Part shown: positions 1-64,000 of the stretch, in pieces
Numbering within the stretch: position 1 is the stretch's first letter
How the letters are laid out: the number at the start of each line of letters is the position of its first letter
Assembly (NCBI GenBank): GCA_019429005.1
Contig: JAHYJR010000001.1
Span: 200,663 to 264,662, forward strand
Reading direction: 5' to 3'
Length of the DNA: 64,000 nucleotides
Source of the DNA: Nanobdellati archaeon
GTDB taxonomy: Archaea; EX4484-52; GLR71
The notes under the pieces: generated by a model
Told to the model about the DNA's origin: nothing
The model's database searches: none
Seen by the model: only the letters and a program-made list of their open reading frames with translations
Program-made: the position numbers and the translations under genes

Positions 1-181
1 AATATTTGTTAAATATTTGTGCTAACTCTCACAAAAATATGCTAGTTTTTAGGGTATTTTTTAACAGATTAGCACGCTTGCTAACGTTTTATATCTAATA
101 CTGTATTTTTATTATTTTTTTGTCTGTTTTTTTATTTGTGTGAGACCAAACCTTTATTTAAACTGCGTTCTAAGATTATGT

Positions 182-1192
182 ATGGTATTTAAGCATCTTG
201 TCTTTTGGATTTCAGGAATTTTTGGAACTTCAAGGCCTGTGGTATACAAGGATGAGCTTGATGCTATTGTTGAAACTGTTGTGGGTGGGTTTTCAAAGAT
301 TAATTTACGTATTTCTCAAAGTGATAATGAACTTAGTCTTTTGAGACAATCTGTGCTTCAGACACAACAAATACCAATTAGTGTGAATCTTCCTCAATTA
401 GATAGCCTTATTATGGGTTATTCTACGATTTCAGAACGTGTTCATGTTGTTGAGTCTAATAAAGATGTTATTAGTAATAAATTATTTATTTTAGAATCGA
501 CGCTCTCGTCTCGTATTGATTCTATTGTGTCTCAAAAACTAGAATCTATGGGCTCTAGTACCATTTCCGGTTCTTTAACAACACCTCAAATACTTGAATC
601 TTTGCGTGCTCTAGAATCTTCTGTAAATCATATTAAATCTGAGTTAGTTACACGTTCAACTGTTGAATCTAACAACGTTACAACACCTAACAACAACGTT
701 ACAACAGCAAATAACAATGTTACAACACCTAACAACAACGTTACAACACCTAATAACAACGTTACAACACCTAATAACAATGTTACAACACCTAATAAGA
801 ACGTTACAACAGCAAATATGTCGTTTGATGATGATTTGACTGCACAAGACGATGTTTATGGGGGTTCCGTTGACTTTGGTCAGGGTGTACAAAACGTGTC
901 TGGGCCAAAAGCTTTTGGTTTTAAACCTACTCGTACGGTTGTCACTTCGCGTAATATGAATAAAGTACTTGTTTCATCCTTAATACCTGTTTTTAATGAG
1001 CTTTTAAATGCTGAGAAATTTTTATCTTACTCTGAATTGTCTAAACGTCTAAATAAAAAAGAAGCAACGGCAAGAGCTTATGTTAATGCTTTGAAAACTT
1101 ATGGTGTTTCTATTGATGAACAGACTGTTTCTAACGGGCGTAAGCTTGTAAGGCTTGCAAAGGATGTTGTGCGTAAATATCTTATTCCTTAA
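182..1192 (+). CDS. Coiled-coil plus C-terminal winged-helix DNA-binding protein with internal 7x heptapeptide repeat (NNNVTTP)
   Basis: ORF track gives 140..1192; ATG at 182 follows a TATA-like TTTATTTA near 153-160. C-terminus LSYSELSKRLNKKEATARAYVNALKTYGVSI...GRKLVRL has an HTH-plus-wing pattern; the central region is helical/coiled-coil-like. Confidence 0.75.
   Translation: MVFKHLVFWISGIFGTSRPVVYKDELDAIVETVVGGFSKINLRISQSDNELSLLRQSVLQTQQIPISVNLPQLDSLIMGYSTISERVHVVESNKDVISNKLFILESTLSSRIDSIVSQKLESMGSSTISGSLTTPQILESLRALESSVNHIKSELVTRSTVESNNVTTPNNNVTTANNNVTTPNNNVTTPNNNVTTPNNNVTTPNKNVTTANMSFDDDLTAQDDVYGGSVDFGQGVQNVSGPKAFGFKPTRTVVTSRNMNKVLVSSLIPVFNELLNAEKFLSYSELSKRLNKKEATARAYVNALKTYGVSIDEQTVSNGRKLVRLAKDVVRKYLIP
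668..814 (+). repeat. Intragenic tandem repeat, 7 x 21 bp (consensus AAyAACAAyGTTACAACAsCw)
   Basis: Seven units read directly; the GTTACAACA core is invariant in all seven. Confidence 0.97.
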
Positions 1193-1211
1193 GATGTAAT
1201 TCTTTATAGTT

Positions 1212-1341
1212 CCTGCTGTTATAACAGCAGGTTGTTATTCAATAACATTGTTATAACATTGTTATAACACTATTTAATCAATATCTATAGTCTTATTTAA
1301 TTATCTATACTGTTATAACACAGAATAACATTGTTATAACA
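1212..1341. repeat. Array of palindromic TGTTATAACA sites (1217, 1249, 1260, 1311, 1332), including a perfect 20-bp palindrome CCTGCTGTTATAACAGCAGG
   Basis: Read directly. The 18-mer AATAACATTGTTATAACA is present identically at 1241 and 1324. Confidence 0.93.
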
Positions 1342-1403
1342 GCTATAGAGACTACTGTTTTATATATCTTTCAACGTGTTTTTCATTAGTTAGGGGTTTA
1401 TTA

Positions 1404-1455
1404 GTCACTGAAGCTTCATTGAACTTTTTTTTGAATTCACTGAAACTTCACTGCA
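1404..1455. repeat. Four phased copies of the TTCAcTGAA pseudo-palindrome (1404, 1415, 1436, 1447)
   Basis: gtcactgaa, ttcattgaa, ttcactgaa, ttcactgca; spacings 11, 21 and 11 bp. Confidence 0.8.
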
Positions 1456-3054
1456 CTATAAAACTAAAATATGTTTTTTGTGTGTGGGTGTTTTTATCGT
1501 TTTATAATCTTTTTGTTTTGCGTTTCCCTCTATTTCTATTGTTTTTTTCTGTTTTTTTGATCTGTTAGAATCTTTGGGTTTGTGTATGTGTGTGTGTGTA
1601 TGTGTTTGGATTTTGTTATTTGTGTTATTTTGGGTGGTGTCTATTAGTCTATGTTCTGTTATAATTTTCTACAAAAATAACCACTTTTTGTGAGGGTTAA
1701 ACTTTTGTTTATTTATGTTGTTTGAATTTAGCTTTCTTATGGTCTTTATTGGCTCTTTTAGGTCTCCGTTTGTCTCGATTGTGGCATTTATTTTGTTTAA
1801 CTCTATATTATTTAGTATTTCTTTGTCTTTTGCCCCCCCCCTTTAGTATTCTCATTTGATTTCGTTTATTTTTCATTTAGATTTCAGGATCTTTTGTTTT
1901 CATTTTTTTTTGTCTATTTTTTTCAATTACTATCAATTTTCAGAATATTTGTTTTTATCTCTATTTTTGGCTTTTTTTTGTTATAACTCTCACATTTATA
2001 TCTTATTTTATCCTAATTTGGGTTTATTTCCTGTTTTTATCTAATTTAAGCCTTTATCTGTAATCTAAATCTATCTCTATTGTTGTATTTTCGTTGTGTT
2101 TAAGTCTTTTTAGAAAAAAATAGTTACTTTTGTTCCTTAGTTATCCTTTAGTCTGACACATCTTAACGTTTATCATGTATATCTTAGCGTTTAGTACTTT
2201 GTTTTTGTATTCCTGGTATCTGTCTCTTATTGTTCTGCGTTTCTATTATATCTCTTGAATTCTGCTCTATATAGTACGTATTTTTTAATCGTATTATATT
2301 GCTATATTTACTGTATTTACTCTATATTGCTAGTGGTTTTTATGCTCTTTTTATTGTTTATTTTTGTATCCTTATTTAATCTTGCTAGCACACTCTTTGG
2401 GGGTATATTTGTTTAACACAGATTTTTTATTTTACTATTTTTTTATTTTGCAGACTTTATTCACACATTTCACATTTTATTTAAATAGCTTCTGAATCTC
2501 TTTCAAATTAGACCTTAACTCTCACATTTAGTGGCTCATTTTATTTGTCTTTCTTTTTGAATTTGGGGTTTTTAAGTGTTTATTGTGCTGTTTTAACGCA
2601 CTTTATACTATTTAGATTTTATTGTATTCTGCTGGTTTTTTAAAATGCTTTATATCTTTATAACACACCCGTTTTTAGGTTTTTTCCTTTCAAATGTGTA
2701 TATGCCTACTGTTAAGCTCTATTTCTGTTAAATTAGATCTTGTCCTATTATATTTAGATTGTCTTATAGTTTCATAGTTTTGATATATCTTTTAAATACT
2801 ACATATTATAAAACTCAATTTATACCAATAGACAAGCATATCTTTATATTGCTATATCACTAAATAAATGGTTGTTTTATTGTCTATTGTGCTTAATAAT
2901 ACAGCTTATTTGGAGACAATAGCCCAAAATATGCAATCTTAGGCAAGAACTTAGTTATTTTGGCCTTTTCACGGCACAAAAATTCACAATTTTTTCATAT
3001 TAGGTTTCTTTTAACTCTCTCTTTTTTTATTTTTTAAAATTCAGAACTTAGGCA

Positions 3055-3456
3055 CTAGGGTGTATCAGATTCTGTATTATAGTTATATTTCTTTGCGCTA
3101 AACGCTTTTACTGCAAGCACTATGCTTTCAAAGAAACGTTCACATCTGTTTGATAGTTTATAATAATCACGTTCTTTTGTTTCTATTAGACCTATGCCAA
3201 TAAGTTTGTTTATCATGCTGTAATATGTTGTTTTGGATATATTGTGTTCCTTACAATATATATCCCAATTGGACCTATCAAAAACACCATTATTACCTTT
3301 TTGTCTTAGTTCTTTTAGGAATGTATAGGCATGATCTGGCAGCATTACATTTTTTGAACCTCTATATAACAGGCTCATAAGGCTTTCAAAATCAGGGGTT
3401 TCAAGCGGTTTTACAGATATTGTCGTGTGGTATCTTCTAGGTTTTTTTGTATCCAT
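3055..3456 (-). CDS. Winged-helix domain protein of unknown function
   Basis: NWDIYCKEHNISKTTYYSMINKLIGIGLIETKERDYYKLS is an HTH plus wing; a GTGAT SD-like motif precedes ATG 3456. Confidence 0.75.
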   Translation of the reverse strand: MDTKKPRRYHTTISVKPLETPDFESLMSLLYRGSKNVMLPDHAYTFLKELRQKGNNGVFDRSNWDIYCKEHNISKTTYYSMINKLIGIGLIETKERDYYKLSNRCERFFESIVLAVKAFSAKKYNYNTESDTP

Positions 3457-3791
3457 AATCAATCACATTGATTTTTTGTTTTTTCTTGTTTTTATGTATT
3501 CCTATATTATGTAGAATGGATTGGTTTTATTTTTGTCTAGAAAAAATACACCATTCTGATATGTATCTGAATACACAACACTCGTACAAAACCCCCTTGA
3601 TTACTAGCCTAAACATGGCAAAAATAGCGAAGCTAGTATGTTTAGTTTAGTTATATTAGAATAATGTAGTGTTACTAAGGTATATACAAATAAAAGTATA
3701 ATGATATAGTAAGATATTTTATATCTTATATATTAGACTATCTAAATACATATATATCTATATTACAATGTATATACTGTACAATGTATAA

Positions 3792-3960
3792 GTTAGGCAC
3801 CAATATTGTTTTTGTTAGGCACTAAAAAGTAGGGTTGTTAGGCACTATTTTTGTTTTTTTAGGTTATAAAATTCATTTAGATAATACGTATTTTTGTATG
3901 CTATCTGTAATTTAATGTGTATTGTTTATGTATGTTTGAATAATATGTAGTTAGGCACTA
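3792..3960 (+). repeat. Iteron-like direct repeats GTTAGGCAC(TA) at 3792, 3814, 3837 and 3950
   Basis: Read directly; spacings 22 and 23 bp. Further copies at 3048 and 10834. Adjacent to a very AT-rich stretch at about 3680-3790. Confidence 0.88.
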
Positions 3961-4041
3961 GACAGGTTCTTATTTAGCCCTTTTAATCAAAATTTAAGAA
4001 AAAACAGACTTTTTAGGCTAAAAATAAACAAAAAAACGATA

Positions 4042-4326
4042 TCACTTAAGCTTTTTCATCACTTTTTCAAAATCTTTAGCATATTCAGAACCTTTTTCAG
4101 TCAGTTTTATGTATTTTATACGACCTACTTTTTCAAAAGAAACAATACCTTTTTTCATGAAAAGCTCAAGTATCTTTACTGTATGTGAATATGTGCAATC
4201 TGTTATTTTTGCAAGTGTTGATGCATATACACTTTCATTCTTAATACGTAATGCTAATAGTATTTGAACGGGTTTTGCGTGTAAAAAGAGATCACATAAT
4301 TCTTCATTTTCTTTAACCATATTCAA
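4042..4326 (-). CDS. Small winged-helix (MarR/ArsR-like) DNA-binding protein
   Basis: VYASTLAKITDCTYSHTVKILELFMKKGIVSFEKVGRIKYIKLTEKG is a typical wHTH. Confidence 0.85.
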   Translation of the reverse strand: MNMVKENEELCDLFLHAKPVQILLALRIKNESVYASTLAKITDCTYSHTVKILELFMKKGIVSFEKVGRIKYIKLTEKGSEYAKDFEKVMKKLK

Positions 4327-4436
4327 ACCACCATTAGATAATTGTTAGTATTCTTACTATAAATATCTTTTTGATTTGATGTATATATACCTGCTGTTAA
4401 ATATATATTGTTGTACAGTTGTTCGGCAATTGACTT

Positions 4437-4877
4437 TTAATCAATATAATGCGAATCCAATTCCTTTGTTTTAACATTTGGTAGTTGGAATGGTGGTGGA
4501 AGATTAATCTGTGTTGCATTTATAAGTGCTGTTACAGATGCTTTTGCAAGAATGTTATTAAGTATAGGGATTATTATTTTTTTATCGATTTTTTTATCTG
4601 TTGTCCAGGTTTTAATAATATCTTCTGTTCCTTTTTCATATATAACACGTCCTCTTATTTTAATACCTGCAATTTCGCTATCATCTAATATATATGTTGT
4701 TATATGTTCAAAAAAGACAATAGCATTATATTCATTTATTGTGCTTTTAGAATTAGTATCTTTCTTTATAATTGGTTTGACATCAACAATATTAGCATGA
4801 CTATTAATTTTTATGTTGCCTTTGATATCTCTTTTTTTCCCACAATTTATGCTATCTATGAATGTTTTTAGGATCAT
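4437..4877 (-). CDS. Conserved archaeal hypothetical protein, SecB-like fold suspected
   Basis: Beta-strands, a long helix and C-terminal NLPPPFQLPNV resemble SecB-like proteins; ATGA overlap with the upstream ORF. Confidence 0.6.
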   Translation of the reverse strand: MILKTFIDSINCGKKRDIKGNIKINSHANIVDVKPIIKKDTNSKSTINEYNAIVFFEHITTYILDDSEIAGIKIRGRVIYEKGTEDIIKTWTTDKKIDKKIIIPILNNILAKASVTALINATQINLPPPFQLPNVKTKELDSHYID

Positions 4878-5056
4878 TGTGTATCTACCTTTGATTTTTT
4901 ATTTTTTTCAATCTCTTGAACAACCTTTGCCATATCAAAGCTGCCACGTTTTCCAAGGTATCTAATGACTTTCTGTTTGGATGTTTTGTTTTCCCACGTG
5001 TTCTCTACAAGATACCAATACTCATGACCTTTTATAATTTTTTTTCTAATAAACAT
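4874..5056 (-). CDS. 60-aa basic protein resembling the N-terminal module of IS1634-type transposases
   Basis: MFIRKKIIKGHEYWYLVENTWENKTSKQKVIRYLGK pattern; no catalytic DDE domain follows. Confidence 0.6.
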   Translation of the reverse strand: MFIRKKIIKGHEYWYLVENTWENKTSKQKVIRYLGKRGSFDMAKVVQEIEKNKKSKVDTQ

Positions 5057-5105
5057 TGGGGGTCTATATCTCCAATATACTTTATATTTTAGATTATTGC
5101 CTATT

Positions 5106-5333
5106 TTAGATAATTGCGTGGTATTTCAGTATGACAAATGCGATATATATTATCAATGTGAACATAAACACAAGTTCAATAATTTCTGAAATATTAAGTT
5201 CATTTAGACTTTTTTGAATCTTATTTTGCGTTTTTTCAACTTTTTTAACACTTTTGATTATTTCTACAGCCTTTGGCTTAGTTGTTTTTACAACGTTATT
5301 TTTTGTAGTTTTTGCAGTTTTTTTAACAGCCAT
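5106..5333 (-). CDS. Small Lys-rich protein with C-terminal TM helix
   Basis: ORF preceded by a GGTG SD; hydrophobic C-terminus. Confidence 0.65.
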   Translation of the reverse strand: MAVKKTAKTTKNNVVKTTKPKAVEIIKSVKKVEKTQNKIQKSLNELNISEIIELVFMFTLIIYIAFVILKYHAII

Positions 5334-5410
5334 GTAAACACCAATTCTATTTAGATTTTATCTGTATTTAAGTTTATCTCTATTATTGTTTTTTAGAAAA
5401 AAAGGATTAT

Positions 5411-5436
5411 GGAACTATTAAACTAAAAATAGTTCC
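5411..5436 (-). terminator. Hairpin GGAACTATT...AATAGTTCC downstream of 5438..6106
   Basis: Inverted repeat followed by a T-run on the minus strand. Confidence 0.5.
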
Positions 5437-5437
5437 T

Positions 5438-6106
5438 TTATTTTTTAAGTGATTCTTTTATCATACTAATTAATGTTTTATCTAGTTTTTGAGGTTTACC
5501 AAGTACAGAACCATATATTTTGTCAAGTTCTTTATATTTTTCATCACAAATGTCTATAATTGTGGTAAGTGTTTCAACATAAGTCTTTAACGTTCTCCCA
5601 TTATGTTTGTTATTTATATTTTTTTGAAATTCTGTTGTGTTTGCGAGTATACCCATAAGCATATTTTTTGCAATGAATTTACGTGATTCTAAAAGGTATA
5701 CGGTTTTATCAACGTATTCATCAATATTTTTTATAACAACATCTTTATCTTCATAATGCTCGTTTAGAGTTTCTACAACGTGTGTTTTTATGTTATTTAC
5801 TGAATCATATATTTGATCTAAAGTCCATAATGTTTTATATTTGTTAGATTCTTGTTTTCCTGTCGCATTTAAACAACTATAATCAATTACACTATCACTC
5901 GCATCAAGACCTTCCTTTTGATATGCTTTTGCGACATTATTACTATATGTAGAACTTTCTTGTGGTCTATTATCAAGATATGTTTCAACACTTTTATCAG
6001 TAATTTTTTTGATGGCTCGCTCTTTATGCCCTTCAATGTAACCAACTGACATTAATACTGCTGAAACAACTGTCAATATAGAGATAGTTAATGTAATAAT
6101 TTCCAT
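5438..6106 (-). CDS. Hypothetical protein with N-terminal membrane anchor
   Basis: 222-aa ORF with hydrophobic N-terminus and helical remainder. Confidence 0.7.
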   Translation of the reverse strand: MEIITLTISILTVVSAVLMSVGYIEGHKERAIKKITDKSVETYLDNRPQESSTYSNNVAKAYQKEGLDASDSVIDYSCLNATGKQESNKYKTLWTLDQIYDSVNNIKTHVVETLNEHYEDKDVVIKNIDEYVDKTVYLLESRKFIAKNMLMGILANTTEFQKNINNKHNGRTLKTYVETLTTIIDICDEKYKELDKIYGSVLGKPQKLDKTLISMIKESLKK

Positions 6107-6209
6107 TTAATCCACAGTATAAAATTAGTATTTAGTAGTTTATATATTTTATAGGTGATTTGAACTTGAAATATCATATATTTATCTTTAAATCTTTTAG
6201 AAAAAGGAA

Positions 6210-6282
6210 TAGTCCCGCCAGGATTCGAACCTGGGTCTAGAGATCCAGAGTCTCTTATGCTTGGCCTCTACATTACGGGACT
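6210..6282 (-). tRNA. tRNA-Gln(CTG)
   Basis: Minus strand AGTCCCG...AGAGA-CT-CTG-GA-TCTCT...CCAGG-TTCGAAT-CCTGG-CGGGACT-A; A1-U72 is typical of archaeal tRNA-Gln. Confidence 0.96.
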
Positions 6283-6325
6283 TTAGTACGGTAGTTTTAT
6301 TTACTATAAAAAGTATTAAATAAGT

Positions 6326-7159
6326 ATGGTTATGATTCAAAAATCTGATGGCGTTGTTGAAGCTCTTGATATTAAAAAAACAAGACATAGTTGTATTCGC
6401 GCAGGTGCAACAGAACAGATGGCTGATGAGATTATGAAGGTTGTTTTATCAAAAATAAATGATGGTGATAGTACAAAAAAAATAAGGACTATAATATATG
6501 ATGAATTACATAAGCGTGAAGATACTTTAGCGCATAGGTATGATCTTAAATATGCACTTTCTAGGCTTGACCCTACAACAAGTCAATTTGAGAAATACAT
6601 AACTAGACTTTTTTCTTATTTCGGTTATGAGACAAAGCATAGTCCCGTACCCAAACCTATGGGTCATTGCACAGATCACGAAATTGATGTATTTATGAAA
6701 AATTCTGAAGGTATAAAATTCATAGAATGTAAGCATCATTTTCATTATTATCGTGATACCGGTCTTGATGTGCCAATGCGTGTCTGGGCTAGACTTCAAG
6801 ATCTTCAAGATGGTTTTAAAAGCGGTCGTAAAAATTCATTTAATTTTAAAGGCGCATGGGTCATCACAAACACAAAATTATCAGGGTATGCAATAAGGTA
6901 TGCAACTTGTAAGAAAATAGAATATCTGGCCTGGAATCAACCTAAAGGTAATGGTTTGAATGATTACATTGAAAAAGTGAAGGCCTATCCGTTAACCATA
7001 GTACCTTTGAATGATTATGATCGTGTGAAACTTGCTGCTGAAAACATAATAGATATTAAGGATTTTGTTGCAGCCGACCCTGATAAATTATTAAAATCGG
7101 GTATATCAAACGCGAAATCAGAGAAAGTACGTCGTTTTATATATAAATTGACAGAGTGA
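6326..7159 (+). CDS. ATP-cone plus Mrr-like PD-(D/E)xK restriction endonuclease domain protein
   Basis: N-terminal VMIQKSDGVVEALDIKK ATP-cone pattern; FEKYITRLF...HEIDV...IECKH nuclease motif. Confidence 0.8.
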   Translation: MVMIQKSDGVVEALDIKKTRHSCIRAGATEQMADEIMKVVLSKINDGDSTKKIRTIIYDELHKREDTLAHRYDLKYALSRLDPTTSQFEKYITRLFSYFGYETKHSPVPKPMGHCTDHEIDVFMKNSEGIKFIECKHHFHYYRDTGLDVPMRVWARLQDLQDGFKSGRKNSFNFKGAWVITNTKLSGYAIRYATCKKIEYLAWNQPKGNGLNDYIEKVKAYPLTIVPLNDYDRVKLAAENIIDIKDFVAADPDKLLKSGISNAKSEKVRRFIYKLTE

Positions 7160-7164
7160 TGTAA

Positions 7165-7193
7165 AAGGGTCTGGTTTTTAATTTTAGACCCTT
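7165..7193. terminator. Hairpin AAGGGTCT...AGACCCTT between convergent genes
   Basis: 8-bp inverted repeat. Confidence 0.5.
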
Positions 7194-7211
7194 GCACATA
7201 CTCAATTAAAA

Positions 7212-7535
7212 TTATTTATATTTATGCCGAGTGGAATGATTTTCCATATACTCCATTAGTTGTGATATAACAGTTTTATTTGGCTTTTTTAAAAGTAATT
7301 CTTGTGTTTTTGCTGTTTTTCCAATGTATTTATTAATGTCTTCAATGGTTATGTTTGTATCTGCCATGGCTTCTGATATTTCTGTAAGTTTATCACGAAG
7401 ATCATCTGTTCTAGTTATTTTTGTTAGGTCTAGGGAATTTAATGCTAGATAGGTTTCTGCAAACAGCTCAGGTCTCGTGTATACCGTACCTTTAGAACTT
7501 GTAACATTCTCAGGCAAGTCCTGTACAAAATCCAT
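7212..7535 (-). CDS. Hypothetical protein
   Basis: 107-aa ORF with plausible composition and no recognisable motif. Confidence 0.55.
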   Translation of the reverse strand: MDFVQDLPENVTSSKGTVYTRPELFAETYLALNSLDLTKITRTDDLRDKLTEISEAMADTNITIEDINKYIGKTAKTQELLLKKPNKTVISQLMEYMENHSTRHKYK

Positions 7536-7695
7536 GATGTTCTTTATAATCTTGTGTTTTTGTGTATCTATATCTAAAACTCTTTAATCAAAAATATCTA
7601 CCGTATATAACCTATTGATAACACCGTTTAAATAAATACTGATGTTTAGCTGCAGAATCCCAAAACTTTAAAAAATCCCCTTGTGAATTATATAT

Positions 7696-8169
7696 ATGGC
7701 TAAACATAAGAAAAAATCTGAAAGTTCAAATGGTAAATTTACATTGATTGTTATTGCTATATTCATATTATCTACTGTTGGCTCAATTATGCTATCCTCA
7801 CCAGCAAATACAGGGACTGAAATCGCGTATCCCGAATCTGCTGTTATCGACAGGCAGTTTACACAAGGCGAATTTACAGCAATAAGACAAAGTGGTCTTG
7901 TAGCAATCATTTTTTCATCAGATATTTGTATTGAAAACTGTGATCTTATGCTTATGGACCTTGAGCGTACTGTACAGAAATATTCTCCATATGTGTTTAT
8001 GTCAAGAACCTATAATGCATCTGCACCAATAACGCTTATAAGTTATTCTGCTATAGAAGAATTTGAGACTTTTAATCAAACTGTTATTGATGAAGTAATA
8101 TGTCAATCGCTATATATTGACCCTGCAGAAAAATCAAAATATTGTCTTCCTTTAGCATTTAAGCAATAG
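7696..8169 (+). CDS. Membrane-anchored hypothetical protein (thioredoxin-like fold possible)
   Basis: Basic N-terminus, TM helix, CIENC motif and two C-terminal Cys. Confidence 0.7.
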   Translation: MAKHKKKSESSNGKFTLIVIAIFILSTVGSIMLSSPANTGTEIAYPESAVIDRQFTQGEFTAIRQSGLVAIIFSSDICIENCDLMLMDLERTVQKYSPYVFMSRTYNASAPITLISYSAIEEFETFNQTVIDEVICQSLYIDPAEKSKYCLPLAFKQ

Positions 8170-10776
8170 GTTTTCAGTATCTTTAATTTCTTTTTTGAAT
8201 CGTTTTATAGTATTTATCAGAACGTCTTTTTGAACTTTTATAAGGGTGCATATTGTAGATATCATTTCATCATCAGATAAATCTGTTTTTTGATTTTCTG
8301 TTGATTCATATTCTCTTTTTGCTTTATCTATTTGGATTTTTATTGTCGCTCTAAGCTGTACTGCTTTATCTTTATCAGTTGTTTCAATGTGACTGGCATA
8401 GCCAAGAATGTTCTTTACTTTATTTACAGATTTCCAGTAATTAAAAAGGTGTTTTGTTGCATCTAATGTTTCCATTTTGTCTTTAACACCAATCTCTTTT
8501 ACATATTCTTCAAGCATATTACTTGTGTCTGTTATGTTATCTTCAACACTATTTCCCGCCACAAATTCAATTCTTACGATACCATCTTGTATCTTTTTTG
8601 TGCCTAAAATCTTGATCTTTCCAATATCCTTTGTATTTGTGCAGTGTATACCGCCACAAGCTTCAGCATCATATTTTCCGACTTCAACAATTCGAATGAT
8701 TTTTCCAGGTGGTGCACCGCCTTGATATATTCTAAAACCATGTTTTTCTTCAGCATCCTGTCGTGACATAAACTGTGTTTTAATTGGTATTGCCTCATAA
8801 ATTATTTTATTTGCTGTATCTTCAATCTGTTTTAGCTCTTCAGCACTGATTTTTTTATAATGCGTAATATCTAGACGTGATTTTTTAATACCTTTATTCG
8901 CACCACCCTGCCAGACGTGGTCACCAAGAACTAGTTTTGCACTTGCACCTAGAATATGTGTTGCTGAGTGCATCTGTGCTAAAGTCTTACGTCGCACAGC
9001 ATTAATAACACCTACAACTTGTGCGTTTAAGCTAAAGCTTTTAATGTCCTCAACTTCATGCAAAACAACATCTTGTACTTTTTCAACATTTATGACTTTT
9101 TTATCATTTAATGTTCCGCTATCGTATGGCTGACCACCACCTGTCGGATAAAACAATGTTTTATCTAAAACAAGCCACTTGTTATCTATTATATCTATGA
9201 TTTTTCCACTAAATTCCATTTTTTCAGGTGATTCGTAATAAAGCATATCTGTTTTATCAATACCTTTGACATCAACTGTAACTTTTTTAGTTCTAAGTGG
9301 TGCTTTCTGATGTTTTTCAGACAATTTTGAATAGAATTCTCCAGGGATTTTGATTTCAAGATGTTTAGTTCTTGCAACATTTTCAATAAGTTCTGGTGTA
9401 ATTCCTTGAGATTCGTAAAGTGTCATAAGTGTATTTTTATCAAATTTATTTTTTTTGTCAATCATCGTATTGATGATTCTTTTTGCGTTTGTCAATGTTT
9501 TTGTATACTTGCTTTTTTCACTTTCAACAATCTTTTTCATGTTTTCAATATTATCTTCAAGCTCAGGGAACATAGGTTTTAAGTATTTAGCATGACCTTG
9601 TGCAATATCCATAAGTTCAAAATCCCATGCATTCCTGTTTATGAAATCAAGAGATCTTCGCAATAATACCCGTAAATTATAACCACCACCAACATTAGAT
9701 GGTATGCCACCATCCGTTGTTGCAAAAAGAAGTGTTCTTGCATGGTCTGCTACCGCATAAAGGTTTTGTAATGGCTCAAAATCATCTTTCATTTCTTTGA
9801 CAGTCACACCAACATGTTTTGCAGCATTTGCCATTGCTTTGTTTATGTCTTGAACCTCGTCTAGGTTAAGGGATCCTGCAATTTTTGAATATTTAGCAAA
9901 TTTTTCTTCATTGACTTTAATCCCTGTCGATTTTTTCATTTTGTTTGTAACGGGACCAAAAAGAGAATCATATGATGCTGAAGTTCCATTTGAGAACCAT
10001 ACTAATCTTTCAAGCCCCCATCCGACATCTACAACCTTTGTATCAAGTTGTTCATAACCAGCACCATTATTATTTTTTTGGAACTGCATAAATACCGAAT
10101 TGACAAGTTCAAGGCCTCTTGAGAATGTTTCAATACAAGGTCCGAATGCAGAAAAATCAGGCATTGCCCAGATATCTTCAATGTATACAAGTTCTTTTTC
10201 AGGTATACCCATTGCCTTTGTTAAGAAATTAAAATTAAGGTCTATGCATCTGTCTTTAAAATATCCAGTTTCAGGATATCCAAAAGCATGTTGTCCTGCC
10301 ATAACAAAAGAAGTTAAATGTCGTCCTGTTACACCAACATTGGGTATGTCTGGGAATCTTAAGCATACTTGCGGTACAACTAGTGGATTTGCAGGGTATT
10401 CAAAGCTCATCTTTCCATTATCAAGTCTTTGAAAATCTTGTATTGATGCAATTGTAAAATATAAGTCAGGTCTCCATCTGTCTACAACAGGATACCGTGG
10501 TATTGATGTATGTCCATTTTTTTTGAAGAATTTCTCAAAAAGTTTCCATGTTTCAATATAATCCCATTTTTGTTTTGTTATGGTGTCTCCAATAAAATCA
10601 TAATCTTGACATGGTGTATCTGCACAATATTTTCTTTCAGTATCAAGTGTCCAAAATACTTTACTACATTTTGAGCATGTTTTTCGCACAAAACCTCTCT
10701 CTTTGAATAGTTCAATCTGGTAATGTTTTTTCCAGTCTTTTGAAAATTCATTTTTAAGGTCTTTTTTGGTAAGCAT
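8152..10776 (-). CDS. alaS: Alanine--tRNA ligase (archaeal type)
   Basis: N-terminal Zn ribbon, LYFTIASI, TGRHLTSF, HSATH...CGGIH editing domain. Confidence 0.97.
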   Translation of the reverse strand: MLTKKDLKNEFSKDWKKHYQIELFKERGFVRKTCSKCSKVFWTLDTERKYCADTPCQDYDFIGDTITKQKWDYIETWKLFEKFFKKNGHTSIPRYPVVDRWRPDLYFTIASIQDFQRLDNGKMSFEYPANPLVVPQVCLRFPDIPNVGVTGRHLTSFVMAGQHAFGYPETGYFKDRCIDLNFNFLTKAMGIPEKELVYIEDIWAMPDFSAFGPCIETFSRGLELVNSVFMQFQKNNNGAGYEQLDTKVVDVGWGLERLVWFSNGTSASYDSLFGPVTNKMKKSTGIKVNEEKFAKYSKIAGSLNLDEVQDINKAMANAAKHVGVTVKEMKDDFEPLQNLYAVADHARTLLFATTDGGIPSNVGGGYNLRVLLRRSLDFINRNAWDFELMDIAQGHAKYLKPMFPELEDNIENMKKIVESEKSKYTKTLTNAKRIINTMIDKKNKFDKNTLMTLYESQGITPELIENVARTKHLEIKIPGEFYSKLSEKHQKAPLRTKKVTVDVKGIDKTDMLYYESPEKMEFSGKIIDIIDNKWLVLDKTLFYPTGGGQPYDSGTLNDKKVINVEKVQDVVLHEVEDIKSFSLNAQVVGVINAVRRKTLAQMHSATHILGASAKLVLGDHVWQGGANKGIKKSRLDITHYKKISAEELKQIEDTANKIIYEAIPIKTQFMSRQDAEEKHGFRIYQGGAPPGKIIRIVEVGKYDAEACGGIHCTNTKDIGKIKILGTKKIQDGIVRIEFVAGNSVEDNITDTSNMLEEYVKEIGVKDKMETLDATKHLFNYWKSVNKVKNILGYASHIETTDKDKAVQLRATIKIQIDKAKREYESTENQKTDLSDDEMISTICTLIKVQKDVLINTIKRFKKEIKDTENLLLKC

Positions 10777-10867
10777 AAGATAACACCAATTCAATATTTA
10801 GATTTCGGTATTAAGTTATTTAACTTTATCTAAGTTAGGCACTAATAAATTTTTAAGGTTTATCAAA

Positions 10868-11410
10868 CTAATTTTTAACAAATTTTTCAAAGATATCTTT
10901 ATTTTTAACTTCAGGATGGAACATAAGGCCATAGATATCTTTTGTTTTATGTTTTATAGCATGGACACAATTCTTTGATTCCGCTAAAATATCAAAGTTT
11001 GTTGAGGGTATTACTGAATAACTATGAAGGCTGTATGCATTAAATTTTCCAGAAAACAAAGAATTTTTCTTTTTTGTATTAACTTCAACAAGACCAATTT
11101 CTGTGCAAGGCTTAAGGGTTGAGCCAAATACGAGCGCGATAATTTCCATACCTGCACAGATTCCAAGCATAGGTTTATCGTAATTGGTTATCCAACTGAA
11201 TTTATCAATATCATCAATAAATCTGTTATCTTTAAGATTTGCTCCAGATAGAATTATTTTATCTGTTTTATCTATATCTTTGTCCTTTATTTCAGAATAC
11301 TGTAGGACCCTAAAATCCGTTTTATCTTTTATTACAGACACAATAGGCTGAATAAATTCATAAGCTTCTAAAGAATCTTTTTTATGGTTCATATCAACAA
11401 TCAATATCAT
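10868..11410 (-). CDS. Class I glutamine amidotransferase (GMP synthase A-like)
   Basis: IILSG, LGICAGME nucleophile elbow and FHPE triad motifs. Confidence 0.9.
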   Translation of the reverse strand: MILIVDMNHKKDSLEAYEFIQPIVSVIKDKTDFRVLQYSEIKDKDIDKTDKIILSGANLKDNRFIDDIDKFSWITNYDKPMLGICAGMEIIALVFGSTLKPCTEIGLVEVNTKKKNSLFSGKFNAYSLHSYSVIPSTNFDILAESKNCVHAIKHKTKDIYGLMFHPEVKNKDIFEKFVKN

Positions 11411-12087
11411 TTATCAACCAGCTCCACAGATTTGATTATGAATATGCCCGAATTGTCTTTTGCGTTTTTTTCAAAGTCTGTAAGTACTATTCGTTTCTTG
11501 AAGAACGGTGCATCAAGAACGGTGGTCTCAAGTTCACCACCTTCACCTGCAGGATTTATTTCATATTTGGCTTGTAATACAACAAGCTTTGCTATAATAT
11601 TTTTATCTATTTTTTGCCCTAGCCAACTTTCGTCTAGAGGATATGCAAAGATACCAGAAATAATTATATTGTATTTATTTTCAACAAGTTCATTTAGAAG
11701 TTCTACCTGATCTTTCATCCAGAGCGGATTTATGCATTTCAAGTTTAACTTATCACATATAATCTCTATCCTTTTTGATTGATAAACAGATTGTATTGTG
11801 CCAGTTACGATTCCATTTAACTTGTATATTTTTTTTGCTTTTTTTATCGCATTCTCAAGATCTTCTAGTTCTTTTTCTTTTATACCTTCAGTTTCGACTT
11901 TTAAAAGTGGGATACCTATTGCTTCAGCTTGAAGGTCTGTAATATGGATGTTTGGCGTATGAAACATATAGCTTTCCTTATTTTTTGAGACAATTGCTAT
12001 AAGACATACTACTGTTTCTTTTTTCATAGCTATATCTAACGCATATGTTGAATCCTTGCCACCTGAAAACAGAACACCGAGTTTCAT
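11407..12087 (-). CDS. dph6: Diphthine--ammonia ligase (Dph6, PP-loop ATPase)
   Basis: LFSGGKDS, SYMFH, NPAGEGGELET...DAPFF motifs. Confidence 0.9.
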   Translation of the reverse strand: MKLGVLFSGGKDSTYALDIAMKKETVVCLIAIVSKNKESYMFHTPNIHITDLQAEAIGIPLLKVETEGIKEKELEDLENAIKKAKKIYKLNGIVTGTIQSVYQSKRIEIICDKLNLKCINPLWMKDQVELLNELVENKYNIIISGIFAYPLDESWLGQKIDKNIIAKLVVLQAKYEINPAGEGGELETTVLDAPFFKKRIVLTDFEKNAKDNSGIFIIKSVELVDK

Positions 12088-12192
12088 AAGATAATAATTG
12101 ATAGGCAATCATTTAATCTTTTTTGTTAATGTTGCTCAGTTTGGTTTAGAAATGAACTCTTAGAAAAAAATTGTTAAAAAAAAATAAAATAA

Positions 12193-12216
12193 AGATGACA
12201 AACAAAGTTGTCATCT
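12193..12216 (-). terminator. Hairpin plus T-tract after the ribosomal stalk operon
   Basis: AGATGACAA-N6-TTGTCATCT followed by a long T-run on the minus strand. Confidence 0.7.
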
Positions 12217-12228
12217 AAAGTGATGTAT

Positions 12229-12519
12229 TTAACCGAAAAGTGCTCCAAGTCCAGCTGCTGCTTCTTCAGGTTTCTTTTCTTCTACTTTAGCTTCTACTTT
12301 AGCTTCAGCCACAGGTGCTGCTGCTGTAGGTGCTGCTGTAGCGACTGCTGAAGTTTTAATAGCATCTTCTATATCAACACTTTCAAGTGCTGCTACAAGA
12401 GCTTTAATTCTAGAATCGTCTGCTTTTACACCAGCTGCGTCAAGAACTTTCTTAACTGCTGCTTCATCAACTTTATTTCCAGATGCATGTAATAACATTG
12501 CTGCGTATATATATTCCAT
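12229..12519 (-). CDS. rpl12: 50S ribosomal protein L12 (aP1)
   Basis: [11 protein letters not shown]...[10 protein letters not shown]. Confidence 0.98.
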
Positions 12520-12575
12520 TTATTTCTCCTCCTTTTTTAAATTATCTTATAATTATTCTTTGGTTGAATATGTTT

Positions 12576-13544
12576 TTAACCGAAAAGTGCTCCAAGACCT
12601 ACTGTTACATCTTCAGGTTTATCTTCTTCGTGTTTTTCTTCTTTTTTCTCTTCAATTTTTGCTTCTTCAATTGGTGCTGCCGTTGCAATTTGTATACCAC
12701 CCCTTGCATCATCAGGCAATCTTGACGATACAGACATCATCTGTGCATATGCTTTCGGTATAATTGATTTGATTGTTTCTTTATTTAAAACACCTGAATT
12801 TATAGCAAGATTTAATGTATCTGTGTGTGCTTTTCCAATCAGAAGTGCTATTACATCTTTAGTTGGGTATGCTGCATTAAATGCAAGATTAAATGACCAT
12901 TTGTAAGCATTTTGTATGTTTGTTCTATATTCAGCTTGATTAATATCGAGCGTATCTTTCATGAATATGATTCCATCTTCATAAGCTGCAACAAGGTTAA
13001 GGCTAATCATAACTGGTTTGATTCCAAGTTGCATTAATATGCTAGCAAGTGATGATGAAATCTCGTCTCCTTCGCTTGCGACTTTTGAATCTTCAGTTAT
13101 TGTTATTATAGGCCCTTGTATTCTTGCTTTAATTTTTGCCTTTTGAAGTTCACCTATTATAGGACCTGGTGTCAGTTTTGTATCTCCTTTTGGAATCACT
13201 AATTCTTTAGGTGCTTTTTCTCCAGCTTTTAAGTATGTTGCGACTTTACTTTTATTTATTTTTTGAAATAATTTGAAAGGGTTTTCATTACTTAATATTA
13301 TACCTGGATTTTCTATGTTTAGTTTGTTTAATTCAGCTATATTATCTTTTTTAACACCCCCAATAGATCTTGTAAGTATACATTTTTTTGCGATTTTTAT
13401 ATCTGCTGTACCTCGAAGTTCTTGTCGTATCATGTGTAACTGTGCAGCTGGTAATTTATGCAGATCAACCATACCAATAATCTTATGATTAGATATAGCT
13501 TTCTTAATCTTTTCAGTTTCTTTGATTTTCCATTCTTGTACCAT
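12576..13544 (-). CDS. rpl10: 50S ribosomal protein L10 (aP0)
   Basis: N-terminal EWK, NPFKLF and C-terminal GLGALFG; operon position. Confidence 0.97.
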   Translation of the reverse strand: MVQEWKIKETEKIKKAISNHKIIGMVDLHKLPAAQLHMIRQELRGTADIKIAKKCILTRSIGGVKKDNIAELNKLNIENPGIILSNENPFKLFQKINKSKVATYLKAGEKAPKELVIPKGDTKLTPGPIIGELQKAKIKARIQGPIITITEDSKVASEGDEISSSLASILMQLGIKPVMISLNLVAAYEDGIIFMKDTLDINQAEYRTNIQNAYKWSFNLAFNAAYPTKDVIALLIGKAHTDTLNLAINSGVLNKETIKSIIPKAYAQMMSVSSRLPDDARGGIQIATAAPIEEAKIEEKKEEKHEEDKPEDVTVGLGALFG

Positions 13545-13558
13545 TTAGCTCAATCCCT

Positions 13559-14203
13559 TTAATATTTAGATACGTCTATTTTTGCCGCATTGCTCATAGT
13601 TAATTTTAAATAAATTGATTTTATGTTATGTTCTTGCGACGGTAATTTATTTTTAACTACATTTATAACAGCTTTTGCATTTTCTTCAAGATCTTTGTTG
13701 TCCATGCTTTCACTTCCAATTTGGCAGTGTATTACAGGTGCTTTATCTGTTACATTTACGACTATTGTATTTTTTAATTTATTAATCATAGCTGCTGGAT
13801 CTGCTTGTGGTGGCATTGGTCTAGGCATTTTACCCATTGGACTCATGTATTTACCAAAGCTTTTACCTATATTTGCCATAAGCTGTGGTTCTGCGATAAA
13901 GAAATCAATTTCTCTTACAAGTTTCTTAATTGCTGTTTTATCTTTTTTATATTTATCAAGACTTTTTTCATCAATTGTTATATCAGCGATACCTTTTGCT
14001 TTTGAAATTAGTTCAGTTCCTATAACACAGATTTTTGCAGGTTTACTTCTTCCTTTTGGAAGTAAGACATCTTCTCTAAATCTGTTTTCAACTTTTTTAA
14101 AGTCCATGCCTTTAAGATTTATTGCAAGGTCTACAGATTGTATGAAATTTCTTTCTTTTTTATTCTTTTTCAAGTTTTCAATAATCTTGTTTATTTCACT
14201 CAT
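13559..14203 (-). CDS. rpl1: 50S ribosomal protein L1
   Basis: RNFIQSVDLAINLK, GKMP, KLTM motifs. Confidence 0.97.
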   Translation of the reverse strand: MSEINKIIENLKKNKKERNFIQSVDLAINLKGMDFKKVENRFREDVLLPKGRSKPAKICVIGTELISKAKGIADITIDEKSLDKYKKDKTAIKKLVREIDFFIAEPQLMANIGKSFGKYMSPMGKMPRPMPPQADPAAMINKLKNTIVVNVTDKAPVIHCQIGSESMDNKDLEENAKAVINVVKNKLPSQEHNIKSIYLKLTMSNAAKIDVSKY

Positions 14204-14219
14204 ATTTATGACCTATCAA

Positions 14220-14939
14220 TTATTTTTTTGCTTCTTTCCTTGAACCTTCTTTTGGAACCATTCTATCTATTACAGTTTTAGATATCCCTGCTTCTTTAAG
14301 TTTATGTTTTATATCTGATGCGGATTTATTTTTCATTTTTTCAAGGATTTCAACAACTTTAATTTCTTCATCAGCATGTTGTTTTTTAATCGTTTCAGCA
14401 AATGTTTTTCGTTCTCCTTCTATTATTTTAAGTTCATCTTCAGAAAGTTCAGTCTTTCCAGATTCAATCTTTTGATCATATAAACCTTCATTGATTTCTT
14501 TTGTGATTACTTGTGGTGTTTTATCTTCAATTAAAATACCCATTGTAACACAAGTTCCAATAACTGTTTTTACTGCAGATTTGAGTGTTTTTGCACCCAT
14601 TGATTCTTGTTTCATCTTTGCGATTTTTATTGCTTGTTCAATCTTCATATCTGCTACATTTTCAGTTCCAGCCATACCTGATGCTTTTTCAAGGTTAAGT
14701 TCTTTTTTGATTAATTCAGATACTGATGGTGCACCAACTTCGATTTTAAACTCTTTTGTTTCTGTATCAATTTTGACAAGGACAGGTACTTTCATACCCT
14801 TAAAAGCTTCTGTTTTTTCATTTATTGTATCAATAACAGCTTTTATATTTACACCCATTGGTCCTAATGCAGGGCCTAATGGTGGTCCTGCAGATGCTTT
14901 TCCGCCATCAACTATTGTTTCGATTATTTCTTCACTCAT
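14220..14939 (-). CDS. rpl11: 50S ribosomal protein L11 with C-terminal extension
   Basis: GGKASAGPPLGPALGP...GTCVTMG; 239 aa. Confidence 0.97.
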   Translation of the reverse strand: MSEEIIETIVDGGKASAGPPLGPALGPMGVNIKAVIDTINEKTEAFKGMKVPVLVKIDTETKEFKIEVGAPSVSELIKKELNLEKASGMAGTENVADMKIEQAIKIAKMKQESMGAKTLKSAVKTVIGTCVTMGILIEDKTPQVITKEINEGLYDQKIESGKTELSEDELKIIEGERKTFAETIKKQHADEEIKVVEILEKMKNKSASDIKHKLKEAGISKTVIDRMVPKEGSRKEAKK

Positions 14940-14962
14940 TATGTTACACCATGAAATATGTT

Positions 14963-15394
14963 TTAATTGCTAATCTTCTTTAGAAGATCAATTTTAATTG
15001 TAATTGGTATTGGAACGACAGCTTCAATCAGTTCAATTTTTGCTTCTCTTTTTTGTTCATTTATTCTTGTGATTTTCGCTTTTTCTCTTTTAAATGGACC
15101 ACCCATAACTTCAACAAAGTCTCCTTCTTTTATAGTGATTTCAACAGTTCTCTCTTCGAAATATGTGTTTAATGTCTCAACTGACACTTCTTTACTGATA
15201 ACACCCCTTATGTGTGGTATTGTTTTTATAAATGCTTCCATCTCTTCTTGGTTTTCGCCTTCAACAAAAAAATATCCTTTAATTTCTGCGGGACTAATTA
15301 TAGCTTGTATTATACCCTCATCAGTTTTTTTAAGGTCTATTGAATCTATTGCAGTCTTTTCACGCCCTACTGTAGTTCGTACTGTTAATATCAT
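14963..15394 (-). CDS. spt5: Transcription elongation factor Spt5/NusG
   Basis: VRTTVGRE, KGYFFVE and KOW motif GDFVEVMGGPFK. Confidence 0.96.
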   Translation of the reverse strand: MILTVRTTVGREKTAIDSIDLKKTDEGIIQAIISPAEIKGYFFVEGENQEEMEAFIKTIPHIRGVISKEVSVETLNTYFEERTVEITIKEGDFVEVMGGPFKREKAKITRINEQKREAKIELIEAVVPIPITIKIDLLKKISN

Positions 15395-15415
15395 GAGAGA
15401 TCACATTTTTATTTT

Positions 15416-15586
15416 TTAAAAGATGCCTGTTATCATTGCAAAAATATATATAACAAAACCAACAAGACCTATTAACAAAATACCAATGCCTGTGATTTTT
15501 ATAGACATAGACAATTCTGCTTTTGAAGGTTTTTTTGTAATATTTAATACTCTTTTAAAATCCTTGAGTTTGTTTTTTATGGACAT
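15416..15586 (-). CDS. secE: Protein translocase subunit SecE (Sec61-gamma); below the ORF-track cutoff
   Basis: Translated by hand: MSIKNKLKDFKRVLNITKKPSKAELSMSIKITGIGILLIGLVGFVIYIFAMITGIF; canonical ftsZ-secE-spt5 order. Confidence 0.95.
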   Translation of the reverse strand: MSIKNKLKDFKRVLNITKKPSKAELSMSIKITGIGILLIGLVGFVIYIFAMITGIF

Positions 15587-15710
15587 TGTTATCACAGAAT
15601 AAGCTCTCTTCTACCTAAGTAGTGATACGAGCTGACTTGTATATTTTTATAGACAATATATCTTTATATATTTTACTAATATTTTGATATTTTTGAAAAA
15701 TATATGGATT

Positions 15711-16835
15711 TTATATAAAATCTATACCTAATTCTTTTTCAATTTCTTTTTGTTCTTCTTTTCTAAATGAATGTTCTGAACCAAAAATCTGCGGACTTTT
15801 AACACCTGTTACGATTATCATAGCTCTTAAAGTATCTCCGAGATCTCTTTGTATTTGAGCACCCCATATAATTTTTGCATCTGGTGATAATCTTGTAGAG
15901 ACTGCATTTACTACAGATTGACTTTCTTTAAGTGTTAAATCAGGACCTCCTGTAATATTAATAAGTGCACCATCTGCACCATCTATATCAACATCAAGTA
16001 GTGGGTTTGCAAGAGCTTTTTGTACTGCTTCTTCTGCTCTGTTTTCGGTATCACTTTGACCCATACCAATCATAGCAAGACCACCTTCACTCATAACAGC
16101 TTTAATATCTGCAAAATCAAGGTTAATCAAACCGGGTTGTGTAACAAGTTCAGTTATTCCTTTTACTGCATTTACAAGAATCTCATCTGCGACCTTGAAT
16201 GCTGTATCAATTGATACATCAGGAACAATACTTAATAATTTATCATTTGGTATAACAATAAGTGTGTCTGCAACAGGTTCAAGTTTTCTTAAACCATCTT
16301 TAGCATTTATTTGTCTTTGTTTACCTTCCATTGAAAATGGTAATGTTACGATTGCGATTGTAAGTGCACCAACTTTCTTGGATATTTCTGCTATAACTGG
16401 TGCAGCACCAGTACCTGTACCGCCTCCAAGACCACAAGTTATAAAGACCATATCAGAGTGTTCAAGAAGTGCTTTAATTTCATCTCTACTTTCTTTTGCA
16501 GAAGCTTCACCTTTTTTTGGATCAGCACCAGCACCAAGACCTTCTGCGATTTCTTTACCTAAAAGTATTTTTTGATCTGCATCAGTATATAATAAATCTT
16601 GTGCGTCTGTATTAAGTGCTATAATCTCAGCACCCTTTATACCAATTTGTGACAATCTCTCAATTGTGTTATTTCCAGCACCACCGACACCCAAAACTTT
16701 TATTTCAGCAAGCCTATTGTCTAGGAGCTTTTTTAATTCAGAATCAATTGCATGAAGTTTTTTCGTATCTTTCTTCCTATCTTTATTTAAGATATCATCA
16801 TTTTCATTAATAATTTTTTCCATTAAATCCACCAT
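15711..16835 (-). CDS. ftsZ: Cell division protein FtsZ
   Basis: GVGGAGNN, GLGGGTGTG and INLDFAD motifs. Confidence 0.98.
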   Translation of the reverse strand: MVDLMEKIINENDDILNKDRKKDTKKLHAIDSELKKLLDNRLAEIKVLGVGGAGNNTIERLSQIGIKGAEIIALNTDAQDLLYTDADQKILLGKEIAEGLGAGADPKKGEASAKESRDEIKALLEHSDMVFITCGLGGGTGTGAAPVIAEISKKVGALTIAIVTLPFSMEGKQRQINAKDGLRKLEPVADTLIVIPNDKLLSIVPDVSIDTAFKVADEILVNAVKGITELVTQPGLINLDFADIKAVMSEGGLAMIGMGQSDTENRAEEAVQKALANPLLDVDIDGADGALINITGGPDLTLKESQSVVNAVSTRLSPDAKIIWGAQIQRDLGDTLRAMIIVTGVKSPQIFGSEHSFRKEEQKEIEKELGIDFI

Positions 16836-16962
16836 TTGTTCCTATTCGTAAATTATGATAATTATATACCACTTAATGGTTTTTAAAACTATTTAAACAT
16901 TTCTTGTTTTATATCTAAATTGTTTATCTTGTGGTACTATTATTGTTTATTTTTTATATATC

Positions 16963-17628
16963 CTATACTGTTTTTTTATAAATTTCAACAAACTCAATCT
17001 TTTTGATATCTGATATATATTGTATAATCTTATTTGCAGTCATATTTTTTAGTTCAGGAGTTGTTTTGATTGTATTTGGTATTATGATTTTTGCACTTTT
17101 ATCTACGATTTCAACATCAACTTCTGCCGAAATATAATATGATACTATTGCTTTAATTTGTTCTTTTGTATCTTTAATTTGTTCGTTTATTTTGATGTCG
17201 TAGATTAATGTTTTTTCAGCAAGCGGGTGATTGAAATCAATTTTAACTCGTCCGCTATTTACACTCAAAATGTGACCACGTTGACCATTACCTAAATCTA
17301 AGTATTTTCCTGGAATGGGGTTTACGCCCTGTTTTTTGAAGTCTTTCATATTAAATACTTTTGTTAATTCTGGATTTCTTTGACCAAACGCATTTTCAGG
17401 CTTAAGTTCAATTGTCTTTTTATCTCCAATTTTCATATTTTTCATTTCTGCTTCAAGACCTTTGAGTATGAATCCACCGCCAATTATTATTGTTATTGGG
17501 CCATATTTCATAGTTGGATTATAAATTTCATTTTCTTTTGCGATTTTTTCGTCTGTAAGATCAAAAATTTTACCTGTTTCTTTGACAGTTCCAACATATT
17601 CGATGCTTATAAAATCGTTATCTTTCAT
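16963..17628 (-). CDS. slyD: FKBP-type peptidyl-prolyl isomerase (long archaeal SlyD type)
   Basis: GKIFDLT, PENAFG and IDFNHPLA motifs. Confidence 0.93.
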   Translation of the reverse strand: MKDNDFISIEYVGTVKETGKIFDLTDEKIAKENEIYNPTMKYGPITIIIGGGFILKGLEAEMKNMKIGDKKTIELKPENAFGQRNPELTKVFNMKDFKKQGVNPIPGKYLDLGNGQRGHILSVNSGRVKIDFNHPLAEKTLIYDIKINEQIKDTKEQIKAIVSYYISAEVDVEIVDKSAKIIIPNTIKTTPELKNMTANKIIQYISDIKKIEFVEIYKKTV

Positions 17629-17769
17629 GTAAAATCACTTAATCATTTAGAATTTGTAGTTATTTAATGATATAATATTATTAAAAGTATCTAAAAATTT
17701 TATATATCTTCTTATATTCATTTAATTTCAGCAATATTTAAAAAGTTTAATTATATTATAATTGTTTTA

Positions 17770-18027
17770 ATGGGATCAAAAGCTGATGACTGGATATCTG
17801 GAATAGATGTTGTATCACAACAGAATATAAAGAATTTGTTGACACTTATTATACAGCATAGACCCCATTATGAGAATTCAAAAGATCCAGCAGTTTCTCA
17901 GTTATGGTTTGTTGCAATCGAATTGTTTTCACGTATCGAAATCTTAGAAAAACGTATAGAATCTCTTGAAAATTTGAAAAGCAGACCTTACGATCTGAGT
18001 TTACTTGATACTTTGGATAATTATTAA
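17770..18027 (+). CDS. Small hypothetical coiled-coil protein
   Basis: 85-aa ORF; YENSKDPAVSQLW followed by heptad repeats. Confidence 0.7.
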   Translation: MGSKADDWISGIDVVSQQNIKNLLTLIIQHRPHYENSKDPAVSQLWFVAIELFSRIEILEKRIESLENLKSRPYDLSLLDTLDNY

Positions 18028-18083
18028 GTGTAGTTAGTATAAGTTTTTATAGTTATAGATTGAATATCTATTTAGTGATATGT

Positions 18084-19343
18084 ATGTTAAACAATACAAA
18101 TAATTCCCTTTGCAATGATGCTAAATCGCAGCTTGAAGCTGCATATACTTACATTAATGTAAAAGCTAATATAAAAAACATTTTGTCAGTACCAAAAGAA
18201 AGTCTTGAGGTATCAATACCTGTAAAGATGGATTCTGGTGATGTTAAAATCTTTAAAGGTTATCGTGTTCATTATGATAATTCACGTGGACCTTATAAAG
18301 GTGGAATTAGGTTTCATCCTGGTGTGTCTTTAGATGAAGTCACTGCACTTTCTTTTTGGATGACATTCAAATGTGCTGTTGTAAATATACCCTTTGGTGG
18401 CGGTAAAGGTGGCGTTATTGTTGATACTAAATCGCTTTCAAAAGGCGAAATTGAACGATTAAGTCGTGGCTATATTACTGCAGTTTCAGATTTTATTGGT
18501 CCCGATAAAGATATACCTGCACCTGATGTCTATACAAATCCGCAAATAATGGCATGGATGGCAGATCAATATGGTATACTTAAAGGTGTACCTACGCCTG
18601 CAATAATAACAGGTAAACCTATTGAATTTGGAGGTTCCATTGGTCGCTCTGACGCAACAAGTCAAGGTGGCCTTTATGTTATAGATAGTGCTGTTAAAGT
18701 TCTAGGTTTGGATAAGAATAAGCTTACTGTTGCGGTCCAAGGTTTTGGTAATGCAGGTTATAATATTGCAAAACTGATGTATAATTCAGGATATAATGTT
18801 GTTGCTGTGAGTGATTCAAATGGTGGTATTTATTCAGATAAATGGTTTAATCCAGAACAGATAATGGATATAAAAAATTTATCTGGAAGTGTTACTGCTG
18901 CTGCAATTGGCGATATTAAAAAGATAACGAATGAAGAACTTCTTGAACTTGATGTTGATATACTTATTCCTTCTGCCTTAGAGGCACAAATAACAAAAGA
19001 TAATGCAAATAATATCAAGGCAAAGATTATACTTGAGCTTGCAAATGGTCCAATAACGCATGAGGCTGATAAGATTCTTGATAAGAAAGGCATTTTTGTT
19101 ATACCTGATATTTTAGCAAATGCTGGTGGTGTGACTGTAAGTTATTTTGAATGGGTTCAGAATCGAACAGGTTATTATTGGGATATTGATACTGTGCATA
19201 AGAGGCTTGAAAAAATAATGGTTGCATCATTCAATGATATTTATTCTAATTGTAATAAACATGATATCAGTTTAAGGACTGCGGCGTATGTACTTGCTCT
19301 TGAGCGTATAACAAAAGCAATTGATGCTAGAATGCATGTTTAA
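18084..19343 (+). CDS. gdhA: Glutamate dehydrogenase (Glu/Leu/Phe/Val family)
   Basis: GPYKGGIRFHP, GGGKGG, DIPAPD, VQGFGNAG, NAGGVTVSYFEW. Confidence 0.96.
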   Translation: MLNNTNNSLCNDAKSQLEAAYTYINVKANIKNILSVPKESLEVSIPVKMDSGDVKIFKGYRVHYDNSRGPYKGGIRFHPGVSLDEVTALSFWMTFKCAVVNIPFGGGKGGVIVDTKSLSKGEIERLSRGYITAVSDFIGPDKDIPAPDVYTNPQIMAWMADQYGILKGVPTPAIITGKPIEFGGSIGRSDATSQGGLYVIDSAVKVLGLDKNKLTVAVQGFGNAGYNIAKLMYNSGYNVVAVSDSNGGIYSDKWFNPEQIMDIKNLSGSVTAAAIGDIKKITNEELLELDVDILIPSALEAQITKDNANNIKAKIILELANGPITHEADKILDKKGIFVIPDILANAGGVTVSYFEWVQNRTGYYWDIDTVHKRLEKIMVASFNDIYSNCNKHDISLRTAAYVLALERITKAIDARMHV

Positions 19344-19352
19344 GTCTTGTTT

Positions 19353-19375
19353 AGGGTTTTTAAAACCCTTTTTTT
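19353..19375 (+). terminator. Hairpin plus T-tract after gdhA
   Basis: AGGGTTTT-T-AAAACCCT followed by a T-run. Confidence 0.65.
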
Positions 19376-19425
19376 CTTTATTGTAAAATCTTATTATTTA
19401 TAAAATTGAAATACGAATATAACTT

Positions 19426-20031
19426 ATGATTAAAGCAATCATATTTGATTTTGATGGTGTTATCCATGACACTTTTGAGTTTCATAGGTCTAAGCTAAAA
19501 GCATTTACGGGCAATGATATCTCTGAAAAGAATTATAAGGATATTCATGATGGTAATTTTTATGATTCTAAATGTGATGTGCTTTTAGATACAGATTGGG
19601 CTGGTTATATAACGTTCATACATCCTGAACAGTCAACAATGAAGATAACAGATGAGATTCGTCAAGTCTTAATCGAATTAAACCAAAAATATGAATTGTT
19701 TATAATCTCATCTGGTTCTGCTAAAAATATTTCAGATTATCTAGGTAACAACGGTATCTCAAATATATTTACAGAGGTTCTAGGTTTTGAAAATCATAGA
19801 TCCAAAATCAACAAATTTAAAATGTTATTTGATACGCATGGGTTGTGTCATGATAACTGTATATTCATAACAGATACTTTAGGCGATATACTTGAAGCTA
19901 ACAAGGTTGGTGTTGAGACGGTTGCAGTTGATTTCGGGTTTCATAGTCGTGAACGGTTAGAGAAAGGCAATCCCTATAGGATAATTTCTAGATTTAGTGA
20001 ATTAGGACCTATTGTTGATGCTGGTTTTTGA
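19426..20031 (+). CDS. HAD-superfamily hydrolase
   Basis: IIFDFDGVIHDT motif I; TDTLGD motif IV. Confidence 0.9.
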   Translation: MIKAIIFDFDGVIHDTFEFHRSKLKAFTGNDISEKNYKDIHDGNFYDSKCDVLLDTDWAGYITFIHPEQSTMKITDEIRQVLIELNQKYELFIISSGSAKNISDYLGNNGISNIFTEVLGFENHRSKINKFKMLFDTHGLCHDNCIFITDTLGDILEANKVGVETVAVDFGFHSRERLEKGNPYRIISRFSELGPIVDAGF

Positions 20032-20146
20032 TGTTTGGATATTAATTAAATCCTATTTTTTAATAATAATATTAATTCTGTTTTCCCTTATAATATATAA
20101 TATCTTAAATCAAAATTAACTTATCAATTAAACTTTGTGATTAAAA

Positions 20147-20386
20147 ATGATTGAAATTATCGGTATCTTGGGCATGTTTCTTATACTTAGCGCATTTTTA
20201 TTAGATGAGCTTAACACAAAAATAGACAGGGATTCGGTCTTATATAATGTTATAAACTGTGTCGGTGCTGCGTTTTTGACATATTACGCATATAGTATAA
20301 ACAGTATACCTTTTATTGTGCTTAACGTTATCTGGTTTGCTGTAGCCTTAATAAAACTGATAGGGATTGAAAAAAAGAGATTATAA
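20147..20386 (+). CDS. Small 3-TM membrane protein (CBU_0592-like)
   Basis: IGILGMFLILSAF...YNVINCVGA...PFIVLNVIW pattern. Confidence 0.75.
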   Translation: MIEIIGILGMFLILSAFLLDELNTKIDRDSVLYNVINCVGAAFLTYYAYSINSIPFIVLNVIWFAVALIKLIGIEKKRL

Positions 20387-23260
20387 AATCTCAATCCCTG
20401 GTTTTCCAGGTTCAGCTCGTTTTGCTTTGTCTGATTTGGATTTATCTGAATTTTCTATTTGTATATTGCATTTCAATTCAGCTTCTAAAACCTTTTTCGC
20501 TTCATTAAGTATGTTTATTTCATTTTCTTGAGTCAATTCATATTTTTGTAATGAATGTATCTCTTTTGTAAGGTTTGAGATATATTTGACTGTTAAATCT
20601 CCTTGTTTTCTAGCTTCAACATTTTTCATTACAATTGGTATTAATCCCTTTGCATTATTTTTATTGTCAAAGACTAAATCTCTAACCGTAAATTTCCATA
20701 ACGGGCTGATGTATATGTTTATTTGTTTAGTTTCAATTCTAACTTGTTTTTTTATATTATGAATATCTTCTATAACAGTATCAACAAAATCCATCATATC
20801 TATTGATTTTGTATCTATCTTTTTGTTTTTTGTTTTAGGCCATTCTGCTTTTGCTACAAAACCCTTATTTTGATAGATTTCAAAAAGTTCTTCACAAATA
20901 TGTGGTATTATAGGAGATAATGTTATAATCCATGTGTTAATGATTTCATTTAGTATTTGTTTTTCATCATCATTTGCACGTTTTTCAAATGCCGAAATTA
21001 GATTATATATATCAAAAATAATTATTTGTGCATATTTTTGTAAATCAAAAGATTCAATATTTGATTCTGCATCAATTATTTTTTGTGTAAACCGTGATAC
21101 TAACGCTTTCACATTTGTAGTTTGCTTAATTTTCACATTATTATTATTATTATTATAATATTTTTGTATCAGACTTGTAATTTTATCAATATGTTTTTGT
21201 GTTTTTTCAACTTCAATTTCTCTCCAATCAACAGAAGATGCAAATCCTGCTGATGTTAAAATATATAATCTGAAGACATCAGCACTATATTTCCTTATTG
21301 TTTTTATCAATGGAAGTACATTACCTTTTGATTTACCCATTTTTGAACCTTCAACAGTTACAGGTTCCAGTAATGTTATTGTTTTTGGCCATTTGTTTTT
21401 TGGGAAAATTGCAGTATGATGGAATATAAAAAAACTAAGATGGTTTGATATGTGCATAATTGCAGTATGTCTATGGTCTAGAGGATACCAATAATTGAAT
21501 TCATCTTGCATCTCTTTTAATATTGTTTCATTAATACCTGTTTTTTTAGAAACCTCTTTTATTGCACCTTTGTTAAGAAACACATAATCGAATAATTCAA
21601 TATTTAATTTATCTGAAGGTATCTTGTTCTCTTTAATTTTATTTATTATTGTATAAAATGCCATATATATTGTAGAATCACTTAAAGCTTCAATTATCCA
21701 GTTTGTATCAAACGGTAATTTTGTTCCAAGACCTCTTTTTCTAGCAGTAGGTCTTTTATCAAGCCAATTAAATACATTTTCAAAAAATGTCCGATATTTT
21801 GAAGGCGTAATATTCATATTATTCAAGCAGTCAAACGCATCTTTTTTCCAAGTACCTTGATTGAAATTTAAGAACCATTGATCATCAAGAATATGTACTA
21901 TGACATCACCACCGCATCTGCATTTAATAGTGGGTGTGATAGGTCTGTAAAATTTATCAATTTTATTAGTTTTATTGAGTTTTTCTATAACTTTCTCTTT
22001 TGCATCTGCGACTTTTAGACCTTTGAAATCTTCACATTTATCATTTAATATTCCTTTATAGAATTCGTCTTTGTATATTTTTTCAGTTGCAAGTTTTAAT
22101 TTATCAGAATTTTGATTTTTTATCTCAAATTGTTCAATCGCTTCTTTTGCAGGAAAATCTGTATATCCTTCAAGATTTATAATTTGTATAATTTTTATGT
22201 TATCAATATCTTCTTTTTTAAATCCATATTGTTTTTGTGTTTTAACATCTTTCTTAAAATCCATTAATGCAATATAATCAAATGGTGCATGAGCTGGTAC
22301 TGAATAGACAACTCCCGTTGCATTGTCATCATCAACAAATGTTGCTGGAAGTATTATGATATCTCGATTATTTATTGGCGTTTTGCATTTATCTCCAATA
22401 AGTTCTTTACCTTTGAATTCTTCAAGAATTTTAACGGTTTTATCTTGATATTCTAGTTTAGATGCTGCTTTTTTGCTTATGTACCAAATGTCATCATTTA
22501 TTTTGACTTTTACATAAGTAGCTTGCGGATTAATCCAGATATTTGTAACACCATAAACAGTTTCTGGTCTTAATGTTGATGCAACAAGATATCCGTCTTT
22601 GTAAGGGTACTTTATGCAAGTATATTCCTGAATCGCCAAATCAATCTCATCACCACTTAAGATATCATCTTCACCAACAGCATTTTGATCATTTAAACAG
22701 AATAATATTGGATATTTTCCTTTTTCTAAATAATTTTTATCTTTAAGTTTATTGAATTGCCACGTTACAAAAGCATTGTATTCTGTATCTCCTGTTGTGA
22801 AACTCCGTCTCCAGTCAATACTTGTTCCAAGTTCATCAAAACCCGTTTTAAATGTTTTTGCAAAATAATTTACAATATTCCATGGTTCTTTAAAGCTTTC
22901 AACAATTTTTTTGACGTCATCTTTATTTTTTGTATCTAATGCAACATATTCTGTAAAACGCGTTTTTATTATTTTATCATTATTTTGTATTCCTCTTGAT
23001 ATTGCAAGAACGGGTGTTCCTGTTATATGGAATGCCATCGGGAATAAAACATTATAACCTTTAAGTCTTTTGTATCTTGCAAAGGCGTCACCACATGTAA
23101 AGGTTCTTCCATGACCTATGTGTTGTGGTCCATTTGTGTATGGATATGGCACGGTTATGAAATATTTTTTCTGGTTGAAGATAGGGTTTGCTTCAAAAAC
23201 TTTTTCTTTTGCCCATTTATCTTGCCATTTTTTTTCAATTTTTTTAAAATCCATACTCAT
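20381..23260 (-). CDS. leuS: Leucine--tRNA ligase (archaeal type)
   Basis: PYPYTNGPQHIGH, STLRPET, KMGKS and terminal PGKPGI. Confidence 0.97.
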   Translation of the reverse strand: MSMDFKKIEKKWQDKWAKEKVFEANPIFNQKKYFITVPYPYTNGPQHIGHGRTFTCGDAFARYKRLKGYNVLFPMAFHITGTPVLAISRGIQNNDKIIKTRFTEYVALDTKNKDDVKKIVESFKEPWNIVNYFAKTFKTGFDELGTSIDWRRSFTTGDTEYNAFVTWQFNKLKDKNYLEKGKYPILFCLNDQNAVGEDDILSGDEIDLAIQEYTCIKYPYKDGYLVASTLRPETVYGVTNIWINPQATYVKVKINDDIWYISKKAASKLEYQDKTVKILEEFKGKELIGDKCKTPINNRDIIILPATFVDDDNATGVVYSVPAHAPFDYIALMDFKKDVKTQKQYGFKKEDIDNIKIIQIINLEGYTDFPAKEAIEQFEIKNQNSDKLKLATEKIYKDEFYKGILNDKCEDFKGLKVADAKEKVIEKLNKTNKIDKFYRPITPTIKCRCGGDVIVHILDDQWFLNFNQGTWKKDAFDCLNNMNITPSKYRTFFENVFNWLDKRPTARKRGLGTKLPFDTNWIIEALSDSTIYMAFYTIINKIKENKIPSDKLNIELFDYVFLNKGAIKEVSKKTGINETILKEMQDEFNYWYPLDHRHTAIMHISNHLSFFIFHHTAIFPKNKWPKTITLLEPVTVEGSKMGKSKGNVLPLIKTIRKYSADVFRLYILTSAGFASSVDWREIEVEKTQKHIDKITSLIQKYYNNNNNNVKIKQTTNVKALVSRFTQKIIDAESNIESFDLQKYAQIIIFDIYNLISAFEKRANDDEKQILNEIINTWIITLSPIIPHICEELFEIYQNKGFVAKAEWPKTKNKKIDTKSIDMMDFVDTVIEDIHNIKKQVRIETKQINIYISPLWKFTVRDLVFDNKNNAKGLIPIVMKNVEARKQGDLTVKYISNLTKEIHSLQKYELTQENEINILNEAKKVLEAELKCNIQIENSDKSKSDKAKRAEPGKPGIEIL

Positions 23261-23368
23261 TTAAGACACCTTATGTTTGGTTTATCTATGGATATTTTTA
23301 AAATTATTGTTGTTGATGCTTAGAAATTGTTGAATATGTATTATTTAGGGCTAGGCGAGATTTTAGAT

Positions 23369-24211
23369 TTATAATCCGTATTTTTTATTGAATCTCGTAA
23401 TTTTTTGATTAAATCGTTCTGTTTCTTTATCATTTAACATTGTATGTATGGTTTCAAGCCTATCTTTTGCAGTTTCATATAATTTTAAATCTTGTTCCTG
23501 TTTTTTTTGCATATAGCCTAATTCCATTTCAAATCTACTTTTATCTACAGATTGTTTTAGTTCTTGTGAGGTTGGTGTGGTGTCGCCTATATAGTTATTT
23601 AAACTTGGTACTTTTTCAACTTGTTCAAGTTTATATTTAATAGCATTTATGTCATTTTTTTGTTTTTCAAGTGTATTTAATGTAATTTTTATTTCTCTTT
23701 CTACTCCATAGTGTGTGCTTTTTAATTGTTCTTCTTTTAGTTTTGGGTTATTTATGATTGTATCTAAATCACCAAGATAATTTTCTGCTGCTTTTTCTTT
23801 TTGTTCAAGTTCGGATTGATAAATCGCTTGCTTACTCTGTAGAGAATCTAGTCCGGCCTGAACTGCCTTTTTAGCGTAACAATCTACCGTTTTGTTTTTA
23901 TATTGTATACCCTGTTGATTTAGTTCTATATTATCTTGACGCTTCAATTTTTCATAACCTGATGTTGGCAGTTCTTGTTTTCCCGCATATTTTTCAGCTT
24001 TTTGAACTGTTTGATTGTATGAACTTTCAGCTTTTTGTAATTCAATAAGTGCACCATTAAAAGTTCTATTTGCTGTATTATTTTCTATAGATAACTCTTC
24101 AGCACGTTTTTTTTCATTATTAATTCCCAAAAAGCCTACCGAAACAATAATGGTTAAGGTTACAGAAACAATTTGCATAATTTCAACAAATACCAATTCA
24201 AGTGATGTCAT
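23369..24211 (-). CDS. Membrane-anchored coiled-coil hypothetical protein
   Basis: N-terminal TM segment followed by a Q/E/K-rich helical body. Confidence 0.7.
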   Translation of the reverse strand: MTSLELVFVEIMQIVSVTLTIIVSVGFLGINNEKKRAEELSIENNTANRTFNGALIELQKAESSYNQTVQKAEKYAGKQELPTSGYEKLKRQDNIELNQQGIQYKNKTVDCYAKKAVQAGLDSLQSKQAIYQSELEQKEKAAENYLGDLDTIINNPKLKEEQLKSTHYGVEREIKITLNTLEKQKNDINAIKYKLEQVEKVPSLNNYIGDTTPTSQELKQSVDKSRFEMELGYMQKKQEQDLKLYETAKDRLETIHTMLNDKETERFNQKITRFNKKYGL

Positions 24212-24387
24212 AGAAAAATATTGTATTGTTTAGTATATATATTTTATTATAGTTTATCTAAAAGAATTCATCAGGTGCGGTTTAATCTTATATACTTTTA
24301 ATGTTAAATAATTTACATCAGTATTAGTTAAATATTTAAATCATAAGCGTACATTAATTTTATATTAATAAATCGGTGTTTTATTTT

Positions 24388-25161
24388 ATGGGTCGTGTAA
24401 TCTGTCTTGTATCGGGTAAAGGTGGTGTTGGAAAAACTACACTTGCGTCCAATATAGCTATGGCATTAAATAATTTTGGAAAAAATACAGTTGTCATTGA
24501 TACAAACCTTACAACACCAAATTTAGGTTTTCATCTTGGTGTACCACTTTATCCTAAAACCTTTCATGATGTTTTGAATGGTACAGCTACTTATGAAGAA
24601 GCAACTTATACACATCCTTCAGGTCTTAGAGTTATGCCTGCTGGAATATCTTTAAGAGATCTTAAAAATACAAATTTATCACAGATGGATAACGTTGTTC
24701 TCGATATTGCAGATAACCATGACATTGTAATTCTTGACGGTGCTGCAGGTCTTGGAAAAGAAGGTAAGGCGAGTTTAAGTGCAGCAGATGAAGCTCTTAT
24801 TGTAACAAATCCACAGCTTCCATCAGTTACAGATGCTCTTAAGACAATAAAAATCGCAGAAGAGCTTGGTACAAAAATACTTGGTGTGGCTTTAAATCGT
24901 TCAAAAAATCATCCTTCCGAATTATCACAAAATGAAGTTGAAGCACTTTTAGGTTATCCGGTTATTTCAATTATACCTGATGAGAATCATATTATAGACA
25001 GTCTTGCAGCAAAGACGCCTATTGTGGCATTCAAACCAAACACACGTTCAGCTCAAGAGATAAAGAAACTCGCTGCATGTTTAATCGGTATTGATTATGA
25101 CATCCCTGTTCAGAAAGAATATGGATTGTTTTCTAGAATTTTTGGTTTTCTTAAAGGTTAA
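24388..25161 (+). CDS. minD: MinD-family ATPase
   Basis: SGKGGVGKTT deviant Walker A; C-terminal amphipathic GLFSRIFGFLKG membrane-targeting helix. Confidence 0.93.
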   Translation: MGRVICLVSGKGGVGKTTLASNIAMALNNFGKNTVVIDTNLTTPNLGFHLGVPLYPKTFHDVLNGTATYEEATYTHPSGLRVMPAGISLRDLKNTNLSQMDNVVLDIADNHDIVILDGAAGLGKEGKASLSAADEALIVTNPQLPSVTDALKTIKIAEELGTKILGVALNRSKNHPSELSQNEVEALLGYPVISIIPDENHIIDSLAAKTPIVAFKPNTRSAQEIKKLAACLIGIDYDIPVQKEYGLFSRIFGFLKG

Positions 25162-25216
25162 GTTTTTAGTTTAACTTTTTTTTAAAACATTTTAGTTTTT
25201 GTATTATACTAAAACC

Positions 25217-25464
25217 TTATTTTCCTATGTTAGTTAATGCATTCAGTGCTAAAAATGCTGCAATAATTAATCCCGAAAACAATAATAGTAAAGAAACATT
25301 GCTAACTATATCAGTTTGTTATCACAAGTATTATAATAATGCCGATTAAGAGGTAAAGAAACATTGCTAAAGATATCAGTTTGAGCGAAAAAATAACTAA
25401 GCACTAACATTATGCTTGACAAAGTTGTTAAAGACCAATTTTGAGATATAGACTCTTTAGACAT
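25217..25464 (-). pseudogene. Small membrane-protein gene disrupted by an internal duplication
   Basis: MSKESISQNWSLTTLSSIMLVLSYFFAQTDIFSNVSL, then a frame break, then QTDIVSNVSLLLLFSGLIIAAFLALNALTNIGK*; 31-bp direct repeat at 25288 and 25353. Confidence 0.5.
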
Positions 25465-25549
25465 AAGTTATAATGGTTTTTTTTTGTATAAATATTTGTT
25501 TATCAAAATTACACCCCACAAATTTAAACCTAAACAACCAATTTATCCT

Positions 25550-26566
25550 ATGCAAGACACAAATAAAGACCTTGAACGTTACACAAGACAGATGATACTT
25601 AAAGGCTTTTTTAAGAAAGATCAGCTAAAGCTTCAAGGATCAAAGGTTGTAATCATTGGTCTCGGTGCCTTAGGGTCTGTCGCGTCAGAACTTATACTGC
25701 GCGCAGGTGTGAAGAATCTAGTTCTTGTGGATAGGGATTTTGTCGAGCGTAGTAATCTGCAAAGACAACTATTATACGCAGAAAAGCATGTTGGTATGCC
25801 AAAGCCAAATGCTGCAAAAGAAGTCTTAAATCAAATTGATACATCTGCTAATATCTCCATATTCGTTACAGATATTAATTCCTCAAACATAGAATCCATC
25901 GTGAATAAATGTGATCTCATACTTGATTGTACAGATAATATGGAAACTCGTTTTTTGATAAATGATGTTAGCCTAAAACATAACATTCCATGGATTTATG
26001 CTGCAGCTGTGGGTTTTCAAGGAACAACATTTAATATTATACCAGGAAAAACAGCTTGTCTAAGATGTGTTTTCAGCAAAGTACCACAAGGTCTTGATAC
26101 ATGTGACACGGCAGGCATCCTTTCAACTGTATCTGTATCAATCTCAGCATTACAAGTCACAGAAGCACTAAAAATCCTCACACAAAAACAATTTTCAAAA
26201 GATATGATATATTACGATGTATGGAATCAAACATTTGAACATTCTAAACTATTGAAAAACAAATCCTGTCCAGCTTGTAATAATATTTATGAGTATCTTG
26301 ATAAAAAAGAACATTCAAAGACAATAACGTTATGTGGTCGTGGTGCTTACCAGATTATACCTAAGGATGCTATAAAATTAAATATAGAACTATTGGCTGA
26401 TAAGCTTTCAAGATTAGGTTCTGTAAAATCATTTAAACCACATCTGATACATTTTAAATTAGAAGATAAAGCCCTCTCTATTTTTTCAGATGGTCGTGCA
26501 ATAATAAAAGGTGCAAAAAGTATTTCAGATGCTCGAAGTCTTTATTCTAGGTTTGTTGGCAATTAA
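25550..26566 (+). CDS. ThiF/MoeB E1-like adenylyltransferase with extra C-terminal domain
   Basis: RYTRQ, GLGALG, DRDFVERSNLQRQ, CxxC pairs and catalytic TC. Confidence 0.93.
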   Translation: MQDTNKDLERYTRQMILKGFFKKDQLKLQGSKVVIIGLGALGSVASELILRAGVKNLVLVDRDFVERSNLQRQLLYAEKHVGMPKPNAAKEVLNQIDTSANISIFVTDINSSNIESIVNKCDLILDCTDNMETRFLINDVSLKHNIPWIYAAAVGFQGTTFNIIPGKTACLRCVFSKVPQGLDTCDTAGILSTVSVSISALQVTEALKILTQKQFSKDMIYYDVWNQTFEHSKLLKNKSCPACNNIYEYLDKKEHSKTITLCGRGAYQIIPKDAIKLNIELLADKLSRLGSVKSFKPHLIHFKLEDKALSIFSDGRAIIKGAKSISDARSLYSRFVGN

Positions 26567-26613
26567 AATCAATATAGCTATAATTTATAAAATTATAATC
26601 TTAATTCACTTCC

Positions 26614-27291
26614 ATGGCAAAAGAATTATCAAAAGTATCTAAAAATAAATCCGTTAAGTTAGTGTCATTAATATCGGGCGGTATTGATTCGCCGGTTGCA
26701 ACCCACCTTATGCTTAAAAAAGGTGTTGACTTAGTTTTTGTACATATGGATAACAGACCGTTTATAGATGATAGGCCTTTGAATAAAGTAATGTCTTTAC
26801 TTGAGCATCTTGCAAAATTACATAAAAAAGATTTGAAGTTATATGTTGTACCTCATGGTCCAAATCAGTCTTTGTTTGCATCTTCATGTGATCGAAAACT
26901 TACCTGTGTTCTTTGCAGGCGTATGATGTATCGTGTTGGAGAAAATGTTGCTAAATTAGAGAATGCTGATGCGATTTTAACAGGTGAAAGTTTAGGTCAA
27001 GTTGCAAGTCAAACGCTTGATAATCTATTTGTTGAGAAACAAAGTATCGCTACAAGGGTTTTAAGTCCATTAATTGGTTTTGATAAGGAAGAGACAATAA
27101 AAATCGCAAAAGAGATTGGCACATATGAAATATCTATACTTCCTGGAGAATGTTGTAGTCTTACACCGCTTTATCCTGAAACTCATGCAAATTTGAAATA
27201 TGTAGAATCTGAGGAATCTAATATTGATATAACATCTTTACTTGATGAATCTGTTAGTAACGCAAAGATTATTACAATCAAGTTTAAGTGA
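26614..27291 (+). CDS. thiI: ThiI-family PP-loop sulfurtransferase, catalytic domain only (no THUMP)
   Basis: SGGIDSPVA, CVLCRRMM, TGESLGQVASQT, PLIGFDKEE; only 225 aa. Confidence 0.88.
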   Translation: MAKELSKVSKNKSVKLVSLISGGIDSPVATHLMLKKGVDLVFVHMDNRPFIDDRPLNKVMSLLEHLAKLHKKDLKLYVVPHGPNQSLFASSCDRKLTCVLCRRMMYRVGENVAKLENADAILTGESLGQVASQTLDNLFVEKQSIATRVLSPLIGFDKEETIKIAKEIGTYEISILPGECCSLTPLYPETHANLKYVESEESNIDITSLLDESVSNAKIITIKFK

Positions 27292-27330
27292 TTGTTATAA
27301 TTATTATTTGATGAATGTGTGTTGGGTTAT

Positions 27331-28731
27331 ATGGGTTCTAAAACAAAAAATCAAAAATACCTTAAACCAAAATCAAACACATCCTTAAATCTAAACTGGA
27401 ATCATCTGAGTTATCTTATTTTTATCATATCAACACTATTTTTTATTATCCAACGGTATATGGGTCCTCAATGGGATTTTCTTGTATATGTTTCAAATGC
27501 AAAATACCTTTTTGATGGAGGAACTTATTTTGAATGGTGTCGTTCGCCAATGATCTCTGTGATTATGTATCTTTTAAGTTTCGTCGGTTGGACTTTATCA
27601 GAATATTTTTATCTTATATTTGTATCTATTTTATTTTTTGTTGCGACTGGAAAATTTGCAGAAAAATGGAATCTAGATAAAAACCTATTTTATCCTTTAT
27701 CAATGTCATTTTTTGTCTTATTTTTTGGTGCTTCAAACGGTACCGAAATATTATCTGTATCTTTTCTATTACTCTTTTTTGCATACATTGAAACAATTTT
27801 AGCAGGAGGTTTTATAGCATTAGCATTTTTATCCAGATACACTGTGATAACTTTAGTACCATTTTTGTTGTTGCAACGAAATATCAAAAAGATATTCTTA
27901 TCATCTCTGTTATTTTTATTGATTTTATCGCCATGGTTTTTGTATAATTTTTATATGACTGGAAATCCTTTAATGAGCGTTATTGATTCTTATTCTCTGA
28001 ATGTTAAGTATCGTCTTGAATACATGATGCATCCTCAAAACATCAATCATTTTGTGCAAGTTGTAGGTTTATTGGCGCCCCTTTTTATTATGGGTCTTTA
28101 TAAATCATTTAGATCTTTAATCTCAAAAGCATCATCTTTTAAAGATATTATTGTCTCTGGATTGAAAAATGTTTATTATAGGGATGCGGTTATGTTTATC
28201 TTCTTTATTATGACAGTATATTACTATCTTGGCACACCATTTAAAGTCGAAAGATATCTTTTTAATCTGATAATACCTGTGACTTATTTTTCAGTTAGGT
28301 ATTTATCTTCATTTGATTCAAATAAAATAAAATTATTTTTATACCCTATTGTTACATTAAATTTAATTGTAGCATTATTAATTCTGTTTGTTACAATACC
28401 TTACACAACTCAATTTTTATCAGACGATTATTTAGATATTAAGGATTGTCGTCTAATATCAAATGCATGGGCTCCTTTAAATTATCGTGATTTTGTGTCA
28501 GAACCTGCTCCAAACCCGACAAAACTTTTAGAAAATATTGATAACGGTTACATGTTCCTATATTTTAAATCAATTGGTGAACCGGAATATATGTTAGATT
28601 CAAATTATACAAAACAGTTACCTATAATACGCGAAGCTGACAAATATATAATATTTGGCACAGGTGTTTGTTTGAATCGGCTCGATAAATATGAACATTT
28701 GTATCTAAGGTCAATTGGTGTATTACCATGA
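27331..28731 (+). CDS. Multi-TM GT-C fold glycosyltransferase (ArnT/PMT-like)
   Basis: WDFLVY...EWCRSP loop, LAFLSRY, PWFLYNFYMTGNP, ERY; many TM helices. Confidence 0.75.
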   Translation: MGSKTKNQKYLKPKSNTSLNLNWNHLSYLIFIISTLFFIIQRYMGPQWDFLVYVSNAKYLFDGGTYFEWCRSPMISVIMYLLSFVGWTLSEYFYLIFVSILFFVATGKFAEKWNLDKNLFYPLSMSFFVLFFGASNGTEILSVSFLLLFFAYIETILAGGFIALAFLSRYTVITLVPFLLLQRNIKKIFLSSLLFLLILSPWFLYNFYMTGNPLMSVIDSYSLNVKYRLEYMMHPQNINHFVQVVGLLAPLFIMGLYKSFRSLISKASSFKDIIVSGLKNVYYRDAVMFIFFIMTVYYYLGTPFKVERYLFNLIIPVTYFSVRYLSSFDSNKIKLFLYPIVTLNLIVALLILFVTIPYTTQFLSDDYLDIKDCRLISNAWAPLNYRDFVSEPAPNPTKLLENIDNGYMFLYFKSIGEPEYMLDSNYTKQLPIIREADKYIIFGTGVCLNRLDKYEHLYLRSIGVLP

Positions 28732-29360
28732 TACTTGAAGAATTTTATGCGTTAATGTCACATAAGGATTGTGGTGAGTGTGGATTTTCTAGTTGTAGGA
28801 CCTTTGCACGAAAACTAATACGGAAAACTTCAAAAATAGAGGGTTGTAAACATCTTAATATTGGTGCATCTAAGCAGATTAACGAAATTCTTAAATGTAA
28901 AAAAATAATTCTTACAAAAGTATCAATGACTGGTAAAGGTATGCTTGTATTGCAACCTTGTCATTCTAAAGGTAAGCGTATGGCTGAATTCCAGATTAAA
29001 CCATATAATGATCTATTTGGTGTATTTGATCTTGAAGCACTTAATACTTGTATCTCTAGTTGTAAGGATTTTACAGATATAAAAAAATCTATAAATCTTG
29101 GTGTAATAACATTTTCATATTTTGAAAAGAAAGTGTTTGTATTTTCAAGCGGTCTTGTTAGGGTAAAACAAGCAAAAAGTCAAGAAGATATATTAAATGC
29201 ATCTGGATTTATACTGGAAAAAATAATTGGTTCTCTGATACTTGATGATGATGAACTCCTTTTAGAACACAAAAGTTTTGATTCTGATTTATTTGAAAAT
29301 TCAGTCTGGTATCTTTTAAACCTCAAACGGGAAGGTACAAAAATAAAGGATTTAATTTAA
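28728..29360 (+). CDS. Fe-S cluster-binding protein (DCGxCGxxxCxxFA...C domain)
   Basis: DCGECGFSSCRTFA...GC matches the putative Fe-S domain seen in RnfB/CdhE-type N-termini. Confidence 0.8.
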   Translation: MILEEFYALMSHKDCGECGFSSCRTFARKLIRKTSKIEGCKHLNIGASKQINEILKCKKIILTKVSMTGKGMLVLQPCHSKGKRMAEFQIKPYNDLFGVFDLEALNTCISSCKDFTDIKKSINLGVITFSYFEKKVFVFSSGLVRVKQAKSQEDILNASGFILEKIIGSLILDDDELLLEHKSFDSDLFENSVWYLLNLKREGTKIKDLI

Positions 29361-29362
29361 AC

Positions 29363-30571
29363 CTATTTGAAAAATTCAATAGCTTCAAGAACCTTTTCTG
29401 CAAATAATGTAATCTCATTTTTAGTATTATAATAATATGCAGATGCTCTTGCAGATCCCGCAATCTTATTTTTATTAAACCATGAATGTACGCAATGTGC
29501 ACCTGAACGTATCATTATATTTGCAGATTCATCAAGTATCATTGCAATATCGTGCGGACTTATTCCTTCTACATAGAAACTGAATATTCCACCTCTTTGT
29601 GTTGAATCAGATGGTCCTATTATATTGACTTTATCTCTAAGCAGTCTTGTTGCAATATTGTTAAGCATGATTTCATGATTTTGTATGTTTTCAATACCAA
29701 TTTTGGTAAGGTAATCTATTGCAGCACCTAAACCTATTATTCCAGGATAATTTTGTAATCCTGCCTCAAATTTCTCTGGAAGTGGACTTAATTTATATGA
29801 ATCATATGTGGTATCAATTACAGTGTCACCACCGACAATAAATGGATCCATCTTTTCAAGCAATTCCTGTTTCCCATATAATACACCAACTCCATTTGGT
29901 CCGCTCATCTTATGTGATGACATAGCAAAGAAATCAACATTAAGTTTAGTGACATCAATTCTTTGGTGTGGTGTGCTTTGTGCACCGTCAAGCATCACAA
30001 GAGCACCATAGTCATGTGCAATCTTTATGATTTCTTTTGCAGGTATAGTGTATCCATCAATATTTGATGTATGTACCATGCTTACAAGTTTGACCTCTTT
30101 TGACATTATGGATTCAAATGTGCTTAAGTTAAACGTATTATCTTTATTTGATTCTATAATTTTATAATTTATGTTAGCGTTTTCTTTTAATTTAAGCCAA
30201 GGCATAAGGTTTGAATTATGTTCTTTATCTGTTGTTATTACAATATCATTCCTTTTAAGACCTAATGAATTTGCCACAAGGTTTATGCTTTCAGTTGTGT
30301 TTTTTGTAAAGATTATTTCAGAATTATTTTTTGCTCCTAAAAAAGTTTTGGTCTTATCTCGTGCAGAATCAACTTGTTCTGTCACGATTCTTGCGAATTT
30401 ATGTGTTGACCTTCCAGAACATGCAGGATATTCATTATAATATTGATTCATAGCATCAATGACTTGTTTTGGTTTAAGTGTCATGCATGCATTATCGAGA
30501 TATACTATTGGTTTATTATTAATTTTTCTTTCAAGTACTGGGAAATCTTTACGAATTTGATTAATGTTCAT
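29363..30571 (-). CDS. sufS: Cysteine desulfurase (SufS, class V aminotransferase)
   Basis: YLDNA, EHNSN, DGAQS, SSHKM (PLP Lys) and RSGAHC. Confidence 0.95.
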   Translation of the reverse strand: MNINQIRKDFPVLERKINNKPIVYLDNACMTLKPKQVIDAMNQYYNEYPACSGRSTHKFARIVTEQVDSARDKTKTFLGAKNNSEIIFTKNTTESINLVANSLGLKRNDIVITTDKEHNSNLMPWLKLKENANINYKIIESNKDNTFNLSTFESIMSKEVKLVSMVHTSNIDGYTIPAKEIIKIAHDYGALVMLDGAQSTPHQRIDVTKLNVDFFAMSSHKMSGPNGVGVLYGKQELLEKMDPFIVGGDTVIDTTYDSYKLSPLPEKFEAGLQNYPGIIGLGAAIDYLTKIGIENIQNHEIMLNNIATRLLRDKVNIIGPSDSTQRGGIFSFYVEGISPHDIAMILDESANIMIRSGAHCVHSWFNKNKIAGSARASAYYYNTKNEITLFAEKVLEAIEFFK

Positions 30572-30660
30572 AGCAATCACAAGTTATAACACTGTTATAT
30601 TTTATACGTTACTTTAAATAATTTTTTATTGATTCGCGTCCTAATACTCTTTGTGAGTGT

Positions 30661-31164
30661 ATGCAATCTGAAATCTTTTATAGTATCTTACCGTTAAGAA
30701 CAGCGTTTATGGACAGTTTTATGCATCTTTTAACTGAAAGTTATCTTATATTGATACCTCTATTAATTTTATATTTTGCATACAAAAAAGATAAGAGCGT
30801 CATACCGCTTATAGTTGCAATTCTTTTGACTGTATCTGTTGTAACAATTATTAAGACTGTAGTTGCAGAACCAAGACCTTGTGATGTGTTATTGGAATTA
30901 TATCCTGATGGTTGTACAGATACGGGATATTCATTCCCTAGCAGACATACAGCAATAGTCTTTAGTGTTTTACCCTTTTTTGTAGGAAATGTATTTTATT
31001 TTATAGTATATGGTTTGTATGCTTTATTTGTTGCTTTAACCAGAGTTTATTTTGGTCTTCATTATCCTACAGATATTATCGCCGGCATGATTTTTGGTTA
31101 TCTGATTGGATATTTTTGTATTAAACATAAAGAAAAGATTGATTCTATTTTTAATATATACTGA
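30661..31164 (+). CDS. PAP2-family membrane phosphatase
   Basis: K...PRP, SFPSRH and TRVYFGLHYPTD motifs. Confidence 0.92.
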   Translation: MQSEIFYSILPLRTAFMDSFMHLLTESYLILIPLLILYFAYKKDKSVIPLIVAILLTVSVVTIIKTVVAEPRPCDVLLELYPDGCTDTGYSFPSRHTAIVFSVLPFFVGNVFYFIVYGLYALFVALTRVYFGLHYPTDIIAGMIFGYLIGYFCIKHKEKIDSIFNIY

Positions 31165-31249
31165 AGAGGGTCGTATTGAAATTACAAAAACTTATGACCT
31201 TGTAACTAAAAATTGTATAACAAATATTACACCTAAGGCGTAGGATAAT

Positions 31250-32476
31250 TTAATTTTTAATTATCCTAACACTTTTTATTCCTTGTTCTGTTACGCTATC
31301 GATTTCAATGGTAGCGTTTCTTAATTTAATTTTTTCGCCTTTTTTAGGAATCTTTTGAAGTTTATGTATTATGTATCCTGCAATTGTATCAAAATGATCA
31401 TCTTTTAATTTAAGATTTAGGTATCGATTTACTTTTGAAATTGGTGCTTTTGCGTCAACTTCACTAATTTTATTATTTATTTTTTTGATAAATATGCTTT
31501 CACCCTTACTTTTATCAAATACATCTCCTACAATTTCATTTAATATATTCTCAACTGTTACAAGACCCGAGACATAACTGTGTTCATCTACAATAATAAC
31601 TAATGGTTGTTTTTTATCTTCAAATTCTGTTAATAATGTATCAATCTTTTTAGATTCTGGTACAAAATATGCTGGTCTTATTATTTTTTTGATTAATATA
31701 TCTATATCTTTTTTTTCAATATATTTTAAAGTGTCATCAATATCTAATATACCGAGAATTACATTTGTATTTCCTGAATATACTGGATATTTTGAATGTT
31801 TTGATTTTACAATTATATGAATATTATCTTTTATTTTTGTTTCGCCATCAATGAAGGTTATATCTACTTTTGGTGTCATAATATCTACAACTTTAGTGCC
31901 TTTAAATTCAAGTATATTATGCATCATTTCAGCAGTTTCTCTATTTAAAATACCTTCATTTTTACCAATTGTTACAATTGTTTTTAGTTCATCTTCAGAC
32001 AGTTCTATTTCATCTTTTGATCCTAGTATTTTAAGGACAAAATTTGATATATTTTCAAAAAATTTAGTAATGGGATATAATACGTTTGAAAGTAATTCAA
32101 TCGGTTTTGCTATATTTAATGCAATAAATTCACTATTTTGCGTTGCAATTGTTTTTGGGATAATCGCACCAAAAACAAGCAATAAGAATGTCATAACACC
32201 TGTTGAGATTCCGACTCCAATTGAACCGAACAATTCTGTAAAAATAATTGTTGCAAGGGCTGTTGCACTTATGTTTACAATATTATTTCCAAAGAGTATT
32301 GTGATTAGAATCTTATGTGGATTTTTTTTGATTTCGTATAGTGTGTCTGCGCCTTTTTTTTCTTCATGGAGCAATGTTTTTGCTTTAATCATGTTTATTG
32401 ACATAATAGATGCTTCTATGGCTGAGAATAAACTTGATAATATTATTAATATAATTAATATAATATATTCTATCAT
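31250..32476 (-). CDS. CNNM/hemolysin-family protein (DUF21-CBS-CorC)
   Basis: LFSAIEAS, GNNIVNI, IIPKT, DIMTP, VPESKKI and TIAGY motifs. Confidence 0.92.
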   Translation of the reverse strand: MIEYIILIILIILSSLFSAIEASIMSINMIKAKTLLHEEKKGADTLYEIKKNPHKILITILFGNNIVNISATALATIIFTELFGSIGVGISTGVMTFLLLVFGAIIPKTIATQNSEFIALNIAKPIELLSNVLYPITKFFENISNFVLKILGSKDEIELSEDELKTIVTIGKNEGILNRETAEMMHNILEFKGTKVVDIMTPKVDITFIDGETKIKDNIHIIVKSKHSKYPVYSGNTNVILGILDIDDTLKYIEKKDIDILIKKIIRPAYFVPESKKIDTLLTEFEDKKQPLVIIVDEHSYVSGLVTVENILNEIVGDVFDKSKGESIFIKKINNKISEVDAKAPISKVNRYLNLKLKDDHFDTIAGYIIHKLQKIPKKGEKIKLRNATIEIDSVTEQGIKSVRIIKN

Positions 32477-32648
32477 AAAAGGACGCCTTTATTACCTGTT
32501 ATTTAATAGATTATCTTCAGTTTGTATATATATTAATCTGTTTTATCTTATGTTCTATATTTTTTAAAAAGAAAATGTTAGTTTTTGTTATAGATATATT
32601 TATACAATAATTTTAAAGAGGATTGAAAAAATTATTGAAGAAAAAATA

Positions 32649-34088
32649 TTATTTTTTTCTCCATTTGACGCCTGAATCTGAATCTTCAAGAATAATCCCG
32701 ACCGCAGTTAATTGATTTCGTATTTTATCAGCCTTTTCAAAATCTTTTTCAGCTCTTGCAAGTTCTCGTGCATCAACAAGTATTTTTATGTTATCTTCAA
32801 GAATATCCTCTGCCTGTAATGTAATTATGCCAAAGATTGTATCTATTTTTTTGAAAAGTTCAAACACTAGGTGTGCATCCTTTTCACTTATGCTCTTTGT
32901 ATGCATGGCTTTTTTTACATATGTGACAAAATTAAAAAGTTCAGCAAAAGCTTTAGCTGTATCAAGATCATCATCCATCGCATCTTCAAACGTGTTTTTA
33001 AATATCTCAAGAGTATCTTTTAATTCTGTATTGTCTTTGATATCTGTTTTATAGTCTTTTAGATTTATCATAAAATTATTCAGATTCTCAACCGTATTTT
33101 TAGCTTGTTCTAGCGATTTATCTGTAAGGTTAAGTGCGGTTCTATATGGTACTGATATCAGCATGTATCTTAATGTTAATGGACTGTATCCTTTTTTCTC
33201 TATATCTTTTAATGTATAGAAATTTCCAAGTGATTTGCTCATCTTTGTTCCATTTACAAGAAGATGTCTTAAATGCATCCAATAATTTACAAAACGTTTA
33301 CCTGTAGCACCTTCAGTTTGTGCTATCTCACATTCATGGTGTGGGAATATATTGTCTTCAGCACCTGTGTGTATATCTATAGTATCACCTAAATATTTAG
33401 TCGCCATAACGGAACATTCTATATGCCATCCTGGGTATCCAACACTCCACGGACTTTCCCATGTCATAATATGTTTAGGGCTATTTATCCAAAGTGCAAA
33501 ATCAAATTGGTTCTTTTTATCTTTATTGAATTCAACCCGTCCGCCAGACCCTGCTTTAAGTTTATCTATGGTATTTCCAGAAAGTTTTCCATAATCTTTG
33601 AATTTTGAAACATCATAATATACGGATCCATTAGCGTTATAGGCATAACCTTTATCAATTAGTATCTTTATCATTTCAATGATTTCTTTAATGTGTTCAC
33701 TTGGTTTTGGTCTTACATCCGGTTCTTTTAAACCAATCTTTTTTGAATCTGCTAAAAATTCTTTTGTATAATAATCTGCAATATCCCAAACTGTTTTGTT
33801 TTCTCTTTTTGCTGCTTTTTCCATTTTATCTTCTCCAAGGTCCGAACTTATGACTTCATCTTCTGTCATATGCCCGACATCAGTAAAATTCATGACTTGT
33901 TTGACTGTATAGCCTCTGTATTCAAGATATCGTCTTATAAGGTCTGCAAAAGTGTATGCTCTTAAATTACCTACATGCGCATAATCATATACTGTAAGAC
34001 CACAATTATACATTGTCGCAATACCTTCTTTTTGCGTTTTAAAGTCTTCTTTTTTTCTAGTCATGGTGTTATAGAACTTAATTGCCAT
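32649..34088 (-). CDS. cysS: Cysteine--tRNA ligase
   Basis: CGLTVYDYAHVGN, GWHIECS, FPHHE and KMSKS. Confidence 0.97.
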   Translation of the reverse strand: MAIKFYNTMTRKKEDFKTQKEGIATMYNCGLTVYDYAHVGNLRAYTFADLIRRYLEYRGYTVKQVMNFTDVGHMTEDEVISSDLGEDKMEKAAKRENKTVWDIADYYTKEFLADSKKIGLKEPDVRPKPSEHIKEIIEMIKILIDKGYAYNANGSVYYDVSKFKDYGKLSGNTIDKLKAGSGGRVEFNKDKKNQFDFALWINSPKHIMTWESPWSVGYPGWHIECSVMATKYLGDTIDIHTGAEDNIFPHHECEIAQTEGATGKRFVNYWMHLRHLLVNGTKMSKSLGNFYTLKDIEKKGYSPLTLRYMLISVPYRTALNLTDKSLEQAKNTVENLNNFMINLKDYKTDIKDNTELKDTLEIFKNTFEDAMDDDLDTAKAFAELFNFVTYVKKAMHTKSISEKDAHLVFELFKKIDTIFGIITLQAEDILEDNIKILVDARELARAEKDFEKADKIRNQLTAVGIILEDSDSGVKWRKK

Positions 34089-34120
34089 ACATATCAACCC
34101 TATATTTTTTAAAAATAAAA

Positions 34121-34194
34121 AGCGGAAGGAGAGATTCGAACTCCCGGAAAACCGATCTGCAGTCGGTCACATTAGACCACTCTGTCACTTCCGC
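34121..34194 (-). tRNA. tRNA-Cys(GCA)
   Basis: GCGGAAG...ACCGA-CT-GCA-GA-TCGGT...GGGAG-TTCGAAT-CTCTC-CTTCCGC-T; U73 discriminator. Confidence 0.96.
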
Positions 34195-34373
34195 ATGTTG
34201 AACAATTTATAAAATGTATTATTCTTTATTGTAATTATTATTTTAAGCCTATATTTTTTTATATTCATCGTATTAGACTTATTAGAATTTTATGGTATTC
34301 TTATAGAACTTTTCAGGTATTTTTTAAACCTTGTTTTTATTGTTTATACTAATGTATCAATAAAATTTAAGTT

Positions 34374-34391
34374 TTGTGTCATTTGACACAA
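34374..34391. promoter_or_regulatory. Operator-like perfect inverted repeat TTGTGTCA-TT-TGACACAA
   Basis: 8-2-8 palindrome in the adk to tRNA-Cys intergenic region. Confidence 0.45.
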
Positions 34392-34490
34392 GAATATATG
34401 TTTGTACTGTAACTAATCTTACACCTATTAGAATTAATCTATTCTATTTTTTATCAATTTTAGAATTGTTATTTTCAATTTGATTTATCT

Positions 34491-35060
34491 TTAATCTAAG
34501 ATTTTTGCAAGCTTTTTTGCTGTTTCAATTGATTTATCTTCTTTATTTGTAATAATTGTAAGTATTGCATCTGTGAACATAGAATATGCAGCACAAAAAG
34601 ATCTATTTAATTCTTGATGTCTTTTAATTGCTATAATACTATCATTATCTCGTTTACGATTACTATCGTTTTGTCTACGTTTAATTATATCTTTTTCATC
34701 TGATTCGATAATGACTATAGTTTTAGGTATTAGGTGTGTAAGGATATCTATTGGTAATCCTGGAAGATAACCGTTTGGTGTTTCAATTGTACTGTGTGTG
34801 TCTAGTATTATATTTGATATTTCTGATGCTTTAGATATATTTTTTGCTGCAAGTACTTGAATTGTTTTTTGTGTCTCATTATTTAATTTTCTCATATCAT
34901 CTCTTGTTTTTACAAGACTCTCTTTTTTAGCTATGTTAAACATTTCAGTTCCGAACGTTTTGATTATATATTTATTTTTTGTAAGGTTCATAGCATCATT
35001 TATAACTCTGCTTTTACCCACACCTGGAATTCCTGTAACAATAATAATTTTATTTTCCAT
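34491..35060 (-). CDS. adkA: Archaeal adenylate kinase
   Basis: TGIPGVGKS, RDDMRKL and LDTH...GYLPGLP. Confidence 0.93.
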   Translation of the reverse strand: MENKIIIVTGIPGVGKSRVINDAMNLTKNKYIIKTFGTEMFNIAKKESLVKTRDDMRKLNNETQKTIQVLAAKNISKASEISNIILDTHSTIETPNGYLPGLPIDILTHLIPKTIVIIESDEKDIIKRRQNDSNRKRDNDSIIAIKRHQELNRSFCAAYSMFTDAILTIITNKEDKSIETAKKLAKILD

Positions 35061-35326
35061 ATAAAGTCACATTTATATTTTAAACTACTATTAAGAACTA
35101 TGTTTTGTTACATATATATCTTTATTAAGTTCTGTTAACCAAGTATGATTAGGTTATTATTTATGGATTCTTGGCATGCACTTGAACTAAAAAAACAGAA
35201 AACTCTTTTTGGTTTTAACAAAAAAGAAAAATCTACATCAGAAAATTCTGATGTTTCTAAATCCTAAAAATAACTTATACCAGTTTTTTATTTTTTTTAA
35301 AAAAATAGTTTCTTTTTAATCCGTTT

Positions 35327-35446
35327 TTATAATCTGTCGCTTTGAAATTCAATAATTTTATTAATTCTTTTAACTTCATTAAAATTTCCAAGTGCAAGCA
35401 TTTGTTTTTTCATCATTTCTAATTGGTCTCTTGAAATAGATATCAC
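35327..35446 (-). CDS. Possible small protein (about 36-39 aa)
   Basis: Strong GGGTGAT SD; frame reads ISRDQLEMMKKQMLALGNFNEVKRINKIIEFQSDRL. Confidence 0.4.
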   Translation of the reverse strand: MISISRDQLEMMKKQMLALGNFNEVKRINKIIEFQSDRL

Positions 35447-35575
35447 CCTCTAATTTATACATTTTTTTAAACCTTTTCGTGGATTTAAAGAAAAAGTTAG
35501 ATAACGTTAGTATATAGTATACAAAAAAGTATATATAACCACACGATTAATACGTTTATATATTTTGTGGTTATT

Positions 35576-37231
35576 TTATTTTTCAGATTTAAATTCTAGT
35601 TCTAGAACAACAACAGGCACGTCAATATCCCAGTTTGATATAACTTTGGGATGTAATGCACCTATAATTCCAATTTTTTTATTATCAACAATTATCTTAG
35701 CACCCCTACCTTCCATAAAGTATGGTTTATCACACTCTTCAAATCTATATTTGATTCCAATGTTTTCAAGAAGTCTTTCTGTAACTGCTTTAATCTCAGT
35801 ATAATCTGAATCACTATGTGCGGTTACAGCTGCAAGATGTAATCGCTGTTTTGTTCTTGTATCTGTTTTTACATCTGGTTTGATCACATAATCAATATCA
35901 AACAATTTTTGTGGGTATTCTTTATGCTTATTGTTTGACAATGATTTGAGTACACTTGGTATTAACCAAGAACGTATCATATTGAAACTTTTTTCAGTTG
36001 ATTCTCCAAGGTTTACATGTGGTTGTTCGGAAATATTCATTTTGTTATATTGTTCTTCTTTATTTGTTATTACAAGTGTAAGACTTTCTTGATATCCAAA
36101 ACCAATCATTTGTTCTTGTACTGTTTCTTTAAGTTTGGATTCTTCAGTTGTCCCACCTGTTGTCACAACTAGGGGTATAACCATTTCAATATTTTCAAAG
36201 CCATATGCTCTCGCGACATCATCAGCTATATCAACATCATGTAATATATCGGTCCTATATGGTGGAATAAGTATCGTTAGTATGGTTTTATCTATATTTA
36301 TGACATCATAGCCCATTTGCTCAAGGTATTTTTTCATTTTTTTTGCATCAATATTGATACCTATAAGTTTATTTACATAATCTACACTAATTTTTCTTGT
36401 TTCAGGAGTAAGATCTGGTGTAGTAATAGTTTTGTCTGCGTATTCTATATCCATTGAATATATTTTTCCACCCATATCTGAAAATATTGTTACAAGTATA
36501 TTGAGTATTACTTTTAGTGCGTTTAAATCACTACCACTGCATTCTATAAATATTTCTTTGGTATCTTCTGTAACTCTTCCACGTTTTTGTGAATTGATTA
36601 TTGGTGGCATTGAAAGGATCTCATTGTTTGAATCAATAAATATAGGGTATTGTTTATGTTCTCTCAAAAGATGTGCATATTTCTGGCCTGTTGGATGTTT
36701 ATCAAGTATCTCATATCCATTAAGTTCTTTATCAGATTCAAGTGGTACAAATCTGATATCTTTTGGATCTTTTGCAATATAATGGATTGGTAGTTTTATT
36801 TTTTCAAATGGATATATTCCTATTGCTGCTTTTTTTCTACCTCTTGCAAATGTTGCATGAAGTTTTTCTTGTACCCATATAAGTTCTTTTATTTTTTTAT
36901 CATCAAATTCAAGACCTTTGACAATTGCTGCAACTGTATAAGGTCTTACATTTTTAGTTGATTTATCAACTATAACTTTTTCTCCGGATTTAGTTATTTT
37001 GTATTCTTTAAGTCCCGTTTCTATACTCATATAACTTTTAAGTGCTCTTGCAAGACCATAAGTTGATACCATATCAGGACGTTCTGCTGTGATATCAATT
37101 TTAAGTTCATCACCATCAATATCATCTAGTTCCATACCTAAATTAAATAAATTCTCTTCAAGTTCTTTGGTTGTTATATTTTTTCCAAGTAGTTTCTGTA
37201 TTTTTGATAATTGTGTGTCAAGTGTAACCAT
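35576..37231 (-). CDS. pheT: Phenylalanine--tRNA ligase beta subunit
   Basis: AERPDM, QEKLH...RKKAAIG, SMPPIINS and RTDILH. Confidence 0.96.
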   Translation of the reverse strand: MVTLDTQLSKIQKLLGKNITTKELEENLFNLGMELDDIDGDELKIDITAERPDMVSTYGLARALKSYMSIETGLKEYKITKSGEKVIVDKSTKNVRPYTVAAIVKGLEFDDKKIKELIWVQEKLHATFARGRKKAAIGIYPFEKIKLPIHYIAKDPKDIRFVPLESDKELNGYEILDKHPTGQKYAHLLREHKQYPIFIDSNNEILSMPPIINSQKRGRVTEDTKEIFIECSGSDLNALKVILNILVTIFSDMGGKIYSMDIEYADKTITTPDLTPETRKISVDYVNKLIGINIDAKKMKKYLEQMGYDVINIDKTILTILIPPYRTDILHDVDIADDVARAYGFENIEMVIPLVVTTGGTTEESKLKETVQEQMIGFGYQESLTLVITNKEEQYNKMNISEQPHVNLGESTEKSFNMIRSWLIPSVLKSLSNNKHKEYPQKLFDIDYVIKPDVKTDTRTKQRLHLAAVTAHSDSDYTEIKAVTERLLENIGIKYRFEECDKPYFMEGRGAKIIVDNKKIGIIGALHPKVISNWDIDVPVVVLELEFKSEK

Positions 37232-37240
37232 TGTATTCAC

Positions 37241-38716
37241 CTATATCTCTCTTTTTGGAACTTTGTAAGTTCTCAACCATTCTAAATCACATGTTGGTCC
37301 AAGTAAATCATGTATACTGTTTTTATTATATACAAGCATAGCAAGTCTTTCTGGTGACAAACCCCATGCAATAACTGGAACATCTATATTGAATGGTTCA
37401 AGTGCTTCAGGTCTGAATATACCTGAATTTATAAGTTCTATCCATTTACCAAGACCTTCATGGTATGCGAATGCTTCCATACTTGGTTCAGTATATGGGT
37501 TGTATGTAGGTTTAAATTTGATTTTGTCTATTCCAAATTTGGAATAGAATTCTTTTATACTGCTTTTAAGGTTTCCAAGTGTCAAGTCTTTATCCATAAT
37601 TAATCCTTCTACTTGGAAAAATTCAGCACCATGTGTTGCATCAAGTGCCTCATTTCTAAAAACTCTATCTATACAAAAATATTTTGCAGGTGGTTTTATT
37701 TTTTCAATTCCAAAATATCTGAATGTTGTTGCAGTTGTATGTGTTCTAAGCAAGACTTTTTTTGCTTCATTATCATCCCATGCATAGCCATAACCCTTTG
37801 AACCACATTTACCTCCGGTTGTATGTACATTCTTAACCTTATCTACAATTTTTTTATCTGGAAGGTCTCCGATTAATGGTAAATGAAAAGTGTCTTGTGC
37901 TTCTCTTGCAGGATGATCTTGAGGTATAAACATTGAATCCATGCACCAAAACGCAGTCTCAACAAGTGGTCCATTCATCTCTTTAAAACCCATCTCAACA
38001 AACACATCTCGTATACGGTTCATTATAACTCTAAGTGGATGTTTTCGTCCATTATACATTTTTGCAACAGGTGCAACTACATTATATTTTCTAAAAGTCA
38101 CATTTTTCCATTCACCTGTTGTAAGGTGCTTTGGTGTGAGTCTGCTAATTTCCTTTACAAGTTTAGTTTCATCTGCAACTTTTAATCCAATAGCAGTAGC
38201 TTTAATTGTTCTTATTGTCCTAAATGTGGATTTAATGAGAGATCTTTTTGTAAGTGTATCAATCATTTTTGAATCTATTTTGATGCCTTTTTTAATATTT
38301 TCAAGTGCGTCTTGAATAATATCTTTAGTTTTAAGGTATTTTTTACCAGTATCTGTTGCAACTACAAGATTATTTTTATCTTTTTGTATGTCGATAAGAC
38401 CTTGTTTTTTTGCAAAACCGACACCAACATTTTTATCTTTAATTTTAATCTTTTCAAGTTCTAGGCCATTACCTATAGCTATAAGAATTTGACGTTCTGG
38501 AAGTCCATTTTTAATTATATTTACGCCTTTATCCGAAAGGTCTAAAACTAATTTATCTTCTTCTTTAACATTTGTAAGTTTTAATTTTGAAAGTGTCATA
38601 CTAGCACGTATTACTGCAGCTTGGTCAATATCTGTTATATCATTAAGACAGATATCATTTTTTTCAAGAAGTTTCTTTAATAAAAGTATTTCATGGTACT
38701 GAAGATTGTATTTCAT
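37241..38716 (-). CDS. pheS: Phenylalanine--tRNA ligase alpha subunit
   Basis: PQDHPAREAQDTF, LRTHTT, FRNEALDATH, PYTEPS and ERLAM. Confidence 0.97.
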   Translation of the reverse strand: MKYNLQYHEILLLKKLLEKNDICLNDITDIDQAAVIRASMTLSKLKLTNVKEEDKLVLDLSDKGVNIIKNGLPERQILIAIGNGLELEKIKIKDKNVGVGFAKKQGLIDIQKDKNNLVVATDTGKKYLKTKDIIQDALENIKKGIKIDSKMIDTLTKRSLIKSTFRTIRTIKATAIGLKVADETKLVKEISRLTPKHLTTGEWKNVTFRKYNVVAPVAKMYNGRKHPLRVIMNRIRDVFVEMGFKEMNGPLVETAFWCMDSMFIPQDHPAREAQDTFHLPLIGDLPDKKIVDKVKNVHTTGGKCGSKGYGYAWDDNEAKKVLLRTHTTATTFRYFGIEKIKPPAKYFCIDRVFRNEALDATHGAEFFQVEGLIMDKDLTLGNLKSSIKEFYSKFGIDKIKFKPTYNPYTEPSMEAFAYHEGLGKWIELINSGIFRPEALEPFNIDVPVIAWGLSPERLAMLVYNKNSIHDLLGPTCDLEWLRTYKVPKREI

Positions 38717-38731
38717 ATAATCATCCTTTTC

Positions 38732-38974
38732 TTAATTTATCATTTTGTAGCTTCCAAAAGTATAAAGTACTGACACCTTCCTTTTTAACATTTCTAATGC
38801 ATCATTTATATCTTTTTGTGTTTGTCCTGATTCAATTTTTGTTTTAAGCACATATTCTACTAGTTTCATCCTTTAAGCTATCAATTCAAGAATCTTATTA
38901 TTGATTGTATCAATATATACTCGCACCTCTTCAAGGCTCACATATTTTTTTTGTTGGTTTTTAATCTCTGTCAT
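38732..38974 (-). pseudogene. Chorismate mutase (AroQ type) pseudogene
   Basis: MTEIKNQQKKYVSLEEVRVYIDTINNKILELIA*RMKLVEYVLKTK...; in-frame TAA at 38873-38875; GTGAT SD intact. Confidence 0.75.
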
Positions 38975-39224
38975 ATAAATCACAATTTAAATTTATTAAT
39001 TTTAAAGCTATGGCTATAATTAAAAGTTCTTATAAAAATGTCTATTAGTAATGTCTTTATAGCTAAATCTAAGAAAACGTATACAGGTGCTTTTATGCTT
39101 GTATAAATTGGTGGTACATCACATCACGTATTAAATTATTTTGGTTTAAACTTTTTAAATGTTGTTTTGTTTGAAAAGACTAAGTTTTATAAAATATTTG
39201 TAGTAATTATATTTAGGTATATTT

Positions 39225-39668
39225 ATGAGTGATTTAAAAGCAGATTTCCACATATTAACTTTTATCAAAGAACAAGGTTATTCTGTAGGATTACAGACAC
39301 TAAATAGTAGGGGTAAACGCTATACTCTCAAAAATTTTGATGATACTTATTTAGTAGTAGAACATGATTCCGATTTAAAGCAAATTATGCCAATTGAAAA
39401 TATGCTTAAAATTATATTTAATACAGATATTTATTCTCGAGATGAATTAATCTTGGCTTTTGAAGCTAATTATGAGATGTTTAAGGATTTAACCAAATCA
39501 GAATTTATAAAACCTCTTATAAATGAAAATATTCATTTTAAAACAATCAGTTCAAGTGAGTATGAGGGTCTTTTGATTGACGCAGATTCTCGCGGTCTAT
39601 TAATTGATATATATAATGCTGAACCTGTATATGTCTTTAACCATGATATCCAATCGATTTATTTTTAA
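39225..39668 (+). CDS. Hypothetical protein
   Basis: 147-aa ORF with an AGGT SD-like motif. Confidence 0.6.
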   Translation: MSDLKADFHILTFIKEQGYSVGLQTLNSRGKRYTLKNFDDTYLVVEHDSDLKQIMPIENMLKIIFNTDIYSRDELILAFEANYEMFKDLTKSEFIKPLINENIHFKTISSSEYEGLLIDADSRGLLIDIYNAEPVYVFNHDIQSIYF

Positions 39669-39691
39669 GAAGATTATTTGATTTTGAGATT

Positions 39692-40810
39692 TCAATCTTT
39701 AACCAAAAATTTATCAAGAACATCTTTTGCTTTTTCACGTTTTTCTTGGTGCTTTTCAAGAAATTTAACAACGCGTTCAGAAAGGTCTTTTTTACATTCA
39801 CCACAAAGTATTTTACCCTCTTTACAAGCTTTTTGTCGCTTTTCAAGTTTTGCATCATTTTCTTCAAAAATAAATTTGAAATAACTGAATACAGAACAGA
39901 TTTCTGAATTTCCACCCTTTTTTCTTTGTTCTTCAATACTTGCTTGACCGCCTGTAAATGCTGACATTACTTTCTTTTTTGCAGTTTTCAAATCATCTGT
40001 TGTAAATATGGCTGAATCTGGTTTTGATGCAGACATCTTGCCACCTTCAACAAGTCCAGGCATAAACATTCCTTGAACTGATGCTGGTTTATAATATCCT
40101 AATTTAGGCATAACATCTCTTGCAACTCTGAAATGCGGATCCTGGTCTATAGCATGTGGTATTAGGCAAGGTATGTTTTTACCTTGTTCTACCGATTCAA
40201 GAAATGCAGGTACTGCTTGCATGCTTGTGTAAAAAATCTGCCCCACATTCGTATCGTTTCCAAAACCAAATGTTGCTTTTGCTGTTGAGAATGTTATCTT
40301 TTTGGCAACTCGGGTTGCATGATAATAAAATGTTTTTGCATTATCGTAATCAGAATATATCTTAGTCTTCTTTGGATTGAATCCAAGCGCAATGACATCA
40401 AGTGCATTCTCATATGCAAAATGTTTTGTGGTTTCAATATCTAATTTGCTGTTTGTTAAGAATTTTTCATCATCGGTCATTTGAAAAAACAATTTAACAT
40501 CAAATTTATCTTGTAACCATTTTGTTAAAAACCATGGAAATAAATGACCTAAATGTGTATTTCCAGATGGACCACGTCCTGTATACAAAAAGAATTTGTT
40601 GCCTTTTTCATATTCATCAAGTATCCAGTTAAGGTCACGGTGTGCAAAAAATAAATTTCGTCTTAAGGTTGGATGAAGTTCTCCAGTATGTTTTTTAATT
40701 CTTTCTAATAACTTTTTATCTATAATTTGTACACCGAAATCTTTTACAACTTTATCATAATCTATATCTCCAGTGACTTCCCAGGGTGTTACTTTGAATT
40801 CTTTTGACAT
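39692..40810 (-). CDS. trpS: Tryptophan--tRNA ligase
   Basis: VTPWEV, YTGRGPS...HLGH, AIDQDPHFR and KMSAS. Confidence 0.97.
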   Translation of the reverse strand: MSKEFKVTPWEVTGDIDYDKVVKDFGVQIIDKKLLERIKKHTGELHPTLRRNLFFAHRDLNWILDEYEKGNKFFLYTGRGPSGNTHLGHLFPWFLTKWLQDKFDVKLFFQMTDDEKFLTNSKLDIETTKHFAYENALDVIALGFNPKKTKIYSDYDNAKTFYYHATRVAKKITFSTAKATFGFGNDTNVGQIFYTSMQAVPAFLESVEQGKNIPCLIPHAIDQDPHFRVARDVMPKLGYYKPASVQGMFMPGLVEGGKMSASKPDSAIFTTDDLKTAKKKVMSAFTGGQASIEEQRKKGGNSEICSVFSYFKFIFEENDAKLEKRQKACKEGKILCGECKKDLSERVVKFLEKHQEKREKAKDVLDKFLVKD

Positions 40811-40841
40811 TGTATCACATTGATATGTTATTTAATTCTCA

Positions 40842-41411
40842 TTATTCAAGAACTTCATAAGTTGCTTTGAAACGCTGTATAACTGTTATTACAGAAAGTA
40901 TTGCTATCATGTATAATGCATATGTAAGTGATGCACTGAACACATATGTACTTATAGCTCCAACAAATAATATCACATGACGTCCTGCACGTCCAAGGAC
41001 ACCCCCATACATTCTTTTTTCAGTTAATGCTTGAGCTTGTGTTCCCATGTAAGATACAAGAAGTAATGTTACAAGTGCTATATATGCGATATCTGAATTA
41101 ATCATTGGGTTATATGCTATACCCATAAATATGATTATGTCTGCAACTCTGTCAAATGTATGGTCTAAAAAATCCCCTTTTTTTGATGGTATGCCATTTT
41201 TCGCAACTTCACCATCTAAAACATCAAGAAAACCGTTAAGTCCAAGAAATATTGCAGCGGGTATGAAATTACCTTTAAAAAATAAGTATCCTGAAAAGAT
41301 TCCAGCAAGTAATGATGCAATCGTAATTCTATCAGGGTGTACATCAATTATAAATGGTGTCATTATTCGATTTCTTAAAGTTTTTTTTTTAGAATTTGTA
41401 ATTTTTATCAC
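40842..41411 (-). CDS. CDP-alcohol phosphatidyltransferase (archaetidylinositol-phosphate synthase-like)
   Basis: DVLDGEVA...GDFLDHTFDRVAD signature. Confidence 0.92.
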   Translation of the reverse strand: MIKITNSKKKTLRNRIMTPFIIDVHPDRITIASLLAGIFSGYLFFKGNFIPAAIFLGLNGFLDVLDGEVAKNGIPSKKGDFLDHTFDRVADIIIFMGIAYNPMINSDIAYIALVTLLLVSYMGTQAQALTEKRMYGGVLGRAGRHVILFVGAISTYVFSASLTYALYMIAILSVITVIQRFKATYEVLE

Positions 41412-41471
41412 CGGTACAAATAAGTTTATTTAAAATTATTTAAATCATTATTTTTATAAATCTATTAAAGC

Positions 41472-41506
<35 letters not shown>

Positions 41507-41545
41507 GTGATTATTAATAATATTTAGTTATACAAGGTTTTCCAA

Positions 41546-43075
41546 ATGTCAGTAAAGAAAAAAGACAATAAATTTCAAGAACAGTTTATATCATTCTTAC
41601 AACAGAAAGGTTTTATCTGGGGTCCTGAACCTGAATTATATGGGGGTCTTGCAGGTTTCTATACATATGCACCACTTGGAAAACGTCTGAAAAATAATGT
41701 TGAAAATCGTATTCGTTCAGTCTTCCAAAAAAATGATATGTGGGAAGTTGAATGTCCGACAATTATGCAGAAAGAGGTTTGGCAAGCATCAGGACATTTA
41801 GATAATTTTACAGATCCTTTGGTTGCTTGTTCAAAATGTAATGCTTCATTTCGTGCTGATAAACTTATAGAAGAGAAATACGATGACGTTGTTGCAGATG
41901 CATTTAGCGAAAAAGAACTTCTTGATTTTATAAATGATAAAAAAATAAAATGTCCTGTTTGTGGTTCTCAATTTATTCAAGAGATTAAGCAACATAATCT
42001 GATGATGAAAACCACAATCGGCACAAAAATTGAAGCATATAACCGACCAGAAACTGCTACAACAACATATCTTCCATTTATTCGTTATGTAGATTATTTT
42101 AGGAAAAAAATACCCTTTGGTGTTTTCCAGATCGGAAAAGCTTATCGAAACGAGATTTCACCAAGACAGCATGTGCTTCGGATGCGCGAATTTACGCAAG
42201 CTGAAGGTCAGATGTTTATCTTTAAAGAGCAGAAAAATAATTTTGAAAGGTATGATTTAATTAAAGAGTCAAAATTACCTCTTTGGTCACACCAATTACA
42301 AGACACTTCGAAAGAACCTAAAATGATATCAGTTTCAGATGCAATGAAAAAAGGTTATCTAAAGAATCAGGCATATGCATGGTCTGTTAATTTAGCATAT
42401 ACACTTTTTAGAGAAATCGGAATTCCTGAAGAATATATAAGGCTTCGTCAGCATACGCCTGGAGAGTTAGCATTTTATGCAGATGATGCATGGGATCTTG
42501 AGATTAAGACAAACAGTTTTGGTTGGGTTGAATGTTGTGGTATTCATGATAGAACTGATTATGATTTAACTCAACATGCAAAAGCATCAGGTAAAAAGTT
42601 AGAAGCTTTAGATGAGAATAATGAAAAGACAGTTCCAAATATTCTTGAGATTGCTTTTGGAACAGACCGACCTGTATTTGCTCTTCTTGATATAACATAT
42701 AATCAAGCAGAGGATCGGACTGTATTATTTGTACCTTATAATCTTGCACCAATACAAGTTGCAGTATTACCACTTGTAAAGAGAGATGGTCTTGACACAA
42801 TTGCAAAAGAGTTGTTCAATAAATTGAACGGTAAATTCATTGCATATTATGATGAGGGTGGTTCTGTTGGTCGGCGTTATGCAAGGATGGATGAGAAAGG
42901 TACTCCTTATATAATTACAACAGATACTGATACACTTACAGATAATAGTGTCACAATTCGTGATCGTAATTCAACAAAGCAAATAAGAATCCAGCTTGAA
43001 GATGTGCCTGATGTTCTTGATAATTTGTTTTCTAGTAAGAAACAATTTGAAGATTTAGGTAAAATTATAGAGTGA
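41546..43075 (+). CDS. glyS: Glycine--tRNA ligase (alpha2 type)
   Basis: YGGLAGFYTYAPLG, RPETA, YRNEISPRQ..LRMREFTQAE and GRRYARMDE. Confidence 0.96.
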   Translation: MSVKKKDNKFQEQFISFLQQKGFIWGPEPELYGGLAGFYTYAPLGKRLKNNVENRIRSVFQKNDMWEVECPTIMQKEVWQASGHLDNFTDPLVACSKCNASFRADKLIEEKYDDVVADAFSEKELLDFINDKKIKCPVCGSQFIQEIKQHNLMMKTTIGTKIEAYNRPETATTTYLPFIRYVDYFRKKIPFGVFQIGKAYRNEISPRQHVLRMREFTQAEGQMFIFKEQKNNFERYDLIKESKLPLWSHQLQDTSKEPKMISVSDAMKKGYLKNQAYAWSVNLAYTLFREIGIPEEYIRLRQHTPGELAFYADDAWDLEIKTNSFGWVECCGIHDRTDYDLTQHAKASGKKLEALDENNEKTVPNILEIAFGTDRPVFALLDITYNQAEDRTVLFVPYNLAPIQVAVLPLVKRDGLDTIAKELFNKLNGKFIAYYDEGGSVGRRYARMDEKGTPYIITTDTDTLTDNSVTIRDRNSTKQIRIQLEDVPDVLDNLFSSKKQFEDLGKIIE

Positions 43076-43079
43076 ATTT

Positions 43080-43576
43080 ATGCAATCAATACGTTTAAGA
43101 TATCAAGAAGTTGAAGATGCAGAACGTTTTTTGAGATTATAACTAAATAAGATTTCAAATATCAAATTATACCTGTAAAGACTGTTGAAGATGAGATTGA
43201 TTTTTTAAAGCTTAATGATGAAAAGCGAAAAAATAATTTTGAATATAATTATTCAATAATGTATGACGATATTCTTGTAGGTAGTTGCGGTATTAAGATT
43301 GATCAACATAATACTCATATTTGTAGTTTAGGTTTTTTTGTTGACGAAAACTATTGGGGTAAAGGTATTGCAACATATGTTGTACCTCTACTTGAGCATA
43401 TTTGTTTTGAAGAGTTGGGCATTAAACGAATTGAAATAAGGATGTATGTTGAAAATAAAGTAAGTGAGAAAGTTGCAATAAAGTGTGGTTATACGCAATA
43501 ATGTGTGATGAAAAAAGCAATAAAACTTGGAAATGAGTTTGTTGATGCTTATCTTTATGCTAAGGTTAAGGTGTGA
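43080..43576 (+). pseudogene. RimJ/RimL-type GNAT acetyltransferase pseudogene
   Basis: MQSIRLRYQEVEDAERF, frameshift near 43130-43150, ...YWGKGIAT...NKVSEKVAIKCGYTQ*CVMKKAIKLGNEFVDAYLYAKVKV; internal TAA at 43499-43501. Confidence 0.85.
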
Positions 43577-43693
43577 TTATATCTAATTTTTGAAGATGTT
43601 TTTATTCCGTTTCTCTGTTTTTGTTATACTTGATTGTTTCATACACCTATTTTTTTAAAATCTTAAGTGACTATTTTACGAAAAATATATATG

Positions 43694-44030
<337 letters not shown>

Positions 44031-44070
44031 AATCGTTATAAAAAAATGTAAAATATCTTTAGTTGATTGT

Positions 44071-44919
44071 ATGAAACAAAACATTAATAATCATCTCAGT
44101 ATAATGACAATTTTATTAAGAAAATGTAATTTATATTGTGATCATTGTTCTTCTAATTCTTCGTTTAAACGTGAAGGTTTTGTTAATACTGATGATATTT
44201 TAAACATATTGGAAGCTTTTGCGCCATATGCCAAGAAAAAACAGCATCTTGTTAGTGGAGGGGAACCAACATTACATCCAGATTTACATTATGTATTATC
44301 TGCTTCAAACGATTTGGGTTATAAGACATCAGTTGTGACTAATGCGTCTTGGATTGATCTTGATGATATGGGTAAGACTGAAAGATTTTTTTATGACACT
44401 TTTCCTGAAGATTTAAAGATAACATCATCTTTTGATCTGGAGCATTTCAAGGAAGATCCAATGCTTCTCCAAAGATTATCTGTTTTACATGATTTAACAC
44501 ATAATCGCAATAAAATTACTATTGATGGTGCATATAATGGCGTTAACGGTATAAAGAAAATACAGTCTTATTTAGACGAAACTACATTTGATTATATGTT
44601 GATTCCTATGCAGAGTATGGGGCGGGCAACAAATTTAGTAAATCAGAATATTTTAGATAATAATAAATTATCTTGTCCTAAAGGTGATAAGAAAGGGTTT
44701 GTTATCACTGATGATGGTGTATATTATTGCTTAAGGACTGCTCTTACTTCAAATCCTTGTTTTAAACTTTCAGATAGTTATGATGTGGAAGAAATATTAC
44801 ATGCTTTGGATTGTTTCAATTCATCTTCAATAAACAGTTCAATCGTATCATTATATGATAATTTATCGCCTCAAGAGATTATTGATAATTATCATTATCC
44901 TTGTGATTTATGCGAATAG
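44071..44919 (+). CDS. Radical SAM protein
   Basis: CNLYCDHC, SGGEPTLHP, VTNA and C-terminal Cys (SPASM/twitch-like). True start taken as ATG 44071; the Y/F-rich extension in the ORF track comes from the microsatellite. Confidence 0.88.
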   Translation: MKQNINNHLSIMTILLRKCNLYCDHCSSNSSFKREGFVNTDDILNILEAFAPYAKKKQHLVSGGEPTLHPDLHYVLSASNDLGYKTSVVTNASWIDLDDMGKTERFFYDTFPEDLKITSSFDLEHFKEDPMLLQRLSVLHDLTHNRNKITIDGAYNGVNGIKKIQSYLDETTFDYMLIPMQSMGRATNLVNQNILDNNKLSCPKGDKKGFVITDDGVYYCLRTALTSNPCFKLSDSYDVEEILHALDCFNSSSINSSIVSLYDNLSPQEIIDNYHYPCDLCE

Positions 44920-45037
44920 GATTAACTAACTAAATTTTATAGCCATACCCTGTTATTTTTTAAATAATTTTTATATTATAACTGTGAGTGTCCCTATCTA
45001 GACAATCTATATATTTATGTAACCATAAACGGTTATT

Positions 45038-45207
45038 ATGTTTAAAAAATAATACCAAAATAGTTTAAGTTTATTTTTGATTGTTGCTTTTATCATAGGT
45101 ATGTTATAATAAAAAACCTAAATTATTCTGTTTCCTTGTTTATGATAATCTTTTTTACATTGGTAGGTCTCATTTTTGCTTTAAATTCAAAGAACTTAAC
45201 CCAATAA
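45038..45207 (+). pseudogene. Degenerate paralog of the adjacent small membrane protein
   Basis: AAAAACCTAAATtaTTCTGTTTCcTTGTTTAT matches the copy near 45355-45386; broken reading frame. Confidence 0.6.
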
Positions 45208-45273
45208 AATATAGGTCTTTTTTAGACTCTATCCAAATAGTCTATCTCTCTCTATTTAGCACTAAATAATATT

Positions 45274-45471
45274 ATGCTCAAAAAACAATCTCAAATCGGT
45301 TTAAGTCTATTTTTAATAGGTATCGGTGCGTTGATTATTGGTTATGATCTACTAAAAAACCTAAATAGTTCTGTTTCTTTGTTTATAGCATCAATCTTTG
45401 TATTAATCGGTATCGCTTTATTCTTAAATTCTAAAAAACCGTTAAGGCTTCAAACAAAAATCAAGGTTTGA
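45274..45471 (+). CDS. Small 2-TM membrane protein
   Basis: 65-aa ORF with two hydrophobic helices; a paralog remnant upstream supports coding status. Confidence 0.65.
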   Translation: MLKKQSQIGLSLFLIGIGALIIGYDLLKNLNSSVSLFIASIFVLIGIALFLNSKKPLRLQTKIKV

Positions 45472-46024
45472 TCCTTTCAATCCTATAATATGTTGCATCG
45501 CCTTCTTCATCAACAACAGCAAGAAGTGCTCTTGCACGTATGTTTTGGCTAAGTCTAACATATCGAGACCATTCTTGATATGAACTTGTATAGTTCTCAG
45601 GTACTGCATGGACATTAAATTTTGTATGTTCTTTAAGGTCTTTTGAACCGCCTTTATACGGATTAACACCTCTATCATAAACTCTAAAATGTGTTCCAAA
45701 TTTAAATCCCGATTTAACTATATAACCACGATTTCTAAGGTCTCTATAGACAATATATTTATGTGCAAACTCTTTGTCTATTTTACATGCAATCGAATAA
45801 AATGTCTTTATATCAATTTCTTTTTTAGCTTTCATTAAGACCATATGTTCTCTTTCAAGAAGAATCATGGTCTCTTCGAGACTAAGAAGGAGGTATTTTA
45901 TTTTTTCTTCTTCAATAATTTTACCGAAATATTTTTCCTGGAATATAGGATTCCATTCTTTTTCATTCCATATAACTACTTTGTTTTCAAGAAGTTCTGC
46001 AGTGACTATTGTGTTTTCAACCAT
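45461..46024 (-). CDS. endA: tRNA-splicing endonuclease
   Basis: LSLEE, YIVYRDLRNRGYIVKSGFKFGTHFRVY and AVVDEEGDATYY. Confidence 0.95.
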   Translation of the reverse strand: MVENTIVTAELLENKVVIWNEKEWNPIFQEKYFGKIIEEEKIKYLLLSLEETMILLEREHMVLMKAKKEIDIKTFYSIACKIDKEFAHKYIVYRDLRNRGYIVKSGFKFGTHFRVYDRGVNPYKGGSKDLKEHTKFNVHAVPENYTSSYQEWSRYVRLSQNIRARALLAVVDEEGDATYYRIERIKP

Positions 46025-46055
46025 TTAAACCACTTGCGTTTTATATTTTTAGATA

Positions 46056-46129
46056 TGGGGCCAGCGTGATTTGAACACGCGACACCTAGATCTTCAGTCT
46101 AGTGCTCTCCCAGGCTGAGCTATGACCCC
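46056..46129 (-). tRNA. tRNA-Phe(GAA)
   Basis: GGGGTCA...CTAGA-CT-GAA-GA-TCTAG...GCGTG-TTCAAAT-CACGC-TGGCCCC-A. Confidence 0.96.
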
Positions 46130-46138
46130 ATATGAATA

Positions 46139-46214
46139 TGGCGCCCCGGGCAGGACTCGAACCTACGACCTCGTGATTAACAGTCACGCGCTCTACCTAC
46201 TAAGCTACCGAGGC
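46139..46214 (-). tRNA. tRNA-Asn(GTT) with encoded CCA
   Basis: GCCTCGG...CGTGA-CT-GTT-AA-TCACG...GTAGG-TTCGAGT-CCTGC-CCGGGGC-G-CCA. Confidence 0.96.
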
Positions 46215-46271
46215 ATAAAGCATTATTTCTAGGCATATTTTTATAAACCTATCTAGATAATGCATTTAATT

Positions 46272-47360
46272 TTACTCTATAAAATCTTGTGCTGCTATTT
46301 TTTTTGGAAGGTATTCGTTTGCTACAAAATCAAGACTTTTGCTTGCAAGAGCTTGCTGTTCTATTCTGACACCTTTTTCAATCATAGTTGTAATTTCTTT
46401 TGTCCATTCTTTTGTTTTGAACCATTCATACTTCAAAAGTTGTTTTGCACGTGTTTTATCTACATCTTTGAGTTTTTCTGTAACTTTTTGTAAACCGTAT
46501 GTTTCAATATCTGCCATAGTCATACCAATGAATTTTGCAGATGGTGTTGCAAGTCTTCTTGATTCGTATGCAAGATTAACAGAGCCTGTCTTTACAACAG
46601 AATGGATATAATATCCCCAAGGATCACCATCTGTATATGTATATACTGGCAGTTTAAGTCTCTCATGCATTATATGTATAAGTCGTCTTGCACCTCTTGC
46701 AGCCTGACCTCCAAGACCTATTAAAATTGCATGATTTTTAATATGGAATTTTTCTTCAACAAGTCTATCTACCATAGCTTTTGTTTCAACTACAAGTATG
46801 TATTTTGCATTACAACTTACAAATTCATAATCATCTACAATAGATGGTATTGAAAGACCCGATTTACCAAGTTTTGAACAATCAATTAAGTCACCCATAT
46901 CTTTTATGACAATCTCACCAAAAAGGTTTCCTTTACTGTCTGCTTTAAGATGTAGGTGTTCTCTTAATGAATCAAGCATAGTCTCAAGATCTTCTATCAA
47001 AGGATCTGATTCAGTCTGACCTTCAAAAGTATTTTCTTTTGTACCTGGAATAGTATGTTTTAATTCATAATAAAGTTCTCTGATACTTGCTGATTTACCC
47101 ATTTCAAGAAGTTCTTTACATTTTTCAGCAATCATCATGCTTTGCATAAATTTTCTTGTATGTGCAATATTTAGAAAATTACGTGATGTTCTTTTATCTC
47201 CAAGGAATAAGTAACCCAATTTACTATCAAAATGTACATTTGAAAATGATCTTAAAGGGAGTGTAATTGAAGGGTCTATTGTTGCTTCTATATCTTTTAC
47301 TAGCCTTTCAGCATTCTGTTTTATTTTTGCAATTATTTCTTTATCAGTATCAAGTTCCAT
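46272..47360 (-). CDS. top6A: DNA topoisomerase VI subunit A
   Basis: SIRELYY (catalytic Tyr), TOPRIM VET...DGDPWG and EQQA. Confidence 0.97.
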   Translation of the reverse strand: MELDTDKEIIAKIKQNAERLVKDIEATIDPSITLPLRSFSNVHFDSKLGYLFLGDKRTSRNFLNIAHTRKFMQSMMIAEKCKELLEMGKSASIRELYYELKHTIPGTKENTFEGQTESDPLIEDLETMLDSLREHLHLKADSKGNLFGEIVIKDMGDLIDCSKLGKSGLSIPSIVDDYEFVSCNAKYILVVETKAMVDRLVEEKFHIKNHAILIGLGGQAARGARRLIHIMHERLKLPVYTYTDGDPWGYYIHSVVKTGSVNLAYESRRLATPSAKFIGMTMADIETYGLQKVTEKLKDVDKTRAKQLLKYEWFKTKEWTKEITTMIEKGVRIEQQALASKSLDFVANEYLPKKIAAQDFIE

Positions 47361-47374
47361 ATCATATCACCCTT

Positions 47375-49144
47375 TTATATTTCATCATCATCATCTTCTG
47401 GTTTGTCTCCAAATGTATCTTTTGGACTAGTTTCTTCATCTTCATCATTAAACAGTTCTATTCCTTTACCTTTCATACTCACTGTTGTATCTCCAATTTT
47501 TTCAACTATAAGTTTTTGAAGATTTTTATTTATTGTTTCAGCGTCATGCCCTGTAATACCACTAAGTACTTCAGCAAGTTCTGCAGCATAGGTTTCGAAA
47601 GTTTTCTTTCGTGATTCGGCAAGTCCGACTTTCTTCTTTTTTGATACATATTGAGATAGTTTTCTTGCAGCCTCTTGTAAAGCTAGTTTAAGTTCTTTTA
47701 ATATAGGAGGGTATGATGCGATAGCTTCTTTACCTTCGGATGTATAAGGTACCCATACTGATGCAAGATGAACTGAGATTATCAAAGGTCCTGTTGGTAT
47801 AGAACCAGAGCTTTGTGATAAACTATATCTTTTCCATTCCATCTGTATTATTGATTTTGTTATAGCACAAGCAGATTGTTCATAAAGTAGGGGCATTTTA
47901 TTTGCATATCTTATGATTTTTGCATTACCTTCTTTTTCTATATCACCACCGAAACCCATTGCAACTTCAACAAGGAACGGATGGCCTTTATAAACCATAG
48001 GTGGTCTGCTAACAACTGCAAGAAATTCAGGATGTAATTCTTTTTTAAGCCCTTCTTTCATTGAACTTTCACCAATAGGTGATAAGCAATCTGTTGGCGG
48101 TTTTTGTAATTTTGAGAGTGCAATTTGATCAAGTATACTTTCAGCTTCATCACGAGTTACTGTTCTTGGACTGACTTTCGGGTCAACTCCTGCATCCGTA
48201 CATATCTGTACTGCAGTTCCACGACCAATTCTTGAAAAATCTGTTGTAAGGAATCCTGTAAGATTTCGCGATTTTGTCATTTTAAGCATTCTTATGAAAA
48301 GACCAAGTTCAATACCTTTTGGATGTGGTTTAATGTCTTTTGCAAGTGGTGGAAGCGTTTCAACAACTCTTTGATATTCATGTTGTTTACCTGTTGGATC
48401 AATAAATACGATTTTTGCATAGGGATTTATTATTGCGCTCTGTTTTATGTATTCTTCAATACCTTGTTTTCCTTTTGTGTATTTTCCTTTAACATCTAAT
48501 TCAATTCTTACTCCATGACCGTCACCCATAAGTACATTTTCAGATAAAATATCAGGTTCATTTCGTGTGGTATCTATATGAATTTCATACACGTTTATTT
48601 TTCCATCATTTATCCGTGAATAGACTTTTGTTGGTTTTCCTGTTGTAAGCTGTGCATATAAAACAGATGCAGATATACCAATACCCTGTTGCCCTCTTGA
48701 TTGTTTAAGGTTAAATTTACCTCCATACAGAAGTTTTCCAAAAACCTTACCAACATTAGCTTTTACAATACCTGGACCATTGTCTTCAATAATAATCTTA
48801 AACTTATTTGCGCCAAGATCCTTTAATTCAACATATATGTTAGGTAATATTCTCGCATCTTCACATGCATCAAGTGAATTATCAACTGCTTCTCTAACAC
48901 AGGTTAAAAGTGATTTTTGAAGGTTTTCAAAACCAAGAAGATGTTTATTTCTCTCAAAGAATTCTGCAATTGATATTTCTCTATGTTGTTTTGCAAGTTT
49001 ATCTGCTATGGTTGTTCCAATTGTTGGTTCTATATCATCGTCATCATCATCAAATTGGTTTGTTAAATCAGTTACATCTTCTGTTTCTGTATTCAATTCA
49101 CTTTCATTATCTACCATTTCTTCTTCGTTTTCATCTTCAGACAT
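47375..49144 (-). CDS. top6B: DNA topoisomerase VI subunit B
   Basis: EAVDNSLDA, DNGPG and QSRGQQGIG GHKL motifs; acidic tails at both ends. Confidence 0.97.
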   Translation of the reverse strand: MSEDENEEEMVDNESELNTETEDVTDLTNQFDDDDDDIEPTIGTTIADKLAKQHREISIAEFFERNKHLLGFENLQKSLLTCVREAVDNSLDACEDARILPNIYVELKDLGANKFKIIIEDNGPGIVKANVGKVFGKLLYGGKFNLKQSRGQQGIGISASVLYAQLTTGKPTKVYSRINDGKINVYEIHIDTTRNEPDILSENVLMGDGHGVRIELDVKGKYTKGKQGIEEYIKQSAIINPYAKIVFIDPTGKQHEYQRVVETLPPLAKDIKPHPKGIELGLFIRMLKMTKSRNLTGFLTTDFSRIGRGTAVQICTDAGVDPKVSPRTVTRDEAESILDQIALSKLQKPPTDCLSPIGESSMKEGLKKELHPEFLAVVSRPPMVYKGHPFLVEVAMGFGGDIEKEGNAKIIRYANKMPLLYEQSACAITKSIIQMEWKRYSLSQSSGSIPTGPLIISVHLASVWVPYTSEGKEAIASYPPILKELKLALQEAARKLSQYVSKKKKVGLAESRKKTFETYAAELAEVLSGITGHDAETINKNLQKLIVEKIGDTTVSMKGKGIELFNDEDEETSPKDTFGDKPEDDDDEI

Positions 49145-49680
49145 TAAAATTCACCTTCAGTATTTTTGATATTTTCAAGATATTTATAAACATTTTTAAT
49201 CTCTTTATGATTTAATATCATTTCAATAGCATGTTTTGCTTTTGCAACTTCATCTATATGTCCAAGTACAGAAATCGTTTTTCCATATACTGCGATTTTT
49301 GCACCTGTAAATCGTTCAATATTTTTTTTAACTTTACCACCCGTTCCGATAAGTCTAGCTTTAACACGCGATAATGTATTTTTGTTTTTTCCAAGCATTG
49401 ATTCAATAGATATAACGAGGAGATCTGTATCATCTTTTGAAAGTCTTTTTATTTCACTCAAATTAAAGCCCCGTGTGATTGCTAAAACGCCTTTTTTTGC
49501 TTTCCATACATTAAAACCGTCTTCACTACTAATTGTAACTATACCTGTTTCTTCAATATGTATTTTACACATGAATTCTTTTTCAATCTCAATTTTTGTA
49601 TGGCCTTTATCACCTATAAGTATACCAATTCTTGATGGTGATATTCGGACTGTATCTATAATCATTTTATACTTCTCCAT
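49144..49680 (-). CDS. KH-domain RNA-processing protein (Dim2/Pno1)
   Basis: Two KH GxxG loops (LIGDKG, LIGTGG); conserved rio1-KH-top6B context. Confidence 0.9.
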   Translation of the reverse strand: MEKYKMIIDTVRISPSRIGILIGDKGHTKIEIEKEFMCKIHIEETGIVTISSEDGFNVWKAKKGVLAITRGFNLSEIKRLSKDDTDLLVISIESMLGKNKNTLSRVKARLIGTGGKVKKNIERFTGAKIAVYGKTISVLGHIDEVAKAKHAIEMILNHKEIKNVYKYLENIKNTEGEF

Positions 49681-49782
49681 ATTTATTTATAACCTTTTAT
49701 TTGTTCAATATAAAAATCTTTGTATCTTACTTTAAATTTTTGGTTACTAAAAAAATAAAAGCCTATCTATATAAGATTTATT

Positions 49783-50883
49783 ATGGTTACTGGAAATTTA
49801 TTAAATTGTATTACTGATGCATGTGTTTTTATAGAAAAATTATCATCAAAAAAGATTTGTATTGTTTATCATGATGATTGTGATGGTGTATCTTCAGCAG
49901 CTCTTCTCGTTAAGTATCTCTCAAAAGATAATGATATTGAAACAGTTTCTGTACGAAATGCTCCATCTATAACTGAAGATCTTATGTCAATTATATTAAG
50001 TAAAAAACCCGATGTTGTTATTATTGCAGATTTTGCTGGAGGTATTGATATTTCAGCAAAAACATTTAGTGAAAATGGAATATTTACTCTTGTGTTAGAT
50101 CATCATGTTCCAGGAATTTATTTATTTCACGAAGATGTTATTTATTCAAATCCTCGCCTTGAAAATTTATCAATGCCAGCATCTTCATACATTTACGAGA
50201 TTTTATCTAATATAATTAATATGGATGAGTATCTTTGGATTGCTGCAGCTGGAACTATAGCTGATTTCGGTGCATCGGAAAGACCTGATCTTGTAAAGGC
50301 TTGTATAAAACGTTACCCTGATCTTTTTGAATACGATGGTCTTGATAATTCAAAGTTATTTGATACCTCTTTTGGTTTAATTCCAAATAGTGTGAGTTAT
50401 GCAACTGTGTGGGGTGGATATAAGGGTGCCGAATTTGCTCTTAAATGCATGCTTTCATGTAATACGCCTTATGAATTTATTTCAAAAAAAAATGATGATC
50501 TTAAAAAATTATTTGAGAATTATACTGATGTTGAGTCCGAGATTCTAAAGAATGTTGATTTGTTTCGGAAACAACATAAGACTCAAGGTAAAGTCAAATA
50601 CATGGTTATTGAATCAGGATATCAAATAAAATCGATAATTTCAACAATTGTTTCTCCTAAAGAAACTGCTTATGTCTTTATAGTTATACAGGAAAAAGGT
50701 AACGAAATGTCTATGTCTTTAAGAAATCAATCTGGTGATTATAATCTTAATAACATAATACAGCTTGCGTCAAAAGATATTGATGCACATGGTGGTGGGC
50801 ATCCAAAAGCATCTGGGGCTGTTGTTTCAAAGAAAGATTATGGTACTTTTTTAGAAAATCTGTTGAATTTAATAAACGGTTAA
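49783..50883 (+). CDS. DHH-family phosphoesterase (RecJ-like, DHH-DHHA1)
   Basis: HDDCDG, LDHH, GTIAD and GGGHPKASG. Confidence 0.92.
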   Translation: MVTGNLLNCITDACVFIEKLSSKKICIVYHDDCDGVSSAALLVKYLSKDNDIETVSVRNAPSITEDLMSIILSKKPDVVIIADFAGGIDISAKTFSENGIFTLVLDHHVPGIYLFHEDVIYSNPRLENLSMPASSYIYEILSNIINMDEYLWIAAAGTIADFGASERPDLVKACIKRYPDLFEYDGLDNSKLFDTSFGLIPNSVSYATVWGGYKGAEFALKCMLSCNTPYEFISKKNDDLKKLFENYTDVESEILKNVDLFRKQHKTQGKVKYMVIESGYQIKSIISTIVSPKETAYVFIVIQEKGNEMSMSLRNQSGDYNLNNIIQLASKDIDAHGGGHPKASGAVVSKKDYGTFLENLLNLING

Positions 50884-50893
50884 AATTTATTAA

Positions 50894-51622
50894 TTAATCA
50901 GCTATGATAAATTCATACAAATCAGTTTCATTTGTTTCAACACCTAACGAATTAAAATATTTGACAATATTTTTTACATCTCGTTTAAGAAATGTTTTTA
51001 CTTGTGGATGGTTTTTGAGTACTGATTGTCCCATGTCTATAAAGACTGGTTTTTCATCTCTTACAAGTATATTGTATTGACTTAAATCTGCATGAACTAG
51101 ATCAGCATCTTTAAAGAGTATTCTCATCATTTCTTTTACTTCATTAAAAAATACAGTAGGATCTTCAAGAATTGTTTTTGATAATTGGTTTGCAATCTGT
51201 CCTCCATCTTCAATCATATCCATTATAAGAACATTATTACGTACACAGCGTGTTTTTGGAACACTTAGACCCACAGAATGTGCTTTTTCAAGATTTCGCA
51301 TTTCTTTTTGACACCAAGTTTCTACAATTTTTCGTTTGGTTTTACCAATTTTTACAAATCTGTTATCGCCTTGTATATATTGCATCATATTTGTAAAACT
51401 TGATGTAGCTATCATATAAATTTTAATTATAACTGTATTTCCATTCAAATCTTTTCCAAGAACGATTTTACTTTCTTTTCCCGATTTAATTATGCCCATA
51501 ACTTCATTTATACATTTTTTATCTATCATTTTACCTAAGGTATCTATCGTCAGTTTATCATAGATATATGATCTAATTTTTCGATCTTTATCTGCACGTT
51601 TTTGTTCAGCCATATGTCTCAT
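50894..51622 (-). CDS. rio1: RIO1 serine/threonine kinase
   Basis: SGKES, KEMRNL, VHADLSQYN and IDMGQSV. Confidence 0.95.
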   Translation of the reverse strand: MRHMAEQKRADKDRKIRSYIYDKLTIDTLGKMIDKKCINEVMGIIKSGKESKIVLGKDLNGNTVIIKIYMIATSSFTNMMQYIQGDNRFVKIGKTKRKIVETWCQKEMRNLEKAHSVGLSVPKTRCVRNNVLIMDMIEDGGQIANQLSKTILEDPTVFFNEVKEMMRILFKDADLVHADLSQYNILVRDEKPVFIDMGQSVLKNHPQVKTFLKRDVKNIVKYFNSLGVETNETDLYEFIIAD

Positions 51623-51654
51623 CTTGGCATTTTTAGAAAAAATATAGGCATTAT

Positions 51655-52023
51655 TTAATGCCCTTCGAGATTTTTAAGATATCCTTTTTCTTGGAGTTGC
51701 GGTACTTGATATTTTGTATATTTATATATTATATCTCCACGTTCATCACTTTGTACATCCCAAGGGACTACAATAACATAGGTTTCTTCTCTAAGCCACA
51801 TTCTTTTTCGGTATTTTCCAGGGACTCTACAAATTCGAATTTTTTTATCACTACAAACAACTCTTAATTTACCAAAACCTAACCTTTGTTCTATGATTCC
51901 TAGTAATTCATTATTTCTCGGTGTTCTGACTCTTTGCGGTAAAGTAGGATCTACAGTTGTAATCTTTTTTTTATTCTTATTAATTGCAGGTTTGAATGTT
52001 TTTTTATATATTAAAATCACCAA
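51655..52023 (-). CDS. eif1a: Translation initiation factor aIF-1A (start codon uncertain)
   Basis: RVRTP...GIIEQRLG...CRVPGK..KRMWLRE...PWDVQSDERGDIIYKY. Confidence 0.95.
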   Translation of the reverse strand: MVILIYKKTFKPAINKNKKKITTVDPTLPQRVRTPRNNELLGIIEQRLGFGKLRVVCSDKKIRICRVPGKYRKRMWLREETYVIVVPWDVQSDERGDIIYKYTKYQVPQLQEKGYLKNLEGH

Positions 52024-52722
52024 TTATTTTTTTTTATCTGTAATCGCTATTGTTGTCCGATGTACTTCTTTTCCGTCTATTTGACCATATATTTTATATG
52101 AATCTTTAAGTACCATATCATATTTTTCATGAAGTTCTCGTGCAATCTTATTTGTAACTTTTTTTGATCCCATCTTGAAATCATAGCCATTAGGGATTTT
52201 TTCACAACTTAAAATAAATGAATTGCGTATTTTTTTACTATATTCAAGTGTTCTTTGTTCTATATATTCTTTAATTTCTTTGTTTTTATTAATCTTTCCT
52301 CTAAGTTGTATTGTTGCTTCAAAATATCCACTTTTAAGTCTTGTGCATTCTGGACAGAATGTTGTTATTATTGTCAATATTTTTTTTTTCTCATCAAAAA
52401 ATCCGGATTTTTCACCAGTTATTGTTATGTAGATCTTAACTTTTCCAGTAACATATTGCATTTGTGAAAGGTCATAATCCATATTAATTTTTGTATCTTT
52501 TTCAGCTTTAATATTATCATTAAGGTATTTATCTATTGCTTTTTTTAATGAATCTTTGATAACCCATCTGTTTTTTTCAAAAAGTTTACCACAGTTACAG
52601 ATTTCAAGTCTAAGCGGTTCATTTACAACAAACAATTTTTTATGTTCATTATAACATTCATAACATAATGAATCTATTAGTTTATCAGTATCTTTACCAC
52701 ATTTAGGACAAAATTTTCTCAT
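52024..52722 (-). CDS. nmd3: NMD3-family ribosome biogenesis protein (short form)
   Basis: FCPKCG...LCYEC and CPEC...GYFEATIQLRG. Confidence 0.88.
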   Translation of the reverse strand: MRKFCPKCGKDTDKLIDSLCYECYNEHKKLFVVNEPLRLEICNCGKLFEKNRWVIKDSLKKAIDKYLNDNIKAEKDTKINMDYDLSQMQYVTGKVKIYITITGEKSGFFDEKKKILTIITTFCPECTRLKSGYFEATIQLRGKINKNKEIKEYIEQRTLEYSKKIRNSFILSCEKIPNGYDFKMGSKKVTNKIARELHEKYDMVLKDSYKIYGQIDGKEVHRTTIAITDKKK

Positions 52723-52893
52723 ATAATTAATAATTTTGTTTATTTCTTTTTAATTTTTTCTATAAAAAAAAATAATATGTATAAAATAATTATATTTTTA
52801 ATTTAATATTTAATCTAATAATTATGTTGGTAATTTGAATTATTTCTATTAATTATCTGATCAATAGAATTATAACCTATTTTGGTTAAATTA

Positions 52894-53187
52894 TCAAATT
52901 TTAAAAATAATAATATGTTTATGTCCACAGGTTGTGTGTGCATCATTTTTATTGATTATTTTTATATTAGAAAGTGCATTAATTATTTTGTTACCTGTAA
53001 TATTTGCACTAAAACACGTTTCAATAGCCAAAAGAATCTCTTCAATTGTTGCAGATTCACCCAAATAAAAATGTTCATCTATTGAAAGAACTATATTATT
53101 TTCTTCAAAAACTAGACCAATAAGATCTTTATCACAAACAGCAATAATTGTTCCTTGATCAGTATTATAAGTCTTTAAGAAAAACAT
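52894..53187 (-). CDS. DUF424 family protein
   Basis: IAVCDKDLIG...FYLG...ANITG pattern; typical aIF2-beta neighbour. Confidence 0.85.
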   Translation of the reverse strand: MFFLKTYNTDQGTIIAVCDKDLIGLVFEENNIVLSIDEHFYLGESATIEEILLAIETCFSANITGNKIINALSNIKIINKNDAHTTCGHKHIIIFKI

Positions 53188-53190
53188 AAC

Positions 53191-53622
53191 TTAACCAACC
53201 TTTGAGATTGGTCTTTTAGCACCACAGGCCATACATTTCATAAAAGTCTGTTTACCTTCTTTCATTATCTTTGTATCGGGTTTCTTACATTCATGACATA
53301 GAACAAAGTCAGTAACATATCTTTTGAATTTTGTGTTTACCATATTTCCAGTTAATTTACCTTTAAATATGATTTTTTGTCGTTCTATAGTTCCGGGACT
53401 TGCAAGTTCTTTTCCAAGATATTTTATAATGTCTTTAGGATCTCTATATATTATTTTTGAAACTTCTAAAAGATTTGATACTTCAGTTTTAGAACCAACA
53501 ATAATTGTTTTTAATATTGGCATTTCGAATCGTTCTTTCGTATATGATTCTTCTGGAATCTGTTTTATACATTTTTCTAACAGTTTGTTGTAATCATATT
53601 TTTCGTTTAGATTCTTATCCAT
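53191..53622 (-). CDS. eif2b: Translation initiation factor aIF-2 beta
   Basis: ERFEMP, ELASPG and the CHECKKPDT...CMACGA Zn ribbon. Confidence 0.96.
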   Translation of the reverse strand: MDKNLNEKYDYNKLLEKCIKQIPEESYTKERFEMPILKTIIVGSKTEVSNLLEVSKIIYRDPKDIIKYLGKELASPGTIERQKIIFKGKLTGNMVNTKFKRYVTDFVLCHECKKPDTKIMKEGKQTFMKCMACGAKRPISKVG

Positions 53623-53679
53623 AATAAAGCACCTTTAGTATATAATGTAAGTATATAATGTAGTATTGTAACTATAATT

Positions 53680-54366
53680 TTATATATCTAATAAACTTAT
53701 AATGATATCCTTTACCTCATTGAGATTATTAATTACGGTATAAGCTCCATAGTGCATAAGGGTTGATTTATCATCAATTCCACTTAAGATGCCAATTGTG
53801 AGCATGCCTGCTTTTATCCCCGCAATAATATCATTTTGAGTATCTCCTATAACTAAGCATTCTTTGGGAGTGAAACCCATTTTTTCAGCACATAACAGAA
53901 ATATGTCTGGTTCAGGTTTTCCATACGTTACATATTCAGGTGTGATTATATAGTCAAAAAGTATTTTATTTTGTTTAAGTATATTTTCTGCAGTAATTGT
54001 AGGTGTACCTGTCCCAATTGAAGTTTTTAATCCTTGTTCTCGTAACCATTTGACTAGATATATATTGTTTTTACTTATTGTGTCTTTTGTAATTATAAGA
54101 TTATTGAATTTTTGTATTAGTTTTCGATTCATTTCATCTATATTAGGTGTGTCTTCATTAGTGTTTTTATGATATTTATTAACAACCTGTTTTAAAATAT
54201 CAATGGCAGAAATACCATAATAATGATAAATTTCCGAATCTGTAATGTTTAGACCAATCTCAGTAAACACGGTTTGATATGCTTCAAGGTATATTGAATT
54301 TGTTTCAGACAGTGTGCCGTCAAGATCAAATATAACGGCTTTGATTTTTGTTTTTTTAGGTTTCAT
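53680..54366 (-). CDS. HAD-superfamily phosphatase (beta-PGM-like)
   Basis: FDLDGTL, GKPEPDIF and IGDTQND. Confidence 0.9.
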   Translation of the reverse strand: MKPKKTKIKAVIFDLDGTLSETNSIYLEAYQTVFTEIGLNITDSEIYHYYGISAIDILKQVVNKYHKNTNEDTPNIDEMNRKLIQKFNNLIITKDTISKNNIYLVKWLREQGLKTSIGTGTPTITAENILKQNKILFDYIITPEYVTYGKPEPDIFLLCAEKMGFTPKECLVIGDTQNDIIAGIKAGMLTIGILSGIDDKSTLMHYGAYTVINNLNEVKDIIISLLDI

Positions 54367-54408
54367 ACTCTTTAAGACCTTTTAAAATTATATAGATTTT
54401 TATGTTTT

Positions 54409-55221
54409 TTAAAGAACCCGTAAATTCCCAGCTCTTGGTTCATAACAAGTGCCATCTTCAAGAAGTGCTTCAATAATTTTTTCAGCTTCTTTTTCAGTAA
54501 GTCGCGATTTTTCAATTACGGTGTCATAATCAGCACCATTTCCAGAATCTTCTGTATTAATAATTTCAATTATTTTCATTCGGGGTGTTATATTTTTTGT
54601 TTCAATTTCGTCTTTTATTGCTTCAAAATTCTCATTTTCACAATTAATTAAGGTTTTTGTTTGATTATTATCTTTTTTTTGAGTTTTAATGATTTTAATT
54701 TGTTTTTCTTCTGTTTCTCTTTTTGGTTTAGACTCTGTTTTAATTGTATTTTCAATATTTTCTTTAGCATTTTTCTCGTGAATTATATTTTTAGAACTTT
54801 TATTTTCTATAATTTCAACATTATTTAGATAGGGGTTTATGCTTTTTGCAATCTCAAGTTTTCGTAATGTTTCAAGATTTGGATTCTTCACTTCAACAAT
54901 AATTTCAGGTTGTATATAGACTTCATCATTCCATTTTTTTATTTTTCCAATAACTTCTATAATATATCCTTTATTAATATTTTTGATTTTATCTAAATCA
55001 CTAAATAGTTTACATTGTATTGTTTCTGACCCATCATCAATTGTAATTGTTGCATATCTCCCATCATTTGAGATATATTTGTTTATGAGTGTACCAAGAA
55101 CTCGTACACGGTAAACAGATTCACCTGTTATATGTTTTATAAAATCTATGTTATTATTATCTTTTTCACATTTGTTCTGGAGAATATCCTTGATACGTAT
55201 TTTTTTTGATGGATGTTGCAT
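54409..55221 (-). CDS. RPA32-like OB-fold ssDNA-binding protein with C-terminal winged helix
   Basis: RVRVLGT...IDDGSETI...VIGKIK OB fold; LLEDGTCYEPRAG winged helix. Confidence 0.85.
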   Translation of the reverse strand: MQHPSKKIRIKDILQNKCEKDNNNIDFIKHITGESVYRVRVLGTLINKYISNDGRYATITIDDGSETIQCKLFSDLDKIKNINKGYIIEVIGKIKKWNDEVYIQPEIIVEVKNPNLETLRKLEIAKSINPYLNNVEIIENKSSKNIIHEKNAKENIENTIKTESKPKRETEEKQIKIIKTQKKDNNQTKTLINCENENFEAIKDEIETKNITPRMKIIEIINTEDSGNGADYDTVIEKSRLTEKEAEKIIEALLEDGTCYEPRAGNLRVL

Positions 55222-55238
55222 AAAATCACATTATTTTT

Positions 55239-57269
55239 TTAAACTTTTTTGATCTTACCATTTCTAGGTTCAAAAAGTTCACCATCATTTTTTAATTTGG
55301 TTATTATTTCTTCAATTTTAGCATCACTATCTGCAATACCTTCTTCTTGAGCTCTTGCAATGATATCTTCTTTATCTACCATTTTATCTAGACTTTCTTC
55401 AGTAAGTTCATCAATTATTCTCAATATATCAATAATCTTACCTCTCTGGCTTGTTGTTGTACCTGAAGACATTCTATCTATATCAAACTTACCTGTCTCA
55501 GGATCAATACCAACTTGGTTAAGACAATATGTTAATAGTCTTATCGCTTTATCTGCATCTTTTGCAAGCACTTTTTCTGAAAGTCTAACACGTGCATTTG
55601 CTTCAGAAAGTCTTACAAGTGCTTCAAGTTGTCTTGCCGTCAAAGGTACTGCAGATCGTTCATCATCAGAACCATTCTGATTACGTATATCAACATAAAA
55701 TTTTTGAATCTTATCTGTTGCGCCTTTTGTTAATTTTGGACTACAATTTTTTCGTGAATATGCAATAAATTTTCGTAACATATCTGTCTCAATTGGCGGT
55801 TTATCACTTGTAGGATTTTCATGTAGTTTCAGTATGTGTTTAGCAATTCGCGTATCGACTTCTCTATTTGGTATGTCTTTAATTGGAAATATCAAATCAA
55901 AACGACTTATCAATGTATCTGGAAGATTTATCTGGTCTGGTATTGGCATCATTGTATCAAAACGCCCAAATTTAGGATTTGCAGCTGCAAGAATGATTGT
56001 TTTACAACTTAATGTTGCCTGGATTGTTGCTTTTGATACTGTAACTGTCTGTTGTTCCATAGCTTCATGCATAGCACTTCTATCATTATCACTCATCTTA
56101 TCCATTTCATCTATTGCTGCAAGACCGTTGTTTGCAAGAACCAATGCACCAGCTTCAAGAGACCAACCACCTGTAAATTCATCTTTTACAACAGCTGCTG
56201 TAATACCCGCACCACTTGCAGATTTACCCACAATATATTTTCCTTTAGGTGCCAAATCAGACACATATTTAAGCATTTGACTTTTACCTGCACCAGGGTC
56301 TCCTATAAGTAACATATGGATATCTCCACGGGTTCTAACACCATCTGATCTGACTTTTGTAACGCCGCTGAAAAGTTGTAATGATATTGCTTCTTTAATT
56401 TGAAGATGCCCTTCTATGGATGGTGCTATAGAATATTTTAATTTATCATAGATATCCTTATCTGCTGCCATTTTCTTAATTAGTTTCTCCTCTTCTTTAG
56501 TGATTATTATATCTTCAAATTCTGTAACAATTGTTTCTAGGTAATTAGCTTCAAGATATATATCTCTTTTTTTTGTTTCTTTACCCTGTTCAATCCTTAT
56601 TGGAACATCTTTGATTATACCTGTTATACTAACTTCATTTCCAGGCACAACCTTTTTTTGGAATGTTGGGTCAACAAGATCATTTCTAAGGTATACTCCA
56701 ATTTTTCTAGCTTGTTGTCCGCCTTCAAGCATACCCGGGTTTTCTTCAACAACAATTCTTTGTAAATCTACAAGTCGTCTGTCTGTCAATTCAAATCCTC
56801 GCCTGTTTCCACATTCGCACATGTAAGGCTGTATTAGGTTTGGTTTTGATTGGATCAATGTTATAGTTTGGCTACATGCAGGACATTCAAATATTGCAAC
56901 AGTGATTTCTGGACGTACTTCACTTGCTTGTTTGATTAGACCTTTAATTGCAATAAATTTGTTTATGTGTTTACTTCTGATATTCTTGATTGGTACCATT
57001 TCTGAATTTGGTATGTTTGTAAACCGTACTGCAATTTTTTCTGAAAGTTCTTCATCGCCAATATCAATGTTCGCTATGGCTTCATCAGCTGCTAGCAGAC
57101 ATTCTTCAGGTTTTTCAAGAAAATAATCTGCAAGTTCAGGGTCAAAACTCTCAAAATCTTCAAAATCAACAACAATAGGGTTTACTGATTGTACAGCTAG
57201 GATTAGTTGTTTATAATAGATATCGCTAAAAAAAACTTCAAATTTTCGTAATATATCTGAGTAGTCCAT
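55239..57269 (-). CDS. mcm: MCM replicative helicase
   Basis: GDPGAGKS, IDEMDKM, AAANP, SRFD and TARQLE; no intein. Confidence 0.98.
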   Translation of the reverse strand: MDYSDILRKFEVFFSDIYYKQLILAVQSVNPIVVDFEDFESFDPELADYFLEKPEECLLAADEAIANIDIGDEELSEKIAVRFTNIPNSEMVPIKNIRSKHINKFIAIKGLIKQASEVRPEITVAIFECPACSQTITLIQSKPNLIQPYMCECGNRRGFELTDRRLVDLQRIVVEENPGMLEGGQQARKIGVYLRNDLVDPTFQKKVVPGNEVSITGIIKDVPIRIEQGKETKKRDIYLEANYLETIVTEFEDIIITKEEEKLIKKMAADKDIYDKLKYSIAPSIEGHLQIKEAISLQLFSGVTKVRSDGVRTRGDIHMLLIGDPGAGKSQMLKYVSDLAPKGKYIVGKSASGAGITAAVVKDEFTGGWSLEAGALVLANNGLAAIDEMDKMSDNDRSAMHEAMEQQTVTVSKATIQATLSCKTIILAAANPKFGRFDTMMPIPDQINLPDTLISRFDLIFPIKDIPNREVDTRIAKHILKLHENPTSDKPPIETDMLRKFIAYSRKNCSPKLTKGATDKIQKFYVDIRNQNGSDDERSAVPLTARQLEALVRLSEANARVRLSEKVLAKDADKAIRLLTYCLNQVGIDPETGKFDIDRMSSGTTTSQRGKIIDILRIIDELTEESLDKMVDKEDIIARAQEEGIADSDAKIEEIITKLKNDGELFEPRNGKIKKV

Positions 57270-57418
57270 TAAAAATACATTCCTATTTAATTATTTTAAA
57301 TCTACCTTATCGTTTTATGTTGATATATTAGATGTTGTCTGTTCTAGTTTATTTTTTTAACTGACTACTGAAGGTGTTAAGTTCATCAAATTGATATTAA
57401 CTTAGAAATATGTGTTTA

Positions 57419-57982
57419 TCAAGATGACGTTAACGAATTGGTATCTTTATTCAGTTTTTCAAGCACAATTTTTAATTTTCCAATCGCTTCATGTACCATT
57501 TCACTGCTTTTTCCACCAGTACATATAACTTTTCCAGATCTGAACAGTAAAAATACAACTTTTGGATCTAAAAATCTTAATACAAGACCGGGGAATTGCT
57601 CTGGTTCGTATTCAGTACCTTCGAGCGTGAATGCTATTTTATTTAGATTAAGTTCTTCTGCGACTTTTGTTGATGCGACCATATTATGGACTGTTATGTC
57701 TGAATCATGAGGTATTTCAATACCGATGGATCTTATGTCTTCAAGAAGTATATTTATAGCACTTGTTGCTTGTTCAGATGATTTTGTGCCTGTACATACA
57801 ATTTTACCCGAATTAAATACTAATGCAGCAGATTTAGGTTCTTTGATTCTATATACAAGACCGGGGAATTGTTCTGGTTCATATTCAGTACCTTCAAGTT
57901 CAAGGGATAATTGTGATAGTGGTATTTTTGTGTTTGTTGTGCATGATGCAACAACATTATGTATCTTTATTTCCTCATCCAT
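57419..57982 (-). CDS. tbp: TATA-box binding protein
   Basis: Two NxVAS...EYEPEQFPGLV...FxSGK repeats. Confidence 0.98.
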   Translation of the reverse strand: MDEEIKIHNVVASCTTNTKIPLSQLSLELEGTEYEPEQFPGLVYRIKEPKSAALVFNSGKIVCTGTKSSEQATSAINILLEDIRSIGIEIPHDSDITVHNMVASTKVAEELNLNKIAFTLEGTEYEPEQFPGLVLRFLDPKVVFLLFRSGKVICTGGKSSEMVHEAIGKLKIVLEKLNKDTNSLTSS

Positions 57983-58134
57983 AATATCAGCTTAATTTGT
58001 ATTTTAGAATATCTAAATTAGAGTATCTATTTTACATATATTTACTAATCTTTAAATTATGTCCGTTATATATGTGTGCACTCGAAGGTGAATACATTTT
58101 ATTAAATTTCTTTGTTTTTATAGTTTATTCTTAT

Positions 58135-58674
58135 TTAACCTTTTTTTATAAGTTCTTTCCAATTTTGTCTATAATTATTGAATTTTTGATTAAATATTTC
58201 TTTTTTAGTTTCAGTTATATCTAATTCGAAAAATAGTTTTTTAAGTTCTTGCAATTTAGTCTCTTTATTTTCCTCAGAACACATATATTCTAATTCTATT
58301 ATATACCCATAACCTTTTGTGTTATCAAGTGTAACTGTTACATTTTTCCATAAGTATATAAGACGTTTTCTAAACCATTGTATCTCTATTGAATATCCAA
58401 GTGTTTCAAATATATCCATCATGTTTTGATATTGCGTTTTTTCAATTATGACTTCAATTTCTTTTCGATAGTCATCGTGTATTTGTCCATTTTTGAGTAT
58501 TATTTTTGCATTCTTACAATTTTGTTGTAATCTTAAATCATTGTCACCCGTAAAATAAGTCGTCTTCTGAACATCTTTTTCTATAAATTCGGCATTTGTG
58601 TTCATAAAAGTTTTAAGTTCTTCAAATTGTTCTTTTGATATGAAACTACGTATTTCAACTTCAATGTTATTCAT
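58135..58674 (-). CDS. CYTH-domain protein (class IV adenylate cyclase/triphosphatase-like)
   Basis: IEVEIR, RKEIE and GYIIELE motifs. Confidence 0.88.
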   Translation of the reverse strand: MNNIEVEIRSFISKEQFEELKTFMNTNAEFIEKDVQKTTYFTGDNDLRLQQNCKNAKIILKNGQIHDDYRKEIEVIIEKTQYQNMMDIFETLGYSIEIQWFRKRLIYLWKNVTVTLDNTKGYGYIIELEYMCSEENKETKLQELKKLFFELDITETKKEIFNQKFNNYRQNWKELIKKG

Positions 58675-58771
58675 AATAATATTTGGTTTTTGTTATTTTT
58701 TAATTTGTTCTTTTTTTAGAGTTTTAAAAATACTTTTCAGAAACAATTTTATTAATTCAAACCTTTTAAAA

Positions 58772-59194
58772 TCAAGTTCTAGTATAACTAATAAGATCTC
58801 TTTTCATCTCTTCAAATACATATTTACTGTATTTATACAAATAGGGTTCTAAAAATCCCCGAGGTGCACGACTTTTGATATAATTTATATTTAATTGAAA
58901 GTCTAATGACATTTTTTTTGTAAATAAATTTGTATCCATCTTATCTGCATTATTAATAAGGTTATAATAGCAATCTTGTATATTTTTATCATATTTTGTG
59001 ATAAGTAATCCTAATGCTTCTTTTGCAAATATCTTGTCGCCTTTAAGATTATTTATACTTGAAGTTATGCCTTTAACATACCTTTTAAATAAAGAATTAA
59101 ATGCTTTTTCGTGTATATATGATTGTGTTTTTATATTTAGATTTATGTTAGTTTTCATGGATTTCATATAAGATTGATAATCCTTTTTAAACAT
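58772..59194 (-). CDS. Hypothetical protein
   Basis: 140-aa ORF with no recognisable motif. Confidence 0.5.
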   Translation of the reverse strand: MFKKDYQSYMKSMKTNINLNIKTQSYIHEKAFNSLFKRYVKGITSSINNLKGDKIFAKEALGLLITKYDKNIQDCYYNLINNADKMDTNLFTKKMSLDFQLNINYIKSRAPRGFLEPYLYKYSKYVFEEMKRDLISYTRT

Positions 59195-59556
59195 TTTTGT
59201 CTTTCTTATATCTTGTTTCCAGTGGTAATATTATCTGCTAGCATAATCTTCTGTTCTAGTTTCATCCGAGAAATAATCTTCTATACATTCACCTATAACT
59301 TTGATACATTCAAATTTACCATTTGCACATTCATATGTCTGGAGCATTTCTGCAAGTTTTGATAGGTCATCGTTTATTTGTAAGGCCTGTGTTATCTGTA
59401 TGGAACTAAATCTTCATAAAACAAAAGATGTTCTTTCAGACGTGATTAGTAATGTATATCTTAAACGCACTTGTGAGTGCACCACATTACGTTATGGAGC
59501 TGATGTTTGATTGAAATGACAAAACATTTTAAATAATTTGCTCCTCTTGTTATATT

Positions 59557-60816
59557 ATGAATATTTATATTGAGACTTATGGTTGTTCGGCAAATCAGTC
59601 AAATTCCGAGATTATGGGAGGGCTATTATTAAATGCTGGACATAATATAGTTTCTGAAGATGCTGCTGATATTATTATAATTAATTCTTGTACTGTTAAA
59701 TTACCAACTGAACGTAAGATTTACAAGCGTATTGAAAAACTAAAATTTAGTGATAAACTTGTTATTATATCTGGTTGTATGCCTGAAGTGCAGAAAGATG
59801 AAATTTTAAAATTAAATTCAAATGTCTCTTTTCTTGGTATAAATGCGATTGATCAGGTTGTTGATCTTGTCAATTCAATATCGTCTGATATGAGTTCAGA
59901 ACTGTTTACAGATATAAAAACCGAACTTGTTGGAAAACCTAAATTACGGACAAATAAAAACATAAATATTGTTCAAATATCATCTGGTTGTAATTTTGAT
60001 TGTTCATATTGCGTTGTACGTTCGGCAAAAGGTTCTTTGAAATCATTTTCACCAAATTCAATTATAAATGATATCAAAGAGGGCTTAGATGCTGGTTGTA
60101 AAGAAATTTGGCTTACGTCTCAAGATACTGCTGCGTATGGTACTGATACTGGCATAAGACTTCCTGCTCTTTTAAGAAAAATTTGTGCAATAAACGGTAC
60201 TTTTAAAATTCGTTTAGGTATGATGAATCCGCAATCAATAAAGCCTATTATGGAAGATCTTATTGATTCATATTCAAATTCAAAAATTTATAATTTTTTA
60301 CACATACCAGTTCAATCTGGGTCAGATAAAGTTTTGAATGATATGGGTCGCCGTTATACTTCTGAAGAATTTTTAGATATTGTAAATAGTTTTAGGTCTA
60401 GAATAAAAGATTTGACTGTATCAACCGATATTATTGTAGGGTATCCTACAGAAGATGTATCTGATTTTAATGCGACTGTAGCATTATTGGAAGAACTTAA
60501 TCCCAACATTGTAAATATTTCTAAATATGGTCCAAGACCAATGACTCGTGCTGCAAAGTTGCCCTTATTATCCTTTGATGTTGTAAAGCAAAGATCTAAA
60601 ACAATATCCGATCTTTGTTCAAAAGTAACTCTTAAAAATTCAGAAAAAATGATTAATTGGACTGGTTCTGTTCTTATTTCAGAAATAGGTCCAAAAGGCG
60701 GGTTTATTACAAGAAATGCGTCCTATAAACCAATTTTAATACAAAAGGGTGTTTTAGGTAGTTTTATTGATGTTAAAGTTACTGAAGTACAAAATGGTTA
60801 TCTTATAGGCGAATGA
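59557..60816 (+). CDS. tRNA methylthiotransferase (archaeal MtaB/CDKAL1-like radical SAM with TRAM domain)
   Basis: TYGCSAN, NSCTV, GCNFDCSYC, HIPVQSGS and TDIIVGYP. Confidence 0.93.
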   Translation: MNIYIETYGCSANQSNSEIMGGLLLNAGHNIVSEDAADIIIINSCTVKLPTERKIYKRIEKLKFSDKLVIISGCMPEVQKDEILKLNSNVSFLGINAIDQVVDLVNSISSDMSSELFTDIKTELVGKPKLRTNKNINIVQISSGCNFDCSYCVVRSAKGSLKSFSPNSIINDIKEGLDAGCKEIWLTSQDTAAYGTDTGIRLPALLRKICAINGTFKIRLGMMNPQSIKPIMEDLIDSYSNSKIYNFLHIPVQSGSDKVLNDMGRRYTSEEFLDIVNSFRSRIKDLTVSTDIIVGYPTEDVSDFNATVALLEELNPNIVNISKYGPRPMTRAAKLPLLSFDVVKQRSKTISDLCSKVTLKNSEKMINWTGSVLISEIGPKGGFITRNASYKPILIQKGVLGSFIDVKVTEVQNGYLIGE

Positions 60817-60874
60817 TTCTGTTTTCGATAGTTATTTATATTATGTGTGTTATCTAAATTTTACGGTATATTTT

Positions 60875-61024
60875 ATGAATCTTATCAATTTTGTTAAATA
60901 TTGTATTGAACAAGCAAAAGAAGAGTTTTCAATATGGACTTATGATACTACCTTAATAAGTAAAGTTGTACAAATTGTGGGCTTTATTGCATCGATGTTT
61001 ATATTTTACTATTTGTTTATGTGA
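60875..61024 (+). CDS. Possible 49-aa membrane protein
   Basis: MNLINFVKYCIEQAKEEFSIWTYDTTLISKVVQIVGFIASMFIFYYLFM with a C-terminal TM segment. Confidence 0.4.
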   Translation: MNLINFVKYCIEQAKEEFSIWTYDTTLISKVVQIVGFIASMFIFYYLFM

Positions 61025-61126
61025 GTTTTTGTTTTCAAAATTCAAATATTAAATTGGTTTATTTTTTTAAATTTTTTATAATCCATATGCTTTGGATATT
61101 TATCTAAATCTAATGTTTATTTAATT

Positions 61127-61819
61127 TTAAAACATATCTTCGTTCATATCCACCTTAATTCCTGTTTTAGTTATAGTTAAAGGGTATGTTCCATTCTTAT
61201 GGTTTGTACGTCGCATCTTACGAACTTCAATGTTTCTGAAAGCACCATTACCAAGACTCATATAATATAACACAATAACTCCATCTGCTACAAATTCTTC
61301 AACACCATATCTACTAAGTTGTTTAGTATTCTCAGGTATTTCAGAAAGTAATATTGATGTACAACCTGTTTGTTTTAATGCTTCAACAAGTTTATACAAT
61401 TCTTTTCGTATTTTATAACTATTATCAAGATAAAGTCCGAAAAGGCTTATTGAATCAATAACAAGTCTCTGTATTTTATTAACTACAATAAGGTCTGTCA
61501 TTCGTTGAATGATTTCACCAAGTTCAAATGGGTCATAATAAACAATTCTAAATGTTCCATCTTTTTCATATTTATTCAAATCCCAACCAAATTGTTTTGC
61601 ATTTTCTTTAATTTCTTCAGGTTTTTCTTCTAAAGTGATATATAATGAGTTGCTGCCTTCTTTAAGTCCGTGGTTAACAAATTGACAAGAAAATGTAGTT
61701 TTTCCACAACCAGCACCACCTGTTACAAGTACAACACTACCCTCTGGAATCCCCCCATCTAACATCTCATCAAGACCAATAATACCTGTTTTGATTCTTT
61801 TAGTTTCTTGTGAAGTCAT
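61127..61819 (-). CDS. KaiC/RAD55-like single-domain ATPase
   Basis: TGIIGLDEMLDGG, GGAGCGKT, TLEE, IDSIS and RKMRRT. Confidence 0.92.
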   Translation of the reverse strand: MTSQETKRIKTGIIGLDEMLDGGIPEGSVVLVTGGAGCGKTTFSCQFVNHGLKEGSNSLYITLEEKPEEIKENAKQFGWDLNKYEKDGTFRIVYYDPFELGEIIQRMTDLIVVNKIQRLVIDSISLFGLYLDNSYKIRKELYKLVEALKQTGCTSILLSEIPENTKQLSRYGVEEFVADGVIVLYYMSLGNGAFRNIEVRKMRRTNHKNGTYPLTITKTGIKVDMNEDMF

Positions 61820-61866
61820 GATTATAATTAGGCTTTAGCCTATATATCTTTTTTTAAAAAATAGTT

Positions 61867-61896
61867 AGTATCTGGGATTTTTATTCCCAAGATACT
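61867..61896 (-). terminator. Hairpin downstream of the prenyltransferase gene
   Basis: AGTATCT-GGGA...TCCC-A-AGATACT followed by a T-run on the minus strand. Confidence 0.55.
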
Positions 61897-61911
61897 GGTT
61901 TAGAATTAAAT

Positions 61912-62916
61912 TTATTTCTGTCTTTTAACAATAAAATTTGTTATTTCAATAAGATCCTCTTTTGATGGTATGTTGAGATTTTCTAGAATGTCCATAGCTT
62001 CATCAAGCATCTTATTTGCAAGTTCTTCAGCATATTTGATTGCTCCTATATGATTAAATTTTTCAATAACCCATTCAACTTCTTCATCTGTAGTACTATC
62101 TCGTGGTTTATCGAGGATTTCAATCAATTTATCTTTTTGTGTTTCTGACATATTTTCAAGTGCGTATATGACCATTAGACTTCGTTTACCTTCTTTTATG
62201 TCATTTCCAATCATACCGCCTCTGCCTTTTCCTTTAGATAAATCTAAAATATCATCTCTTATTTGAAATGCAGGTCCAATTTTTTGTCCATACGCAATCA
62301 GACTACTTGTAACCTCTTCAGAAGCTCCTGCAATCAATGCACTTCCTGCAACTGACGCACCAAAAAGAATACCTGTTTTTCGCCATATCATGTCCATATA
62401 CTCAGCGACTTTAACATTTTTTTTATTCCTGAAGTTCATATCCATTGTTTGACCTTCAACAATTGTAAGTATCGTATCAGTAAATATTTTAAATAATTTA
62501 ATACTTTTATCTGCATCTAAACCATTTTTATTTGATTGTAAAATTAATTGATATGCACATGCAAAAAGACCATCTCCTATATTTATACCGTGATCCATAC
62601 CGTATTTAATCCAAACTGCAGGATTATCACGTCTTATTGTATCGCCATCTTCAATATCATCATGGACTAATGTCATATTATGTATTACTTCTAATGCTGC
62701 TGCAAATGGCAAAGTTTGTTTTTCTTCAGCTCCAAGGGATTTAGCTGCAACAAGACAAAGTATTGGTCTTAGGCGTTTACCTTTGCTTCCAAGGGCATAC
62801 CACATACCATCATAAAGATTTGGTATAGATGTTTGTTTTGGTATTATTTTTTCAATTTCAGACTCTATCAAGGGTCCTTTTTCTTCAATCAGTTTCTCAA
62901 TATCTATTTTTGCCAT
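61912..62916 (-). CDS. idsA: Polyprenyl (geranylgeranyl) diphosphate synthase
   Basis: GKRLRP, HDDIEDGD..RR, GQTMD, FQIRDDILD and DIKEGK. Confidence 0.93.
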   Translation of the reverse strand: MAKIDIEKLIEEKGPLIESEIEKIIPKQTSIPNLYDGMWYALGSKGKRLRPILCLVAAKSLGAEEKQTLPFAAALEVIHNMTLVHDDIEDGDTIRRDNPAVWIKYGMDHGINIGDGLFACAYQLILQSNKNGLDADKSIKLFKIFTDTILTIVEGQTMDMNFRNKKNVKVAEYMDMIWRKTGILFGASVAGSALIAGASEEVTSSLIAYGQKIGPAFQIRDDILDLSKGKGRGGMIGNDIKEGKRSLMVIYALENMSETQKDKLIEILDKPRDSTTDEEVEWVIEKFNHIGAIKYAEELANKMLDEAMDILENLNIPSKEDLIEITNFIVKRQK

Positions 62917-63100
62917 ATTTATCACACAAATCTAAAAATAATAGGATTAATATATAAACGTATAATATAATCTATAATATCATATTTTTCTCAGTAATTA
63001 TAAATACCTTGCTATATATATTGACGATTATTCTTTTCTAATTTTTGTTTAAATAAACGTTCTACATAAGTTTAAATAGAATTGATATTCAATATAATAT

Positions 63101-64000
63101 ATGAAAGAGCAAGCATCTAAAAACAAACAGATTGATAGTACAATCATATATAGTATACTGCTTACATCTGGAATACTTGTATTACTCTATTATGTACTTA
63201 AAATGGTACTCTATTTTACACCAGCGATAACCATAGCACTTCTCATAATTTATATAACTCGGCCTATTTATACAAGAGTTGAGAAAATAACAAAAAGTAA
63301 AGCAATTTCTATTTTATTTGCGATGGCTTTGACTATAACAATCTTATTGATATTTGTAGTTTATTTCACATCTTCAATTATTCTTGAAGCTATACCTTTA
63401 GTAACATCTGATTCTTTAAATTCAATATTCTTAAATTATGGTGTTGATATGACCCAATTAAGTATTCAATTGGTTAATTTATTAGCATCTTTAGATTTGT
63501 CTAATATTACTTATGCGAGTATCTTATCTGGTGATTATTTATTACCTATTAAAGGTATTGCTAGTTATTTTATTACGGGTTTTATGAATATAGGGTATCT
63601 TTTATTACAAGCATTTATGTCACTTATGATTGCATTTTATTGGGTAAAAGATCGTGACAAACTTAAGAAATTCATCTCAGAGATAATACCTAAATCAAAT
63701 CATGAGTTATTAAATAAATTCATATATGAATTTGATATTTCATTAAATCAGATATATATGGGTGTATTTTTTACTGCTATTTTTACAAGTATTTTAGCGT
63801 ATCCTGTATATCTTTTATTTAATTTGCCTTTTTCAACAATTCTTGCAGTAATGACGGGTATCGTATCTATAGTACCTTTGGTGGGTTCAAGCCTTATTTA
63901 TACACCTATAACATTAATTCTATTTTTAATAGGTGATTTAAAGAAGGCATTAATTTTCTTTTTTGTTTGTATGTTTGTTATAAGTACAATTCCTGATTGG
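63101..64000 (+). CDS. AI-2E (PerM) family transporter, running off the window end
   Basis: Translated by hand from ATG 63101: multi-TM, YITRPIY, FYWVKD and SIVPLVGS pattern. Confidence 0.85.
   Translation, partial: MKEQASKNKQIDSTIIYSILLTSGILVLLYYVLKMVLYFTPAITIALLIIYITRPIYTRVEKITKSKAISILFAMALTITILLIFVVYFTSSIILEAIPLVTSDSLNSIFLNYGVDMTQLSIQLVNLLASLDLSNITYASILSGDYLLPIKGIASYFITGFMNIGYLLLQAFMSLMIAFYWVKDRDKLKKFISEIIPKSNHELLNKFIYEFDISLNQIYMGVFFTAIFTSILAYPVYLLFNLPFSTILAVMTGIVSIVPLVGSSLIYTPITLILFLIGDLKKALIFFFVCMFVISTIPDW

Follow-up and report, generated by a model that had tools for sequence, protein, structure and literature searches.

The locus at the start of the window (the whole 64,000-nt stretch of DNA that was analyzed) is this genome's counterpart of the xerA-dif chromosome-dimer-resolution locus of its sister genomes, and it is not a replication origin. 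It is probably a family-specific architectural module around a Xer/dif site, organized by the product of ORF1, from which the recombination core has been lost in this genome. What the analysis established is the synteny, how the elements are ordered and oriented, the dif site, the absence of the core and the lack of an origin or terminus skew signal.

Organization of the Locus

No ORF is present at 1193-3054 (1862 nt) or at 3463-4041 (579 nt); these two stretches together make up 2441 nt, bearing out the roughly 2.4 kb of non-coding DNA reported in an earlier note on this sequence. The longer one ranks fourth by length among the 848 ORF-free gaps of this 1.08-Mb genome, in which the median gap is 97.5 nt. 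The three winged-helix genes described in the same note also held up, for ORF1, ORF2 and ORF3, on the basis of structure prediction with Foldseek, Pfam and profile matches. The features are as follows.

1..181, divergent promoter region of ORF1 and of a 390-aa ORF that lies upstream on the minus strand, beyond the window
182..1192, plus strand, ORF1, 336 aa
670..818, plus strand, 21-nt coding repeat inside ORF1, about 7 copies (NNVTTP)
1193..3054, non-coding, T-skewed spacer separating the convergent ORF1 and ORF2
1212..1341, array A, with the 20-bp perfect palindrome CCTGCTGTTATAACAGCAGG (1212-1231) plus five TGTTATAACA (1217, 1249, 1260, 1311, 1332)
3048..3055, plus strand, one TTAGGCAC directly next to the stop codon of ORF2
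3055..3462, minus strand, ORF2, 135 aa, winged-helix core, Pfam PF27297 'AF_0843' family
3463..3700, minus strand, ORF2 5′ region, which travels with ORF2
3650..3790, AT-rich stretch with many TA steps, 17.7% GC
3792..3958, plus strand, array C, four GTTAGGCAC(Y) (3792, 3814, 3837, 3950)
4042..4326, minus strand, ORF3, 94 aa, wHTH
4437..5333, minus strand, ORF4 (146 aa), ORF5 (60 aa) and ORF6 (75 aa), small proteins accompanying ORF3

Three of the four repeat families proposed earlier occur far beyond chance. TGTTATAACA was found five times in the window, always at 1217-1341, against 0.24 expected (none of 100 shuffles reached five), and this array holds half of the ten genome copies; GTTAGGCAC was found five times against 0.14 expected, with four of the five genome copies at 3792-3958; and TAACTCTCACA, the B motif, was found three times (23, 1984 and 2516) against 0.08 expected, which is three of its five genome copies. 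The fourth, TTCAnTGAA, is within chance (three in the window versus 4.2 expected; 79 of 100 shuffles reached three) and is locally a two-copy repeat of ~17 nt at ~1399 and ~1437, not seen in the relatives. The proposed phasing at 11 or 21-23 bp fits some intervals but not others, since successive spacings are 32, 11, 51 and 21 for TGTTATAACA, 22, 23 and 113 for GTTAGGCAC, and 1961 and 532 nt for TAACTCTCACA.

The spacer has an AT skew of -0.36, with 31 runs of T5+ versus 3 of A5+ on the ORF1 sense strand. Besides TAACTCTCACA at 1984 and 2516, it carries an inverted AACCCTCACA at 1689-1698 and a degenerate TTAACTCTCTC at 3003, and no sequence conservation was seen in it outside the motifs. Its A-tract and AT contents are ordinary (ranks 92 and 124, respectively, among 187 intergenic gaps). 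Across five genomes the spacer measures 861-1862 nt, with an AT skew between -0.36 and -0.44 in all five. The AT-rich stretch noted earlier at 3680-3790 is indeed only 16.2% GC in a genome of 29.5% GC, but 3.0% of all 111-nt windows of the genome are equally or more AT-rich. It is not extreme; it is specific to this genome and lies at the junction of the ORF2 cassette and array C, about where the relatives have the xerA promoter and dif.

For ORF1, a start at 182 (M15) is preferred over 140. The predicted protein begins with a short hydrophobic segment, continues with long coiled-coil helices (approximately residues 37-180 as numbered in the 350-aa model) and a disordered linker of NNVTT(P) repeats, and ends in a winged helix modeled at a pLDDT of ~90, whose top Foldseek matches are MarR/ArsR/AbfR2 (best E 1.6e-3). 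The DNA of the linker repeat (AAYAAYGTTACAACA) looks like a half-site of the downstream palindromes.

Sister Genomes Carry a Xer/dif Module at This Position

In the sister genomes the elements are ordered as a GTGCCTAAY array, ORF1, GTTRYAAC palindromes, a T-skewed spacer of 0.86-1.3 kb carrying TAACTCTCACA, a XerA-like recombinase gene convergent with ORF1, dif, a palindrome, and an inverted array of TTAGGCAC (RGTGCCTAAY reversed). This order was kept in all four relatives with spanning contigs (G001, G002, G003 and G006, four sister genomes of the same family) and, divided between two contigs, in G005; the left array of G001 consists of one copy, located within an upstream ORF. The GTTRYAAC sites downstream of ORF1 in four relatives correspond to array A, the copy number of which differs between close relatives, and array C is the right-hand inverted array of the family module, reading RGTGCCTAAY on the minus strand and pointing to ORF2. 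At the left edge, where relatives have 4-5 GTGCCTAAY copies, region 1..181 carries a TAACTCTCACA at 23-33, and its only C-like words are degenerate (GTGCTAAC at 19-26 and TTAGCAC at 69-75). G001 shows ORF1(+), the XerA-like gene(-), dif, two TTAGGCAC, ORF3(-), ORF5 and ORF8, so that its right flank matches that of the present genome, with ORF3 directly after the module in both.

The recombinase of the relatives belongs to Pfam Phage_integrase (PF00589; E 8.8e-41). In four of them a dif site with 11-bp arms and a 6-bp spacer (11-6-11) lies ~70 nt upstream of the recombinase start, beyond xerA and beside the long spacer rather than within it. A perfect match to the dif core CGCATAA-N6-TTATGCG is present in a single copy in 11 of the 42 genomes of the order, and the reversed-core control has no occurrence in the same 11. 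In the other six families, dif lies within gaps of 372-1689 nt at four of the six loci examined. The B motif (119 sites order-wide versus 22 for the control), which lies 163-870 nt from dif in G011 and G023, belongs to dif neighborhoods order-wide.

The Recombination Core Was Not Found in This Genome

The present genome has no PF00589 match, versus 36 of the 42 genomes of the order with one, and no tblastn match to the G002 recombinase; nor was a dif match found, the best site genome-wide agreeing at 16 of the 20 specified positions. The assembly comprises 15 contigs and is 93.6% complete, and a part that was not assembled, or a different variant of the strain, could carry xerA and dif. Still present are ORF1, array A, the spacer and array C, and the genome has genes for an SMC hinge and ScpA.

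The slot of the XerA-like recombinase is occupied by ORF2, residues 19-99 of which align to winged-helix domains with a middling Z of 6.9. No ORF2 homolog was found in the five same-family genomes searched; copies at 64-68% identity occur in another family (f6). Its 5′ region averages 69% column identity with the sequences upstream of ORF2 at six family-f6 loci and contains a palindrome, ATTC-N11-GGAAT, at 3498-3517. ORF3 narrowly exceeds the Pfam HTH_27 cut-off (22.7 versus 22.2 bits), and its profile matches the solved wHTH protein AF_1382 at 9.4e-11 and, weakly though over nearly its full length, the centromere-binding AspA (E 3.8e-4). It is close to the XerA-like gene in five of eight loci outside genus g3. 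ORF4 homologs occur in the loci of seven relatives and those of ORF5 and ORF6 only in G002; none of the three proteins has a family match.

A Proposed Architectural Module Around dif and Its Alternatives

ORF1 family members were found in 7 of 10 genomes of f1, the taxonomic family of ORF1-bearing genomes, and in none of the other 32 genomes of the 42-genome order sample. RGTGCCTAAY has 216 sites in the 10 f1 genomes versus 42 control sites, and 43 versus 99 in the 32 others, so that enrichment is limited to the family having ORF1. The motif is also scattered inside genes: beyond the module contig of G002, 18 of 23 sites lie within ORFs, in either orientation. Dispersed sites are thus not promoter-bound. 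Their orientation has no consistent relation to the sign of the GC3 skew, which counts against the architectural reading.

The mechanism that we infer is as follows. The arrays would be binding sites of ORF1 or of another family-limited factor; ORF1 would cover the DNA on either side of dif as well as about 20-25 other sites on the chromosome, forming an architectural domain or roadblock around dif, a role comparable to the SMC boundary surrounding dif in Thermococcus kodakarensis or to MatP/matS. In the present genome the recombinase and dif would have been replaced by ORF2 with its own conserved 5′ region. Because the arrays are perfect here although xerA and dif are missing, this role would not depend wholly on recombination.

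Plain transcriptional wiring, in which the winged-helix proteins are ordinary regulators and the arrays are operators of ORF1, xerA and ORF2, appears rather unlikely. The C arrays do precede ORF1 and xerA or ORF2, each oriented as its gene, which fits co-regulation and speaks against the architectural reading; the fold matches of ORF1 are MarR/ArsR-type regulators, and conserved palindromes adjoin a TATA-like element in the ORF2 5′ region. Archaeal RNA polymerase terminates at oligo-T, and the T-run excess on the ORF1 sense strand would suit a spacer that is a terminator-rich buffer between convergent genes or decayed coding DNA. However, tblastn and DNA searches detected no recombinase or other gene remnant in the spacer, a spacer of 0.9-1.9 kb is retained in five streamlined genomes with a median gap below 100 nt, the intragenic C sites of G002 are not expected of operators, and the nested symmetric layout around dif exceeds what two operators need.

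Less probable still is the remnant of an integrated or formerly mobile element, with a tyrosine recombinase, a DNA-binding protein and inverted subterminal arrays, that lost its recombinase here. In each of three genera the module has different surroundings, and in genus g3 it moved as a unit, GatE there directly adjoining ORF3 while the whole C-array-to-C-array block sits elsewhere; this fits mobility and counts against the architectural reading. In addition, transposon ends resemble such inverted multi-copy arrays, the upstream 390-aa ORF has no homolog in the relatives' loci examined, and a tRNA-Gln gene is 2 kb away. On the other side, the module is single copy and family-wide, the divergence of ORF1 (28-67% identity) is similar to that of core genes (GatE 52%, RNase HII 60%), the site beside the recombinase is the order-wide unique dif, and the closeness of xerA and ORF3 recurs in four families; there is no tRNA-gene repeat within -50 kb or +34 kb and there are no replication, packaging or transfer genes.

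Replication and Segregation Signals

The earlier note had proposed a non-Orc1 origin or partition centromere at which wHTH proteins, each reading its own array, would load replication or segregation machinery beside an unwinding element, and had seen no orc1/cdc6; this is true of the locus itself, but an orc1/cdc6 gene lies 92 kb upstream on the same contig (C11:107841-109058), directly preceded by very AT-rich DNA with a 24-nt tandem repeat. Gene and repeats are 5-7 kb from the only sharp flip of strand-corrected GC3 skew (C11 ~113-115 kb), the whole being 87-92 kb upstream of the locus. At the locus (C11:200.7-205 kb) the GC3 skew shows no sign change, and around the homologous module in G002 it keeps one sign on both sides over 48.5 kb. 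Palindrome and direct-site arrays beside wHTH genes, the 16% GC stretch, the AspA-like profile of ORF3 and the variable A-repeat copy number would suit an origin or centromere, but this reading is very improbable given the skew, the distant orc1/cdc6, the xerA-dif content of homologous loci, the unexceptional AT-rich stretch, and the lack of a ParA/SegA-type ATPase, helicase, primase or Rep family among the neighboring ORFs scanned.

What survives of the segregation proposal is that the locus is the positional counterpart of the sister xerA-dif and that ORF3 is weakly AspA-like. The observation that genes are transcribed toward the locus was confirmed, in that they converge on the module both here and in G002. 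The associated caveat of a terminus or anchoring site likewise came nearer than the origin proposal; no terminus skew signal was found.

Comparison With Known Systems

Like Orc1/Cdc6 and iteron origins, the locus has repeats beside winged-helix genes and an AT-rich stretch; unlike them, it has neither an initiator family nor a skew switch. Compared with AspA of the pNOB8 AspA-ParB-ParA partition system, ORF3 is of similar size (94 versus 92-98 aa) and adjoins repeated DNA sites, but it matches the uncharacterized AF_1382 better, has no ParB or ParA partner genes found nearby, and across the order adjoins xerA rather than a partition operon.

In XerS/difSL dif adjoins the recombinase gene, and difH adjoins xerH. 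The single XerA-like gene with its unique adjacent dif in four relatives resembles these modules, as well as Haloferax, in which dif is placed upstream of the xerA operon (PMC11840125), and XerH, for which one xerH gene with a cognate dif is reported (PMC3325230). Those systems are not described as having flanking inverted arrays, a coiled-coil wHTH gene or a kilobase-long skewed spacer, and the present genome differs from all of them in lacking both defining parts.

MatP/matS organizes the Ter macrodomain of E. coli, with the matS palindrome spread over 800 kb. The likenesses are a small coiled-coil protein that binds DNA (putatively so here), a short specific motif present some tens of times, often within genes, and a center at dif; the C motif is instead asymmetric and is densest in two inverted arrays within 4 kb. 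MatP/matS is mentioned in the discussion of the T. kodakarensis report (PMC11840125).

Another close system is boundary 1 of T. kodakarensis, a dif-associated boundary between chromosomal domains. It consists of ~1.9 kb of intergenic DNA where two genes converge, and it contains dif; TrmBL2, a nucleoid protein with a winged helix that binds to either side of dif, brings Smc-ScpAB to a stall (PMC11840125). A-tract content correlates with SMC stalling in T. kodakarensis. The present locus likewise has a large convergent-gene intergenic region tied to dif (1.86 kb), winged-helix binding regions on both sides (putative here, from sequence), tens of weaker candidate sites elsewhere on the chromosome, and SMC and ScpA genes in the same genome. 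It differs in that dif and XerA are missing here, that dif of the relatives is beside the long spacer and not inside it, and that A-tract content is not enriched; the last two points count against the architectural reading. ORF1, with its coiled coil N-terminal to the winged helix, is no TrmBL2 homolog by the searches run. In T. kodakarensis the sequence surrounding dif makes a boundary even without dif, and works without XerA too (PMC11840125); such a function would explain the persistence of the module in this genome.

Layout of the Locus and Its Motifs

The locus lies in a genome assembly of 1.08 Mb in 15 contigs (~29.5% GC, 93.6% complete), designated G000, in which the window spans C11:200663-264662; the source names of homologous proteins put this genome among DPANN archaea. 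The assemblies of the same order compared with it are fragmented MAGs, and the gene calls used here are longest-ORF heuristics. In window coordinates, the locus and the genes to its right comprise the following features.

Features of the locus
140/182-1192, plus strand: ORF1 (ORF call), coiled-coil and winged-helix protein
1193-3054: ORF-free stretch 1
3055-3462, minus strand: ORF2 (ORF call), 135 aa
3463-4041: ORF-free stretch 2
4042-4326, minus strand: ORF3 (ORF call), 94 aa
3′ of ORF3 in window coordinates, minus strand: small ORFs
6210-6282: tRNA-Gln
Beyond tRNA-Gln, plus strand: ORF8, ATP-cone protein

The gap between the convergent ORF1 (plus) and ORF2 (minus) measures 1862 nt and ranks fourth in length among 848 ORF-free gaps, whose median is 97.5 nt. 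The upstream neighbourhood outside the window comprises a type IV pilus-like operon, the genes for GatD, an HD protein and GatE, and a minus-strand ORF of 390 aa that is divergent from ORF1; the genes downstream encode AlaRS, a GATase, diphthamide synthase and ribosomal proteins L10 and L1. The 390-aa ORF (L001:14770-15942 in the fetched upstream locus, just outside the window) carries KPKYITD-type repeats and a HELVH motif; it matched neither a Pfam nor an NCBIfam family, lacks homologues at those loci of the relatives that were examined, and is a G000-specific gene placed between GatE and the module. The tRNA-Gln gene is the sole tRNA detected, and an Rfam scan of window 1-6000 (E ≤1) returned four chance-level matches, all under gathering scores. 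The composition extreme of the window profile is at 43001-44000 (18.8% GC, GC skew +0.37).

Among the motif families that the earlier note had seen at the locus, three occur far above chance expectation in the window, and TTCAnTGAA falls within chance, with 3 copies against 4.2 expected.

Motif families in the window and the genome
TGTTATAACA: 5 in window against 0.24 expected; 5 of 10 genome copies in the locus
GTTAGGCAC: 5 in window (4 in the locus) against 0.14 expected; 4 of 5 genome copies in the locus
TAACTCTCACA: 3 in window against 0.08 expected; 3 of 5 genome copies in the locus

The AT-rich stretch described at 3680-3790 does have just 16.2% GC, but 3% of all windows of the same size are equally or more AT-rich. 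The spacer as a whole is ordinary among the 187 gaps of at least 250 nt in AT content (rank 124) and in A-tract fraction (0.30, rank 92), and is unusual in strand asymmetry (AT skew -0.36, rank 4). When the DNA was searched against 40 relatives, only ORF1, ORF2, ORF3 and low-complexity T-rich stretches matched, and the spacer sequence is conserved among relatives only at the motifs; searched against its own genome, the spacer gave just short weak matches. Contig C8 was considered as the site of a duplicate locus and rejected, as the motif matches there are scattered amid housekeeping genes and two fall within a coding ORF. The region in question (G000:C8:115294-117567, ~11295-13568 of fetched locus L002) has four same-strand AACTCTCACA copies within 2.3 kb; two of these are inside the coding part of an ORF of 330 aa, a putative methyltransferase as judged by eye.

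The Three Winged-Helix Proteins

All three proteins that the earlier note had described as winged-helix proteins, ORF1, ORF2 and ORF3, are so supported. ORF1 begins with a short hydrophobic N-terminal segment, continues with long helices and a disordered linker of NNVTT repeats, and ends in a confidently predicted C-terminal winged helix. Homologues are found in 7 of the 10 genomes of family f1 (G000 included) and in none of the 32 genomes of the order's seven other families, and the gene is single copy wherever it is present. A scan of genome contigs for further ORF1 loci gave the same four loci and one weak match, and a scan of metagenomes gave none. The NNVTT peptide repeats (window 670-818) are a conserved feature of the family. 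At the DNA level they look like half-sites of the palindromes downstream; the coding repeat and the array of binding sites may have a common origin.

ORF2 is a member of the archaeal ‘AF_0843’ family (Pfam PF27297), and its winged-helix core is supported at a middling Z-score; Foldseek returned no match below E 0.9 and a sequence-profile search of the PDB returned none. A literature search found no paper on PF27297, and among the matches listed for AF0843 and AF1382 all were unrelated by title. The gene was not detected in the five other f1 genomes searched and is present as 64-68% identical copies in family f6, where it also adjoins ORF3-ORF4. Some 240 nt of DNA 5′ of ORF2 are conserved with ATTC-N10-11-GGAAT palindromes. 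This region (window 3463-3700; compared across fetched loci L018-L023) has 69% column identity across two taxonomic families and up to three such palindromes, and constitutes an unusually conserved non-coding leader or operator. It was not read as a structured RNA because the predicted pairs join the DNA palindromes; the consensus energy is just -6.5 kcal/mol. ORF3 scores above the Pfam HTH_27 cut-off, and its profile matched AF_1382 at 9.4e-11 and AspA at 3.8e-4.

A Module Built Around a Recombinase and dif in the Relatives

Four relatives, G001, G002, G003 and G006, have contigs that span the ORF1 module, and in all four its layout is identical, as follows.

Layout of the module in the spanning relatives
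1: RGTGCCTAAY copies, plus strand (4-5 in the three genomes of genus g3; one, inside an upstream ORF, in G001)
2: ORF1
3: 2-5 GTTRYAAC palindromes
4: T-skewed spacer of 861-1296 nt with 2-3 TAACTCTCACA copies
5: convergent tyrosine recombinase of 280-304 aa (Phage_integrase 8.8e-41), its stop codon abutting the last TAACTCTCACA
6: one further palindrome
7: 2-4 inverted copies, RTTAGGCACY

A fifth relative, G005, has the same parts spread over two contigs. Within genus g3 the spacers keep their motif blocks and vary in the number of palindrome repeats. In this genus GatE directly adjoins ORF3 and the whole module lies elsewhere, which indicates at least one relocation of the module as an intact block.

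A search of the modules for 11-bp inverted arms separated by 4-8 bp found one conserved dif-type site ~70 nt upstream of the recombinase start, which in G002 reads ATGTCGCATAA-TATACA-TTATGCGACAC. The predicted dif of the relatives matches the published form of 11-bp arms and a 6-bp spacer (PMC2958812). Its core, CGCATAA-N6-TTATGCG, is present as exactly one perfect copy in each of 11 of the 42 order genomes, which span families f1, f2, f3 and f7, and the reversed control gave 0 in those genomes. The site is 7-10 kb from xerA in f2 and f3, and in the families other than f1 it falls in ORF-free gaps of 372-1689 nt at four of the six loci examined. The TAACTCTCACA-type 11-mer is conserved order-wide (119 sites against 22 in the control; 36 of 42 genomes); its position directly at the xerA stop codon in f1 is matched at the ORF2 stop codon in f6, and in G011 and G023 such motifs lie 163-870 nt from dif. 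Across the order this motif, whose window copies are at 23, 1984 and 2516, often forms same-strand pairs 0.3-1.3 kb apart.

G001 reads, from left to right, ORF1, the recombinase gene, dif, two TTAGGCAC copies, ORF3, ORF5 and ORF8; G000 is arranged likewise, with ORF2 occupying the position that the recombinase and dif have in G001. The G000 locus shares its left-hand gene ORF1 and its right-hand genes ORF3, ORF5 and ORF8 with G001, and is positionally homologous to confirmed xerA-dif loci. ORF3 is also found near the XerA-like gene beyond G001 (f1), namely in G012 (f4), G015 (f7), G023 and G011 (both f3), with one or two small ORFs between the two genes in G012 and G015 by crude ORF calls; around the Xer loci of G010, G017 and G013, the 8-10 kb retrieved showed no ORF3. 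In G010, a 744-nt ORF-free gap ~3.3 kb from xerA (L062:8545-9288 on G010:C1) has AGCAGCTAA and TCCCGTTAAC recurring about every 131 nt.

The recombination core itself was not found in the 93.6%-complete G000 assembly. A XerA-type recombinase is encoded at the homologous loci of G001, G002, G003 and G006, and a PF00589 recombinase is present in 36 of the 42 order genomes; in contrast, G000 gave 0 PF00589 matches and no tblastn match to the G002 enzyme. Searching for dif in G000 likewise gave 0 matches at ≤1 mismatch, the closest sequence genome-wide agreeing at 16 of 20 positions. A decayed recombinase gene in the spacer was considered and rejected, since tblastn with the G002 enzyme found nothing below E 1.6 in window 1-7000. 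On the strength of the synteny and these tested absences, the locus is very probably an f1-specific elaboration of the xerA-dif neighbourhood, here without its recombination core.

Distribution of the RGTGCCTAAY Motif

The distribution of RGTGCCTAAY is that of ORF1: in the 10 f1 genomes there are 216 sites against 42 for the reversed control, and in the other 32 genomes of the order 43 against 99. G000 retains just 7 sites, and the locus accounts for 5 of these. Beyond its module contig G002 has 23 sites, 18 of which are inside ORFs (crude calls), in either gene orientation. That the motifs simply obey ordinary operator logic is an unlikely explanation: conserved palindromes do lie next to the 5′ end of ORF2, and an architectural role is preferred because the sites nest mirror-symmetrically around dif, the dispersed sites are intragenic and a long spacer is conserved, and because the pairing of ORF1 with this motif is limited to f1. 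A link between the polarity of the dispersed sites and replication was examined and dropped, with no consistent relation to local GC3 skew. In post hoc inspection of G002, the sites were on the same strand within each of contigs C16, C19, C14 and C17 (4/4, 4/4, 2/2 and 2/2), and dispersed sites tended toward loose clusters a few kb apart.

Mobile-Element and Replication Landmarks

Descent of the locus from a mobile element, of which it would be a remnant, is decidedly improbable. No integrase is encoded in G000 and no flanking target repeats were found: from -50 kb to +34 kb no 12-mer is shared with the body of the tRNA-Gln gene, this search matching only at a few places in the AT-rich 30-nt flanks of the gene, and tRNA-linked integration was rejected as no tRNA-gene repeat was found. 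Nor is the distribution patchy or multi-copy, ORF1 being a single-copy gene in its seven f1 genomes.

The earlier note had read the locus as an origin or a centromere. The repeats found at the locus belong to motif families other than the ORB or mini-ORB type, and the sole full orc1/cdc6 match is at C11:107841-109058, 92 kb away. In order to separate replication from coding-strand skew, the third-position GC skew of plus- and minus-strand genes was compared. The replication component on C11 is -0.41 to -0.49 across 1-105 kb, flips sharply at ~113-115 kb, is weakly positive to ~165 kb, dips to ~-0.1 at 168-182 kb and is positive from ~183 kb to the contig end (287 kb), keeping the same sign throughout 200-205 kb. 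In G002, plus-strand GC3 skew is positive for both gene strands on both sides of the module (48.5-kb contig). The GC-skew profile suggested in that note changes sign neither at the G000 locus nor at the G002 module; genes do converge on the locus in G000 and G002, as had been noticed, though without a skew switch. The DNA immediately upstream of orc1/cdc6 is very AT-rich and carries a 24-nt tandem repeat, of at least 6 copies with a unit of ~TTATAATCTTTATTTATAATAAAT (G000:C11:109457-109657, outside the window; L003:3078-3278 in the fetched locus), and this repeat region is likely oriC. The replication-linked GC3 skew of G000 (contigs C11, C4, C10 and C13) is very asymmetric: it is ~-0.45 to the left of the origin but just ~+0.1 along the right arm, and on contig C4 it shifts gradually from 0 to -0.5 across 100 kb.

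With regard to a centromere, repeat arrays are present and ORF3 may be a candidate binder by its AspA match (3.8e-4), but its profile matches AF_1382 more strongly (9.4e-11). No partition NTPase gene was found in the scan of ORFs between -16 kb and +14 kb, in which the ORFs of the pilus operon besides the T2SSE ATPase were judged by visual reading alone. Overall, the origin or centromere reading is highly improbable. Arrays, an AT-rich stretch and wHTH genes are insufficient to define an origin, and a tempting false positive is removed.

Possible Role of ORF1 and Comparison with Known Systems

We propose an architectural role for the locus and infer a mechanism. ORF1, with its hydrophobic N-terminal anchor, coiled coil and winged helix, would bind the two inverted RGTGCCTAAY arrays that bracket xerA-dif and ~20-25 further, mostly intragenic chromosomal sites, and this binding would insulate or tether the chromosome-resolution site in FtsK-less cells. 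We tentatively put forward, as a possibility rather than an expectation, that ORF1 organises the dif region of DPANN archaea in a lineage-specific manner, as a functional analogue of MatP or TrmBL2. If this is true, the persistence of ORF1 and perfect arrays without XerA and dif would mean that the architectural role is independent of dimer resolution; G000 would be a natural deletion of the recombination core with the architecture kept, so that the two functions are separable. To our knowledge, the placement and control of Xer recombination and dif-region organisation in FtsK-less archaea are barely known beyond Thermococcus, Sulfolobus and haloarchaea, and among the papers listed by our literature search we found none treating Xer/dif in DPANN archaea. 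Family f1 offers a compact set of testable parts, with a unique dif beside its recombinase, three conserved motifs in a nested mirror-symmetric layout and a dedicated DNA-binding protein, ORF1, that shares the distribution of one motif.

The closest described case, by analogy, appears to be the dif boundary of T. kodakarensis. This boundary is a ~1.9-kb region between convergent genes, and a winged-helix nucleoid protein bound on both sides stalls Smc-ScpAB there, even without dif (PMC11840125). The G000 locus differs from it in that A-tracts and AT content are unenriched in the spacer, and in the relatives dif is beside the spacer and outside it. Like that boundary, the G000 locus has a large intergenic region (1862 nt) between convergent genes. 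SMC hinge and ScpA genes are encoded in G000, and a bilateral roadblock of the T. kodakarensis type would find its candidate sites in the inverted RGTGCCTAAY arrays that flank the module in the relatives.

Follow-up and report, generated by a model that had tools for sequence, protein, structure and literature searches.

A winged-helix gene and its putative binding-site array at a single chromosomal locus in DPANN archaea

Closest described systems and how the locus compares

In the ParB/parS and SopB/sopC systems, the gene for a DNA-binding protein adjoins or overlaps an array of the inverted repeats bound by that protein, and the array forms a single locus per replicon. One Bacillus subtilis parS lies inside spo0J, while sopC of the F plasmid directly follows sopB and has larger direct repeats that each contain a pair of sites. 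MatP of enterobacteria is a coiled-coil protein that binds short palindromes (matS) around dif, the site of chromosome-dimer resolution, and links that region to the division apparatus. Iteron Rep proteins use winged helices, and initiators such as RepA of pPS10, RepE and pi combine this fold with an array of direct repeats beside the gene. To our knowledge, ParB, MatP and FtsK are absent from archaea.

Two further systems come from published reports. The origin of phage lambda maps inside the O gene, where inverted repeats are bound by O dimers; the sites fall within the reading frame of their own binding protein, with the repeats in a tolerant part of it (PMC5043065). In Thermococcus kodakarensis, a 1.9-kb AT-rich region that contains dif and lies between convergent genes is both needed and sufficient for an Smc boundary, which is independent of XerA and dif. 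This Boundary 1 is bound by TrmBL2 and stalls Smc-ScpAB; TrmBL2 is abundant and present at many loci, with 57 binding sites showing TrmBL2-dependent Smc (PMC11840125).

The window analyzed here, a 64,000-nt stretch of DNA from the DPANN genome G000, holds a gene for a predicted winged helix-turn-helix (wHTH) protein. Judging from the sequence, this gene adjoins and overlaps a cluster of putative inverted-repeat sites found at one locus per replicon, as in ParB/parS and SopB/sopC, and the likeness to sopC extends to relatives in which every one of the larger direct repeats contains paired sites. The locus differs from ParB/parS in its wHTH, in its place on an archaeal chromosome and in being adjacent, in relatives, to dif rather than to the origin. 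The protein gave no match to the ParBc domain, and neither a ParA-like ATPase nor any other conserved neighbor was seen among 26 neighboring proteins in G000 and 8 in G002. MatP is a ribbon-helix-helix protein with sites spread over hundreds of kilobases, whereas here a wHTH is paired with sites packed into 1 to 3 kb. The winged helix and the repeat array beside the gene recall the iteron initiators, yet the structural model has one wHTH rather than two, Pfam gave no match to Rep_3 with its WH1 and WH2, and the locus is chromosomal, single copy, set in housekeeping synteny and without an origin signature.

Like lambda O, the gene carries putative sites in its own reading frame, two of them perfect and five with one mismatch in seven repeat units. 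It departs from lambda O in having no phage or plasmid context, no O-type N-terminal domain (Pfam Phage_rep_O or PHROG replication family) and no helicase-loader gene downstream, where the DNA is free of ORFs; most of the sites lie outside the gene, there is no skew switch at the locus, and the Orc1 origin of the chromosome is elsewhere. With Boundary 1, the locus shares about 1.9 kb of ORF-free DNA, convergent genes, A-tracts and, in relatives, a link to dif; it differs in having a dedicated putative binding protein encoded in cis with exact 10-bp sites.

The gene, its product and the array after the stop

The gene occupies positions 182..1192 of the forward strand, is present in single copy in the genome and encodes a 336-aa product. 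Translation begins at the ATG at 182 (MVF...), a start shared by all homologues, and not at the GTG at 140 given in the ORF list. An AF2 model of the protein shows an N-terminal hydrophobic helix, three long helices (a coiled coil) spanning residues 22-165, a disordered repeat linker and a C-terminal winged helix. The first of these elements, residues 2-13 (185..220, + strand), is hydrophobic and moderately amphipathic, with a mean hydrophobicity of 0.66 and a hydrophobic moment of 0.37, and is similar in orthologues; it may provide a membrane or oligomer contact. The linker consists of seven copies of NNNVTTP, a peptide region predicted to be disordered (pLDDT about 30).

The wHTH domain spans residues 259-333 (956..1180, + strand) and is modeled with a pLDDT of 88-96 in 10-residue blocks, about 90 over its elements (H265-276, H283-290, H294-306, E311-315 and E321-325). 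It has the three-helix bundle and beta wing of a wHTH, and its best Foldseek match is a solved MepR-DNA complex (E 1.3e-3, probability 1.00), with other MarR/ArsR/Fur chains also retrieved. The fold of this domain is that of MarR/ArsR-type regulators, but here it is C-terminal, preceded by 250 residues that form helices and the disordered repeat, and the protein has no evident ligand or metal site. Searches of Pfam at E up to 1 returned just low-complexity matches and HTH models below their gathering cut-offs (HTH_11, 18.8 versus 25; HTH_24, 15.6 versus 21.9; HTH_36, 12.8 versus 25), and PHROGs and NCBIfam each yielded 0 families. A scan of metagenome contigs gave 317 pattern matches with no relative among them. 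The ESM Atlas provided only leads below 0.9, which point to DPANN hypothetical HTH clusters.

A sequence-only reading of this DNA had reported that an 18-mer, AATAACATTGTTATAACA, occurs twice after the stop. The 18-mer is exact at 1241 and 1324, with a 17/18 match at 1252, but its palindromic core, TGTTATAACA, is found there five times rather than twice. These five exact copies all lie within 150 bp 3' of the stop, against 0.24 expected, and 0 of 100 shuffles reached five. Site 1 (1217..1226) is embedded in a longer 20-bp palindrome, 25 bp past the stop; sites 2 and 3 form a tandem pair with 11-bp spacing (1249..1269, the second copy starting at 1260); sites 4 and 5 are at 1311..1320 and 1332..1341. 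The 41 bp between sites 3 and 4 are AT rich and contain TATA-like words. Allowing up to three mismatches, AATAACATTGTTATAACA has 12 matches against 0.84 expected, a total reached by 0 of 100 shuffles, and these include positions inside the gene, at 710 and 773 (16/18, the difference of 2 in 18 bases given by the sequence-only reading) and at 752 (15/18).

Across the 1,078,986 bp of G000, TGTTATAACA has 10 copies, 5 of which are those after the stop. The 10-bp motif TGTTNNAACA has 88 copies, and the only groups with at least two within 200 bp are a pair inside the gene and the post-stop five. The post-stop sites are spaced by 32, 11, 51 and 21 bp, near whole helical turns; since the spacings in relatives are 11, 16 and 27 bp, helical phasing is not general. 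The recurring unit of the array, in relatives as well, is the 11-bp tandem pair.

Beyond the array lies an ORF-free, T-skewed stretch rich in A-tracts and flanked by convergent genes (1342..3054), of a kind present in all relatives' loci. The ORF-free DNA downstream of the gene measures 1.86 kb, with 50% T and 23% A over 1193-3054. Its absolute AT skew of 0.388 is in the top 0.08% of 1235 genome windows and its A-tract tetranucleotides are in the top 4.4%; its AT content of 73% is ordinary for G000, 16% of windows being equally rich. A non-coding RNA in the stretch was considered and rejected, as Rfam (E up to 1) gave no match there; the search found a tRNA at 6210-6282 and otherwise chance-level rows. 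A second conserved motif, AACTCTCACA, maps upstream of the gene (24..33) and twice in the stretch (1985..1994 and 2517..2526), all on the + strand, and is found in non-coding DNA of every relative's locus. A third, TTAGGCAC, has five copies on the + strand (3048..3958, at 3048, 3793, 3815, 3838 and 3951) around a 135-aa HTH gene that occupies the position held by xerA and dif in relatives.

Conservation, codon constraint and the dif neighborhood in relatives

Orthologues in three genera carry TGTTNNAACA clusters after their stops, more sites in a T-rich ORF-free stretch of 0.9-1.9 kb, and in-frame sites within the gene as well. Perfect sites within 200 bp of the stop number 5 in G000, 2 in G002, 4 in G006, 4 in G003, 4 in G005 and 3 in G001, so that the post-stop cluster is kept in all six loci counted, from three genera, in a small set of related genomes that amounts to about four independent lineages. 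The six ORF-free stretches contain 42 perfect sites and 13 with one mismatch, compared with 81 and 1529 in the G000 background. Within 2.6 kb at the G002 locus are 6 of the 41 genome-wide TGTTNNAACA copies, and in the comparison of G002 with its sister clade an island of identical sequence coincides with the site block. G003 and G005 have iterons of 115-127 bp, one tandem pair in each.

More distant homologues from genus g8, roughly 240 aa long, have no TGTTNNAACA downstream of their stops. They are followed by 3-6 copies of GATAGTATCG(GTTAC), found only downstream of the stop, in 0.6-1.6 kb of non-coding DNA. Because this family has a different array at the equivalent place, protein and motif co-vary. 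The gene lies downstream of gatE in G000 and G001 and is accompanied by the genes for ribosomal L1/L10/L12 and RNase HII at the g3 loci. A mobile-element origin of the locus was rejected, given the retained housekeeping synteny and the absence of a PHROGs match for the protein.

Inside the gene, seven 21-bp units coding NNNVTT(P/A) span 670..818 on the + strand (7.1 copies, 88% matches), as the sequence-only reading had described, and GTT ACA ACA is present in 7/7. Each unit has the form AACA-N-YGTT-AC-AACA, a full or near-full site plus a half-site. Two of the seven hold a perfect TGTTACAACA in frame N-V-T-T (718..727 and 781..790, + strand), and the other five hold CGTTACAACA, with one mismatch. 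The invariance of GTT-ACA-ACA had been taken as a sign of DNA-level selection; it is uninformative, because both GTT (50%) and ACA (59%) are preferred codons, in units that were duplicated recently. The two perfect sites likewise do not exceed a codon-usage null (mean 1.22, P = 0.35). While the argument from within the gene fails, comparison across genera supports the same claim. At identical residues, G006 and G002 use the same codon in 13 of 13 NNVxT/NIVAT columns compared with 62 of 144 in the rest of the gene (Fisher 3.7e-5), and G006 and G000 do so in 11 of 15 compared with 37 of 96 (Fisher 0.012). In both pairs, no other 15-nt window of the gene is as conserved in nucleotide sequence as NNVTT; the rare codons AAC (19%) and ACC (6%) are retained in the NNVxT region across genera, and the perfect in-gene sites in seven genes, present in six of them, are in a single codon phase (x-V-x-T) in 12 of 12 cases. 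With the NNVxT synonymous sites frozen across genera, a DNA-level constraint on these codons is likely.

A different account of the in-gene part alone is that NNVTT has been selected as a flexible linker or contact motif, that no protein binds within the gene, and that codon preference and recent slippage are what make the repeat resemble the flanking sites. We see this as possible but on the unlikely side. It draws on the conservation of the NNVTT peptide in 15 of 15 aligned family members, the reappearance of NNV words in distant relatives, the absence of in-gene copies from the g8 homologues, the preference for GTT and ACA and the agreement of the window's perfect-site number with the null. 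An unrelated, NVT-rich (sequon-rich) ORF of G002 contains the identical site, which preferred NVTT codons create by chance. The frozen codons of the g3 genes yield TGTTACCACA, one mismatch off the site, where the preferred codon would give a perfect site, and in five of seven units of the window gene a rare AAC before GTT likewise spoils the site. What this account does not explain is that NNVxT synonymous positions are frozen between genera while the remainder of the gene is near saturation (13/13 versus 43%), with rare codons retained. The residue before V may be N, I, T, S or A but always has an NNT codon, and the residue after it T, A, V, I or G but always with an NNA codon, which is what the DNA motif requires. 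In G005, moreover, an I-to-V change by ATA to GTA leaves the site intact, and the in-gene variant classes CGTT and CACA are minor variants in the non-coding arrays too.

From the cluster in 6/6 loci, the array of the g8 family and the frozen codons, it is most likely that the protein recognizes sites within its own gene and next to it, as first proposed. Free synonymous variation and a missing flanking motif in homologues had been named as grounds against that proposal; neither was seen, and the proposal is not refuted, since the NNVxT codons are frozen and the flanking clusters kept.

The loci of the two other genera additionally contain xerA in convergent orientation (Phage_integrase 8.8e-41), together with a unique dif-like 28-mer. 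This sequence, TCGCATAA-N6-TTATGCGA, occurs with 0 mismatches once per genome in 4/4 relatives, 1.8-2.2 kb 3' of the gene. The relatives thus combine a tyrosine recombinase with a unique site of 11-bp arms and 6-bp spacer (TAA-N6-TTA), a combination that was not found in G000, where we detected no PF00589 match, no XerA homologue and no dif-like site (genome completeness 93.55%). The best matches to the dif pattern in G000 are two sequences with two mismatches each, inside ORFs and with none of the three motifs nearby. With no xerA or dif found, the link to dif fails in G000, unless they lie within the 6.5% unassembled. The g8 homologues are not on xerA contigs, and among the papers found in a literature search on DPANN with dif/Xer, none mentions DPANN. 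At the g3 loci G002, G003 and G006, one or two extra TGTTNNAACA lie 57-100 bp past dif. The idea that TGTTNNAACA copies are themselves dif arms was rejected: an 11+6+11 arrangement exists in G006 and G003, but the spacer in G005 is 17 bp, the window has no arrangement with a 6-bp spacer, and a separate textbook dif-like site exists.

A candidate single-copy chromosomal landmark

We put at about one in two the probability that the protein is a site-specific winged-helix binder that forms a single-copy chromosomal landmark for organization or segregation, and not for initiation. Its cognate sites would be the 10-bp TGTTNNAACA, often as 11-bp tandem pairs, confined to one chromosomal place, the 3' half of the gene and the 150 bp after the stop, and in relatives extending along the T-rich ORF-free stretch. 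The protein would pair via its coiled coil and fill the array side by side, and the filled array would constitute a nucleoprotein landmark, about 1-3 kb in extent and present once per chromosome, which the N-terminal hydrophobic helix may link to the membrane or to other copies. In-gene sites would join the bound zone and would also let the protein repress transcription of its own gene. Such a landmark would most likely act in a centromere-like or boundary-like manner in chromosome organization or segregation, and in the two other genera it would lie around xerA and dif. This reading builds on the fold, the frozen codons and a motif cluster that is unique, conserved and co-varies with the protein, from which we infer binding, oligomerization and a cellular role. 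The sites could instead be read by another protein.

A more specific version, which we hold to be rather unlikely, makes the protein a cis-encoded kinetochore or boundary protein, an array-nucleated dimer with a membrane tether that would position SMC and Xer/dif, with NNVTT derived from the array growing into frame. In that case archaea would possess an equivalent of ParB/parS or MatP/matS built on an unrelated fold. G000 does encode an SMC hinge gene. That Boundary 1 needs neither XerA nor dif would fit the retention of the array in G000 without either (PMC11840125).

Two rival explanations assign the sites to functions near the array or dif. The protein might be an ordinary transcription factor, its sites operators for xerA or for an ncRNA promoter in the stretch, with roadblock autoregulation by the in-gene sites and no architectural role. 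The MarR/ArsR-like wHTH, the palindromic 10-bp sites, the TATA-like words between sites 3 and 4 and the one or two sites upstream of xerA at the g3 loci fit such a role, which we nevertheless judge unlikely: the gene's own start has no upstream site, arrays that reach 13 perfect sites and extend beyond 1 kb far exceed what an operator requires, a long coiled coil with an N-terminal hydrophobic helix is unusual in a simple repressor, the stretch has no Rfam RNA, and the array is retained in G000, where xerA was not found. That last point, extended to dif, also weighs against an Xer accessory factor, whose bound sites beside dif would shape a synapse restricted to dimer resolution, like ArgR/PepA at cer and psi, and stand in for the absent FtsK control. 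The xerA gene and a unique dif-like site do share the locus in the 4/4 relatives tested, and dif is 57 bp from a tandem pair of sites, with one further site about 100 bp away in G003 and G006. Yet in G001 the 420 bp beyond dif contain no perfect site, most sites are 1.7-2.2 kb from dif with xerA in between, and g8 homologues and tyrosine recombinases are on separate contigs; we regard this role as improbable.

Least probable, to a degree that leaves it little room, is a replication initiator with iterons in and beside its own gene, acting at a second chromosomal origin that would be unwound in the T-rich stretch. The repeated putative sites in and next to the gene, the 115-127-bp iterons of relatives, the adjoining long AT-rich ORF-free stretch and a winged helix of the kind used by iteron Rep proteins all speak for it. 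So does the precedent of the lambda origin, with sites inside the O gene (PMC5043065). However, no initiator, helicase-loader, primase or AAA+ domain is found in the protein or its neighbors. The sole orc1/cdc6 (C11:107841-109058), which is also the only Cdc6_C match, is 92 kb away at a switch of both GC and AT skew, next to 576 bp of AT-rich DNA that contain a 24-bp x6 repeat; no skew switch is seen at the locus, at 200 kb, flanking genes point toward it rather than away, and 73% AT is unremarkable for this genome. An origin of replication was rejected on the distance to orc1/cdc6 and its skew switch, the convergent genes and the lack of an initiator domain, and a replication terminus because the locus is without a skew switch. 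The sequence-only reading had offered either a lambda O-type initiator or an autoregulated nucleation site. The former is not supported on the same evidence, with no initiator family match; the nucleation site is still the best guess for what the array may be.

The landmark candidate is testable, comprising a small protein, an exact 10-bp site and a single array in each genome. The gene-array pair has been retained across an order of DPANN archaea, and the motif changes with the protein. A coding sequence that is probably under DNA-level constraint from the putative sites of its own product bears on the origin of disordered repeat linkers, and a landmark of this kind would bear on how archaea mark, organize and separate their chromosomes and control Xer recombination at dif.

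A palindrome array within and downstream of a winged-helix gene

The window (C11:200663-264662, C11 being its contig) belongs to a 1.08-Mb genome of 30% G+C, assembled into 15 contigs at 93.55% completeness. The neighboring genes, which include GatD/GatE, an archaeal pilin, diphthamide synthase, and L10P, are those of a DPANN-type archaeon. The gene for the DNA-binding protein occupies 182-1192 on the plus strand. Although the ORF listing starts it at a GTG at 140, all homologues start with MVF, so we place the start at the ATG at 182; the stop ends at 1192. The protein is single-copy in this genome and is named by no family model: every Pfam HTH score fell under the cut-off, and NCBIfam and PHROGs gave zero matches.

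An AlphaFold model built from 15 sequences (mean pLDDT, 60.8) predicts that residues 2-13 form a short N-terminal helix and that three long helices lie within residues 22-165. Residues 158-249, which contain seven NNNVTT(P/A) units, are modeled as disordered (pLDDT ~30), and residues 259-333 as a confident winged helix (block pLDDT, 88-96). Foldseek groups residues 259-333 with MarR-, ArsR-, and Fur-type regulators, the top match being a MepR-DNA complex (E, 1.3e-3). Across six orthologues with a full-length MVF-type N terminus, the N-terminal helix has a mean hydrophobicity of 0.47-0.79 and a moment of 0.37-0.54. By sequence comparison, the protein belongs to a small family, with 14 relatives among 5.8 billion clustered proteins and 13 cluster representatives below 1e-30 among 1.84 billion proteins. 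A single-protein search matched 6 of 9 same-family genomes and 0 of 51 from other families; a profile search matched 7 of the 9 and, in a second family, 4 of 16 genomes, each of them from one genus (g8).

The sequence-only reading had described a 21-bp repeat in the gene and an 18-mer shared with its flank, and both are confirmed. The repeat spans 670-818 (7.1 copies, with GTT ACA ACA in 7/7 units), and the 18-mer is exact at 1241 and 1324 and matches at 16 of 18 positions within the gene at 710 and 773. The 10-bp palindrome TGTTATAACA occurs five times within 125 bp 3' of the stop (1217, 1249, 1260, 1311, and 1332), where chance predicts 0.24 copies and 0 of 100 shuffles reached five. These five make up half of the 10 copies in the genome. 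The full 10-mer is present in just two of the seven in-gene units, and the remaining five start with CGTT. If any base is allowed at the two central positions, the genome holds 88 copies, among which only the post-stop five and the in-gene pair form groups with neighbors within 200 bp. A unique, conserved array of exact palindromes begins inside the gene and continues after it.

Conservation of sites and codons in relatives

Every locus with DNA sequence after the stop (six in total) carries perfect TGTTNNAACA sites in the first 200 bp: five in the window's genome (G000), two in its relative G002, four each in G006, G003, and G005, and three in G001. Further sites are found in the 0.9-1.9 kb of ORF-free DNA that follows, which is ~50% T on the gene's strand. 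In the window, this T-rich stretch also holds a (TG)n run of 12.5 copies (1581-1605) and a run of nine C's (1834-1842). Direct repeats of 115-127 bp occur four or five times in G003 and G005, and every repeat includes two sites in tandem at 11-bp spacing. In G002, 6 of 41 genome-wide copies fall in 2.6 kb of the homologous locus. Together, the six ORF-free stretches contain 42 perfect and 13 one-mismatch sites versus 81 and 1529 in the rest of G000, which argues that exact sites are being kept. Several relatives' contigs stop within or just past the gene, a pattern expected from repeats.

The g8 homologues (~240 aa) likewise start with a short helix (MGLFD...) and contain a coiled coil plus a related winged helix-turn-helix (wHTH). 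There is no TGTTNNAACA near them; three to six copies of GATAGTATCG, mostly extended by GTTAC, are found only downstream of their stops, in 0.6-1.6 kb of non-coding DNA that is followed in G014 by a convergent gene. This co-variation of protein and motif is the strongest indirect support for the idea that these proteins read arrays 3' of their own genes. At one g8 locus (L033; G041:C33), a second, partial copy encoding the C-terminal wHTH lies ~480-600 bp downstream of the homologue, before the repeat array.

The invariance of GTT-ACA-ACA had been put forward as a sign of DNA-level selection. As a standalone argument this fails, because GTT (50%) and ACA (59%) are the preferred codons, the seven in-gene units are recent copies of each other, and a codon-usage simulation with the peptide fixed yields a mean of 1.22 perfect sites against 2 observed (P = 0.35). 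Moreover, an ORF of G002 unrelated to the gene (L044; G002:C14:63600-63800), open at a contig end, makes the 10-mer TGTTACAACA twice by chance; a run of N-V-T and N-I-T words gives its product the look of a glycosylated surface protein.

All orthologues carry NNVxT-type units with the same 21-bp spacing, three in g3 (the genus of G002, G003, and G006) and seven in the window, while G001 has two DSVAT/DNVAT units at this spacing that the pattern AAYAAYRTT missed. In five genomes the g3 units read AAC AAT GTT ACC ACA, retaining the rare codons AAC and ACC. Counting residues identical between the compared genes, G006 and G002 (51% protein identity) use the same codon in 13/13 motif columns versus 62/144 elsewhere (Fisher, 3.7e-5), and G006 and the window's gene do so in 11/15 versus 37/96 (0.012). 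The values are 11/14 versus 58/109 for G002 and G000 (0.06) and 17/17 versus 48/101 for G006 and G008, the latter not independent of the G006-G002 pair. Of all 15-nt windows in the gene, NNVTT has the highest nucleotide conservation, above the wHTH (15/15 for G006-G002 and 14/15 for G006-G000). All 12 perfect in-gene sites, from six of seven genes, share a single codon phase, x-V-x-T, in which the residue before V (N, I, T, S, or A) always has an NNT codon and the one after it (T, A, V, I, or G) always an NNA codon, as the DNA motif needs. In G005, Ile changed to Val at one site through ATA to GTA, leaving the site intact. There is counter-evidence, however: the frozen g3 units are one mismatch off the site (CACA for AACA), and the rare AAC before GTT in 5/7 of the window's units likewise spoils it. 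Both variant classes also occur as minor variants in the non-coding arrays. DNA-level constraint on weaker in-gene sites appears likely from these comparisons, which represent ~4 independent lineages.

Relationship to xerA, dif, and shared motifs

A convergent gene for a XerA-type tyrosine recombinase (Phage_integrase match, 8.8e-41; 8.7e-43 in G005) marks the end of the ORF-free stretch in G002, G003, G005, and G006. The end of an open-ended ORF at this position in G001 also reads like a XerA-type recombinase. Immediately upstream of the recombinase gene is a textbook dif-like site of 28 bp, in which near-perfect inverted arms of 11 bp are separated by a 6-bp spacer. It lies at 7153-7180 in L018, 6057-6084 in L019, and 3844-3871 in L020 (loci of G002/G003/G006-type relatives), with the site at G001:C94:4057-4078. 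Searches with TCGCATAA-N6-TTATGCGA returned one 0-mismatch match in each of 4/4 relatives, always on the homologue's contig and 1.8-2.2 kb after the gene; all other matches there had 3 mismatches. The site is ~70 bp upstream of xerA in G002 (L018), and the site and gene positions put it about as far away in G003 and G006. The G001 contig has the site but not the start of the xerA-like ORF. The examined g3 loci have one or two extra TGTTNNAACA sites 57-100 bp past dif. The L019 contig (a G006-type locus) is filed as a Campylobacterales bacterium MAG and is probably mis-binned in the public record, since its genes are archaeal.

Neither xerA nor a dif-like site was found anywhere in the assembled 93.55% of G000, where a gene for a 135-aa HTH protein occupies the relatives' xerA position. 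It is part of a block (3055-6282) of six small minus-strand ORFs and then a tRNA gene (6210-6282, minus strand); the ORFs include two HTH proteins (135 and 94 aa, with weak phage-regulator PHROG matches) and one of 60 aa. Because this block occupies the xerA and dif position, it may be an insertion that replaced both. Upstream of the window, a 390-aa ORF without a family match (C11:199433-200605, minus strand) separates gatE from the gene; it looks like an insertion, as the homologue directly follows gatE in G001.

Every relative also retains another motif, AACTCTCACA, in the ORF-free stretch of its locus; in g3 the motif belongs to an imperfect hairpin with a T run after it. The window has copies at 24-33, 1985-1994, and 2517-2526. 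Genome-wide there are seven, these three at the gene locus and four in a single orientation within 2.3 kb of another contig (C8:115294-117577). In g3 (L018, L019, and L020), four to five copies of TTAGGCAC lie in one orientation upstream of the gene and two to four in the opposite orientation past dif, and therefore bracket the whole gene-array-xerA-dif locus. The window carries five TTAGGCAC(Y)A repeats, all in one orientation, at 3048, 3793, 3815, 3838, and 3951 (and another at 10835).

Replication origin or chromosomal landmark

The sequence-only reading had proposed either an initiator or an autoregulated nucleation site. Lambda O does have binding sites within its own reading frame, as described in PMC5043065, and the principle is alike here, with predicted sites in the gene's own frame. 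However, the genome's single orc1/cdc6 gene and its upstream region lie outside the window, at C11:107841-109634; the sole Cdc6_C match (C11:107880-108161) falls inside a 405-aa ORF, and the upstream DNA includes a 576-bp AT-rich region with six copies of a 24-bp repeat. When the coding and replication contributions to skew were separated, the latter switched at orc1/cdc6 (GC from -0.14 to +0.02; AT from +0.09 to -0.04), making this region the likely oriC of G000. At 200 kb no replication-skew switch was found (AT, -0.07 to -0.12). Flanking genes on either side point towards the gene locus, and the protein contains no initiator-type domain. Together, these observations make it unlikely that the locus is the chromosome origin.

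In ParB/parS and SopB/sopC, the binder's gene lies at the centromere array that the binder recognizes, and the gene described here similarly sits at an array of its predicted sites. The protein itself belongs to none of the ParB/parS, SopB/sopC, or lambda O families, and our literature searches brought up no such locus in DPANN archaea. The nearest published analogue is boundary 1 of Thermococcus kodakarensis, an intergenic region of 1.9 kb that is AT-rich and A-tract-rich, contains dif, and is flanked by convergent genes. This region is both required and enough to set up an Smc boundary, even when XerA or dif is absent (PMC11840125). The ORF-free stretch here ranks in the top 4.4% of the genome in A-tract words and the top 0.08% in AT skew, and an SMC gene is present in G000. 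In Thermococcales, Cortez et al. described inverted repeats on the flanks of dif as possible sites for a partner (PMC2958812).

The array co-varies with the protein, codons are frozen over the in-gene units, and the wHTH lies behind a long helical region. That the protein binds this array is, on this sequence evidence, quite probable. It would dimerize via its helices on the 10-bp palindromes, with the tandem pairs and phased sites favoring side-by-side filling, and the hydrophobic N-terminal helix could link the resulting complex with the membrane or with additional copies. Occupancy of the in-gene sites may feed back on the gene's own transcription. The outcome would be one large nucleoprotein complex per chromosome, and we give this landmark reading as a whole a probability of about 0.5.
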